A stretch of 57,388 nucleotides of DNA, counting the filler, from Sluysia triapertura (Eukaryota): the NCBI GenBank assembly GCA_046118255.1. It is 4 parts of 4 records of this genome, joined end to end, with 100 filler letters (N's around TTAATTAATTAA, not from the genome) between each part and the next. Parts side by side here need not be neighbours in the genome. Positions count along the whole stretch, not along the records: positions 25,685 to 42,099 come from JBJNIA010204041.1; 3 more parts are not named here. One strand, written 5' to 3'. Below, piece after piece: positions 1 to 57,388 of the stretch. Position numbers and translations under genes: made by a program. Under the pieces are notes generated by a model. That model searched no databases. It saw nothing but the letters and a program-made list of their open reading frames with translations, and had not been told where the DNA came from. Each line of letters opens with the position of its first letter. Position 1 is the first letter of the stretch.

Positions 1-71
<71 letters not shown>

Positions 72-72
72 T
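1..72. repeat. (TAA)n microsatellite
   Basis: Perfect TAA tandem run from the window start. Confidence 0.95.
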
Positions 73-3000
73 TTTGATATTAAAATTGACATTTCATTAT
101 CTACAAATTCATTTCTTTATAAATAAATTTGTAAAACTTTATTTAAACGAATATTTTATTTTATAGTAAGTTGATTGATCATTTTATGACTGGAGAATGC
201 AATTATAATACAATAATTATTATATTTATTTTATTTTGTTTAACCGTTGTATATGCCACACAAAAAGAACTATAAGGAGAATGAATAAATCATAAAATGT
301 AACTTTTGTTGAATAGGAAGTAAATGAGGGTGATATGAATTTGAAAGACAAAGCATAATGTAACATCGTTTGAGTGAAAATAGTGAAGGAATATATCTAT
401 AGTATTTTTTGAAAAGTAATACGTAACTTGGGGTTCAAAAGACCCTTGTAAAGTTTAAAACCCTTGAAGAAGCTTGGATTGGTTTGAAAAAGTTTTTAAA
501 TATAAAATATCTTTGAACTTGGAAATCATTAGACCATTTAAAATCTTTTAAGCGTTTTAGAGTATGTGAAACATTAATATGCGTTTAAGGTCTGTGAGTA
601 ACCTTGGATATTATTTGAAATCTTTAAAACATTTGGAAAGTGAGATTATTGATACTAATATTAAAGATAAATTTGATATATTAAGAGTTATCAAAGATAA
701 GTTAAAACCTATAAAATTGAGGAACATGAAAGTACCTATAAACACTGAATACTTTAAAACCCCAATAAAACATTTAAGCATAAAATAAGTTAGAGTCTAA
801 AAATAAATTAATTAATTAAAATCTTAAAGAAAAGTACGTTTTTAAATATAGCTTTTGAATACGAAATGTTATGCTAAATTATGAAAATATTATTTGACCG
901 AAATTATGTTAGGAAATCCTTAAAATTGAACAAAGTGAAATTTTAATTAACTTTCAATTATAAAATAGTAAATATTTCTTTTTAAAATGGTGAAAATATA
1001 ATGAATTAAATACAAAAGCAATTGCTGTGAAATAGTGGAATCTAAAAATGAATCTGAAATGTTTATAGAATGATCTATTTGAGAATGGGAACCTAAAACA
1101 TTTTCCATTATAAAAGTATGAATAACTTAAAATTAATTGAATTCTCAAAAATAAAGTTATGAACATTGATTAATACTAAAGATTGTTATCTTAATTATGT
1201 AATATAGGAGAAAATAAACCTAATAAAGTAAAAGGAAACAATGGTCGATCTTTACTCGAGTTTTATGTTATGTAAATAATAAAGAGTGACAAGTAGGAGC
1301 TGCTACTACCGGCTTCAAACTCAAAGGATTTTCATTTGATATATGTAAAGAAATATTTGATTGTAAAACTCAAGATTGATTGGATAATGAGAAAGTATAA
1401 AGGGTGGAGTTGTAAAATTTTATTACAATAATAAAATTTGCATATTTTTAAAGAAGATCCACAATCTGCGTATGTGATAAAATTTTAATTTTATTTATTT
1501 CATTTTAACGTAAATCTTAAATATTTTAGGAAGCTTAATCGTTAATTAAGTTAATTGCTCTTATAATATTATTCTTAATATTTTAATAATTTATTCTTAT
1601 TTTAGCGAAGTGTAAAACTCATTTTCTAATATTTTAAAATCTTATGGATTGAATAAACCGTAGTTAAATAGCTAAGGTTTACATTTTAAATTTTATATTT
1701 GATAAATTTAGTTATTAATGATAAAATTTTGATTTTATACTTTGATATTTTTTGGTTATAATATATATTTTGAATATTTGACTTTTATTGTGATAATTGA
1801 TACCTATTTGATAGAAAAGTTAAATTGTATTATTCATATTGTAGAGAATATGACTGAGGTTAAAGATTATTTTGAATTATAAGTTTTGAATTTTAAAGTT
1901 AACTCAGGGTTAAATTAGAATATTTTAAAAGACAAAACATTTCAAATGACAAATAAATAATATACTATTAAAATGTAAGTTGTGACCATTTAATTCTATA
2001 TAAATATTCCTTTTATACGATAAGAGAATTGATGAAGCCCGCGGTTTCATTCTAGCACATTAATGAATATGCAGAAATCTTATTACTTGAATATTATTGA
2101 TCTAATGAAAGCTTGCAAGGTGTTTTCGATTAAAACTTGGATAGTAATTGTATCACTAAATCAGTTCTAAATCGAGTCAAAGAAGCTATGAAGAAGATAT
2201 TAGATGTTAGTTTTCTGTAATGCAATATTTTCTAGGAATCTATATATCGTGTTACATGAAAGGAACATGTACTTAATTTAGTGAAAATTTGAATAATATG
2301 AATGAAATTATATAGAGATCAATAGTAAAGTTGATTTACCAATAGGAATTAAAGAAATTAAATATTTAAATATTAAACAATATTTATAAAAATGATTGTC
2401 CACGGTGTGAAACTATCACTCAATGAACGGAGGAGTTTTAAAATAGAAAAATTTCGATTTGAATATAGATAAGATAGACAAATTGATTGAAATGTGGCAT
2501 CATTGTAAAGAATGATTTTATTCTCATTTAACATGGAGATTCGTCGATTATCATTAAGATACTTGTTTAATTATAAGTTTGTTTGTTTTACAAGTTATTT
2601 CGGTTATTTAGATTAATAAAATCGCTCATAATTGACTGAAATAGTGTAAAATTAATTTGAATGTTTGAGAATAATACCGTAGTGATTTAGTTAATTTAGT
2701 CCTATTGTTAAGAAATACTTCGAAGAACTACTAAATGAGTTGTGTGGAACAAAATGTTCATAATAATGGATTCCTGTAAATGTTCCACTAAGCATATGCG
2801 AAATCCTGTTTTAATATTTATTTTCTTTCTATATTAGGTTCACTCTTTAATGAATATGACTGACCAAAATATCGCGATAAATACATAGAATGAAATTAAC
2901 TAATCAAAGAATTTGGTAATATAATAAGTTTATATTTGTTTTTAATGTGTTGATATAGAAAAAATGTCTTAAATAATTATTGTGATGGTCTTTATATTTA

Positions 3001-3283
3001 TCATTAAAGTTTATATAATTCATAAATTTGGAGGTTAATTTCAACTTGTTACTAGTAAAGCTGTCATAATAAATCCTTAGTAAATTAATCAATTAAAGTA
3101 TTTATTGTTATAAAATAATATAATAAAGTTTCACATATGTCTAACAAATGATGAGCTAAGTTACGTTAACTAAAAATAGATAAACGGATAAAGTTATTTT
3201 AAACTTCATTTTTTTATTAAGTTACTGTACTTACTAAACAAAGATTGAGAAGAATCGTAATTAAATAAAAGTGTTAAAATGCA

Positions 3284-3284
3284 A

Positions 3285-3331
<47 letters not shown>
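3284..3331. repeat. Compound (AC)n(AT)n microsatellite
   Basis: An acacac... run followed directly by an atatat... run. Confidence 0.9.
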
Positions 3332-3332
<1 letters not shown>

Positions 3333-3513
3333 TGTAATTATTTTTTTGTTTGTGTTTGTTAATGTTCATTATTTCTCAAACCTCAAACCTCAAATATTCA
3401 GTACTTTTTAATTTAAAAAATATTAATTAAATTAAAAAATAAATAGTAGTAAATAAACTACTTACTATTATTAATATTATCATTATCACCATCACCATCA
3501 CCATCAACTCATA

Positions 3514-3760
3514 ATTAGTTTGACATGCACTGAAATTCATTGGTAATTATTAATATAAATTATCATTTATCTTTTATTTTATGTATTAAGTTACCATATG
3601 ACATAGGGCCTATATCTTTATAAAATTGAAAAATTATCCGTGACATGAGTGATGTTTGGAATTTACCTGATATTCTGCACTGAAGATAACGATATATTTG
3701 AAATATTGAAACTAAATCATGATGATGATATTTGCACTTGCTCATTCATGTCAAACTAAT
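3514..3760. mobile_element. Candidate MITE (~247 bp) with 14-bp terminal inverted repeats
   Basis: ATTAGTTTGACATG (3514-3527) is the exact reverse complement of CATGTCAAACTAAT (3747-3760). The interior is non-coding and the TSD is unclear (possibly TA). Confidence 0.5.
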
Positions 3761-6700
3761 GCATCCGAAGTTAATGAAGCTAGATTATATTCATGTTTGT
3801 ATGTTTAGATTTAAATTGCAAAGTTTAATGAAACAGTAGATAGTATTATATTGTTTCACTACAAAACTTATAAATTTAATGAGGTTTTATCTTTTAGTAA
3901 TCTCGTTAATTAGCAGCACATATTGACAAATGAAGATGTTTAAGTTATTGTCAAGAATTAAATATTTTACAATATTGAACTTAACAAATTTAAATTAATA
4001 TTTGAATTTTATGTTGCGATGAAGCGTGATAAATATGTTACAAATACAGTTTCAAGACAATTTAAAATGTAATTAATTATGTTAATCCTACTACTGATAA
4101 TATCTTTATTCAAATATTACAAAATAATTAATGTTTCTTTGCTTTGCAGTAATTATCTTAAATAATATTATAAAAATCTCAAAAAAATCCTTTTGCAGTT
4201 AGTTCCTACTTTTTTACTAACTTTGTTTTGTTTTATGATCAGTGTTATTTTAATAAAAGAACGATATGTTCATCAACTTGTGATTTAAGTTCCCAAAATG
4301 AATGTTCAAAAGTTTTATTTTTGAAGGTTTATTTCAATTTTAAGTCGTGTACAGTTAATAATTATTTCAACAAAGACCTTAAATGCAAAGTGTTTTTCTT
4401 GAGCACCATAAGTGACACGATCAATTCTTTATGTTTACTAATGAGTCTTCGACTTTTTTAATTTCTGTAATAATAAATATCGAGTTTGTATGTTAATTGA
4501 TAAACTAGTAAAGTCGATAAATAGAATTTTTATTTATTGATTATTTTTAGCACAGTCTATTTTAGTATAAATCTATTTTATTTTGATTAATAATTATTGA
4601 TTAATAATTAATTTTAATTTTTAAAGGAATTATTATTTAAATTTAAAAGTGAGTCTACTTTAATGATTATGGAATCAAATTTAATAAAGAAATGCAAAAT
4701 ATATTTATATTTTTGTTTGAGTTTCGACCTTCACGGTCAAACTCATAGTATAAATATGTAATATAAAAACCTTTAAAATTACAACAAAATTTTTATGATT
4801 ACAAATTTTTATAAACTTTTGAAAGAAGATTTCACCAGATAATATCATTCAACTGAATGTTTTTCTTCGACATAAATTGAATCTCGCAGGACAATTTTAT
4901 CTCTTAGAATAAAAAGAATTAAAACTATCGTTAGTTATTTCTTAATAAGCTTTTAGGCAAACATTTATTTATACTTAAATTATACTTAAAATCATATTTT
5001 ATACATTTTCTCGCTATCCGATAAAACGAATGCTAATTAAAATTCATTTTAACATTATGTTGTGATTATTTTTGATTATAACAATGAATTGATAACAATG
5101 ATTTGTATTAGTAATTGAACTTTTGTATTTATAACATTTTTATAGTTTTTAACTTTAGATTTTGTTAAATTTTATTGATAAATTGGATATTTATTATTTT
5201 GGAAATTTAGAATTAATTAATTTATGGTAAGTTATATTTTAATATTATTTTAAAGTAACATTTTATTTTTTAAATGTAATTAATTAATATTTTAATATTA
5301 TTTTTAAAGTGATTAATATTTTAATATTATTTTTAATTTTAATTGTTTATCTAAAGTGTCAAGGTTGACAGATGAAAAAGTATAAAAAGAATTACAATTT
5401 TTACAAAACTCACACAACAGTAAAATTTTAAATTATTAACATAATCAATTGGCGGATCAACTTTGGTAATTCTCGATAATAAAACCTTAAAACAAGATTT
5501 GGCTTCTCTTAGCAATTTATTGAACAAACAATTTTTATCTGTCAACTGTACACGTTAGATTATTTTTGTTAAGGTTGATATTATTTAATATCATTGTAAA
5601 ATCTAAGTAAACTTATATCTGTTTTAATGTTTATGATCTTATCACAGATCATTGAAAAATCTTTTTTAAAAATTCTATTCAAGTTTGAATTACATTAGTA
5701 ATTTGTGAAAAATTTGTATTATTATCATTTTATTATTATATTTTTTTGTATAATAAACCTTCCTGAACAAACGTGTTGAGTTATAACTGAATAAATAAAA
5801 TAATTCTTAATTAAAAGATAAAGAATCCTTATTATAGGATTCATGCAAAATTATTTTTAAGTTAATAGGATAGATTAGTCAAGAAGTTCTGAGACTTTAT
5901 TAAAACACAACGGCTGGCCCTTGCTGGTAAGTCCAGTACGTTAGTGAACTCACAATATAATACCGTTTATTCTATATTAATTTCGCTGATATTATACAAG
6001 ATTTTTGCCCACCATAGTTTACTGTACAGTTTTAACATAATTAACATCATATTCGTTAAGCCTGTGCACACGAAGCCATAAATTAGCAGTTATATGATTA
6101 AAAACTAAAAATCACCAAAGTAATATAAGATAAAAAAATATTGATAAGTTATTTTCTGAGATATCGTTGGTACACTCCTACATGGGTGCTCACCATTAGA
6201 TCGTAAGACTCTGTATAGGCGGAGTAAGAAACACCTACTACAAAACATAAATTAATTAAGTGCGAAAAAATGAATGCCTAAATAAGTTTATTCTTGAAGC
6301 TGCTCGAATAATTGTGATTATGCAACATTGGCGTTTTATGAAACCAATATATAATTTAAATTTAATAGTTTTCGGATTTAATATGAATTTGTCCGAAATA
6401 ATAATCACAATAAATACATAATAATAATTCATATAAAAATAATTATGAAAGTAATTTATATAAAGCGATCAAATCAAATTTCAAACATTTTCTAATTTTC
6501 TAAATAAATAAATCCGAATAATATTAATAATAATAAAAATAATAATAAAAATAATGATAATAATGATAATAATACCTTATTCTCAATTAAATCTAGTTCC
6601 ATTACCAAATCATTATCATTATCATTCCGCAATAATTTCTCTAATGAATTTGGCAAGGAAAATAAAAGCGCCATATCATCAAAATAAATTAAATAATCAT

Positions 6701-6913
6701 GGGATATCTACTTATGTATTAGTGTTATATTCATATACATAGTTTTTAGTTTTCTATATTTCTATAATTGAAAACAATTTTGATACAAAACTGAAGTAAT
6801 TTCATTGGTTCTACTCAACTATAAATGAAACCAATTAACTATGGATACTCATACAGTTGTTTAAATTAACCTGTTTGCAGTAGTATTGTTATTTGAAATT
6901 TTGTTTTGACCAG

Positions 6914-9238
6914 ATGGCTTATGGTGGACATTTGTTTTTAAAACTAACTTTATTGCAAAATGTTCTATTTATAATTGGAATTTATTCTAGAGAATTAAGG
7001 TATGCAATTGATGAAGAAAAACCTATTGGAACTTATATTGGAAATATTTTAAAAGATTCTCTTGAATTATCTTCACATTATGCATTCAATTTACATACAT
7101 TTGAAAAATCTGACAGATATTTACACATTAATTTGACGACTGGTGAAATTTTCTCAAAAATTCGAATAGATAGAGAAGAACTATGTAATGATGATTCTCT
7201 TACGAAATCAAAATGCCAGTTATATTTTTCGGTAGAATTCAAAAAGAGTAATTTATGGATTAATGTATTTATACAAATTAATGATATTAATGATAATAAG
7301 CCTAAATTTAAAAAAGCAATATATGATTTTGCTATTGAAGAGGATAAAAAAATCGGTTATATGATATCGTTAGAAGTTGCTACTGATGATGATTTTGGAA
7401 TTAATAGAGAGATAACTTACAAATTAATTCATAGTATACCAGAATTTGAGTTAATTACTGCACCAGATGGTGGATTAAATTTAAGAATTAATAAGGAATT
7501 AGATTATGAAAATCCATCTTTAAGAAATGTAGATTTGGATTTATATGCATGTGATAATGGTGTAAAACGATTGTGCAGTTCTACAAAACTACGTATTAAA
7601 TTGATTGATATTAATGACAATGCGCCTGTGTTTGAAAAATCTAATTATGAAATCATCGTAAATGAAACTGTGTCTACAGGTAATATCATTTTAGAGCTTA
7701 AAGCAACCGATGCAGATTCAGGTATAATGGGTCAAATAAAATATTCATTATCTAATGATTTAAATTCTAATTATATAAGTTATTTTTCCATATTTAATTA
7801 CGGTCAATTACGTGTTAGAAGACCATTGACAGATCTTGTAAATCAAAAAATCCAAATGAAAGTAATTGCACAAGATTATGGCAATTCACCTCTGTCATCT
7901 AGTTGTTCTGTGACTATTAATATTGTTGATATTAACAATCATGCTCCAACAATTAAGTTAACTCCATCTAATTTATGCGTCTATGAAAATGAGCCTATTG
8001 ATACCTACATTGGTTTATTGGTTGTTAATGATGATGATGATGGTGAATTTAATGGAGAAGCTGAATGTACTTTAATGCACAATCCATATATTAAAATGGT
8101 ATGGAAAAACAAACTCATAAAAATGAACGTATATAAGTTATTTACAAAAGAATTATTAGATAGAGAAAAAATACACCTTATACCAATATCAATTCAATGC
8201 ACTGACAAAAGTCCAACAAATCCTCTATCAAAAATGTACAATATATCAGTTTCAGTTCGTGATCGTAATGAATTTAAACCTAAAATTATTAATACAGATT
8301 TAAACGTAAATTTGTACGAAAATATTGAATTATCTACTCAATTTTTCCAATTATATTCAACGGATTTAGATGCGACATCTGAACATCGTTATGAGTTAGA
8401 ATACAATTATACAGAATTTTCCATTAATCCATATACTGGTTGGTTATTAGTCCAACAATTACTTGATCGTGAAAAAGTAGATTTTTATCGATTATCCTGT
8501 CTTGTTATTGATCAATTATCTAATATAACTTACACTACTAAAGTCACAATTGAAATTCGTGTACTCGATGTTAATGATAATGAACCAGTTTTAAAAATTC
8601 CGAAATTGTTTAAAGTTGAAGAAAACAATGACTTAAGTGAAAATAACGTATTATCAATTGGGCGTATATTCGGAAATGATCCAGATGCCGGTGAGAATGG
8701 TACTCTTTCGTATTATTTATTACGAGTTTGGATAGGCAAAGGTATTAATAAAGGTGTAGATATTAAAGAAAAGTTATTCGATATTGAAACAAGTACTGGC
8801 AAAATTAATTTGTATCAAAAATTAGATCGAGAAGAAAATGAAGAATATAGTTTACTAGTGAAAATTGTCGATAATGGTAATGTTGTTAAATTCAGTACTA
8901 CCGATACAATATGTGTACGAGTCTTAGACGTGAATGATAATGCTCCAATTTGGGATTATAAAGATCAAAATTATAACACAAAACCGTTTAAAATTTCGAC
9001 AGATGATAAATTTCTTAACCCAGTAAAAGAAGTCAATATTACTTTATCTCCGGATCTTCTTAATCGACCTATATTTCAATTACGTGCCAAGGACAGAGAC
9101 AGTTTTGAAAGTGGTGGCAACGTTACATTTCTCATATTACCTCCTCGAGCAGATAACATGGTACGTCTAAATGCAGTAACTGGTGAGATTTATGTGACCA
9201 AGTTTGTAAAGGAAGGTATTTTGGAGTTACATTTTAAA
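6914..9238 (+). CDS. Protocadherin (delta-1-like, 7 cadherin repeats), large first coding exon; remaining exons not seen before the contig end
   Basis: ATG at 6914 followed by a signal-peptide-like segment. EC1 carries DREELC...C. Repeat linkers are DINDNKP, DINDNAP, DINNHAP, DRNEFKP, DVNDNEP, DVNDNAP, with LDRE/LDYE and AxDxD Ca-binding motifs. The 7th repeat is cut by a phase-0 donor AAA|GTGAGT at 9238/9239. Confidence 0.93.
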
Positions 9239-11830
9239 GTGAGTAATTTTAATTACGTATTTTGTTTGTCACATTAAGTTTTATATAAAGTGATTTATGA
9301 ATTTTGTAAAATAAATCAATAAAACATTTTACAAAAGAATAATAAGAAATGATCGCAATGAAACGTATAATTTTTAAAAGGCAAATTTGCGATTGAATGT
9401 TATAGAAGAAACTTTAAATTAGTAGTAACATAAATAGAATATTTTCAAAGATTCTAAATCGTCTTTGAAAACAATTATAAAACTATTTTTGAAAATTAAA
9501 AATAACAAAATCGATATTACAACTTGAGAAAAATTAAAATGTTTTGCTGATTATATTGAGTTATTTTGTTCACAGAGGTGTCATTCAGTATTATTTTTTT
9601 AAATCAAAATATAATTTATATTCAAACTAGGTATGTTCCATTAATAATAGTATTAAAATGTTTTAAATCTTCAAATCAAAAGCATGTCACAATCAAATCG
9701 AATAGTTTTAATCATTTAAATATTTCTTGTTAAATTTCATATAAAAATATACTGAATATCAACCATTATTGAAGGATATTAAGTGTTAAGTTACTTGAAG
9801 ATGTATCAGGAAAAGGGTTAGGTTATTAAAACTCCAAAATGTTCAATATTACTGGGATTTCGTTAAAAATTTGGAATCTTTTTCCGAAGAAAAAGCTAAA
9901 CATTTTTATCAAGATATAAAAGTATCCGAAGTAAGATACCAGAATCAATACAGTGAAAAGATGATTCATGTAACAAATCAAATGCATAAATGTAAATCAA
10001 TAAACCAATCCAATTTGTAATGCACAGTTATACTCATTAAAATATTATTTTGCATAAATATTAAATTTAGGTATATGTATTGTCTTTTGAATATTTCCAA
10101 TCACATTTTAAATACAGTCGTGATAACAAATCACGAAATAGCGAAAAAACTGTATCCCAAAAAAGCATATTGATATTTTAATTCAATTTAGTAATATGTC
10201 TAAATATAGTTTAAGTAGTCTTTAACGTAAAAATATAATATGAAAACAAAGAATTTTGTTTTGGAAAGAAATAAACAATTGTTATATATTTTCATATGAA
10301 TTTTAAAGATAAAAATAAAGGAAAATATTTTTAGATAAATTTATTTTTATTTATTTAAACTGAATGTTTTGTCTCAAAAATATTTAAAATTGATTTCTTG
10401 TTTTTATATATTCAATAAAATAGTATGATAATGAATATATCTTTTGGCTGCATATATTGAAAATGTTTTAAGTGATTAGGATTGTTCCTAATTTCATTAC
10501 TTTCAATTCATTTGAATTCAGTGCATTCCAACTTTTTACATACTCAAAAAATTAAATAATAAGTTTTAAGTAACTTATTCACATTAATTATTTATTATTG
10601 ATAAGACTTATTGAATGACCAAATAAGAGTATTGTGTACCTGTGCGAATGTATGGTCCTTTAGTTGCACGAATAATGACCAAAATATTGACGATCAAAAT
10701 GTGGGAATTATTGAACAAATGAATTCAATAGATTCTATAATGTGCAAAAACTATTGTTAAGTAATAACGGATAGCAAGAGTAACCAATAAGTCGATCACT
10801 CACACTCCTTCAACCGAACGCTATGTATGAACGTAACGCGCAAACACAAACTTATGTATTTCACATAACCCCTTCCCAACTTAGATTATGCCTATGACAA
10901 CTCGATTGCGACAAAAAGTAGATCTTACGTACACAAAAGTTGGTCAATTTGACTTAAAATATAAAATTATTTATTTTTAAAACCAAGCAATAAATAAATG
11001 AAATGAATTATTATCGATCCAAAAACTAAATAAAATTTATATCCATAATTATTTATCAAATAATAATCAAATGCTGTTTAAATGGATTTAAAAAATTATC
11101 TGTCGAATGATAACCAAATATGATTTATTTCTTTTTGTTCTGTCACTCTCTAACTAATTGTTTCATTTCTGATTTGTAGTTTATTTTACTTTGTAGCATG
11201 ATTTATTATTAATTTCTAAGGTTAATTTATTGTATTATACGATTAATGTCTTTCTATAGATAGTGAATTTCATTCTATATATGTGCCAATCTACATATTA
11301 AATGTCTGTTACTATATCTATTTGGCAATATTATGATTTACAAATACATTCATGCATTGCCTTTCTAGCTATTTGTTGGTTTGTATTAGTCTGTTAGTTA
11401 TTTGGCTCTTCGTTTCTAGATTTTTTTATTTTAGTAATTCGTGAATTTTTAGTTGTTTTCCAATTTATTTACTTTATGATTTTATAAAAATAAAAATAGA
11501 AATGAATAAGTAAAATAATTATAAATTTTAAAAATAAAATAAAATTCAGAAAACTAAATAAATGATATAGATATTTAAACTCAATTAGCAATAAAACTGA
11601 AAGAGTCAAATGTGATTAGTTATAATAAATACATAAAGATAATTCATTCTGAACGAATATTGATTCAAAAAATTAGATTTGTAAATATTTAAGATTAAAT
11701 TAAAGAATTTTGTTAAGATGGATTATGAATCATCTAAAAAATATTAACTAAATCCAATTTCTTCTCATCAGTTGCTAACAAATTTTCAATAATATTGCAC
11801 ATAACGATTGGTTTTAAAGAAAAGTTGCCA

Positions 11831-11930
11831 NNNNNNNNNNNNNNNNNNNNNNNNNNNNNNNNNNNNNNNNNNNNTTAATTAATTAANNNNNNNNNNNNNN
11901 NNNNNNNNNNNNNNNNNNNNNNNNNNNNNN
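11831..11930. other. Artificial contig linker (44 N + TTAATTAATTAA + 44 N)
   Basis: An identical 100-nt spacer with stops in all six frames occurs three times in the window. Confidence 0.97.
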
Positions 11931-12104
11931 TTGCTGTTTAATATAATAAAGTTAAATTTATCTTTGTTTAATTTGTGCGTTAAATGTAATTTAATGGCCT
12001 TATTTCAATGTTCACATTCAAACATGTTTTTATTTTAAAATATAATAAAAGTTTAATGTTTTGGCTTAAATCTGTGTTAAATGCTTAAATATTTATAACG
12101 CCCT

Positions 12105-12500
12105 AATCAAAACGGGAAAAGGATTTAACATTTATCCAGAATTGTAACCAAACCGCACCAGCGCTCTTTTCTAAATCGCCAAGCTCCACCTTTAAGACTT
12201 CTCTGAAATCTAATTTTTCATCTACTTCTTCTATTACTAAACATAATACGACATCCGATTCTAGGTTGGAACCACGACATCTACCACACAAAGAAACTGA
12301 AAGCAGCCAACTATAAATGAAGCGTTTCTCGAAGTGCGATCCATCACATCGTCCCAAACCCTCCAAAACCCGACTACGACTATGCAACGCCAAAGGGGTC
12401 ATATTTTCATCCTCCGAAGAAGATATGGAAACCACCTTTCGGCAATGTTACGCAATCTCCGCAGTAGTCCGCACCATTCGACTATATTCTATCCGATGAT
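12105..12500 (+). mobile_element. Possible decayed LINE ORF1 (I/Nimb-like) fragment
   Basis: GC-richer island. The + frame reads LTFIQ...LFSKSPSSTFKTSL...*...CNAKGVIF...EEDME, resembling the LSKLSPF...N..KGVI pattern of I/Nimb ORF1 proteins; contains an internal stop. Confidence 0.3.
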
Positions 12501-13875
12501 CACTCACCTGTGGATTTGGATTTCGACGAATATGTTTAACTTTGATTCTTATCGTGAATAACTGTTACCTTTTCATGATACATTGATCATACTGTTTGTG
12601 ATTTGCGGACAAATCTTTCCGTTGTGTTTAGTTTTAATTTGTCTTAATGTTTAATTTATGAATCTATTTAATAAATTGATTATTATTATAAAAATTAAAC
12701 TTAATAAAATAAAATTTAATACATTTAATAAAGAGATAATAAAAATATTAATTTAATTAAATAAAGAATCTAAATTTTGTTTTAAAGAAATATTATACAT
12801 CTAACTTATTTTATTAAATCAAAATAATTGATTTTCAATAAGGCTTCCGCAATAGAAGTTTGACTATTTAAATGGCTGAATTTCTATTGAGGTCGCCAGA
12901 AAGAAAATTATATTCGTCCAAGACAATATCCATGCATAAGTAATTTGTTAAGCGAAGATTAAAAATATTTCTTAAAATATTGATTATTGAACACTAGATC
13001 TTAAAGGCTAGCTTAACCTTTAATTAAAATCTTGAATCATTATTAAGGAGTTAAGTAATTAATTTTATTATCATTATTATTATTGTTCATTATTTATTAC
13101 TAGTTGTTAAGCATTTTTTGACTAATAAATTTTAATTATTTTTTTAATTCTTTAATTTAAAATATTGATTTATCTGCTAGATCATAAAGGCTAATAACAT
13201 CTCTATAAAATTAATTTTTACATCAGTAATGAGTCTTGTAATATATCATATAACATTATTTTTCAAAGCTACGATGTAACCTTCATTCATTTATATCTCT
13301 TCTTTGGGCTTTATTTTGTCTTTGTCTTTATATTATTAATTTATTATATTCATTTAATTTCTTTAAAAAATTAGTAACACCAGATACAAAACTAATGAAG
13401 AATGATGAAAATTTTGATTAAAATGAAATAGATATACTAAATAAAAGTTTATTTGGACTTAAAATTGCCACGATTATATTCTCAGAAGAATACCATTGTC
13501 TCGGTAATCAAAACATTGAGGATTGAACAAAACACGATCTTGTTAGTTTGTTGTAAATGTGTAACAACTAATAGATGAGTTTGCCGAATTTGGTATTGCA
13601 TATAAATTTGATAATAAGTTGGAAATACATTCACTATGGTCATCATAACTTAACTTGGAGTAGACAGGTCGTTGGTAATCAAAAACTCCATTGTCATATA
13701 TACATTTTTAGCCGTATCTGATACATTGACCTGTATCTGTCGACCCATAAATACATAGCGTGGTTTTGTAATGTCATGGATGATATATGTCTTCAATGTT
13801 TCTGATAATTATGCGCGCGTATTGTTTATTATCTTCATTTGTCATACTACTCGATCTTGAAGGAGTATCAGTAGC

Positions 13876-14484
13876 CTATAAAACTTGATTGTTACTAAAT
13901 GGTTCAGTAGAAAAATTAGGCATTTGATTTACAGTTGAAATTGAATGGCCAGCTCGTGCTACGCTTAGTGTTATTTGAACTAGAAGCAGCTGATAAAACC
14001 TCTGCATTGGTATATCAGTATAAGTTGTTGATAACGAATATTGTAGTTGTTGCTCCATGATGCGGCATTTATTTTCTAAATTAGCATTTGTATTACTTTT
14101 ACTTAACTCATCTAGATGTTCAACAGTTTTTTTGTAACATAACTGAAGGCCATGTCTCATTGTTGGAACAACCTCACATAATTCTGTATAACTACTTTTA
14201 ATATTAGCTCTTCGCTTTCTTTCTAATTGATTATAATGATTCTTTTTCAATCTACTATTATCTGATAAATCTCCACATGTAATTGAACTTGAGTACGTAT
14301 GAGTTTGATGATGATCATCGTCGTAATAATCTTCATAAACATGATCATCATTATCACAATCGTCGTCAAAACTGTTTAATTTTTTAAATTTCTTAGATAA
14401 AAGTGGGACCGCAAATACATGGCTGCTGCTACTGGAAGCGGACCTTAAGTAACAAAATGTGACGAACACAACTTTGAAATTCAT
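13876..14484 (-). pseudogene. MAX: Max-like bHLH-Zip decayed copy (chimeric 202-aa ORF)
   Basis: KKNHYNQLERKRRANIKSSYTELCEVVPTMR matches the Max basic/helix-1 region (HHNALERKRRDHIKDSF). The helix-2 start SVMLQK lies in a shifted frame that is restored by an extra A in an A7 run. The zipper is shortened. The first ~32 codons are the antisense of a gag remnant. Confidence 0.75.
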
Positions 14485-14870
14485 CAGGGCAGCATCGTCT
14501 TAACAATTTATCTAGCGGTGGTTATAAGCTCGAAAATTTCAGGATGTTTGAGGGCAATAAATCCTTTCGATGAATTGAAAGAAGTCCTCATGAAACATTT
14601 CAGTCCTAATGTGAATCAGTCATTCTACGAATATTTCAAAATCCAGTCACTTCGATCACTGGAGTCATTAGAATTTCTGAAGAATATTAAAAATGATTTG
14701 GAACCTCTAAGATGCGTAACTAAGGAAGACCAATATGTGCTTAAAAAATTGTTTTAAAATGTCTTACCACCTCAGGTACAAGTAGTCCTGGCTGGTAGCC
14801 TAGAAGATAATACAGAAAAGTTGGCAGATCTCGCGGACAAATCCCAAGTCTACATTCGAGAATACCAACA
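14390..14870 (+). mobile_element. Gypsy (CsRn1-like) gag remnant
   Basis: SGTANTWLLLLEA...TLKFIRAASS...NPFDELKEVLMKHFS...LKKLF*NVLPPQVQVVLAG...EKLADLADK, with stops. Homologous to the gag at 53400-53750. Confidence 0.8.
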
Positions 14871-14915
14871 AATCAAACTCGGTGATAGACTCAAGTAGCC
14901 AGTCAAAAAAAATTC

Positions 14916-14996
14916 CTAATCCTTTTTAATATAAAAATAATTATAATTTATTAATTTTAAAATATAAAAAGGCCCTCTCCACATTGGTGTCAGGAG
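14916..14996 (+). mobile_element. LTR 3' end (...CA) plus tRNA-Leu primer-binding site of a nested LTR element fragment
   Basis: ...TCTCCACA T TGGTGTCAGGAG (14985-14996) is complementary to the tRNA-Leu 3' end CTCCTGACACCA. Confidence 0.55.
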
Positions 14997-15111
14997 GCAC
15001 AAAAAACGACAAAATTTAATTTTATTAGAATCTTTTTTAATAATAATGATAACAATAATTATAATCATAATATTAATAATAATAACAATAATAATAATAA
15101 TAATAAAGATG

Positions 15112-15750
15112 ACTATCATCCTCAATCAAATGGCATAATAGAACGCTTCCACAGGACGCTCAAGTCATCCTTACGAGCACTATCAATTAAATACAATTGG
15201 CGGATTCATTACCTCTTATATTACTTGGTTTGAGGAATATTCCACATTCATCTATAGGATATTCTCCAGCTCAAATCGTATTTGGTACAGATACCAGATT
15301 AGCAAACGAATTATTTGAAACTACACTACCCAAATAACACGTTTTTTCTAGGCATTTTAGATAATATTTCAGTGAATTAGACAAATCACCAGTACATAAC
15401 AATTCACCGCGTGTATACACGCTAAAAAGTATCACCGATTGTGGAAAACCCTAATTCTTTGCAGCCAACATACACAGGTCCGTACAAAGTAGTAAGTATA
15501 AACAATGAAAATCAAACTGTCATTATCTCAATCACTGGACAACATCGAAATATAAACTGATGCACAATCAAGCCAGCGACAATTTTAATAGATAATAAAG
15601 AAAACAATAAAGAAGGAAATCAAATCAGTTACTTTTGATACCGGAGCTGCTGTACAATTATTCAACAAGAGAACCAGTGCGAACAGTTCAAAATGTCAAA
15701 AATCCCTTTTAACACACCTTTACGCTCTGGGCTCAAAAGGAAATCACACC
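15112..15750 (+). mobile_element. Gypsy integrase core and GPY/F C-terminal remnant
   Basis: YHPQSNGIIERFHRTLKSSL...LPLILLGLRNIPHSSIGYSPAQIVFG...LQPTYTGPYKVV, with frameshifts. Confidence 0.88.
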
Positions 15751-16102
15751 AAAATTTCAACACTTCATCACGAAAAAAATTTCTTACATACATAGAACAC
15801 TAAATAAACTACTTGACTCATTCAATAAACAAACATAACCATTGTATATAATTATCACGAGTTATAGTTATTACATTATAAATCCAATAATAATTCTCAT
15901 AATAATTTCATTTTTTAATTATAATATTACTATTTCATTAACTATTTCATTTCTTATTACAAAGTTTAATATTTCGTTAAATTGTTTGTCTATAATTAAA
16001 AGAATTGATGCTTTCTTAAATAGTTCGTTAATAATTTTAAATGTAAATTTGTTAAAGAGATTAATTATAAAATTAAACAATTTAAATGGTAAAAATAAAA
16101 AG

Positions 16103-16118
16103 CCCACTCCTGACACAA
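16103..16118 (-). other. tRNA-Leu primer-binding site (minus strand)
   Basis: The reverse complement TTGTGTCAGGAGTGGG is one mismatch from TGGTGTCAGGAGTGGG. Confidence 0.55.
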
Positions 16119-19100
16119 ATTTTTATTAAATTTTTAAAAAATATTCTTTATCGTAATGAAAAATCTGTTTTACTTAATTAAATTAATTTCAATATGGCGA
16201 TAGGTATGTTAATATAAATAGCGTTAATTTTTTAGGCAAAATAATAAGTAAAATTCAACAAAAATTTTCAGAAAGTTTTTAGGAAGCAACAATTTTGGAA
16301 GAAATAATATTTATCAATAATATTAAGCAATTCCATGTCTACCAAATAATTTATATATACAAGTTTAAAGTATTCATTAAATATCTAATAATATTCAAAA
16401 TTATCTAATTTTTTGGAGCAACACCTTAAAAATGGTTGCGTAATTTATTTTTAAAATACGAAAACAATCAACGGAGGTTGAATTGTTAAAATGCATAATT
16501 TTATTATATTATTTGGTTTTTGCAAAATTTTTCGAAAAAGAACTTTTAGTATCATCTTTTAATAATACACATTAATAGGTCTATTCAGTTGTTATCATTA
16601 GCGCAATCATTTGTTAGCAACACCTTAAAAAGGATTGCGTAATTATTAATTTAATTTTTGTTAACAAAAATTAAAAATAAATAACTAAATAAAATTTAAT
16701 TGAACAACTAATTTAGATACATTTAAGTTTAAGTATTAAATCCTAATAACACGTCTCCAACAGTGGTATAAATCATGCGTATTAGGCGAATCGACCCTCA
16801 GATATTTTGTAAGTAAATTTAAGTTTTAGATAAAGCACCTGCATAGGCACAAAAATATGATAAAAGTATTTCAATATTATTTGCAATAATTGTAAATAAA
16901 TTTTATAATTTTCATGAAATAATTCTTGTAGTACATCAATTATCAATCACATGTCTTTATTAAATTTATAAATAATATTCATTTACCGGGTGAAATTACA
17001 CTGATTTTTTAAATGATACTTTTTAAGGTTTAATAAAGTTACCACGAAACTCAAAATTACTAACTAAAATTATGGATGAGAAAATTGTCAAGGCTAGATT
17101 AATAAAGAACTAATGGTTAATAATAATAATGTAATCTAACAATAAAATTAATGAAATAATAATGTAAATAATATAATCTTAATAAACCGAGCAACACTTC
17201 GTTTTCCAAATTTAAATGCTAATAATAATAAAATAACAAATCAAACCGAGATTTGATTGGCATTTCAAAACTGAATAAACGCTCAGATACTGAGCACAAG
17301 TGTGAAATAATTATTGATTTAAGAGAATGTGTGCTTACCAATTTTAATTGATATTTACATTTATAACTAGAGATTGATAAAACTACACACGAAATTTTGT
17401 TCCAACATATATTTGTTAAGTTTTGTGCGGTTTAAAAATCACGTAAAACAGTCATAATTATTTGATAATATTTTCCTGTTGCAGTATCTTATTAAAATAA
17501 GTTTAAAAATTATTTAAAAACTCAAATCTTTAAATAAATAACATCGCTATTCTTTCTTTTACTTTATTCTGGCTGTGCACGTCAATGTATTAATTATTTT
17601 ATAGTATTAAATAGATTGGATTTAAATTAGATTGAGCTTTTCCGTAATCCTTTTTAAATAGAAGCTTAAACTTATGGGACTTATAAATTCATTAATAAAA
17701 ATCATTTAAATTCTAATTCCATGTCGCAGATCTCACATAAGTTGACTTATGTAAATAAATTTCTAACATCCACAAAACCACTAAAAATCTTTCTTAATAG
17801 TTTATACCTTTTCTATTGATGATTAAACTTCATTACAAATAAATATTATTCGATCTCGATCTTAAAGTTAATTTGAGGTGGTTATACTTACAAGTTAATT
17901 TTTGGCACATAAATGCCAATTCGCATATTGAATACTTTCTCAGAATGAACAGTAAGTGAGGCTTGAACACGAATACCTCATAATAATCGCCCTCTAGATA
18001 TAAATTTTTCAAAGCTAATCTTACAAACATAGCAAAGTCGTGTGATATCGCATCTCCAACTTATTTTGATCCACAGAATTTCAAATCCTGAATTATTTTA
18101 AAATATTTAAAAACAATTTTTAAACTTCATGTCGACATACAATAATCTAAAATACAATAAAATAATAATAGTAATAATTAATTTACCTAAACGAATTACT
18201 AATTGAATTCCCTCGATAATAATAATTAATTTGCCTGACAAGCATATGTTTTAATAAAATAAAAAGTTACTAATTGATTTCCTGCAATTAAATAAATAAT
18301 GAATAAATCTCTCTCAATAGTGAAGTAAAAGAAAAATAGTATTTAAGAAGTTACTTTCAAGCAGTTAACAACAGTCATAACACTGTAAGTCACGAGGCAA
18401 TTTTTACAGAAATATTAAAAATAGTTAATCTCAAAAATTTCGATTATAACTACTAAATTCGAAGATTATTTCAGTACAATACAATTAAATTAAAAGTTAC
18501 CAGCAACAACTTAACCACTGGAAAGCCATTCGATCGAATTATTAATTAGTTAATTCGCGAGTTTTATCTGTATAAGTTTTCACCTTATTTAAAATAAGAT
18601 ATAAGATCTGACCTAAAGTGCATACTTTATTTGATTAATTTAAGCGCTAGCTATAAATAATTTATAAATAATTTATTACATTTTATCTAATAAAATAAAT
18701 TATAATCAGAGAAAAGAAAGAGTTTAGATCTATTTTTATTATTTTTGTCTCCATCTGCTTATAATACACATTAGTGACTTTAATTATTTGATTTTTCGTA
18801 AACAGAAATATCTTAAGTTATTAAACATTAAAGGTCATTTAAAGAACAAAACTTGTAAGTGATTGTAAAATTTTGAAAGAATTTAATAATTGATTTTAAT
18901 AGATACAATAGACAAATAAAAGAACATTGAAATAAGCTATACTTACTGAATATAAGTTACAAAATAAGATCAAAAGAATTATTGAATACGTATTAAACAA
19001 AGAAAACCCTATAGGAAATAAATCGTATACTTTAGGTGAACCCACCACAAAAAATTATTTAATTAAAATTTACGAGTAACAAAGCTGTGACAATCATCTG

Positions 19101-20241
19101 AAGCATTATTATAATCAGAATTTAAACAGTAATAACAATTTATTACCTTATTTAACTAAAATAATTAAATTATTTCCTAAATGTCCTAAGGGCCATCGCA
19201 ATTCCTTAATCATTAATTATATTATCAGTAACAGTAAACATAATCCACTATCTTAAAATTTAATTTAGTTTAGTTAATATTCATAATCTTTAACTCACTT
19301 TACATTTGTTACTATTTATCAAATTTTTATGTATTCATCACAAGCATCTAAAAGTAATAGTAAACTTCATTAATGTTTTGCACCATGGTTTTAATTCGAT
19401 CGAGATCGAATTGCTAATTTAAAATTATCTTTGGTCAGTTGAAACTGTTTTAGGCCATTGTGACAAATTATGATTTTTCATGACGACATAGCTACACTGT
19501 CTTCGACTGGTTTGTGAATAGTACTAATCAGAATCAAAAATTATTTATCATAGTTACTTTTGTTAGAGCATAATGAATTTGCGATACAGATGACGTTTTG
19601 AATGTTAAAGTTTTGACAATTTTATATTTAAGATTAGCTGTGCTCTAAAATCTTCATCAGTAAGAGACAATATTGGTTTTACAATTCATTGCAAATCTGT
19701 TAATTCTTGATCATCAGAATTTGTATTTGATAACTGATACTTCAACCACGCACTCCTTCACATCATAATAATTTATTTCGTTCATACCAAAAATATTTTC
19801 TTGGTTTTCCTTAAATAAATTTAAATTATTTAATTTCTTTCTTCAATAATTTTTTCAGAGTTCCCAAATTGTTTAATTATTTTATCAAACATTCTTGGCC
19901 GCTTCATCGTACAATGAGACGATTCGTTAATCAAAAGATTTCTATCATTACTTTTGGATTTATGCAGAATAAATTGTAAATTATTTTTTAGTTTCTTTTC
20001 CGTACAAATAAAGAAATAATTATTTTCAACCATATTAAACAAAAAACAGTATTATGTTCGAAATAAATCGATATCATCGTACATTTTAAATAATAATCAA
20101 CTATTTCAGTTACAATTGATATTTTTAATTAAGTTTTCTCCAGTGAAATATGAATTGGCAGCTACTGTATTCGATTCACATTTCATTAGGAAAACTGTCA
20201 CATTGAAGACTATAGTGATAATAAGACATTTTTTGATTTAA

Positions 20242-20309
<68 letters not shown>
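20242..20309. repeat. (ATT)n microsatellite
   Basis: Perfect ATT run of about 22 units. Confidence 0.95.
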
Positions 20310-20310
<1 letters not shown>

Positions 20311-20614
20311 AAATGAAACTAATGTCTTAGTAAGAAAAATTACATCTTATATTAAATAATTAAAATGATTTATAATGAGATTAGGATATACACGAAGTTG
20401 TACTGACAAATATAGTACCGACTTTATGTTGTAAACCAAAAGTTAATACTAATAAAAAATTAAAATCAATTCGAACTAAACAAATAGCCAGTATTGATGT
20501 GGAGAAAATATAAATTAAAAAGTTATTGTTTTAGAAGAATATTAAAAATTTGAAAAATTTATTTAAGCACGGTAAAAACTTAGAAAAATTTAAGTGTGAA
20601 AATCTATTAGTTTA

Positions 20615-20850
20615 TACCAGGAGATAATTCCTGTCTCAATATGTTGGTTCTAAGCGCAAATGTGTCAATGATTTAAGTACTACAACTACAACAAGCCGGG
20701 ATAGATAAGATCGAATTTTACAATTCAACCATCATTCTGCCGGTGATATCTCACACGTTAGCAGAACATCCATGCTTTGTGAAGGTATCTACTTCGATTA
20801 CCATCTTAGAGAAATCTCGAGCCCAGTCATGGAACCCACCCTCCCATAAA
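20615..20850 (+). mobile_element. Short, highly decayed RLE (NeSL/R2-like) endonuclease fragment
   Basis: Patchy nucleotide similarity to the minus strand of 32180-32460, e.g. AAGCGCAAATGTGTCAAT vs AAGCGCAAGGTGTCAAT. Reads PGDNS.L...LQQAGIDKIEFY. Confidence 0.35.
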
Positions 20851-20887
20851 ACTAAACTAAATCCAAATAATTTTAAATTAAAATAAA

Positions 20888-21050
20888 ATTTCAAAACCGA
20901 ATTAATAAAACTTAAAATTCTAGATAATATAAAGTAAGTGTAATATAATATTTGTATTTGATGTTATATTTTTTGTACAATTTTATTTTTTATATTTATG
21001 TAAGAGAAACCTCATTTATGAACTTCACATTTGAAAATATCTTTGGAAAT
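20888..21050 (+). repeat. Dispersed direct repeat, copy 1 (possible LTR)
   Basis: Shares TTTCAAAACCGAAT...CTAGATAATATAA...TATTTGATGTTATATTTTTTGTA...ATATTTATGTAAGAG.AACC...AACTTCACATTT with 23697-23890. Confidence 0.7.
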
Positions 21051-22519
21051 TAAAATAAATAAAGAACAAAACTTACTTTATTTAATTTAAATAAATAGTT
21101 ATTATTAGAACTTACTTTATTTTGTTTCTTAATTTAAAGCTCGAATTACAATATGGCATAATTACGATATCATAAGTAATAACGATTTTTCTCTTCCTTC
21201 ATTAATCACTTTTTTAGCAGGTATGATTATACGTATGTTTATTAGAACTTTTTTTGTATATATATACAAACAAAATAATAAAAAGGGGATTGGTAGTAAA
21301 AATAAAAGGAATCATAATGATACCAATAACATAATTATTTTATTTTAATATGATGATATTGATGACATTGTGATATTATTATAAGAATTATTACATGATA
21401 ATCATAATAATAACAAAAATGAAATTATTATATGTTTTAATATGATGATGTTAAAGATATTGTAGTATTATCATAAGAATTATTATTGCAATTGGATTTA
21501 TAATAACAATAACTATAACTCATGATAATCATGCACAATGATTTAATTTGTTTTTTGAATGAGTCAAATAATTTATTTAGTGTTTGTGTGTTTGTGATTT
21601 CGACGTGATTTCCCTACAGTAAGCGATTGAATGGACATATAAAAGATCAAATATAAAATACTAAACATAGAAAAAAATTAATTAGTTTACGTGGTACGCT
21701 GTCGATACGCTGCTCAATTAATTTTAGTTTGGTAATTCATAATTTGTGGTACGTTGCTAAATCAATAAACTTAAACTGTAGTTTTTTAATTTGGTAATTT
21801 TTAATTTAATTTGACAAATTATAAATTGTGGTAAGCTGTTCGAAAATTTCCACGCGACTCTAAGTGCTTCTAATACGTGATTCGAGTTATTGGTAATTGA
21901 AAACGTTAATGTGACCAGATATCCATTCAATTATTAAACAAAAACAAAAGGAAAATTTTTGTAAGTTTTATAGTCGTAAAATTTGTCTTAGTTTATTAAG
22001 ACGTAATTTTGACTTAAACTATCTAATAAAAACATCTCTAATTTTCATTAGAGACAATTTGTTTAACAAAAATATTCCTTCATATTATTCTTTGCCTTCT
22101 AATAACAAGTATTATATAATTTACATTTTGTAATTTTTATATATTTGCCTTATAAATTATATATTTTAGGACTTTGTGCTATTTAGTTAATATAGTGCAA
22201 TTTTGATAATTTAACTTATAGACTTGCAGATTTTTGTTTTATTAGGAAGAGGCAATTAATTAATCATTGTATAAATAAAGAACAATTGAGAAAGATTTAA
22301 ATAACAAAGATTAAGACAAAAAACATCAAAAAATTAAATAAAATTTATTGTTCCTTGGCGAGTTGTTATAATTGAATTAAAGGAAAGCTAAGTTAACCTC
22401 GAGAATAACAGAAATATCAGATAATTTTTAATAATAATAAACACGTTTTAAACTAGTAAAAGATTGATAAAATTTTAGCACACAGATGCTCGAAGATAAG
22501 TTGTGAAGAAGTACAATAA

Positions 22520-23346
22520 TCATTTAAAAAAGGTAAAAATATTAAGATAAGAATTACGACCGTCCAATAAAAGTTTTCAGACCCTCGTTAAATAGTTAAA
22601 TCCTCACAAGCTTAACTCGTCAACTATAGGCGGACCTAAATATTAAAATATAATTTGTTAATCATATTAAAAGAAAGACTAGCATGTACAATCACAACAC
22701 ATTACTTTTAAATGCGTTCCAAAATGGATGCCAATTTTGGAGGACTTAAAAATTCTAATCACTTTTAATAACTTTATCAAATTAACAAATACATTATAAA
22801 TTAGTTAACAAAATAGGCTTAAGGCCTTTACACAAAAAAATTGTAGAAAACATACAACGAAATTTAATTTAAATTTATTTTTAAGAAATGAACAATTTAA
22901 TAAAATTACTCTTAAAAATATAATGAACGGATTAGTATATATTCTGATATCAGTTAATTCGACCGTGGATTTTTTTCTTATAAACCTCCATTATACATCG
23001 AAACCGGATGATTAAGATTCAAGTACTTGAGAAACTCGACTTTTATAATTCGCAGGTTTTCTATCTGGTTCGGTTCAAGATTGAGTTCTACTAAGAAACT
23101 GTGAAATTTGATTGGAGATATATCAACTGTTTTATTAAATGAATAATTCAGTTTTAATAAATAAATTTTCTTTAATGCTTCTATATTTGAAATATAATTT
23201 TTTAAAATATCTACGTAATACAAGTCTTTGTAATTTTCTGTACCATAAGCATTACGAAGTAATAAACTAATGCCGTGTTCGCATATCGCTTCGCCAAGAG
23301 CATTGTCGAGTAATGTTTCTACTACAATTTTAATATCACCTTCCAC
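22520..23346 (-). mobile_element. Decayed BEL/Pao-like gag (DUF1759-type); the 122-aa ORF 22978-23346 is possibly its N-terminal part
   Basis: The minus strand reads QNWHPFWNAFKSNV (~22700-22745), then LGPP...LSL*GFNY...KLLL, matching the W..FW..F...V / L.G.A...L...NY..A..LL pattern. Confidence 0.45.
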
Positions 23347-23696
23347 AAATTCAATACAATTTATTTTCTATTGTTTGATATTTTTTTTGTAATTATTATT
23401 TCAGATATCGAGGCAACAACGGTTGTGATGGTAGTAGTAACTTAGTAGTAGTAGTAATAGTAGTATTAATGATAGTATTGTTTACAATAATAATAATTAT
23501 AGTAATAACAGCAATATTAGTCAAATTTAATCCCAAATTGGACACAAACTTCAAAAGTACAATATTAAAAAGGTAGCGTTAACCAAGAATAATATTAATA
23601 AGAAAAATACTAATAATACAACAATTTTAAAAAAAATGAAATGCAAAGAACCTTTAAGATTAAACACGTAGCAACAAGTATAACTAAGCGCATACA

Positions 23697-23890
23697 ATTT
23701 CAAAACCGAATACATAAGTTAACACTAATGAAATAATAAAACGTACACATTCTAGAATCTAGATAATATAACCTAAGTGTAATATAAATTATTAATATAA
23801 TATTTGATGTTATATTTTTTGTATAGTTTTATATTTATGTAAGAGTAACCTTATTTATCAACTTCACATTTAAAAATAGCATTAGAAATA
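23697..23890 (+). repeat. Dispersed direct repeat, copy 2 (possible LTR)
   Basis: Homologous to 20888-21050 in the same orientation. Confidence 0.7.
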
Positions 23891-25584
23891 AAAAAAACTT
23901 TATATGATGTAAAATTACGTAAACTTACAAAATTTAAACATACATTACACAAACGGTTAAAAATTCAAAAAAAACCATATCAAAAAGTACGTAGAAACCC
24001 CTTTAAGCAACAATGTAGCACTTGGAAATAAGCTAACTAATATGAAGAAACACCATGGATCAAACTCATATGTCAATTTTTGTGGTGTTTAGATCATTTT
24101 ACCGAAAAATGGACCTAAACAAGGTAGTCCATTAATGGATGAATTAATGCAGTCACAAGTACGTATGGTTACAGTTATGGCCACAAACTTCCAACTGATT
24201 CTTACGATGAGAATCCTTATCTCTGTCGCAGTGTATTCACGGCTAGAATGAAGCCGTGACTTACATTAAATTTCAATTTGTTTGAGCATCGAAATTCGAT
24301 AAGATTCAGTTACATCAAAATTAGCATAAAAATTGGCCTTTATTTTGGAAGCACTTTAATTTTACATTAGTTTGCTTAAGTTTCATTGTTATGTAAAGCG
24401 CGTAATTTAAAATATGCAACAAAATCAAGGTAAAATCTATTTTTTCCATTATCTTTCAAAGCCATTTTAAATAAGTCTATAAACTCTTAATTAAAGTTCC
24501 ATTAAATATATTCGTCTTTAAATCACTAAGTATTTATCGTCTCAGTCTTGTACGAACATTATACACATTTATTGTATAGAACATTGATATTAATTTAAAT
24601 ATTAAACAATACATTAATTTGTTTTTATTTTAATTGATTGTTATTTACCAACCCCACTAAAATAGAGCGCACATTGCAAGACTCATTTTAAATTTGCAAA
24701 CATTTTTGTCATAATAGTATTATTTTCAATACTTTCAAGGAGCTTGTGATAAGGTCTTATTTTAACACTTGCATTTTATTTAAAAGTTTCAGTTATTAAA
24801 AGAAAAAAATTTGAATATGTGCCATAAAAATGGGTTAAATTAATTTCAGTTTATGATATTAATCTTTATATTTAAAGAAACTGCATCATAACGATCTCAG
24901 AAATTTGACAGTAAATTTACACAGTTAATGCTAGCACATGCTGCTTGTAAAGATACCCTACTTTTAAAAATCTCATTGTTCGTCTTTTGTTTATTGAGCA
25001 AACAAAAAATATGTTCACCTTTTCATTATTTAAGAAAATACAAGAAAGTAACTCGAATCTTGCGCGAATAAATTTTAGATTTTTTAGATATACTATTATT
25101 GTTAATTATTAATTAAATTAATAAAATATTGTAATTGATGTACGATTATCAAATTTCAGATAAAGCGGGGTTCGCCACCGCAAAAACTGAAATATACATT
25201 CAATTACATATCATTTTTGATATATATTATTTAGTAATCACATTTTATAAATTTGCAATTTGTTAATATCTAAAGAATCGTTTAAAGTTAATAAAATGTA
25301 TGACTGACTATTATTATTATTATCATTCGTTTACTTTTAATCCCTAACAAAAACATAAAGATTGGAATTTGCTTATTAAAGTAACAAATAATCTTAGATT
25401 AAACGACACAAATCCAAAAATTATTAAACAAATAAAGATAAGAGATCGATCATTAAATATTAGAAGCAAGTCCCTGTTTACATATTAAAGAGATTTCCTG
25501 ACGAACGACTAACATCTCTTATCCAAATCAGCCAGCCACAAATTTGTATATATTCAAAATTAAGCTGTCAATTTATAGGTTTAT

Positions 25585-25684
25585 NNNNNNNNNNNNNNNN
25601 NNNNNNNNNNNNNNNNNNNNNNNNNNNNTTAATTAATTAANNNNNNNNNNNNNNNNNNNNNNNNNNNNNNNNNNNNNNNNNNNN
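25585..25684. other. Artificial contig linker
   Basis: 44 N + TTAATTAATTAA + 44 N. Confidence 0.97.
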
Positions 25685-26046
25685 TCACTTATTTAAATTA
25701 TAATATGTTAATGTGAGGTGTAATGCATGTTTATGTTGTGTATATTAAAAGTAAAGGTAGGAAATGAAATTACTATTGATTTTATTATTCTTCAGAGCTT
25801 TGTTGAAAACTAAATATATTAATTGCTGAATACAACAGAACCGAAACAATTTGATAGCATATTCTATAAACATACTCTATTGTAACGTTTTTAATAATTG
25901 CATTTAAATGGAACTTTTAAAATTTCATATTATGTGAATTAAATGCCAAAAACTACAATGCTTTTTGTTTTCTAAATTGAAAAATCAAATATAATTAAGA
26001 CTAAATAATGTAATTAAATAAAAAAAACTAAAATATAAAAATTTAA

Positions 26047-28641
26047 TTAATATCTGGAATTTTTAATTTGATCATTGACAAAATTATCAATCAATAAAGA
26101 GAAAATACTCGTATCGTTATCGTTTTGCATTTGAAATGATTGTTTAGGATTTGCCTTTAGCTTATTTTTTATTACTTTAAAAATTTTAGAACAACGATGT
26201 AACAAATTATGCTTTGGAACCACATTTTTTTGGTTATCATTATCTGGAAATTCATTAAAAGGTTTTAAAGGGCAATTCGTTGATTGATCATCAAATTTAA
26301 AGTATTTAAAACAATTTTGCTTAAATATTGCAATGTCTTGGTTACGATTTGTAAATTCATCAGATGATTCTAAAACACAAGGTATTGTTTCATTGCTAGA
26401 ACAAGTAAAAATTGGGGTTTCTTTTACTATTTCAGATTTTATTATTAACTTTGGAGAATATTTACAAATAGAATTTTCATTACTAGTTAAAAGTAAATTT
26501 GCATTAGAGTACAAACAATTATGGTTAGTATCAATCTCTTCGAAATTATTAATGCACGTGAAATCATTGGTTTCAAATATTGTGTTATTCTTTAATTTTT
26601 TAATGGATATGTTAAAAAACTGTGAATGATTTTCTTTTGTACAATTTTGCTTTATCAATAACTTACCCTTACAATGGAAAAATTTAGAAAGATATTGTTT
26701 TGAATCATTATTATTGTAATGTTGATTATTTTTCATATTAAATAATGTTAGTTTACGACTGTTGAAGCTGTGTACAAGAATTTCACGAAGTGATTTATAG
26801 CTACTTGATATACTTAATGTATTTGAAAACGTTTTTGGTAACTTAAAATTCGATTTTATCGAATATGGTGAAGAAAAATAACTTAAAGATTGTATCGAAG
26901 AATTATCTAATGTGTTTTGATTACGATTATTATTATCATTTTCCGTGCTAGTAGATTCAGAATCAGAATCCTTTGTTCCTTTTGTAGTTTCTTCATCTTT
27001 AGAAGTTTCTTCTTCAGTTTCGTAGGAAATTTTTGTTTTTCTACTTTCACTTGTCATACTAGATGTATAATCTGTTGATGGTTGAGAAATTAAGTTTAAA
27101 TCATTTTTATTTTTATAATTATCTCTACTTTTCATATTGTTTTTGTCTATATCGTTAGCGTACTGTATTTCCGTGTATTCACTTTCTTTACTTGACGTAT
27201 TCGGTGTTTCTTCTATAATTCTCTTAGTAATAGGCATAATTTCTTTTGAACTACTTTTGCTTTTCGTTGAAATAGTAACAGGAATATCTTCCGTAGTATT
27301 TTTTGATATTGCTTTTGCATCTATTGGCACACATGTTGAAATATTTTTATATTTTGATATCAATTCATTCATTTTATCACTGGCATACTTTAAAGCATCT
27401 TCTTCAATACCTTCAGCTGCAAACCAATGCAAACAAACTTTTTTACGAAATAAATTTCCAAATAAATTTACCAATACTGACCAGTTTTGAATTATTGACG
27501 AATGATTTGCTAATACACAAAGCGACCTAATACTATTTTCTGTATCAAAACAAGGATCATAACCAGGCATATTCGTGTTTACAGCTATTTTAAAGTGTGA
27601 CGGTGCCCAATCAACAAAACTTATTCTGGACTTTTCTTTAACTTCTAAAAGAGATCTATGTATAGATGATAATGAACATCCAAAACCTCTGTAAAGACAA
27701 CATGCCGAAAAATAGCAACCTTGCTGATTATTAACTGTAACAGTGAAAGCACTAGAATCAAAACATTGTTTTGTTATTTTAGATAAATTTATTATATTGT
27801 CACAACTTGTGGTAGCGTACGATGCAATTGGAAAATGTACACCTGGGTATGGCACTAGATTAGTTTGATATGTAACAAAATCTGACGATAACTGATTATT
27901 AAATCTATATGGTAATGTGACAGAACTAGCTACTTTTGCAATATGGTGATTTATGTTAGTAAAATTTATCTTTTGCTGTGGATAAATCACTTTATCACAT
28001 GTTTCGTAAAGTGCACTATTATCAACACTAATTACTAAATTCGACGATTCATATAATCCAGTAATGGATAATACAGTATTATATGGTTCAATTAAATTAT
28101 CGACTTTCAAAATAGATGGTATCAAGCTAATATTAATAATAGATGTTTTTTGACATTCCTCACGTATCATTTCGATTATTTTATGAGTTAAACCGGAACC
28201 AGTGCCACCACCTAATGCATGAAAAATAAGAAATCCATTTAAATTGTCAGTTGATTCTAAAGTATATTTAATTGATTGATGTATTTGCTGAACTATTTCT
28301 GAAGCACATGAATGATAACCTTTTGCGAAAATACTCATTGCATCACTTTTACCATTAACAAGTAGCGCTTGATCGAACATACAACGACCAATACCGGTTT
28401 TAATATCATCGATGACTAAAGGTTCGGAATCAATCATAATTGCTCGTGGTTTGTATTTTCCGCTACAATATTTCGTATAGAGTGACTTGGTATTATCTTT
28501 TAAAGGCCAAGGACAAAAACAAATCGATTCACCTTCAATAGTTAATTCATGTTCTATTCTAAACAATTCCCAAACTGCACTACCAATTTGTAATCCTGCT
28601 TGACCAACATGAATACAAATAATTTCACGAAAATCTCCCAT
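26047..28641 (-). CDS. Divergent alpha-tubulin-like protein with ~430-aa C-terminal extension (864 aa, intronless)
   Basis: Motifs [61 protein letters not shown]..FK and HWF..EGIEE. The uninterrupted ORF continues into S/T/E-rich and then K/N/C-rich sequence. Confidence 0.92.
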   Translation of the reverse strand: [864 protein letters not shown]

Positions 28642-28740
28642 TTTTTTCTAATTATGATACCTTTTTTTGCATTGATTAAATAAAATAATTAATAATAATA
28701 ATTTTATTAAATAATTTAAAATATTTTACGTTGAAACTAG

Positions 28741-28903
28741 TGTTAGACTTCATAAAATGAACTGACCGGGGATCGAACCCGGGACCTCTACCCACTGAGC
28801 TGTCAGCCCCATCTAAAAATTTTATTTTATTATAGTAAATTTTACCCAATGACACGTTAGGCCAATTCAATTATGTTTGACCTCAAACATCCTATAAATC
28901 ATT
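28741..28903 (-). mobile_element. tRNA-containing LTR-like unit plus internal segment (TRIM-like family), copy A; anticodon arm deleted
   Basis: Reverse complement: ATGTTTGAGGTCAAACAT...GGCCTAACGTGTCA...TTTTAGAT GGGGCTGACAGCTCAGTGGGTAGAG|GTCCCGGGTTCGATCCCCGGTCAGTTCATTTTATGAAGTCTAACA. Confidence 0.8.
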
Positions 28904-30154
28904 TTTTATTTAAACAAAATAGTTTGTAATTCTTAAAAACATTCACTTTTAATACTTCCAACCACTTAAATTATAACATTAAAGTATACCATGAAGCACC
29001 CAAAAAACGCTTGATTTTGTCTCATTAGTACCACATAATTATTAAATAACTAGCATAATCTTTAATCATAATCGACTTAAGTTACAAATTAATTCCATAA
29101 ATTTACGGCATTACTCATAAAAGCATATTCGCATCAAGCCATTCAAATATAGTGTTCTTATAAACTATCCACTTTTATAGCTTCTAAGTAGAACCTACTT
29201 GTTAAACTTAAAATAATTAGTAACATAAGTAATTAAGTTTTACAGATGTAGTTCTTTATATTTAGTATTTAGTAACTTATTTAATCGCTAAAATATATTA
29301 GTTTTAGTTATAATTATATTAATGAATAAATAATATTATAACAATAATGATAAAAATTGATATACTTACAAATGTAAATATGATATTAATATTATTTATT
29401 GCTGTTTTCATTCTCATACTCATTATGTATATTATTATTAATATTATCATATTTTATAATCATCATTTTCATAATTTAATCATTAATATACTAATCTCAT
29501 CATCATCATCTTCTTCTTCAACATTATAGTCATACATCCACTATTATCATCGTGCACTGTTATTTTGTGCCTTTATTTAAAATTATATTTGAATCTCGAT
29601 ATATTTTCAACAATCATAAAACAAAGTATAAATATACTTTAATCACTATAAATTAGTGTGTTTACACAATCAAATAACACAATATGATACAAAAAGTCCA
29701 TGGATAACACAACGCGTAGAATGATAATGCCTGCATTTGTCTCGCCTTGAACATAACTAATGACAATAGAGCAATAACAAATCAATTTAATTTGAAGAAT
29801 CTCAATAAATTTAAGAATTACAAAATTCAATGCAAATTATCACAATTTTTCTTATTTTAACACTGATACTATTAAAATCGAAATAATATGTCTTTAATTT
29901 AAATTATTAACAATAGCTCAATAATTTAATTATCACATTATTCTGTTTTTATTCTAACAATGATATTTATTAAATCAAAAGATACAACTCCAAATCTATT
30001 GAAAAATACAACAGTACGTTATCAAAAAATTTAGCAAATACCCAAAGAAAAATTATTAGGTATCAGTAAATCAGATAATAATTAACAAAAAAGTTACAGC
30101 AACACAAAAATTCAATTATTATTTATTCAGGATGATTAATGAAAGAGAACTCCT

Positions 30155-30645
30155 GTGGGGGTAAAAAAAGGCCTAAGGTGCCATTTGGTAAAATTTAAAA
30201 TAATAAAATAAAACTGTTAGACGGGATTGACTAGAAGGTCCCTGAATAGAAGAAAGAAGATTACCTTCTCTAAAAAAAGAGAAAGAAGAGACTAAAACTA
30301 TTATATTAATACTTGTTTTTTTAATCATCGAACTGCGCAGCGAGAGGTCCCGGGTTCGATCCTCGGTCAGTCCATTTTATGAAGTCTAACATTTTGTGAG
30401 CCCACATATCGAATACCCTTCTGATATTGGAATTAATGATTTATATGATGTTTGAAGACAAACATAATTGAATTGGGTGAGATATGTTGGGGTAAAAGGC
30501 CTAAAACGTGCCAAGTAGTATAATTGAATAAATAAAAAAATGAAATTGTTAGACGGGGCTGATAGCTCAGTGGTAGAGCAGTCGGACAGCGCAGACGATG
30601 GTCCCGGGTTCGATCCCCGGTCAGTCCATTTTACGAAGTCTAACA
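30155..30645 (+). mobile_element. Tandem tRNA-containing TRIM-like array: internal - LTR (disrupted, 30215-30391) - 155-bp internal - LTR (30547-30645)
   Basis: TGTTAGAC at 30215 and 30547; GTCTAACA at 30384-30391 and 30638-30645. The block GGGGTAAAA(AA)GGCCTAA..GTGCCA precedes both LTR starts. Confidence 0.7.
30556..30628 (+). pseudogene. tRNA-Ala-like sequence (pseudo-tRNA within LTR-like unit)
   Basis: Acceptor stem GGGCTGA/TCAGTCC with G3-U70 and discriminator A. D arm GCTC-AGTGGTA-GAGC (A box), T arm CCGGG-TTCGATC-CCCGG (B box), T4 run at 30629-30632. The anticodon stem does not pair canonically. Confidence 0.8.
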
Positions 30646-31462
30646 TTGTTATTAAAAGAAGTTTTATACTAGATTATAAATATAAGTAAATTAGGATGCT
30701 GTATTTTTATGTCTGTTTGTATAATGCCAATTGTGATATTAAATTATGATAAGATTCTTTTAAAGAGATATGGGTTTGTTCTTCACAAAACTCATTATCT
30801 TCAGATAATTGTCATGGCAATCTAAAGTCGGAAATTCATTGGAAATTAATATTGAAATTCCATTTTAGTAACGAGTCAGCATAAAACTGATTCTAAGAAA
30901 ATAGCGTGTGCAGTAAACATGCAAAATAAATGAATTGAATTCCCCACTATCTGACAATTATCTGGATACTATATAAAGAGCTGACTTCATACATAAAACA
31001 CGACAACAATATAATCCAAAAAAAGCGACAACAGTAACTGTCGACAAATTAGTCAGGAACTTCTTGCTATAGGGACGCTGGATTCAACTGAGTTGCGGAT
31101 AACGCTCATTGAATCTTTTTCTTCAGCAATAACATTAAGACAAAATAAGTTTACGTGGTTAGTAGAGACTTAAGATTCATTTTGTTTTTATTATTATTTT
31201 ATATTTTATTTGTGGTAGCAACATTTATGTTGTGTAACCCCTGCGAGTTTTAAAGAGTTAAACAATAATTTATTAAAGAATTTGATTAACTATATAAAAA
31301 TTTTGATTTATATAACTATAATTGTGATATAAAGAATAGTTATATAAAGATTTGATTTGTATAATTGTTATATAAGAATATATCGATATTTAGTTTTATT
31401 TGATTTTTTCTTAGTTATTAAAGAGGGATATTAGTAAACGGATAAACACAACAAATAGAAGA

Positions 31463-31575
31463 TGTTAGACTTACCGGGAATCGAACCCGGGATCTCTCGC
31501 TTCATAGCTATTCAGTTCGATAAATTGAATTTAAAACTTTTATTTCACAACAAAAACAAGTACATGCATTAATAG
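31463..31575 (-). mobile_element. tRNA-containing LTR-like unit, truncated copy
   Basis: Reverse complement ...TACTTGTTTTT...ATCGAACTG...AGCGAGAGATCCCGGGTTCGATTCCCGGTAAGTCTAACA. Shares its upstream sequence with the 30305-30391 copy. Confidence 0.7.
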
Positions 31576-32179
31576 GATATATAATCAAATAATATGGTAT
31601 AATTAAATTAATAAAGGATCACATTTATATAATAAGTAGTGAATGTAATAAAGCTGGTACTGATAAATTGTCCATTTAAGAAATTGTTGCTCGTTCTGCT
31701 GTTGTCACTTGTGCTGCTGATGATAAGAAAAATTTTAGTAATTGTTGTTGAAGTATAGGACCACAAGCACACCATTGATAATTCAGAAAAAGCAAACATT
31801 CTACATACATATAATGAGATAGGTGAAAGTGAAAAGGATAGAAAGAATGATATGAAATCACAATCATACCAATGATAAATCACATACAATTAAGTGGGTA
31901 AAATAAAGAAACGAGAATATAGGCAAATAAAGAAGGAAAAAATAAAAATAAAAGAATAGAAGAAAGAAATAAAACAAGAATACAAAATGAAATGAAGAAG
32001 GAGGAAATGAAAATGAAAATGAAGATGTAAAAGAGAATATCAGTTGTTGTATAATAGATTGATTATTTAGGAAGACTTAATTCCCCAAAACAAAAGATTA
32101 AAGATTAAAATGATAAACAAAAGCGTTAATTGATTAAGTCCCAAGATTAAGTCACATGATGCAACAATATTATTTATGT

Positions 32180-33440
32180 GGGATATTGGAGGGAGTTTAG
32201 TGAATGGCGCGCTAAACCAGTAATATCGGCCCTACGGAAGCCTAGCTTTTCAGGATCCCAAGAACCAAGTGCTCTAAATGTTTACGTGTCAATGGAAACC
32301 TGACATTTACGTTGTATTTGGAGCTTATCTTTCGAGTCGGAATATTTCGTAATATTGAAAGTTCTGGCCGCCTTAATTTTCTCATAATCATCAATCTGCG
32401 ACTTGACGTCGATGAAAAAATGTTGGGAGGAATTGACACCTTGCGCTTGTACATCAGGTCTTCGATAGTAACCAGTAATGGGGTTTGCGTATCCATTTTG
32501 ACTAAGAAACCCATTTGTTTAGGTTTACTATGTAAACATATGAGAATCGTGTTGTGTGACTATACGGCCAATGATAGTTTGAAGGCAATTGTTTCCTGTT
32601 CAAAGCCACACTAGCGACACGTAATGGGGAGATGCAGTCGAGTGTTTTGTGGAGAGAAATTAAGATTAAAAGTATTAATCCTGTGGTAGCCAATCCATTG
32701 CTTTAGAGTTTTTAGATAAATTTTTAGATAACATAAAACAAACGAATGGCTTAGTAAGTATCAAAATATTAGGGCACAGCCGCGTGAAACAATTCATACA
32801 TTCCGATTATTAATCTGTCGTCGCCGTTTTAAGTAAGATTGTATTAGGCATCCATACAGATCATCAATTTCAATGTATAATAAGCCATCCTATTGTCATG
32901 CAGTTATAGTTATCAATGAACCTTTTATAAATCGTAAGGATACAAGAATATCAAATAAACAAATAAGTGAAGCTCGCGAATTATTAGAAAAAATTCAAGG
33001 ATTATCGATGAAAGTCGGACTGCGACACGAAATTGTATTGATACATAACGAAAATAAAATTGTGATTGTGAAATGAAGTTAAATACTATGTCCGAGATCA
33101 TAGATTTTCTTAGTTGGATGCCAGACTTGACAAATCATCATCGTATGATCCACGAACTGGTAGTTCCCGCTTACAATGCCAAAGAACATGACGCCAGAGT
33201 TATACGAGTTGTTTTGGAGTTTAAAAGGGAATGGGGCATTTGGAATAAAAGTGACGCGTTGTATGTTCAGAAGGAAACAAATCTGCTGGCTGAGGCTCTT
33301 CCCTGTAGAGTTTGTATTTGGATCAAAAGTATTGGGAGGGGATTCAGTATATAGGCACTGTCATCATTAACATCAATGACAAGAAGGAAAAATGGTTTCT
33401 AAGACGGAGGATTGCACATAATGTAGGTTTTTGTGGTTTT
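32180..33440 (-). mobile_element. Decayed RLE-type non-LTR retrotransposon (NeSL/Utopia/R2-like): RT remnants, CCHC finger and restriction-like endonuclease
   Basis: Minus strand reads QWIGYHRIN, CR*CGFEQETI (32590-32620), IGRIVTQHDS, RRPDV, FFIDVK, KAAR....KY and ALGSWDP (32253-32273). Upstream are F.LVID and Y..SGVMF RT-like remnants. Confidence 0.8.
32945..33025 (+). mobile_element. Small RTE-like reverse transcriptase fragment nested in the RLE element
   Basis: ISNKQISEARELLEKIQGLSMKVGL resembles the post-YADD segment (LL..+...+..VGL.IN) of RTE-clade RT. Confidence 0.4.
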
Positions 33441-34136
33441 TACTGATACTTAAAGCTAAACCTGCGGTAAAATAGAAAAGTGAGCAGGGTTCGGTTACAG
33501 TAAGCGTCTCATGTCGTAGAGACGGCACTTCTGTAACAATATAAGTTAAGTAAAACACATTATCTTAAACTGGCAATGTAAATATGAGAATGTCAAAAAT
33601 ATAATAATGCAATGCTCAATTTATTATGTAACAAATAAATACACAAAACGTTTAATTAAAATTTTATTACAATCACAAAAATTAAATAACTTATATTACT
33701 TACGAGACAAAGATGTAAAGAGAGAAAAGCAGAAATTAAAAATTTTATTTCATAGTTGAAACTCCATTAAGTATTTAACTTCTGTAATTGTATTTTGCAC
33801 TGTATTTTTCCCCTCAATATATCGGGAAACCTTAAAGTTTACTATGTGAAATATTAATTTAAGCATATTTTAAGATATTAGCTTCCTTAGATGAAGTTAA
33901 TATCAATCTTAAAATAAACAAATTACTTGGAGCATGGATTTTAAATCGGATATTGTTTGTTAGTTCCAAATCGTCTATCAAATAAAATTCCAAAGATGAC
34001 CGTGAGTTGATTGCAACTGCTTTAACTATCAACTGGCTTTGTCAATATAAATATCAAAATGATGTTAATTTTAAAATGGCGATTTTCATTGTATTGATGC
34101 TAGCTTAGATACTAGTCATCATCCAATGAAAATCGA

Positions 34137-34176
34137 TGAATGTTCTAGAATATTCTAGAACATTATAGAAGCTTCT
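34137..34176. promoter_or_regulatory. Heat-shock-element-like array of 8 alternating nGAAn/nTTCn pentamers
   Basis: GAAtgTTCtaGAAtaTTCtaGAAcaTTAtaGAAgcTTC; 7 of 8 pentamers are perfect. Confidence 0.6.
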
Positions 34177-37100
34177 ATTCTATTTTTAGAAATTTTATTT
34201 TCTTTTTTGGAAACATTTTCTATTACTTTAATTAATTTTTTGATAATTTTAAATAGTTTTAAATAATTTTAAGGCTCCATTATGACATTTTAAAATTATT
34301 TTGTAGGGTTGTGATGACAACTTAACATCATAATCTATTGTAATAACAATTTATTAAATTATTAAATTTATTTAATTGTTTAATTGAATCTATTTTCTAT
34401 TTTAATTGAATCATGCAAGAATTCGTTACGCATTTAATAAAAAACGAATACTAATAAGCACAAATAAATACTAACTAGCATGGCGGATATAAATGAATAA
34501 ATGTTTATAGTTAGAATTACACAACCAAAACAGTAATGCGTAATTAAGTTATATAAAGAAAACTAGCTATAATATAATATAAGACTCGATGAATTATTGC
34601 AGAATTAAACTGGTTAAGTAGTAAATTTTATATTAAAAGGAAATTAATTGTAACGAAGATGCTGTAAATGTGAAATATATAAACACAAGAATTTTCGAGA
34701 AATATCATTAACATTATTAAACAATAATGTGAACATTATTTAACTTTTGAAAGCTGTTAATATTGATAATGTTGTAAAATCGGTGTTTTTAATTTAAATG
34801 TTTATGTTAATATATTTTGCTAATTAAGTCATTTTTTCTTGTTTTCCATCGATAGGAAAGCGAATAAAAAATGTGAACTTGTTTATAAACTGCACTTCTG
34901 TGTCTATCAAACAAGAAAAATGTCAACATTACTTTAGTTTAAAGTGTAACTAAACAATTTAGAATTATTTTGACAATTTTTATAAACTAATACAAAGCGA
35001 ATAAAGAATATCAAACAGTTAGTTAAAACTAAAATTAATACAACTAAAAATTTCATAAAATATGAAATGATAGGCTCAGATAACAGGTAACAAGACAAGA
35101 TATGTATAACTAATCCTATCAATGTAAAAGATTAATTGTAAAATAATTGTAATAATTAAATAATAATTAAATAATTGTAAAATATTAATAACAAATAGAA
35201 ATAATTATATTTAAAATAAAATAAATAATTATAATATGAACAGAGCCCAGCAAATAATATTAAGGGTGTTACAGCTATACATTTCTTTTAATAAAATAAA
35301 TAATAAATTTGAAAATTATTATATAAGCATTACAAAATTCGAAGAGAATTATTGCAAAGTTTTACAATTTGAAATTTGTTTTATAAAATTTTCGAAAATA
35401 AATTCATTAATACAGTATTGAATCACTAGATACGATATTGTTTGTGTTATACGGTCTTTTGAATTAATCGGTATCAATTTTGATTGATCACTATTCGTAG
35501 TTGTTTTTATCCTCGGTTCTCGCTATCACTAAATCAGATTTGAGTATACATCGATCATATCATAAGGTAGTTTAAACTTTTGTATTAAAGTAATATAATA
35601 AATTATACTTTTATATTGTATATTATTTCTTATTTTGTTATTAGTCTTAGAAATATTTAATTTTATTACATTTTTACGAATTTATTTTATTTCTTTTTGA
35701 AAACCAATAATTAGGTATACATAAAATAAATAGTAAAGTTTGAATCGAAATCTCCGTGCAAGTTTATAAAAAGTAATTAGATATTCATTTTAAAGATTAG
35801 AGAGAAATGATAAAGTCGACCTGAAGGTATTATATAGTGAAAGATAAAGGATCTCCAATTAGATATAGATAAAAGGGAAGGAAAAACTGTGTTGGGTCGG
35901 TTTTCGCTTATGATTTTTTGTCACTAACGCGACATCCCTATGTGGAACTTAACCTTGATTACACACCATAAGATATTCCATATGTTCCACTAACGTCACT
36001 GATATACACAAAATTTCATTTCGAACACACTAAAAAGAAATATGCTTGACATGCACCATTAAGTATTACCAAATGGACTCCCACAATCTCATTACCAAAA
36101 CAAGTGTAGATTATTACTTTTATTTAATGCTATTGTTAAGTTGTAATCTCTTTAAGATATCAAAATTAATTGATCTCGTGATTATTATTGTCATTATTCG
36201 CACTGTTAGTCCGATCATGGAGACTTAATGTAATAAATTTTTTTATAAAATTTTTAATGATTTATATAATTTACAAGATTAGTAGTTCATATAGTTCGAA
36301 AATTTCCACACAATGGTACAAATAGTTTGAATGGCTGTACAGGCAATTATGCGAAAAATATCCTTGCATTGTCATTCCACCTCTTCCGAAACTTAAAGTT
36401 GTCGGTCGTTTCGAAGATGAATTTGTGATTGGTTGTCAGAAATGGTTAGTGTACATTGTTCGACATTCGAGTAAAAACGATACTCACAATGTTATAAAAA
36501 AATAACAATTAGTCTTCGGAAAATTAAAATTCCAAGAGGAAAAAGTTTGATTCATTCTGATATGGGCAATACGAAGAGGAATTTTTCGCGAACCTGAAAA
36601 ATTAAATACACGTAGCAATAATGGATATGAAACATAATCGTCTAAATATTGATTAATGCCTGATTTGAATTAAAAAATCAACTACAATCAAAGTACTATA
36701 AAATTAAACATTCATTCTAATGCAATTGAGTTACGTAAACCGTTATTTCATTTTGAATCATTAAATATTTTTGTTGTAAGTATAACAAATATATTAGAAT
36801 TACATGACAATTTTAATTTTGCTATTGTACAGTTACTGATGCAAAAAATAGAATTAAAAATATATTAGAAAATAATAGTCAATGTAAATAAAGGTAAATT
36901 AAAAGAAAAAGGATATTTTAGTTCCTCAAAACCATCAAAACATTCTTTAAAATGCTCTAGTAAAAATGTTTCTAATATTAATGTTGGGATTGCCCAACTG
37001 AGGATCTGGAGAGGAATGAACATAAGTAAAATCATAAAATGAGGGAAAAACTGGTACACGTTGATGGATTTTTATCTAAAGAAATAACAAAACTAAATTT

Positions 37101-37193
37101 GCTAGCTATTTTATTTGCATTAGAATTATTATTATTGCTAATATTATTATTATCATTATTATTAACTAGGAATAAAACTTTAAAAGGACTTAC

Positions 37194-37628
<435 letters not shown>

Positions 37629-38303
37629 CTAAAAGGTAATTATTAAAAAAATAATTATTAACATTTAAGAAATTATTAACATTAATAATTATTAACATTT
37701 AACAAATACTTAGGTTTTGTCTTGATAATGTTTTCTGAAGTGTATTACACAACTTTTATTGTTATAAATTTTGCTTATCTTCCTAAAACTGTTACAAGAA
37801 TGTTGTGTCTAACAATATTGAACTTGATTTAGTAATAATATACTTGGTTGGTTCCAAAACATTAATTCAACAGATTTTATTCCAAATTTCAAGTTTAAGT
37901 ACGCTTCTTCGTATCAAAGATGTTCATGTTGAGAAAGTTGACATGTTCACTTAATTACGCAACATAGAAAGGATTTTTGCAATTATTTTTAGTGATTCGT
38001 GCAAACAATAAGGAATTTTAAAGTAAAAAAATTCAAATTTCATAACACTATGCATATAATAATATTTTTAAAACATACCAAGCACATTTTGCCATTACTT
38101 ACATTGTAAACAATACGAATTACATGCAAATAAAAAAAAACAATTCGTATTTTCTACTTTTGCCTTTTCGAATCATTGAATCGAAATTATTGGATCTAAC
38201 TTCGTAAGATTGCGTATTTGAAAAAACAAAATGAGGCAATGCTTATATTTATTTCAACATTCGTAAATTCATCTTACACCACTCACACACTCACGCACAC
38301 CAA

Positions 38304-38515
38304 TCAATGTTCAGATAATCTTGATGAAATAATAGGAGGAGAATAAAGGTTCTGTTGGTTTAAAATTGAAGAATCGGACTGCAAAAAATGATCGTAAGAA
38401 TTATTATCATTAACAATTTCAACATTTAGATTATTGTAATCTACTTCTGGTGCTGGTGCTGTAGACTTAGTTACTGTTTCTGTTACTTCGTCACTGATTT
38501 CTGAAGATATGTCGT
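38304..38515 (-). other. Unassigned exon-like ORF segment (S/T/E/N-rich)
   Basis: TTTTAG acceptor at 38516-38517 and an open frame DISSEISDEVTETVTKSTAPAPE...SRLSEH*. No recognisable domain. Confidence 0.35.
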
Positions 38516-38906
38516 CTAAAATGCACAAAATAAAGAGTTTTAATTAATCTAACAGAGTCAGAAAAAACTATTAATACAAAATTTACTATGATGAAATAAG
38601 TTGAGCATACAACTGTATTTGAATTTTATTTTATTTGGGCAAAATTTACTATTAAACTCATTGATCGTTTGATCTACTTCTACTATTTCTGGGATACTTT
38701 CTATTTTCAATAAGGTTTTATAAGAACAAATTCTAATTTCCAAATTAAATTCTTTTGGATATTTTATGTAATTTAGATAACTTTACATTTTTGTTTTTCT
38801 TTATCGCATCATTGAAATATAATTTTGATTCATATTTTGCCTATTGAGGCAGGTATAATACAGAAAATTGAATAACCTTTCGTATTAGCATTATATTATC
38901 CATTTG

Positions 38907-39360
38907 TAATATAATAATAATAATAATATATTAATTGATATTGCGCTCATATCTAATGAAAAGTAAGTACTCAAAAGCGCTTAAAATAAATTATTCATTA
39001 TAATATATCTAAAACAAAAACTTTGTGTTTTTCTTAAATATTTCAAAATCTTTCACTAATTTGACATTCTCTGGTAAATGGTTATATATTTTTGAAACAT
39101 AAACAGTGTACAACCTATCACCTAGGTTATTATCACTGTGGATTCTGTATAGATTTATTATTATTATTATTATTATTATCATTATCTCAATGAAATATTT
39201 ATCTTGGTTTCCAAATTTTTTATTACTTCTAAAAAGATATTAAGCACTTCCGAATGTAATCATTTGTAAGTTATTGTCATGATTTTGAATTTTATTCTTG
39301 CTTTTATTGGCAACTAATGTAATTCTTTAAGATAAGGTGTTACACGAGATCTCGCAACTT
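38907..39360 (-). mobile_element. 3' end of an L2-clade LINE
   Basis: VTPYLKELH*LPIKARIKFKIMTITYK*LH, then KIYNHLPENVK....FEIFKKNTKFLF. The 3' UTR AAGCGCTTTTGAG...GAGCGCAATAT is followed by an (ATT)n tail. Confidence 0.85.
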
Positions 39361-39854
39361 GGAGAATATTTCAAATATTTTCCAGTTGAAAATTTTACTA
39401 CCTTAAGTGGAAATGATTTTTATGCAGCTAAGATAATTATTTTTGGTTTACCTCCTCCAGTTTTAAGTAATTCAGTTTTTATAGTAAAATATGAATGATT
39501 TAAATATTTTATTAATATCACTTGGTCATTAATGCATACTTGACCAAGAGCGTGTCACTATTTTCAACGTTAGAATTTAGTTAACACTTGAAATATTCAT
39601 TAAGCATGAGCTTCCACATGTCAGGACGATCAAATAGTTTCCATTTTTGCTTTGGATAATTTTGGGTGATTTAACGTAATATTTTTGAATAAACTCACCT
39701 TTATGTAATGTGGTGAAAATAAACATTAATCAAATTAACATACTAGATATGATTGATTATTATTTTCAGAATCAAAATTTCAAGATTTTCATGAGAACTC
39801 ATTTGAAATTTTCATAATTATTTACTTTAATAATTTACTGTTTCTAAATAATTT

Positions 39855-40952
39855 TTAATTAAAATTACCGATGCTTGTATTGCTTTCTTGGGCCAATTTC
39901 GTTAGGTAATTCACAACATCATCCATATCATCACTATCATCTTCATCACTTATCCTATTGTTGTGATTATGAGCTTTTTTCGTCTTCCGTTTCTTTAACC
40001 AATCTCGAAATACGGATTTGCAATGGTCCATCAGACATTCCGCGGAACAGTAACGAGCTCCATCCCATCTAGTATCCCATACTGCTAATCTGTCGCATCC
40101 TTTCCCGATACATTTATTTTCGTCATTATCTTCCTCTTTCTGCTGGACAGTGTCTTCGTCATCAGACATAATCACACGACGAACTGAAATTCTGGGCGGT
40201 GTATCATCATCACCATTATCATCATCGATATCCACACCTTTGTAACTACTATCTTCATCTTCGTTACTACTCGTATCTGTTAGAGTAGATTTATCATCAC
40301 AATCCTCGATGTCATTATTGTCAACACTATTTCTTTGTTTGTTTTTCAATTTTCTCTGTAATCGACGTTGCTGCTCAACATATTCTAAAATTAAATCACT
40401 ATCGCTGTTCGAAAACGCAGTTAATCCCGGTCGACGATAAGCAAATACCGAATGACGTCCAGTTTTATCTATAATAAAATTGAAATAACATTATACTTGT
40501 AATAATTAAAATTTAAATAAATCAGTTGTAAAGTATTTTGGTTTTATAGAAACGGATTACTTTTAAAACATATTTCTAAACACCGCCAACATTTTAAAAT
40601 ACATGTAAGTAAAATAGATTAGAACAAGTTATCCGATTTAAAAATCGACCCAATACAAATTACAGATGCACTAATAAACCGTACTATCCAACTGGAAATT
40701 TTGTAGCTGATTCTGTGACTGTGATTTTTGTTTATAAAGCTTGGAATTATTTTGATGATAAACACTTGCACTTCCTGCGAGTGACTTTAGTCGTGCAGGT
40801 ATTTCAGGTTCAGATGAAGATACTGAAGTTGTTTTGGAAAGCTGATTGGTGATTTCATTTTCTTTAGATTTCGATTTCTTGTTACTTACCGAAGAACCCG
40901 TGTTTATTAGCTTTGATGGGGCCGAAGTGTACACTGAACCAGGTATTGTAAT
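39855..40952 (-). CDS. TOX4: TOX4-like protein, 3' exons (approx. 40685-40952 and 39855-40468); 5' part unresolved
   Basis: KCIGKGCDRLAVWDTRWDGARYCSAECLMDHCKSVFRDW matches the TOX4 C-terminal Cys/His domain (C.RSGC.NP...[22 protein letters not shown].AW). AG acceptors at 40469-40470 and 40953-40954 keep the frame with a GTACGG donor. Confidence 0.72.
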
Positions 40953-42099
40953 CTTAAATAAAAAATAATAGTATCTAAAAATTGAATCCCTTAAATTTGA
41001 ATAATTCATATTATAAATTATCAGAAAACAAGTTTAAGGTATTAATTGATACCTTCTGGGGGAGCAATTTTTTGGCGTGAACATTAATACTAAATTATGA
41101 ACATTATGTTGTAATATTCAATTTAAACTAGACGAATTTCTTCAATAAAATATTTATTTATACTTTCTTCTAAAGATCTCGCGGTCCGGAGAAACTTTTC
41201 AAGGTCCGCAACTGGCTAGATCATTGGTGTTCACACCTCCATTTTGAAGAGCACTGAATAAGGTGACTCAGACCAATAAATGTCTTAGAAGTAAATGATA
41301 TTAAGTTTATAAGCCTTAATCTTACCAATGCAATTATTATTACACACGATCCATCAAACAAACAGTAAAATACGTTGGAGTAATTGGTTGCTATAAAAGA
41401 CTCACTTGTCAGTCTATACAGATATCGATGATTTCAATCAATTAGCAGTAGAAGTAGATTAACGTTGCATGAATTTCCAAATATGATTTAAATGGTAATT
41501 ATACTTATATTACTTACAACATTCGTTTAAATAAATGCTTATTAAAATTGATGTTTTAGCATTTTGATTATTGTTTTGTATTCTTTTGCTATTTCAATCA
41601 CAAAAGTAATAATTTACCAAAATCATTTTTTAGCAAGGCTGATGCTGACACAGATACTTTTGCTCATTAAAATTATTTTTGAGATGCCTGGTGTAAGCTC
41701 CAAGCCTAAAAATATGCTTCATCATTATGTTGGAGATAGCCAGAATTGTCCACGCTAAATTCGCTAGCTAAGATAAGCTAAATATTCATGTGGTGAGTTT
41801 AATGCAGAAAGAAAATAAATACCAATGCAAGAATACGCATAAATTTCATAATTTAAAAATTAAAATAAATATTTTATAACATTAAAACCAAAGGAAAAAC
41901 TTCAAAAATGCACTTTTCCAATTGAAATTATCGTTAAATTAAAAATTTTTATTTTTAAATATTGTAAAATAAAATTATTTTAGGGTTATTCATTTTTATA
42001 TAAACCTGTATTCATTTTTATATTAACTAATATTCATTTTTATATTAACATAATTAAGAATGAATAAAAAATATTTCCAAAAATGAAGGTTCTAACTTA

Positions 42100-42199
42100 N
42101 NNNNNNNNNNNNNNNNNNNNNNNNNNNNNNNNNNNNNNNNNNNTTAATTAATTAANNNNNNNNNNNNNNNNNNNNNNNNNNNNNNNNNNNNNNNNNNNN
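42100..42199. other. Artificial contig linker
   Basis: 44 N + TTAATTAATTAA + 44 N. Confidence 0.97.
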
Positions 42200-42358
42200 A
42201 TCTTCGAATTTCACTTTTCTTGGAGAATTGGATCTATTTCTATTAAAGTTTTGTTTGAATGTCTCATTTCTTAACTCGTTACAGTTGCGTGCATAATGCC
42301 CTGGTTTATTGCAATTGTGGCATATTATTTCTCCATCGGTATTTGTTCTTGTTAACAA
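42200..42358 (-). mobile_element. LTR-retrotransposon gag zinc knuckle fragment
   Basis: CHNCNKPGHYARNC (CX2CX4HX4C) followed by RNRSNSPRKVKF; truncated at the contig end. Confidence 0.75.
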
Positions 42359-43199
42359 AAGCTTATGTAAAAGGGATAATTTTTAATGAGTGTTTTGAGA
42401 AATATGAAATGTGAATTTTAATAAAATTTATTAAAGTTACATGTTGGCCACCACAATGTCAATAATTATAATTATAAATATGATGTTACAAATAAATCTT
42501 GCGATTTAATTTTTTTGTACATTATTATTATTATTTCTTGTTTATTTTAAGCTGCTTTTAAAAATAAGCAGCTTAATCAACTAAATACTTTTGTGTCTGT
42601 GGATCGATTCATTACTGAAAATATTTTCTCTGCTTTTTTGACTCTTAATCTACAATGAATAAATTGAAAAGTGAGCTTAACATCAACATTGCCACACATT
42701 TTTTCTCTAACTGTGGAGAATATCCTTAATTAAGAATATCACAAAGTGGTCTATCAAAATTTTGGGGTGGCCCACTGGATAGTCAAGGTAACCCCTATAA
42801 TGGACGATGCATCTCTCTTCATTCGCATGCATAGTTACTCAACATTACACATTTTTCTACTCATAAAAACTTGCAGCGATCAAGTTAAGACGCAAAAGAA
42901 ACGGACTCGTGTCGCTCTCCCTGTCCCACTTTCTCCGCAGGACCTCAATCCTTCCTTCTGATCATCAGAATCATAGTAGATGGGAAAACGGTCCTAAGGT
43001 CTATGATGAAGATAGAATTATTCTTGTCTTTTAATTATCCCTTAGATTTTGGGGACATACTTAGTATTATTCAATTGATCTGTATCCTTTATATAACTAT
43101 GAAATTAAAATTTACCTGCATTCACGGATTAAAATTTGTTTTACGATATAAATGACTTGGTGAAATCTGACCTTAATGAGAGTAAAGATGTGCATATAA

Positions 43200-43700
43200 T
43201 CAGCTTCTATCTTTTGGGAGATTTCCATAATAATATTCTACTTTCTTTATACTCGCGCCTGATCATAAATACTTTGCGGCTACCTTTTGGGTGCTTTGGA
43301 GGACATCAATTTTACGAACCATAACTTTCTGTCCACAACATCCACCAAACATTCAAACACTTTCATCCCGTGTATCCAATAACAAGTTGTACGCTCTATG
43401 AATCTGAATTAGTTTTCTTGTTCGAAAAAATGATACCTATTTCTTCGAAAACAGTTTAGCTCTTCCTTCCTCTCTTTTCACTTCCATTCCTATTTCCTGT
43501 TCAGTTTCTGTTTCAACCTACCATTCTTCTATTCAAATATAAAAGAATTCACCTGCCTCCAAGGATAGAAATAAAGCTAATATTTCAATACATCAAGATC
43601 TTATTTTAATTGCACCCTCGCCACATATTCGGCCATTGATACAATAACGTCATGAGTACGACCTCCATTATACTATTCGTCTGTAAATTTAGACGTAGAA
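43200..43700 (-). mobile_element. Highly decayed Gypsy integrase remnant
   Basis: Minus strand reads YQWPNMW (HHCC-region-like), AYN and GQKVMVRK...KVAAKY, in integrase order. Confidence 0.4.
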
Positions 43701-45438
43701 CTATCTGATTCTGACATTATGTGATGGTACTACATTAAATACTTAATTAATGATTTACGATTTGTGGTTTTATTGTTTCTAAATAAGATAAACTTCTGTC
43801 GTATAATTTACTAAATGTCTAAATGAAAAGTAGAAATTATCATTTAAAGTTTCTTCTATAAACCTTCAATTTTAATTTTTGATAAATTTCTATATTCAAT
43901 GTTTTTGTACAAATATACTAATCTTCAAAAATGTTTTATAATTTTTAAATAATAATCAATATATATTATCTTAATATATTATCTTTATTCGAATTATATA
44001 CAAATAAAATAATACTCATAAAATGAAAACCAAATTAATATAAATATATTAATGTCTAGTCATAAATTAATAGCTGACTAGTGCTACACAAAAAACAAAA
44101 GTAAATAATAAACCATGAATTAAAAATGCTTTTAAAATATACTAACTGGAATGAAATTTTGATTAAAATAAAAAGTTAAAAATTTTTTGCAATTCATTTT
44201 AAAAAGATGACACATTAAGTAACCCTACAGTGCACAATTTAATTTCAAATGGAAACAAACACTACACTACAATGCAAAAATCGTAATTACAATTGTGAGA
44301 TCTGCAGCCAAAATAATTATCTTCAATGTCGCAATATTTTATTGTAATGTAGATATAATACTAGGAAAAGCATATAAATTTTCATTTAAAGTGTGATGGA
44401 TGCATCAATGCACTCTGTATGGTTAAGATAAACATTCATTTTTAATGCTAATTTAAAAAGATTTTGCTTAAATCAAATACTTTATTTTAAAATATAATTT
44501 AAAACCAAATTATTCATCATTATATATCCAAAAATAATTACAAATAATTATACAACATCTAAGATCATTTGATTTTGAAATATATGAGAGATTCAAAGTA
44601 AAAAAAGCATTATCTACATAAAGCTATTAGAACTAATAAACGCCGCAAGCGAAAATTGCTCAAGACCATACAAAACTTTCCTTAATTTGTAAAGTGATTT
44701 TGCATTATTTAAAAAATCATATTCAGTCCGCCAAGTGCTGGATAAACAATTTCATAGATTTAGCTTTATTGGGTCAAACATTTATCATTTTAAATTTTAA
44801 TTACTTAGTGAGTATTGTTCTGCCTCAAACTATTCCAACAATATTGTTTATGTAATCTAAATTCTTACCAAGACGAGTTCATATTTGCTTCCAAACTGAA
44901 GACAAATCATTATTAATATTCGCACTATTATCATATCTTCTAAATTTCAATCTAGCTAAAAGATAGATCAAATTACAACACTTAAAAGAGTTGGAAAATT
45001 AAATATATTGAACTTTGGCCTGAATTTGCAACTCTTCCCTAAATCAAGTAGAAACTAAATTATGCAAAACTGAGCATAAGTTGAATCAATATTAATAATG
45101 AATCATTTTGACAACATTAGCATAAAAGTAATTATTAAATTCAAAAATAAAACCAATCCGTGAACAACGAAAAAAATATGAAGTAATGTTAATTCGAGTA
45201 AAAATTTACTAAATCATCTAACACATATCAAGCAATTAACTAATGTTTCTACATCTATATTTCTGGAGGTAAAGAAATATAATTTTCTACAATCTTTATA
45301 AAAATACCATTAACCTCGGAATTCTTGAGACTAAAATCACCGACTAGCATTCCTTATTTCCGCAAATAATGACTTACATATTAAAACTTTTTTAACAAAC
45401 CTATTTAAACATTAAGTGGCGTAAAATTTTTTATTTAA

Positions 45439-45562
45439 CCTTTAGTGTACGAATTATGTTAGATACATAAAATTTAGTTCAAAATACATACATCATATAA
45501 AATAACGTAATTTTTGATTGCGTGCTTAATGTTAGATATATCTAACATTCGTACACTAAAAG
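45439..45562. mobile_element. piggyBac-type MITE (124 bp)
   Basis: TTAA on both sides (45435-45438, 45563-45566). TIRs CCTTTAGTGTACGAAT...GTTAGATA and TATCTAACATTCGTACACTAAAAG. Confidence 0.75.
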
Positions 45563-48500
45563 TTAATATACCATAATAAAAGTTAAATAACTTGAGTTAA
45601 ATAAATGTTTAAATTTAATATATTTTTATTTTTAAAAACGTTTATATTAAACTTAGTTTATTATCATTTATAAATGTCTAATATGATTCAATACTATATA
45701 GTCTAAAATTATGTTCAAAATTATTATGCAGTGTAAGGTTGTTGTAAATATAATTTAATTTGCATTAAGTATTTTTCTAGATGTGGTAAAAAAAGTACTA
45801 AAAACTAATTTAGATGGTTAAGCATTTTGAATTAATGCAGATAATCCTAATGTAAATGTGCATAATAATCCTAAGTTACCTAATGAATTAATTTATTTAG
45901 TAAGTATGTTTAAAGTGACATAAGAACATTGTAATGGTTGAAGATAGTGAAGTTATTGTATGGAAATATGACAAAATTCTAATTTTTAATTTAAAGCTTT
46001 TAATTTTTAATAATAGATAGTTTTCAATCTATTTAATAATTTTTGCTACGAATTATAAAATTATCAAGATTTAAATATTATTTGATGAATAATCGCGTTT
46101 ACAAACATTCCATGGAGATCATAAGTGATATCATAGGTAACTTCATTAAATTTGTCAAATTTAACATGATTTCATTCTTTCATAACCAAAATTTTCCAAA
46201 TTAAAAAATAGAGAACACATTCCAAACAATTTTTGCATTTCTGTATCTTGAAGTAATCATTTATAATGGTATGCACGGGCATTATGCGTGAGGTTTTTGT
46301 GTGATATCCGGAAGCCAATTTTGTGGTAACGATATCCAATATTTGATATTTTCATTTTATTAATATACTTAGATGAATTTAAAGTTAAATTATTTAAGTT
46401 AGAATTACAACATTTTAATTCAAATGGATTTTTTAAACAATGTATTTCAATACACTGTTGAGTCTAAAGTTATCTTTATTTTATAATTTCATAATTGTGT
46501 TTTCCGTAATGAACTTTACATTTTATATATTTGAGCTTAAGGCTTTGTTTAAATCAATTTCGTTAAATGTAAATTTAATAAGTTTGTTATGGACTTGTAA
46601 ATTTTATTATTTATATACTAAATCCAAAGGATAACTCGCGTCCACAAACAAAAAATAAAGCCTTGATTTCCTATTATAATATAAACAAATCGAAATCATG
46701 AGAACAATGAACATGCAATTTTTACTAAAACACTGATACTTTCGTGGCTCCATACAAAATCTAAGACAATTTTGAGATTTATTACATTCTATGCACAAAA
46801 TAGAATGTATCAGTTCTTTTATATTATTAAGTAGATTCGGTGAAAAATGTAATAATGTTAAATTGTCGTACATCTGGTCGTAATCTAAGAGATCTTGTGG
46901 CGTTATTTTGGTGACCTATTAACATGCAAATTTGATTTCATCAGCATGATCACTATTATCCAAGGAGCATTTGCATAATTTTCTGTCTCCTAGATTATAT
47001 ATATACAATTTCCATCTATTTATTCAACAATTTTTCTTGACGATTATATGCCGCTGTCAAATGACATTAAGATTTTTGTTGCATTAGAGATGAATTTACT
47101 ATAACGAACGTTTTAATTACAACTATATTGAGATCCACACAAGTTTTTGTAATAATGATCGGCTTAATGATTTTTATTCATTTTTGAAATTCTACTTTAA
47201 CCATTATCATTGTGCAATTAATCTTCATCAATATGAAAATGAATTTAATTAATTGTTGACGTAATGCAACAAATATTTTGATAATGATAATAGTCTTAAT
47301 AATAATCTTACAAACAACTCATTGCAAAATAATACACAATTTCTTTCTTGTTTTGCTTAAAATTAAACGTATACCTTACTTTGATGAGTTTTGCACTTTT
47401 TTTTACACTTCTTCATTGCAATGGTTATAAGATATTTTAATTAGTTTTGATATTATTTAAGCTTAATACAATCTTTACTTTTTTATATGCAGCTTAAGAA
47501 TAAGTAATAATTACGTCATAGAGCTGGGAGGGTTAAAATCTCTGTAGTTTCTTAATGTATTAAACCTTTTTGTATTCTGATTCATAATGTTTAACTTGTC
47601 ATTATTAGCTAAACATGATTGAAAGATGTATGCCAAAATTGGTGAATATTGTTATTGTAAATGCTGTTTATTAAGCTGAGATGTTTGTGATAAGGCAATA
47701 ATTTTTAAGATTAGGTTTTGTAGTTCTCGTTGAAATACTATAAAATGACTGTTGATCCAAAGTGTTAATTATTGAACGTTGTTTGTTTCATAGATTGTCA
47801 CAAACATTAATACTTCGTTATTGGACACAAATACGACTAATGATTCATCGATTAGAAAACTCATATTGATTTAAACAAATTACTAATTATCACTGTTTAT
47901 TATCCCGGTCATGATCAGCATTAAAATAACGGACATGGATCCTTATTCTTATTTAATATAAAACAATTAAACGACATGTAGCATGTGAATTAGCGTAATT
48001 TCTTTTTCTCCAAACCAAATTTCATCGAAAAATTGTTTCTTTAAATATCATTTTCTGATATACTATATCTTCCAAATATTTGAGAAAAAACCTCCACAGT
48101 TTAGATATTCTTGTTCTTTCACTTTCTTATTCAGGAATTTTTAATCATTAATGATTGTTCCTTAAATGAAGTTAATATGATTGATAATTTTAAATACTTA
48201 ACTTGTGAGTCTTCTGCAAAATGATATCACGATATGTAAAAAAATCAATAAATTTTATTAAATTATAATTATTAAAATTAGAATAGATTGAAAAACTCTA
48301 AATATTTCACTTTAAATATTAATTCATTTAACTTGTTATGCAAAAGTTTAAACAAATAAATCACATATAATTGTTACACTGAATAGTGTAATTTGAATTA
48401 TATTAGAATTTTTAGAAAACAAGGTAATAAAATCTTTCTTTAAAGATAACGTCATGAAAGACTTAGGCCTATAGATAAATGAAGCACAGTTAAATTTAAT

Positions 48501-48808
48501 ACACAATCATATAAAATAATAATACTTACAAATTTCTGTAATTAAAACTTGAGATTACGTATAAAGTAAAATAAAACACATATAAATATAAATACAAGAT
48601 ATCTTTAACATCCAGATCAATATTTTATAACATACTTTAATATCACATGTTTATTTAAAATTAAAAATACTAAAATTTTAAAAATTTTGAATACTTTAAA
48701 AGCGCTTTTATAAAATTTCATAATTAACATGTTAAACTCGATATAATAGTGATGCTGGAGTATTTAGATGGCATACTATATTTATTCATTTTTATCTTTA
48801 TTTAGGTG

Positions 48809-49115
48809 TCATGTATTTTCATCGGATTTATGAAAATAAATAATTGCCGCAATAGCGAATACCATAACACATAAAAAAAGTAAAACTACAATTAACGTTA
48901 TTGTATGAAATTGTTTTTCTAAGATTAAAACTGAACTACGTTCGTTTAAATCAAACCCAACATATTGTGTGGTATTTGCCTTTATCAATACTTCATTAAT
49001 ATCGACTGAGATTTTTATCATTAATTGATGGTCCTCGATAGAAGAAACTGTATAGAGAGTGGTATTCAAACCATCAAAATTCATTCTTGTGATTGCTGTT
49101 TTTCTCAACTGAAAT
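48809..49115 (-). CDS. Last exon of a GT7 beta-1,4-galactosyl/GalNAc-transferase-family gene with a C-terminal TM helix
   Basis: Phase-2 acceptor TTTTAG|A. (R)FQLRKTAITRMNFDGLNTTLYTVSSIEDHQLMIKISVDI matches the GT7 C-terminus RF..+..T...M..DGLNSL.Y.V......LY..I.VDI. It is followed by TITLIVVLLFLCVMVFAIAAIIYF. Confidence 0.75.
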
Positions 49116-52099
49116 CTAAAATGATATTACTATTATTGTTAATAGCATTTAAGCATTTGATAATGAGGATAATTAAAATACAATTTCCATTAAAATAAAG
49201 TCACATTTAAAAGTGAAAAAATTATGAAAAATTTTAACTTTATCAAGCTCTATATATAAATAATAAATATAAAACCATAAAAAATTAAAATTAGCCACCA
49301 ATGAAAGTTCATTCAGAAAACATACATTCATATATTATGTTTTTAAAAAGTCATTTAGTCAACAATTTTACATATTACGACTTAAAAACTCACTCAGATG
49401 CTAAACTTCAATGATAAACAAGAAAAACTATGACAATTAACAATCAAAAATTCAAAGTTTTATGATTATATTTTATGTAATTTTTATTGAAAAAAGATAA
49501 TAATAAATTTAATAGTAGTTAAAAGATATTTTATTTAAATTTTATTGTAAAAATAAATGTAAAATTTTTTAATTATAGTTGAAAATATTATAAATAGACA
49601 AAAATTTTATAAAACATTTTCGCGATTCCGAGATACTAAAGAAATAATTCACAAATTATTTATTTCTCCACAAGTTCGAAACAGTAGAACATTTATTAAG
49701 CTGCAATTTGTTGAAGATCATAGTACAGACACAAGAAAATTGCATTAAATTACCCCATATAAAATTTATCTGAAATTTTACATTATTTTATCGTCAGTTT
49801 TTAATTTGTAGGTTTCGCGCTATTTTAAAAACAGTGCAAAAATCCATTAAAAATCAGTTTGTAATTATCTTTGTACTTGGTATTCAAACAAACCATTAAA
49901 ATCAATTTTTAATATTTGCACATGCATTATTAAAAAAATTAATTTTTTAAATAATTAATATTCTTTTGTTTTATCATTCGAACACAGACCATTGTACTGC
50001 TTTTATTAATAGTTGATTAAAATATATTATATTACTAATATATTATATTCTTATATTACTAATAATAAAATAAATGAGCTTAAAATATATGGTAATCTAA
50101 GCTCTATTAAAAATCACATAAAATCAAATTATATATTTTCATTTTATATTGTAAATAAGGAGTTAAAAATCATTATTTTTCACCTCATTTTAAAACAAGG
50201 TTCAATTTAATATTAAAATTTTTAAAATATAACTAATTTTTGATTATTTAATTGAAATCAGTTGTTTGAATAAAAACCATCATAAGTATCTTTGCAGATA
50301 CTAAATTCATACTTTAAAGATATTGTAAATGTAATCTATAGAAAATGTTAACTGCAAATATTAATTGTGTATGCATGTGTCAAGCGCATAACATATTACA
50401 ACGCTATTAATCAAAATATTTAAATGCTATATGTGTAAGTAATACTGTATAAAGAACAAGTTAATCGAAGATATTCCAGGTTGATAGAAACCATGACAAG
50501 TGTACCAAATTATACCATGTCTATTATAACTAATATATTGAATTTAACGAGGAATTAAAGCTATTAAATAACTTTTCCGAATAATAATTAACATATTCCT
50601 TAAATAAAAATTACGTATGATGTTTTGTTTTATTTTATTATTTATAGCATAGCAGTAAATATTATCGTTTGTTTAAGCAGTACACATTTTCTTTTCGGTC
50701 AACACCGTGGTCAGATGAAGCAATTATCAATAAAAATATAAGAATTCATGATTAAATGGAAAGGTTAACAAATCAAATTATCCACTTCTGCTAAACACAA
50801 TGTAAACCTTTTAAAAACATAATTTAACTATTAATTTGAATAAGTTAACATAAAATTATAATTCAAACATTATAATTTAATAAAATGTGTTTATATTCGA
50901 TCTATTAGTTATCTTAGAAAACTCTAAGAATTCTAAGAAAACCACAAGCATTCTAAACCTACTTGATAGCGATGTCTACGTCGAAGGAACCGGAGAGCTT
51001 GGGCAAGATGATTATCAAAATGCGGGCTCAAATTTTTATTTAGAACATTCACAAAGTGTGAGTAAAGTTTTAATTTGTGATTATTTTTATATTAGTAAAC
51101 TCTCAATATATTTCGACTTCACTTATTTAATTTCATTTTTATTTGTTGCCGATTTGTAATTAAGATTTTAATAAACTTTAATAAAGAATTATTAAAGTTT
51201 TCGAAGATAACTTGGAACAAGTGAATTTCTTCACTGATGATGGATCGAAAAGAAACACATTTTATTAAATTATAATTCAAATTATAAAGCTCATCAAAAG
51301 GTACAAATTTATAAGTACTTTTACAACTCATTTCGAAATATTTATTATCCGTTCTAACTCGATCACAGGAATACAAAAAGTAGAATGTTTGTGTTTTCGT
51401 CTTTGCCTAAAGGGACAACAAATAACTCAACACTAAGAGACCACTTCCAAAACCAAAATCAGATTCATCTAAAAAACAGCTAATTTTAGTTTATGACGGT
51501 TTTACGTACTGAAACATTCAGGGTTATAATTTTAAACACTTAAACCGTTTATTTCAAAATTTAAAATCGTGCAATCTAATATAACCGCATTATTAAAATT
51601 TTTGTCATCATCTTAAACACTCTTGGATAATTTGCTTTCAATACTATCCATTTTAATTGCTTGTACATTTAAATTAGTAATTATAATAAAAAAACTCAGG
51701 GTTATCAACATAAGCACTTAAACTGTTTATTTTAAAATTTATAGTACGTAAGAAACGTTTACACTGCCTATTTTCAAGTACTTCGAATCATCTTTGACAT
51801 TGTTTAAATGATCCAATAATACTTGTTTAGTTTCATTTAACACTTTCACGAGCTCTGCCTCTTTTGACCATCATAACATAACTTACTACTCTTTCTTTAT
51901 TGTTAGAAAAGGAGAGATACATAAATCTGATTTTCTAATATTATCTGACGATCTGTAAGCATTTTTCAAAAATCATGGTCATAACAATTATTCAAAAATG
52001 TGAAATTCGAATTAACTGCCTTTCCAAAATCAATCTACACTTTCACATAAACGTACATAGTTTTCTATTTGAAAACCAAAATACAATTAAATTAATTTG

Positions 52100-54750
52100 T
52101 AAATTAAATTAAATGCTGCTACAAAAAATAAGTTCAGATATCAATCAATATTCCCTGGCACATGAAAATAACACAGTACCAACATCAAACCAATCAGCTA
52201 TCACGAAGACACGGATCAAACTTAACAAAATAAGTATGTACCCTCTAGAATCAATAGAACATACACATCATTTTCACAAAACGACAAATCAAGACACACA
52301 AAAATAGCACATACTACAATTCCTAAACAATCACAACAGCAAACCAACACATCAGAGATAACAATATATATACCCGCCACAATTACACAAACCTTTTCAT
52401 CAAATATACATCCAAGACAACATTTTAACACGTAATAATCTACCACACCCACAAAACACTCAAACCTTTATCAACTGAAAAGAAAAACAAATACAATAAA
52501 ATCGTAGGGTACGGCTTTGCCACCACAAATAACCGTCTTTTATTCCGAAGCGCCCAAAATACAGATTAAAGAAACACCGCCAAGATATTTAAATCCCGGA
52601 ATATGCCCAACTAGGAGCGTCGTCTCGGAACAAGCAACCATCGAAGTATAAATGGACACCCGTGAAATATTTGTCCTCCCCCAATAAAACTTATGCTCAA
52701 GTTTACAAAATGGGCATACGGAGCAAATCTTTAAGTTCAAACCGTAAGGTAACACTTCACGACCCGAAAACAAATCGGCAAGGGGCCAAATTAAAAAAGC
52801 AGATATCCAAACCAACAGAAGACTGTACCACACAGACGTACTCTATAAACAATCTAGTCGGTCAGTACACGACAATTATTCGTAATGACGGATGCTTTCA
52901 AATTGACTCTAAGATGCCAGTCGACCATAATCAAACAGGTCATCAGAAAGTCCTTACCCAAACAAACCTAAATAAGTCCAAAGACCGAAAATCAACAGAA
53001 TATAATATAAATCAAAAAATACACCAACATATAAAGTTCGCCAACAATATCACTGTACCACAGATACCGTCGAAGCTCAAATCTAGAGTCGATGAAATCC
53101 CAAAACAGACAAACTTCAATCAACAAAACGGGACAATAAATTACATGACAGAATTACAGTACAAGTCAAATGCGTTGCCTGAGCACTACGAAGCAATGTT
53201 ACAATTTGTCAAAGATTCTCCATAAAGACACTATGTAACATTATAAAACATGAACATGTATGGTTTTCCCATAAATCTAAATCCCTGCGTGAACACCTCA
53301 CGTTCTGTGATTATGGCATATTCGATGGTCCTGTAATCACAGTAATGCACAAGCTGCTCGGCGGATTCGACGTCGACGGCGACATTCCCATAAATCTTTG
53401 ACATGCCATTCTTCACAGACGAGTCGGGATTTCCAAACACATGGTTCTTTGTCGTTGAATCCCATGTTTAATCAATTACTTCTTCTCCCACCGCAACCTC
53501 TTCTAAGTAAGCTAAGTAGCAAAATACAAACTTGCCTACAATCTTGGCACACTACCTCCCAAACACAAAAGCTATCTCAAGATTATTTCAAAACGCAATC
53601 CTTAGGTACTTTATTCCCTTCTGAATTCTTAGCCAAGATCAGGAACGATCTTGGACGCTATATCCACTGAATTCCAGACTGTCTTGAACAAATACATTAT
53701 GTCAAGGAATTGGCCAACCTTGCCGATAAAATAATAAATCAATGGCGTCAAGGCGTTCAGAAACCATAAACGCCATGCAAGACATGTCACATTCAAAGTC
53801 AGGTATCACCTTGAAATCCATATCAATGCGGATTGATGCCCTGACTGCACAAGTGGCAGAAATTACACAATATTCGGATAAACTCCCTACAAAACGCCAA
53901 TAACCACCAAACTCCATGTCCTCATCGTTGTCAAGGAAATCAAGTAACAATTCCTGGAGATTTAATGGTATCTGCTACTACCATAACAAGTACCAACAAA
54001 AAGCCAAATGTTGGGTACTAAGGTGCAGATATCCTAACAAATTGAACACTCTTCGAATAAAAAACGTGTGCATATATCACGCATATTTCAAAACCTTGGC
54101 AAAACCATGTACATAGGCTGCAATCAATATAATTCTTTTAATGCAGTGACAATAAAATTAATTCGTCACTGATCGTAGCGGCTCAACCGACAATATAGCG
54201 ATAAACAATATATTTTCGGTACCGCTCAGATTCCTGAATTTCCAGCATGCCCCCTTTAGTTTCTCATTGACACTGGAGCCGCCGTATCGGTCATACCCCA
54301 AAAAATAATAAAGAATACCACCAAAACACGTTATTATTTGACAGCAACCAACGGAACGACCGTGGGTTGTTACGGCTCCCAGAAACTCAATTTTCATATC
54401 TATCCGTTCAAAGAAATAGTCGAACAGACTTTTCTAATAGCAGCAGTCCAACAACCAATATTAGGAGCAGACTTCCTCAGTCATTACAAGTTCTCTGTTG
54501 ACTGCCACACAAAAACTTTATGAAAAATATCCGGATAATTGTCACACATAAGAATCGATCAAAATCAAATTAATGAAACAAATGAAAGATTTACTTGGGC
54601 AACAATTTAATCCGAACTATACACCTTGCTCGGATGATTTCATCAATACATTGCCCACTCCACCGTGTAGACAGCAACGAAGTGAAGTAGCACAAGCAGA
54701 GCTCGAATTCCTTGACATGGAAAAACAAGTAATTGTTAGGCGATCTTCAA
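52100..54750 (+). mobile_element. Decayed CsRn1-like Gypsy element: long N-terminal region, gag, protease, start of RT
   Basis: MPFFTDESGFPNTWFFVVE, QDYFKTQSLG..FPSEFL, ELANLADKI; CHCC fingers ICYYHNKYQQKAKC....C and VCIYHAYFKTLAKPC; protease FLIDTGAAVSVIP and PILGADFLSHY; RT start EFLDMEKQVIVRRS. Confidence 0.85.
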
Positions 54751-54779
54751 TATTATTTTCAAATTGCAGATGCATTGTC

Positions 54780-55000
54780 TTTTTTGAAATGTGACGAGCT
54801 TAATTTAAAGAACGTGAAGAATGCTGTTCCGACTGTGGTTAGACTTAGCGAGATAATAAAGAACCCGAACAGTATATCGTCTGAAATTCGTGAGGCAAAT
54901 GATTGTCTATTCACAAAACATGAAAGAATTTTTTGTTTATGATGTTGCTAAAGATCTTGTTATTTTTGCATCATCAAGTAAATATAAGTTAAATTTTAAT
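54780..55000 (+). mobile_element. Possible MULE transposase fragment
   Basis: PNSISSEI......FTK.. then (frameshift) EFFVYD...DLVIFASS, resembling the pre-DDE segment of MULE transposases. Confidence 0.3.
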
Positions 55001-55910
55001 GATAATATAATTGAATTAAAAGTTCGAAATAGTCACGATTTATTTTTTATATTCTTAGTATGATAAGTCAGAGCAATAGTAAGTACGTCGTTCTAGCAGT
55101 TATAGGCAACGAACTGGCGAGTATGAACGCGCGCCTGTCAATGATGCAATTTTATAAATGGTTTTACAATTATTAATGCAACATCTGACCATTGTTACGA
55201 AAAGTTGTACTCTGATAAAGATTGTGATGGTATAAAGGTTGATTTGAATGTGTTAAGTTCATTTTTGAGGAAACTAATTACTGGATCAACCACAGCGTGT
55301 CATTACAGGCGGTCGTCTTAGAGATATGACCTTCGCGGTGACCTGCAGACACGTCCCTACATCATCTTTTACCGTGTTATGGAATAATTTCGTTAGTCTA
55401 ATTACTGTCTTGATTGATGTGTTGTCATACATTGATGAACAAGCACGTAATACGCCCATCTTGAGTTACTTGTACTTGTTTATTTGTGATAATAATTGTA
55501 ACAATAAAATTTTTACGTGCCTTAAGCACTCGTTTCATAATTATAATTATATTTACTCGGATAATGATAATAATTTTTACAATAAACTTTATATTATAAA
55601 TAAATTTAATATTATTTCATCTACAATAAAATACCATAATATAAACTCATCCACAATAGTTTGGTAACAAAATGAGTTGTACAACTGTGACACTACAGTC
55701 TCATTCTGTAGCTGGGAAATCTAACATCGTTTATTCCGGTGATAAATACCTGACATCATACATCTTAATTATAAAAAAATTAAGACAACTGTAGGATAAA
55801 CATTCAGATAACATTAAGCTAACAACATGCAGAAATCAATAAATCAAAATAATCCATAACACAACCTTCCTTACATGGATTATAGAAACCAGAGTCCAAA
55901 ATGTATAAAT

Positions 55911-57388
55911 CAGTGTTTCCAAACGTGGGCCTACCCCTGCAGGGGTCAATTTGAAAATGGACTCCACACAACTTTAACACTTTCGCTCCGGGGCATTTAA
56001 ATGCAATGCTAGATATCGGTGCCAAATTTAACAAAAAAAGCAAATTCTTAAATAATTATCAGATATAATTTCGTTTGACGAGACCAAAATATCAACTGAG
56101 TGATTGGCGTCGTCGAATAAACTTGGTCCGGGGGTTCACGGCGGAGTATGCAGTCTGCCGGAGGGGGCCTGAACCCCGGCCAGTCAAGAAATTTGCTAAA
56201 CAACGCAGTTGTTCGCACCTAATTGGCATATCGCAACACCTGTAGTGTTTCACACCATTCTGTTGGTGTTAATCTGAAATAAATGTCCGTCAAAACTGTA
56301 GTAGTAGCCCGTTGTTTTTATATAGATAAAATTAGTAAGTATTTTTATTTATTTTAATGTTAGAAGCATAGAAGAGAATTTTTTCAAATAGAAAAAATAT
56401 AGGTACCTTTTCATTTGCGGTGACAGTGTAGTAAATGTGTTATATACATTTAAATAAATATGTATTTTTAGTATACGTTTGGTCTATGTCACAGTGAATT
56501 AATTTTAATACATATTTTAATATTATTTTTTGTTGATTTTATTTTTATTTCTTATAGCTCATAGTAAAATGAATAGTGCAAGCAAGAAAAAACTCGTCAG
56601 TATTCGGAGGAATATTTAAAATTTGGGTTCATACCTGCTTGAGTAACGAATCAATGAAACGAGGTCGTCTTGAGTAGCATTTGAAGCCGAAACATAGTGC
56701 TTATATTAATTCAGATTTGAGTTACTTTAAAACATTCGCTATTTACTGCCCATACTTCAACCAATAATCGCTTTCTTGAAGCTAGTTATCAAATGTCTTT
56801 ATTCATCGCTAAGACTGGAAAAAATCACACTATAGGAGAGAATTTAATAAAACCGTCAATATCAGCATTTCTTAAAACGGATCTTGAAAAATATGATAAA
56901 AATGTAAAAGCTGTTAGCAGAAGAATAGACGAAATGAGTGAAGATATTGAAAAACAACTTGTTGAAAAGCTGAAAACAAGAAAATGGATGAATCAACTTT
57001 GAGAGATAGTGAGGCAGTATTGATAATTTACGTATGATATATTGATAAAGGGCATTTTGCAGAAAAAAATGTTGTTCTATAAAAGATTAGAAAACACAGC
57101 TACTTCCAAAGATATATTTAATAAGCTAAAAACTACTTAGATGTCAATGATTTACCAATGAAAAATATAACATATTGTGCTGCAGATGGTGCTCCTAATA
57201 TGATGGGCAAGAAAAATAGCTGCTTAAAATTGATGAAAAATGTGAATCCAGAAATGATTCTTGTTCATTGTGTTATTCATAGGCAAAACTTTGTAGCTAA
57301 AAACGTCTCGCTGGTTCTAAACGAAGTACTACATACTGCAATAAAATGTGTTAATGTTCTTAAAGCTACTGCCAAATGTGAGCGCCTT
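55911..57388 (+). mobile_element. hAT (Buster/Charlie-like) DNA transposon, left end and decayed transposase (ATG 56569, runs off the window)
   Basis: TIR CAGTGTTTCCAAAC preceded by the 8-mer GTATAAAT (central TA). Protein motifs RQYSEEYLKFGF, SNESMK, IAKTGKNHTIGENLIKP, VSRRIDEM, MDEST, ADGAPNMMGKK and HCVIHRQ, with frameshifts and stops. Confidence 0.92.

Follow-up and report, generated by a model that had tools for sequence, protein, structure and literature searches.

The window analysed here (the whole stretch of 57,388 nucleotides, filler included, from Sluysia triapertura) contains a complete single-exon coding sequence of 864 codons plus a TAA stop on the minus strand, at positions 26047-28641. 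The ATG start codon lies at 28639-28641 and is preceded, three codons upstream, by an in-frame TAG. All gene features described below are on this strand. There are no stops within the 864 codons, while each of the other five frames contains 35-136 of them, so the description of the reading frame as unbroken, given in an earlier reading of this DNA made without database searches (referred to below as the sequence-only reading), holds. The range named there (27400-28641) takes in the tubulin domain alone, but the same open reading frame runs on to 26047; a 427-residue C-terminal tail and a small subfamily of relatives were both overlooked, and both change the picture. One 2770-nt contig, assembled separately from a public run that possibly stems from the same sample as the window, is identical to positions 25998-28767, with neither differences nor gaps. 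The search for runs containing the gene sequence returned a single run, of DNA type, and no RNA runs.

The region upstream of the gene, 100-260 nt from the ATG, is occupied by a tRNA-derived, high-copy, SINE-like repeat (28741-28903, on the gene's strand), mentioned here as context only. Its summed depth is 66,000-270,000 versus 16 for the tubulin gene, and further copies were found at 30170-30476 and 30530-30647. A neighbouring open reading frame gave a weak match to DUF4786 (E 0.005), which would hint at arthropods but is under the cut-off and was not relied on. The trematode look-alikes described below, an amino-acid composition of the kind seen in AT-rich genomes and the adjacent UniParc numbers of P0059, P0130, P0150 and P0146 would tentatively suggest a helminth or flatworm source.

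The encoded protein (hereafter the window protein) is an alpha-tubulin by its domains, signature, sequence, structure and phylogeny. Its tubulin domain (aa 1-437; 27331-28641) matches the Pfam families Tubulin (PF00091, 2.4e-49, aa 6-216) and Tubulin_C (PF03953, 2.6e-19, aa 266-389), and alpha-tubulin chains take all of the first 60 places in a PDB sequence search (E ~1e-89). The AF2 model of the domain is confident (pLDDT 91.4, pTM 0.93) and a Foldseek search with it returned alpha chains as the top 50 hits, with TM values of 0.92-0.96. The alignment and phylogeny proposed as a check in the sequence-only reading placed the protein inside the alpha clade (support 100/99) versus K254-type outgroups. 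The tubulin signature GGGTGSG of the T4 loop (aa 144-150; 28192-28212) is intact, as had been noticed before, and the alpha-specific 8-residue S9-S10 insert is full-length in the window protein and in its relatives P0059 and P0130, whereas it is gapped in the outgroups P0245, P0248 and P0263. Identity to canonical alpha-tubulins is nevertheless only ~34%, helix H12 has lost its acidic character and the domain carries a net charge of -4 (-23 in canonical alpha).

The most consequential change concerns the T7 loop and helix H8 (a 21-residue segment at 27844-27906), in which the catalytic Glu254 is replaced by Thr (codon at 27871-27873). The substitutions E254T, G246N and N249S, all listed in the sequence-only reading, were reproduced in gap-free alignments with both HMMER and MAFFT, while D251 and the core of the segment (eight residues followed by HFP) are kept; in this the window protein departs from the alpha class, whose Glu254, together with D251 and N249, activates GTP hydrolysis by beta-tubulin. 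No acidic residue stands at or beside position 254 in the window protein or in the related P0059 (Val), P0130 (Leu) and P0150 (Val), although D251 is retained in the former. The earlier proposal of a natural alpha-tubulin devoid of the GTPase-activating glutamate is supported by these alignments and by the maintained reading frame. Dynamic instability is driven by this glutamate of alpha-tubulin. In the human protein, E254A abolishes GTP hydrolysis with D251 intact and yields stable, strongly nucleating microtubules, E254D slows hydrolysis, and both mutations stabilise microtubules in vitro (PMC7018511).

Several other elements are also altered, in agreement with what had been read from the sequence. 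In the T3 loop (11 residues, 28318-28350) the canonical KEDAANNYARG has undergone the changes A100M, N101S, N102I, Y103F and R105K, giving AMSIFAKG in place of AANNYARG, and all but the first of these are common to the window protein and P0059. The H1-S2 loop, which canonically carries K40, is replaced by an 11-residue segment (28492-28524) that has no K40 but contains the Cys/Pro/Trp stretch CFCPWPL; its CxCPWPL motif is also present in P0059 (LCYCPWPLVDN), and residues 43-46 within this loop have pLDDT values below 50 in the AF2 model. The M-loop region (15 residues, 27778-27822) is five residues shorter than the canonical one, the segment around canonical positions 280-284 being missing, and this deletion is found in P0059 and is absent from P0130. 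Finally, the protein starts with MGDFREI (MGDFR at 28627-28641) instead of MREC/MREI, the tetrapeptide being shifted three residues inward, so residues 1-4 do not form the autoregulation motif; P0059 and P0130 start with MSNREI and MSRQTI, respectively.

These changes are unevenly distributed over the domain. Judged from the alignment, the nucleotide-binding (N) site keeps G10, Q11, A12, Q15, D69, E71, D98, A99, G143-146, T145, E183, N206 and N228, and has the changes N101S, S140A, S178V, T179D and Y224F. Canonical-invariant positions are retained at 66-74% in the GTP-pocket loops (n=35), at 51-56% overall and at 0-33% in the lateral-contact elements, among them H2-S3 and H3 (0-33%), while elements of the longitudinal interface lie at or above the average (T7-H8, 58-67%; H10, 55-73%). 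The GTP pocket thus appears to be mostly kept and the lateral-contact loops to be the least conserved parts of the protein.

The C-terminal extension (aa 438-864, 427 residues; 26050-27330) is rich in Ser, Asn and Lys, is near-neutral in net charge (+4) and ends in Tyr (...KNSRY) without an acidic context, so the short acidic tail with glutamylation sites and a terminal Tyr/Phe is lacking, as is the K40 site. It matched no Pfam domain, and AF2 gave no confident fold (pLDDT 29.9; with two sequences in the alignment, this value argues only weakly for disorder). The tail of P0059 is of near-equal length (414 aa) and like make-up, but there is no significant similarity between the two (Smith-Waterman score of 72 versus 76 +/- 11 for shuffles); the only short motif with a counterpart is YLSKFF (26677-26694), which is matched, perhaps by chance, by FLSKFH at about the corresponding position of the P0059 tail. 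The absence of a Pfam domain, of a confident fold and of significant similarity to the P0059 tail, together with the paralogue P0130 stopping directly after H12, could be taken to mean that the tail is not truly part of the protein and arises from a stop-loss read-through, an unrecognised intron or an assembly join, the product being a ~440-aa tubulin like P0130. We regard this as highly improbable: a single read-derived contig crosses the domain and the tail without differences, the tail is stop-free in its own frame only (0 stops versus 13-79 in the other frames; the probability of no stop in 427 codons is ~5e-18), its codon-position composition is coding-like (GC3 of 0.18 versus GC1/GC2 of 0.28/0.31), the P0059 tail matches it in length and make-up, and several trematode alpha-tubulin-like domains also carry long, Pfam-less tails.

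Word-index searches combined with an exhaustive representative search yielded P0059 and P0130 as relatives. P0059 (850 aa) is the only close one, being 48% identical in the tubulin domain and having the same architecture, with Val at position 254; P0130 is shorter and more distant, has Leu at 254 and ends right after H12. No contigs were retrieved when the window protein and P0059 were looked up by exact match, and a metagenome scan with subfamily-specific peptides retrieved canonical alpha-tubulins only. The three proteins form a clade (support 99/99) with shared derived states and a one-residue insert, which P0150 (DFVVL in the 254 region) joins at an SH-aLRT value of 88. The tree contains long branches, whose grouping may be partly artefactual, and the comparison covers two to four relatives only. 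The window protein belongs to a small subfamily comprising P0059, P0130 and perhaps P0150, with Thr, Val or Leu at position 254, and the loss of Glu254 is old and preserved, since a non-Glu residue is common to P0059 and P0130. With P0130 as the outgroup, the window lineage has evolved somewhat faster than that of P0059 (47 versus 23 unique changes, p=0.004), which could mean relaxed constraint.

The absence of introns, the ~34% identity to canonical alpha-tubulins with many changes at otherwise invariant sites, the faster evolution relative to P0059 and the lack of an RNA run with the gene sequence are all features that a decaying or recently dead alpha-tubulin retrocopy, with an accidentally long open reading frame, would share. 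Such an origin is very unlikely. In this 27% GC region stops make up ~9% of random codons, and the probability of 864 stop-free codons is ~1e-35. The architecture is maintained in P0059 (850 aa), at an identity of 48%, and since the split from this relative ~25 stop-creating hits would be expected under neutrality, with none seen (P ~2e-11). GC3 (0.18) differs from GC1/2 (0.28-0.38) in domain and tail alike, conservation favours the GTP pocket and the AF2 model is confident. Purifying selection on the gene is therefore indicated by the stop-free frame, the improbability of the tail remaining open by chance, the GC3 asymmetry and the lack of any stop since the P0059 split. The disabling stops or frameshifts and the neutral evolution of a processed pseudogene were not observed, and the young pseudogene that the sequence-only reading had named as an alternative is rejected, because the frame has been kept over a deep divergence from P0059.

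The reading towards which we lean, as somewhat probable, is that this is a maintained single-exon gene for a highly divergent, GTP-binding alpha-tubulin paralogue which would be unable to activate hydrolysis and would act as a local stabiliser or cap. The protein is predicted to bind GTP and to pair with a beta-tubulin; when its T7/H8 face is docked on a GTP-carrying beta-tubulin, hydrolysis would not be triggered, and it would behave like a naturally encoded E254A tubulin that stabilises the GTP state locally or caps the polymer. Much as the projection domain of a MAP does, the long tail would extend outwards from the microtubule surface, as a built-in part of the protein. The lateral contacts are remodelled on both sides (the M-loop on one, the H1-S2 and H2-S3 loops on the other). 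Because both sides are affected, the protein is more likely to be a sub-stoichiometric subunit, or one of specialised structures, than a subunit of the bulk lattice. A germline role would fit the fast evolution, although this is speculation. Counted against this explanation were, besides the lack of an RNA run and the somewhat faster evolution relative to P0059, that N101S, S178V and T179D touch the nucleotide pocket, and that the M-loop deletion together with the changed H1-S2, H2-S3 and H3 could wholly prevent incorporation into a lattice.

The latter possibility leads to a functional tubulin-fold protein that does not polymerise: its domain would retain the ability to fold, and perhaps to bind GTP or beta-tubulin, but would no longer enter the lattice, and the long disordered tail would provide a new function. 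Such a protein could serve as a scaffold, sequester beta-tubulin or regulate it as a partner, or poison microtubule ends by binding to them. We consider this possible, yet less probable than a stabiliser or cap. It accounts well for the lateral elements being the least conserved (five residues lost from the M-loop, H1-S2 replaced, H2-S3 and H3 at 0-33%), for the non-acidic H12 and the vanished acidic tail, for a domain net charge of -4 versus -23 in canonical alpha, and for a maintained tail as long as the domain itself. It sits less easily with longitudinal elements conserved at or above the average, with the retained T7/H8 core and alpha-specific S9-S10 insert, and with the CxCPWPL loop, which is conserved between the window protein and P0059 as if a specific contact persisted. 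Given the altered lateral-contact loops, a role outside the bulk lattice, or a non-polymerising one, appears at least as plausible as simple stabilisation.

A more far-reaching version of the stabiliser reading, which we consider doubtful, is that the window protein represents a lineage-specific (possibly flatworm) family of encoded GTP-cap mimics with a MAP-like projection domain. Its members would dock longitudinally on beta-tubulin without inducing hydrolysis and, with re-engineered lateral contacts, would serve to assemble or cap specialised microtubule structures of permanent stability, for example atypical axoneme cores or the cortical microtubules of sperm; a beta-tubulin that has co-evolved with them may be their partner.

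A lineage of natural alpha-tubulins that has long done without Glu254 would indicate how cells might encode microtubule stability in tubulin itself and not via MAPs, and the window protein would be a natural reagent for questions concerning the GTP cap and lattice states.

Comparison with canonical alpha-tubulin (for instance TUBA1B, or PDB alpha chains such as 3j8x_A and 6tis_A) reveals a common fold (TM 0.92-0.96), GGGTGSG signature, S9-S10 insert and T7/H8 core, as well as most N-site contacts. The differences comprise the low overall identity (~34%), E254T, N249S, N101S/N102I, the lack of K40, the M-loop shortened by five residues, the MGDFREI start, the non-acidic H12 and a neutral tail of 427 aa in place of an acidic one of ~12 aa ending in Tyr. 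The human E254A and E254D mutants (Roostalu et al. 2020, PMC7018511), which form a hyperstable, strongly nucleating GTP-locked lattice with EB bound over its entire length, likewise lack the catalytic glutamate but not D251, and constitute a functional model for the window protein. However, these mutants are one residue away from the wild type and polymerise normally, whereas in the window protein the lateral loops, the N-terminus, the outer surface and the tail have changed as well, and E254A-like behaviour should therefore not be assumed for it.

Among named full-length alpha-tubulins, the most similar is a mosquito alpha-8-like protein (P0312, 37-40% identity). Insect alpha4 and alphaTub67C-type proteins are alpha isotypes of reproductive tissues with short, non-canonical tails (Nielsen et al. 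2010, PMC2880298). Like the window protein, they are fast-evolving, lack K40 and have non-canonical tails, but they keep E254, are not long-tailed and fall into a clade of their own. An insect alpha4 origin was considered and rejected, as the window clade stands apart from the alpha4-like one in the trees.

A tail of over 140 aa without a Pfam domain also follows the alpha-tubulin-like domain in proteins of trematodes (P0149 of Paragonimus westermani, P0159 of Calicophoron daubneyi, P0346 of P. heterotremus and P0227 of Dicrocoelium dendriticum) and in P0150. Their tails span 140-660 aa, their N-termini (MGGEI/MGREI) likewise deviate from MREC, and their T7 loops are altered. The named trematode groups differ in keeping Glu at 254 (TEL or DEL), in a 2-residue T7 insert, in full-length M-loops and in their GC-richer genomes. 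In the tree, in which all of these branches are long, the named trematode clades form a polytomy and only P0150 joins the window clade (SH-aLRT 88). If the trematode link holds, tubulins would have undergone a hitherto undescribed radiation in a group to which important parasites belong, with tubulins that are targeted by drugs.

In the literature searched, alpha-tubulins with a long tail or without E254 were described from coccidia only. Coccidian alpha3-tubulins lack D251 and E254, have an insert in the N-terminal MREI motif as well as a long tail whose sequence is little conserved between species, and have been proposed to stabilise polymers (PMC10056924). Like Toxoplasma TgTubA3, known here from its published description, the window protein has the features of a GAP-deficient alpha isotype: the canonical GAP residue is missing (E254T), the MREI motif is interrupted (MGDFREI), the H1-S2 and M loops are altered and the C-terminal tail is unusually long (427 aa) and poorly conserved in sequence, although this amounts to a resemblance only. 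The coccidian proteins have also lost D251 and perhaps possess a shifted Glu at 253, whereas the window protein retains D251 and has no other acidic residue nearby. Moreover, the alpha3 tail of 48 aa, termed extraordinarily long in a review of apicomplexan tubulins (PMC10056924), is exceeded ~9-fold by the ~427-aa tail of the window protein, and an independent origin of the two proteins seems likely.

The only long ORF in the AT-rich part 25685-42099 (GC 0.21-0.37) was found on the minus strand at 26047..28641; it comprises 864 codons and has an in-frame TAG three codons upstream of its start ATG. Pfam Tubulin (residues 6-216, 2.4e-49) and Tubulin_C (residues 266-389, 2.6e-19) domains were recognized in the predicted product (the window protein), and all of its best 60 PDB sequence matches were alpha-tubulin chains (E about 1e-89, residues 5-434 aligned). 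The AlphaFold2 model of residues 1-442, resting on a 70-sequence alignment, was confident (pLDDT 91.4, pTM 0.93), and its best 50 Foldseek matches were also alpha-tubulin chains (TM-scores 0.92-0.96). A single 2770-nt contig of a public-run contig assembly, possibly from the same sample, spans 25998-28767 with no differences or gaps, so the ORF is not an artefact of assembly. The sequence-only reading, which placed an alpha-tubulin lacking Glu254 at 27400-28641, was right about the tubulin part but not about the end of the frame: 427 further codons were overlooked, and the product has 864 aa instead of about 445.

The residue changes proposed in that reading were borne out. The 21-residue T7/H8 segment aligns gap-free with both HMMER and MAFFT, giving G246N, N249S and E254T (canonical alpha-tubulin numbering; Thr codon at 27871-27873, minus strand), as well as D245N and L252F, with D251 retained. 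The T3 loop reads AMSIFAKG in place of AANNYARG (A100M, N101S, N102I, Y103F, R105K), the K40 loop is replaced by a different 11-residue H1-S2 segment, the M-loop is five residues shorter than the canonical one, the protein begins MGDFREI and GGGTGSG is intact.

Four lines of evidence argue that the gene is live and contradict the alternative of a young pseudogene: the open frame, third-position GC bias, divergence from the closest relative and uneven conservation. The frame, correctly described as unbroken, contains no stops in 864 codons vs 35-136 in each of the five alternative frames. At the local base composition, stops make up about 9% of random codons, which gives a P of about 5e-18 for a stop-free tail of 427 codons; none of 20,000 shuffles left the tail frame open. 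At codon positions 1/2, GC is 0.38/0.37 (domain) and 0.28/0.31 (tail), vs 0.17-0.18 at the third position in both, a signature of coding constraint that includes the tail. The protein is old, since its identity to canonical alpha-tubulins is only about 34%. Its closest relative, P0059 (UniParc UPI0006084C13, 850 aa), has the same architecture and is 48% identical (69% similar) across the tubulin domain; neutral evolution since their split would be expected to have produced about 25 stop-creating changes in the domain alone, and neither protein has any (P about 2e-11, a rough estimate valid with P0059 as an orthologue or close paralogue). Of 220 positions near-invariant among 26 canonical alpha-tubulins, the window protein retains 51% and P0059 56%. 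For both proteins this retention is 66-74% among the GTP-pocket loops and drops to 0-33% among the elements of lateral contact (H1-S2, H2-S3, H3 and M-loop).

Other elements were identified in the same part. A SINE-like, tRNA-derived repeat is present in three copies, one without an anticodon arm at 28741-28903 (minus strand, 100-260 nt upstream of the tubulin ATG and on the same strand) and two on the plus strand (30170-30476 and 30530-30647). Summed contig depth is 66,000-270,000 across 28708-28915, vs 16 for the tubulin gene. The repeat, present in more than 1,300 contigs, is therefore a very high-copy element of the genome. The tRNA-Arg(GCG) called at 30556-30628 (plus strand; ARAGORN and Rfam, 50.3 bits) sits inside a repeat copy, its 3' half matching other copies at 86-96%, and is probably a SINE head, not a working tRNA gene; GCG is an unusual anticodon among eukaryotic tRNA-Arg. 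The longest open stretch besides the tubulin gene (39858-40490, minus strand, 211 codons) probably represents the final exon of a TOX4-like gene, as judged from a search with this one exon: the C-terminal Cys/His-rich part of its product, CIGKGCDRLAVWDTRWDGARYCSAECLMDHC, matches the TOX4 peptide PDB 9ci7_B (E 7.5e-6). ORFs 40671-41009 and 38304-38528 (both minus strand) could be parts of this gene or unrelated to it.

The window protein, P0059 and P0130 (a more distant relative of 441 aa without the long tail) form a clade with 99/99 support under a site-heterogeneous model (alpha clade overall, 100/99). Judged by UniParc numbers, about 7,800 apart, P0130 is probably from the same proteome as P0059. 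Long branches in this tree carry a risk of artefactual attraction; independent of the tree are a one-residue insert after YRG and the derived states GSA[IV]WEL, LS[ST]DF, D[ST]E in T2, LNG and HWF, common to the three proteins. The window protein and P0059 additionally share the new H1-S2 motif CxCPWPL and the loss of five M-loop residues. As a caveat to the reading of a live gene, unique changes number 47 in the window lineage vs 23 in that of P0059 with P0130 as outgroup (p=0.004); with the canonical consensus as outgroup, the difference was not significant. In agreement with the sequence-only reading, the alignment placed no acidic residue at or near 254 in any of the three apart from D251, which all retain. 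Since position 254 is Thr, Val and Leu (window protein, P0059 and P0130, respectively) across these related genes, the comparison indicates that loss of Glu254 is older than their split and has since been maintained. Among 92 aligned near-full-length (420-470 aa) representative-search matches, mostly divergent alpha-like proteins, Asp occupies 254 in twelve. About ten other alpha-like sequences have a non-acidic residue there (e.g. P0177 Q, P0178 S, P0195 Q, P0230 T, P0257 H), so that the catalytic glutamate seems to have been lost or weakened repeatedly in divergent alpha paralogues.

In contrast to the short, strongly acidic tails of canonical alpha-tubulins, those of the window protein (427 aa) and P0059 (414 aa) have a high content of Ser, Asn and Lys and are near neutral (+4 and +7). 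No Pfam match was found for residues 440-864, and the two tails showed no significant similarity (Smith-Waterman 72 vs 76 +/- 11 for shuffles). A short motif at a similar position (YLSKFF in the window protein, FLSKFH in P0059) may be a chance match. The AlphaFold2 model of the window tail (two-sequence alignment; pLDDT 29.9, a few low-confidence helices near the end) is weakly consistent with disorder.

Longer representative-search matches included further proteins in which an N-terminal alpha-tubulin-like domain precedes a tail of 140-660 aa without Pfam match. Every one with a named source comes from a trematode (Paragonimus westermani, P. kellicotti, P. heterotremus, Calicophoron daubneyi and Dicrocoelium dendriticum, the last with four near-identical paralogues). 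The set (trematode P0149, P0159, P0179, P0184/P0346, P0227/P0347-P0349 and P0145; unnamed P0150 and P0146) has non-MREC starts (MGGEI/MGREI) and altered T7 loops. The unnamed pair have UniParc numbers in the P0059/P0130 range, and their amino-acid composition is of the kind seen in AT-rich genomes; P0150, with DFVVL in T7/H8 and no acidic residue at 254, falls in the window protein's clade (SH-aLRT 88). The named trematode groups, which sit in a polytomy in the tree, retain Glu254 and have a two-residue T7 insert. An unbroken ORF of 3141 nt encodes P0179 on Logan contig L005 (3720 nt); for the 964-aa Calicophoron protein the gene (L004) spans 3692 nt and so has introns. No paper describing this set was found. 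The window may be of flatworm origin, and its protein may be one member of a broader, undescribed radiation of alpha-tubulin-like proteins with long tails.

In the protofilament, alpha-Glu254 extends into the exchangeable site of the beta-tubulin beneath it, where it activates GTP hydrolysis. Human tubulin carrying E254A, its D251 unchanged, shows no GTP hydrolysis, strong nucleation and stable, GTP-cap-like microtubules, and in E254D tubulin hydrolysis is slowed and catastrophes are suppressed (PMC7018511). The window protein has probably kept its ability to bind GTP and, with 58-67% (T7-H8) and 55-73% (H10) of invariant positions retained, probably still presents an alpha-type longitudinal face, but would be unable to serve as a GTPase activator. 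Because lateral contacts are changed on both sides (M-loop vs H1-S2 and H2-S3 loops) and helix H12 has lost its acidic outer surface, the protein appears more likely to act as a stabiliser or cap in sub-stoichiometric amounts, or to be built into a specialized structure, than to be used in the bulk lattice. A serious rival to this stabilising or specialized role is a non-polymerising one.

No description of a protein like this was found in the literature, and a survey of 66 insect alpha-tubulins from 19 genomes lists nothing resembling it (PMC2880298). Its nearest described analogue, by comparison of features, is coccidian alpha3-tubulin, in which D251 and E254 are missing, an MPREI insert is present, the H1-S2 and M loops are altered and the 48-aa tail is termed extraordinarily long; polymer stabilisation was proposed for it (PMC10056924). 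The shifted N-terminus of the window protein would abolish the MREC/MREI regulatory motif, an argument also made for alpha3 (PMC10056924). Unlike alpha3, the window protein retains D251, has a deletion in the M-loop and bears a tail about nine times longer.
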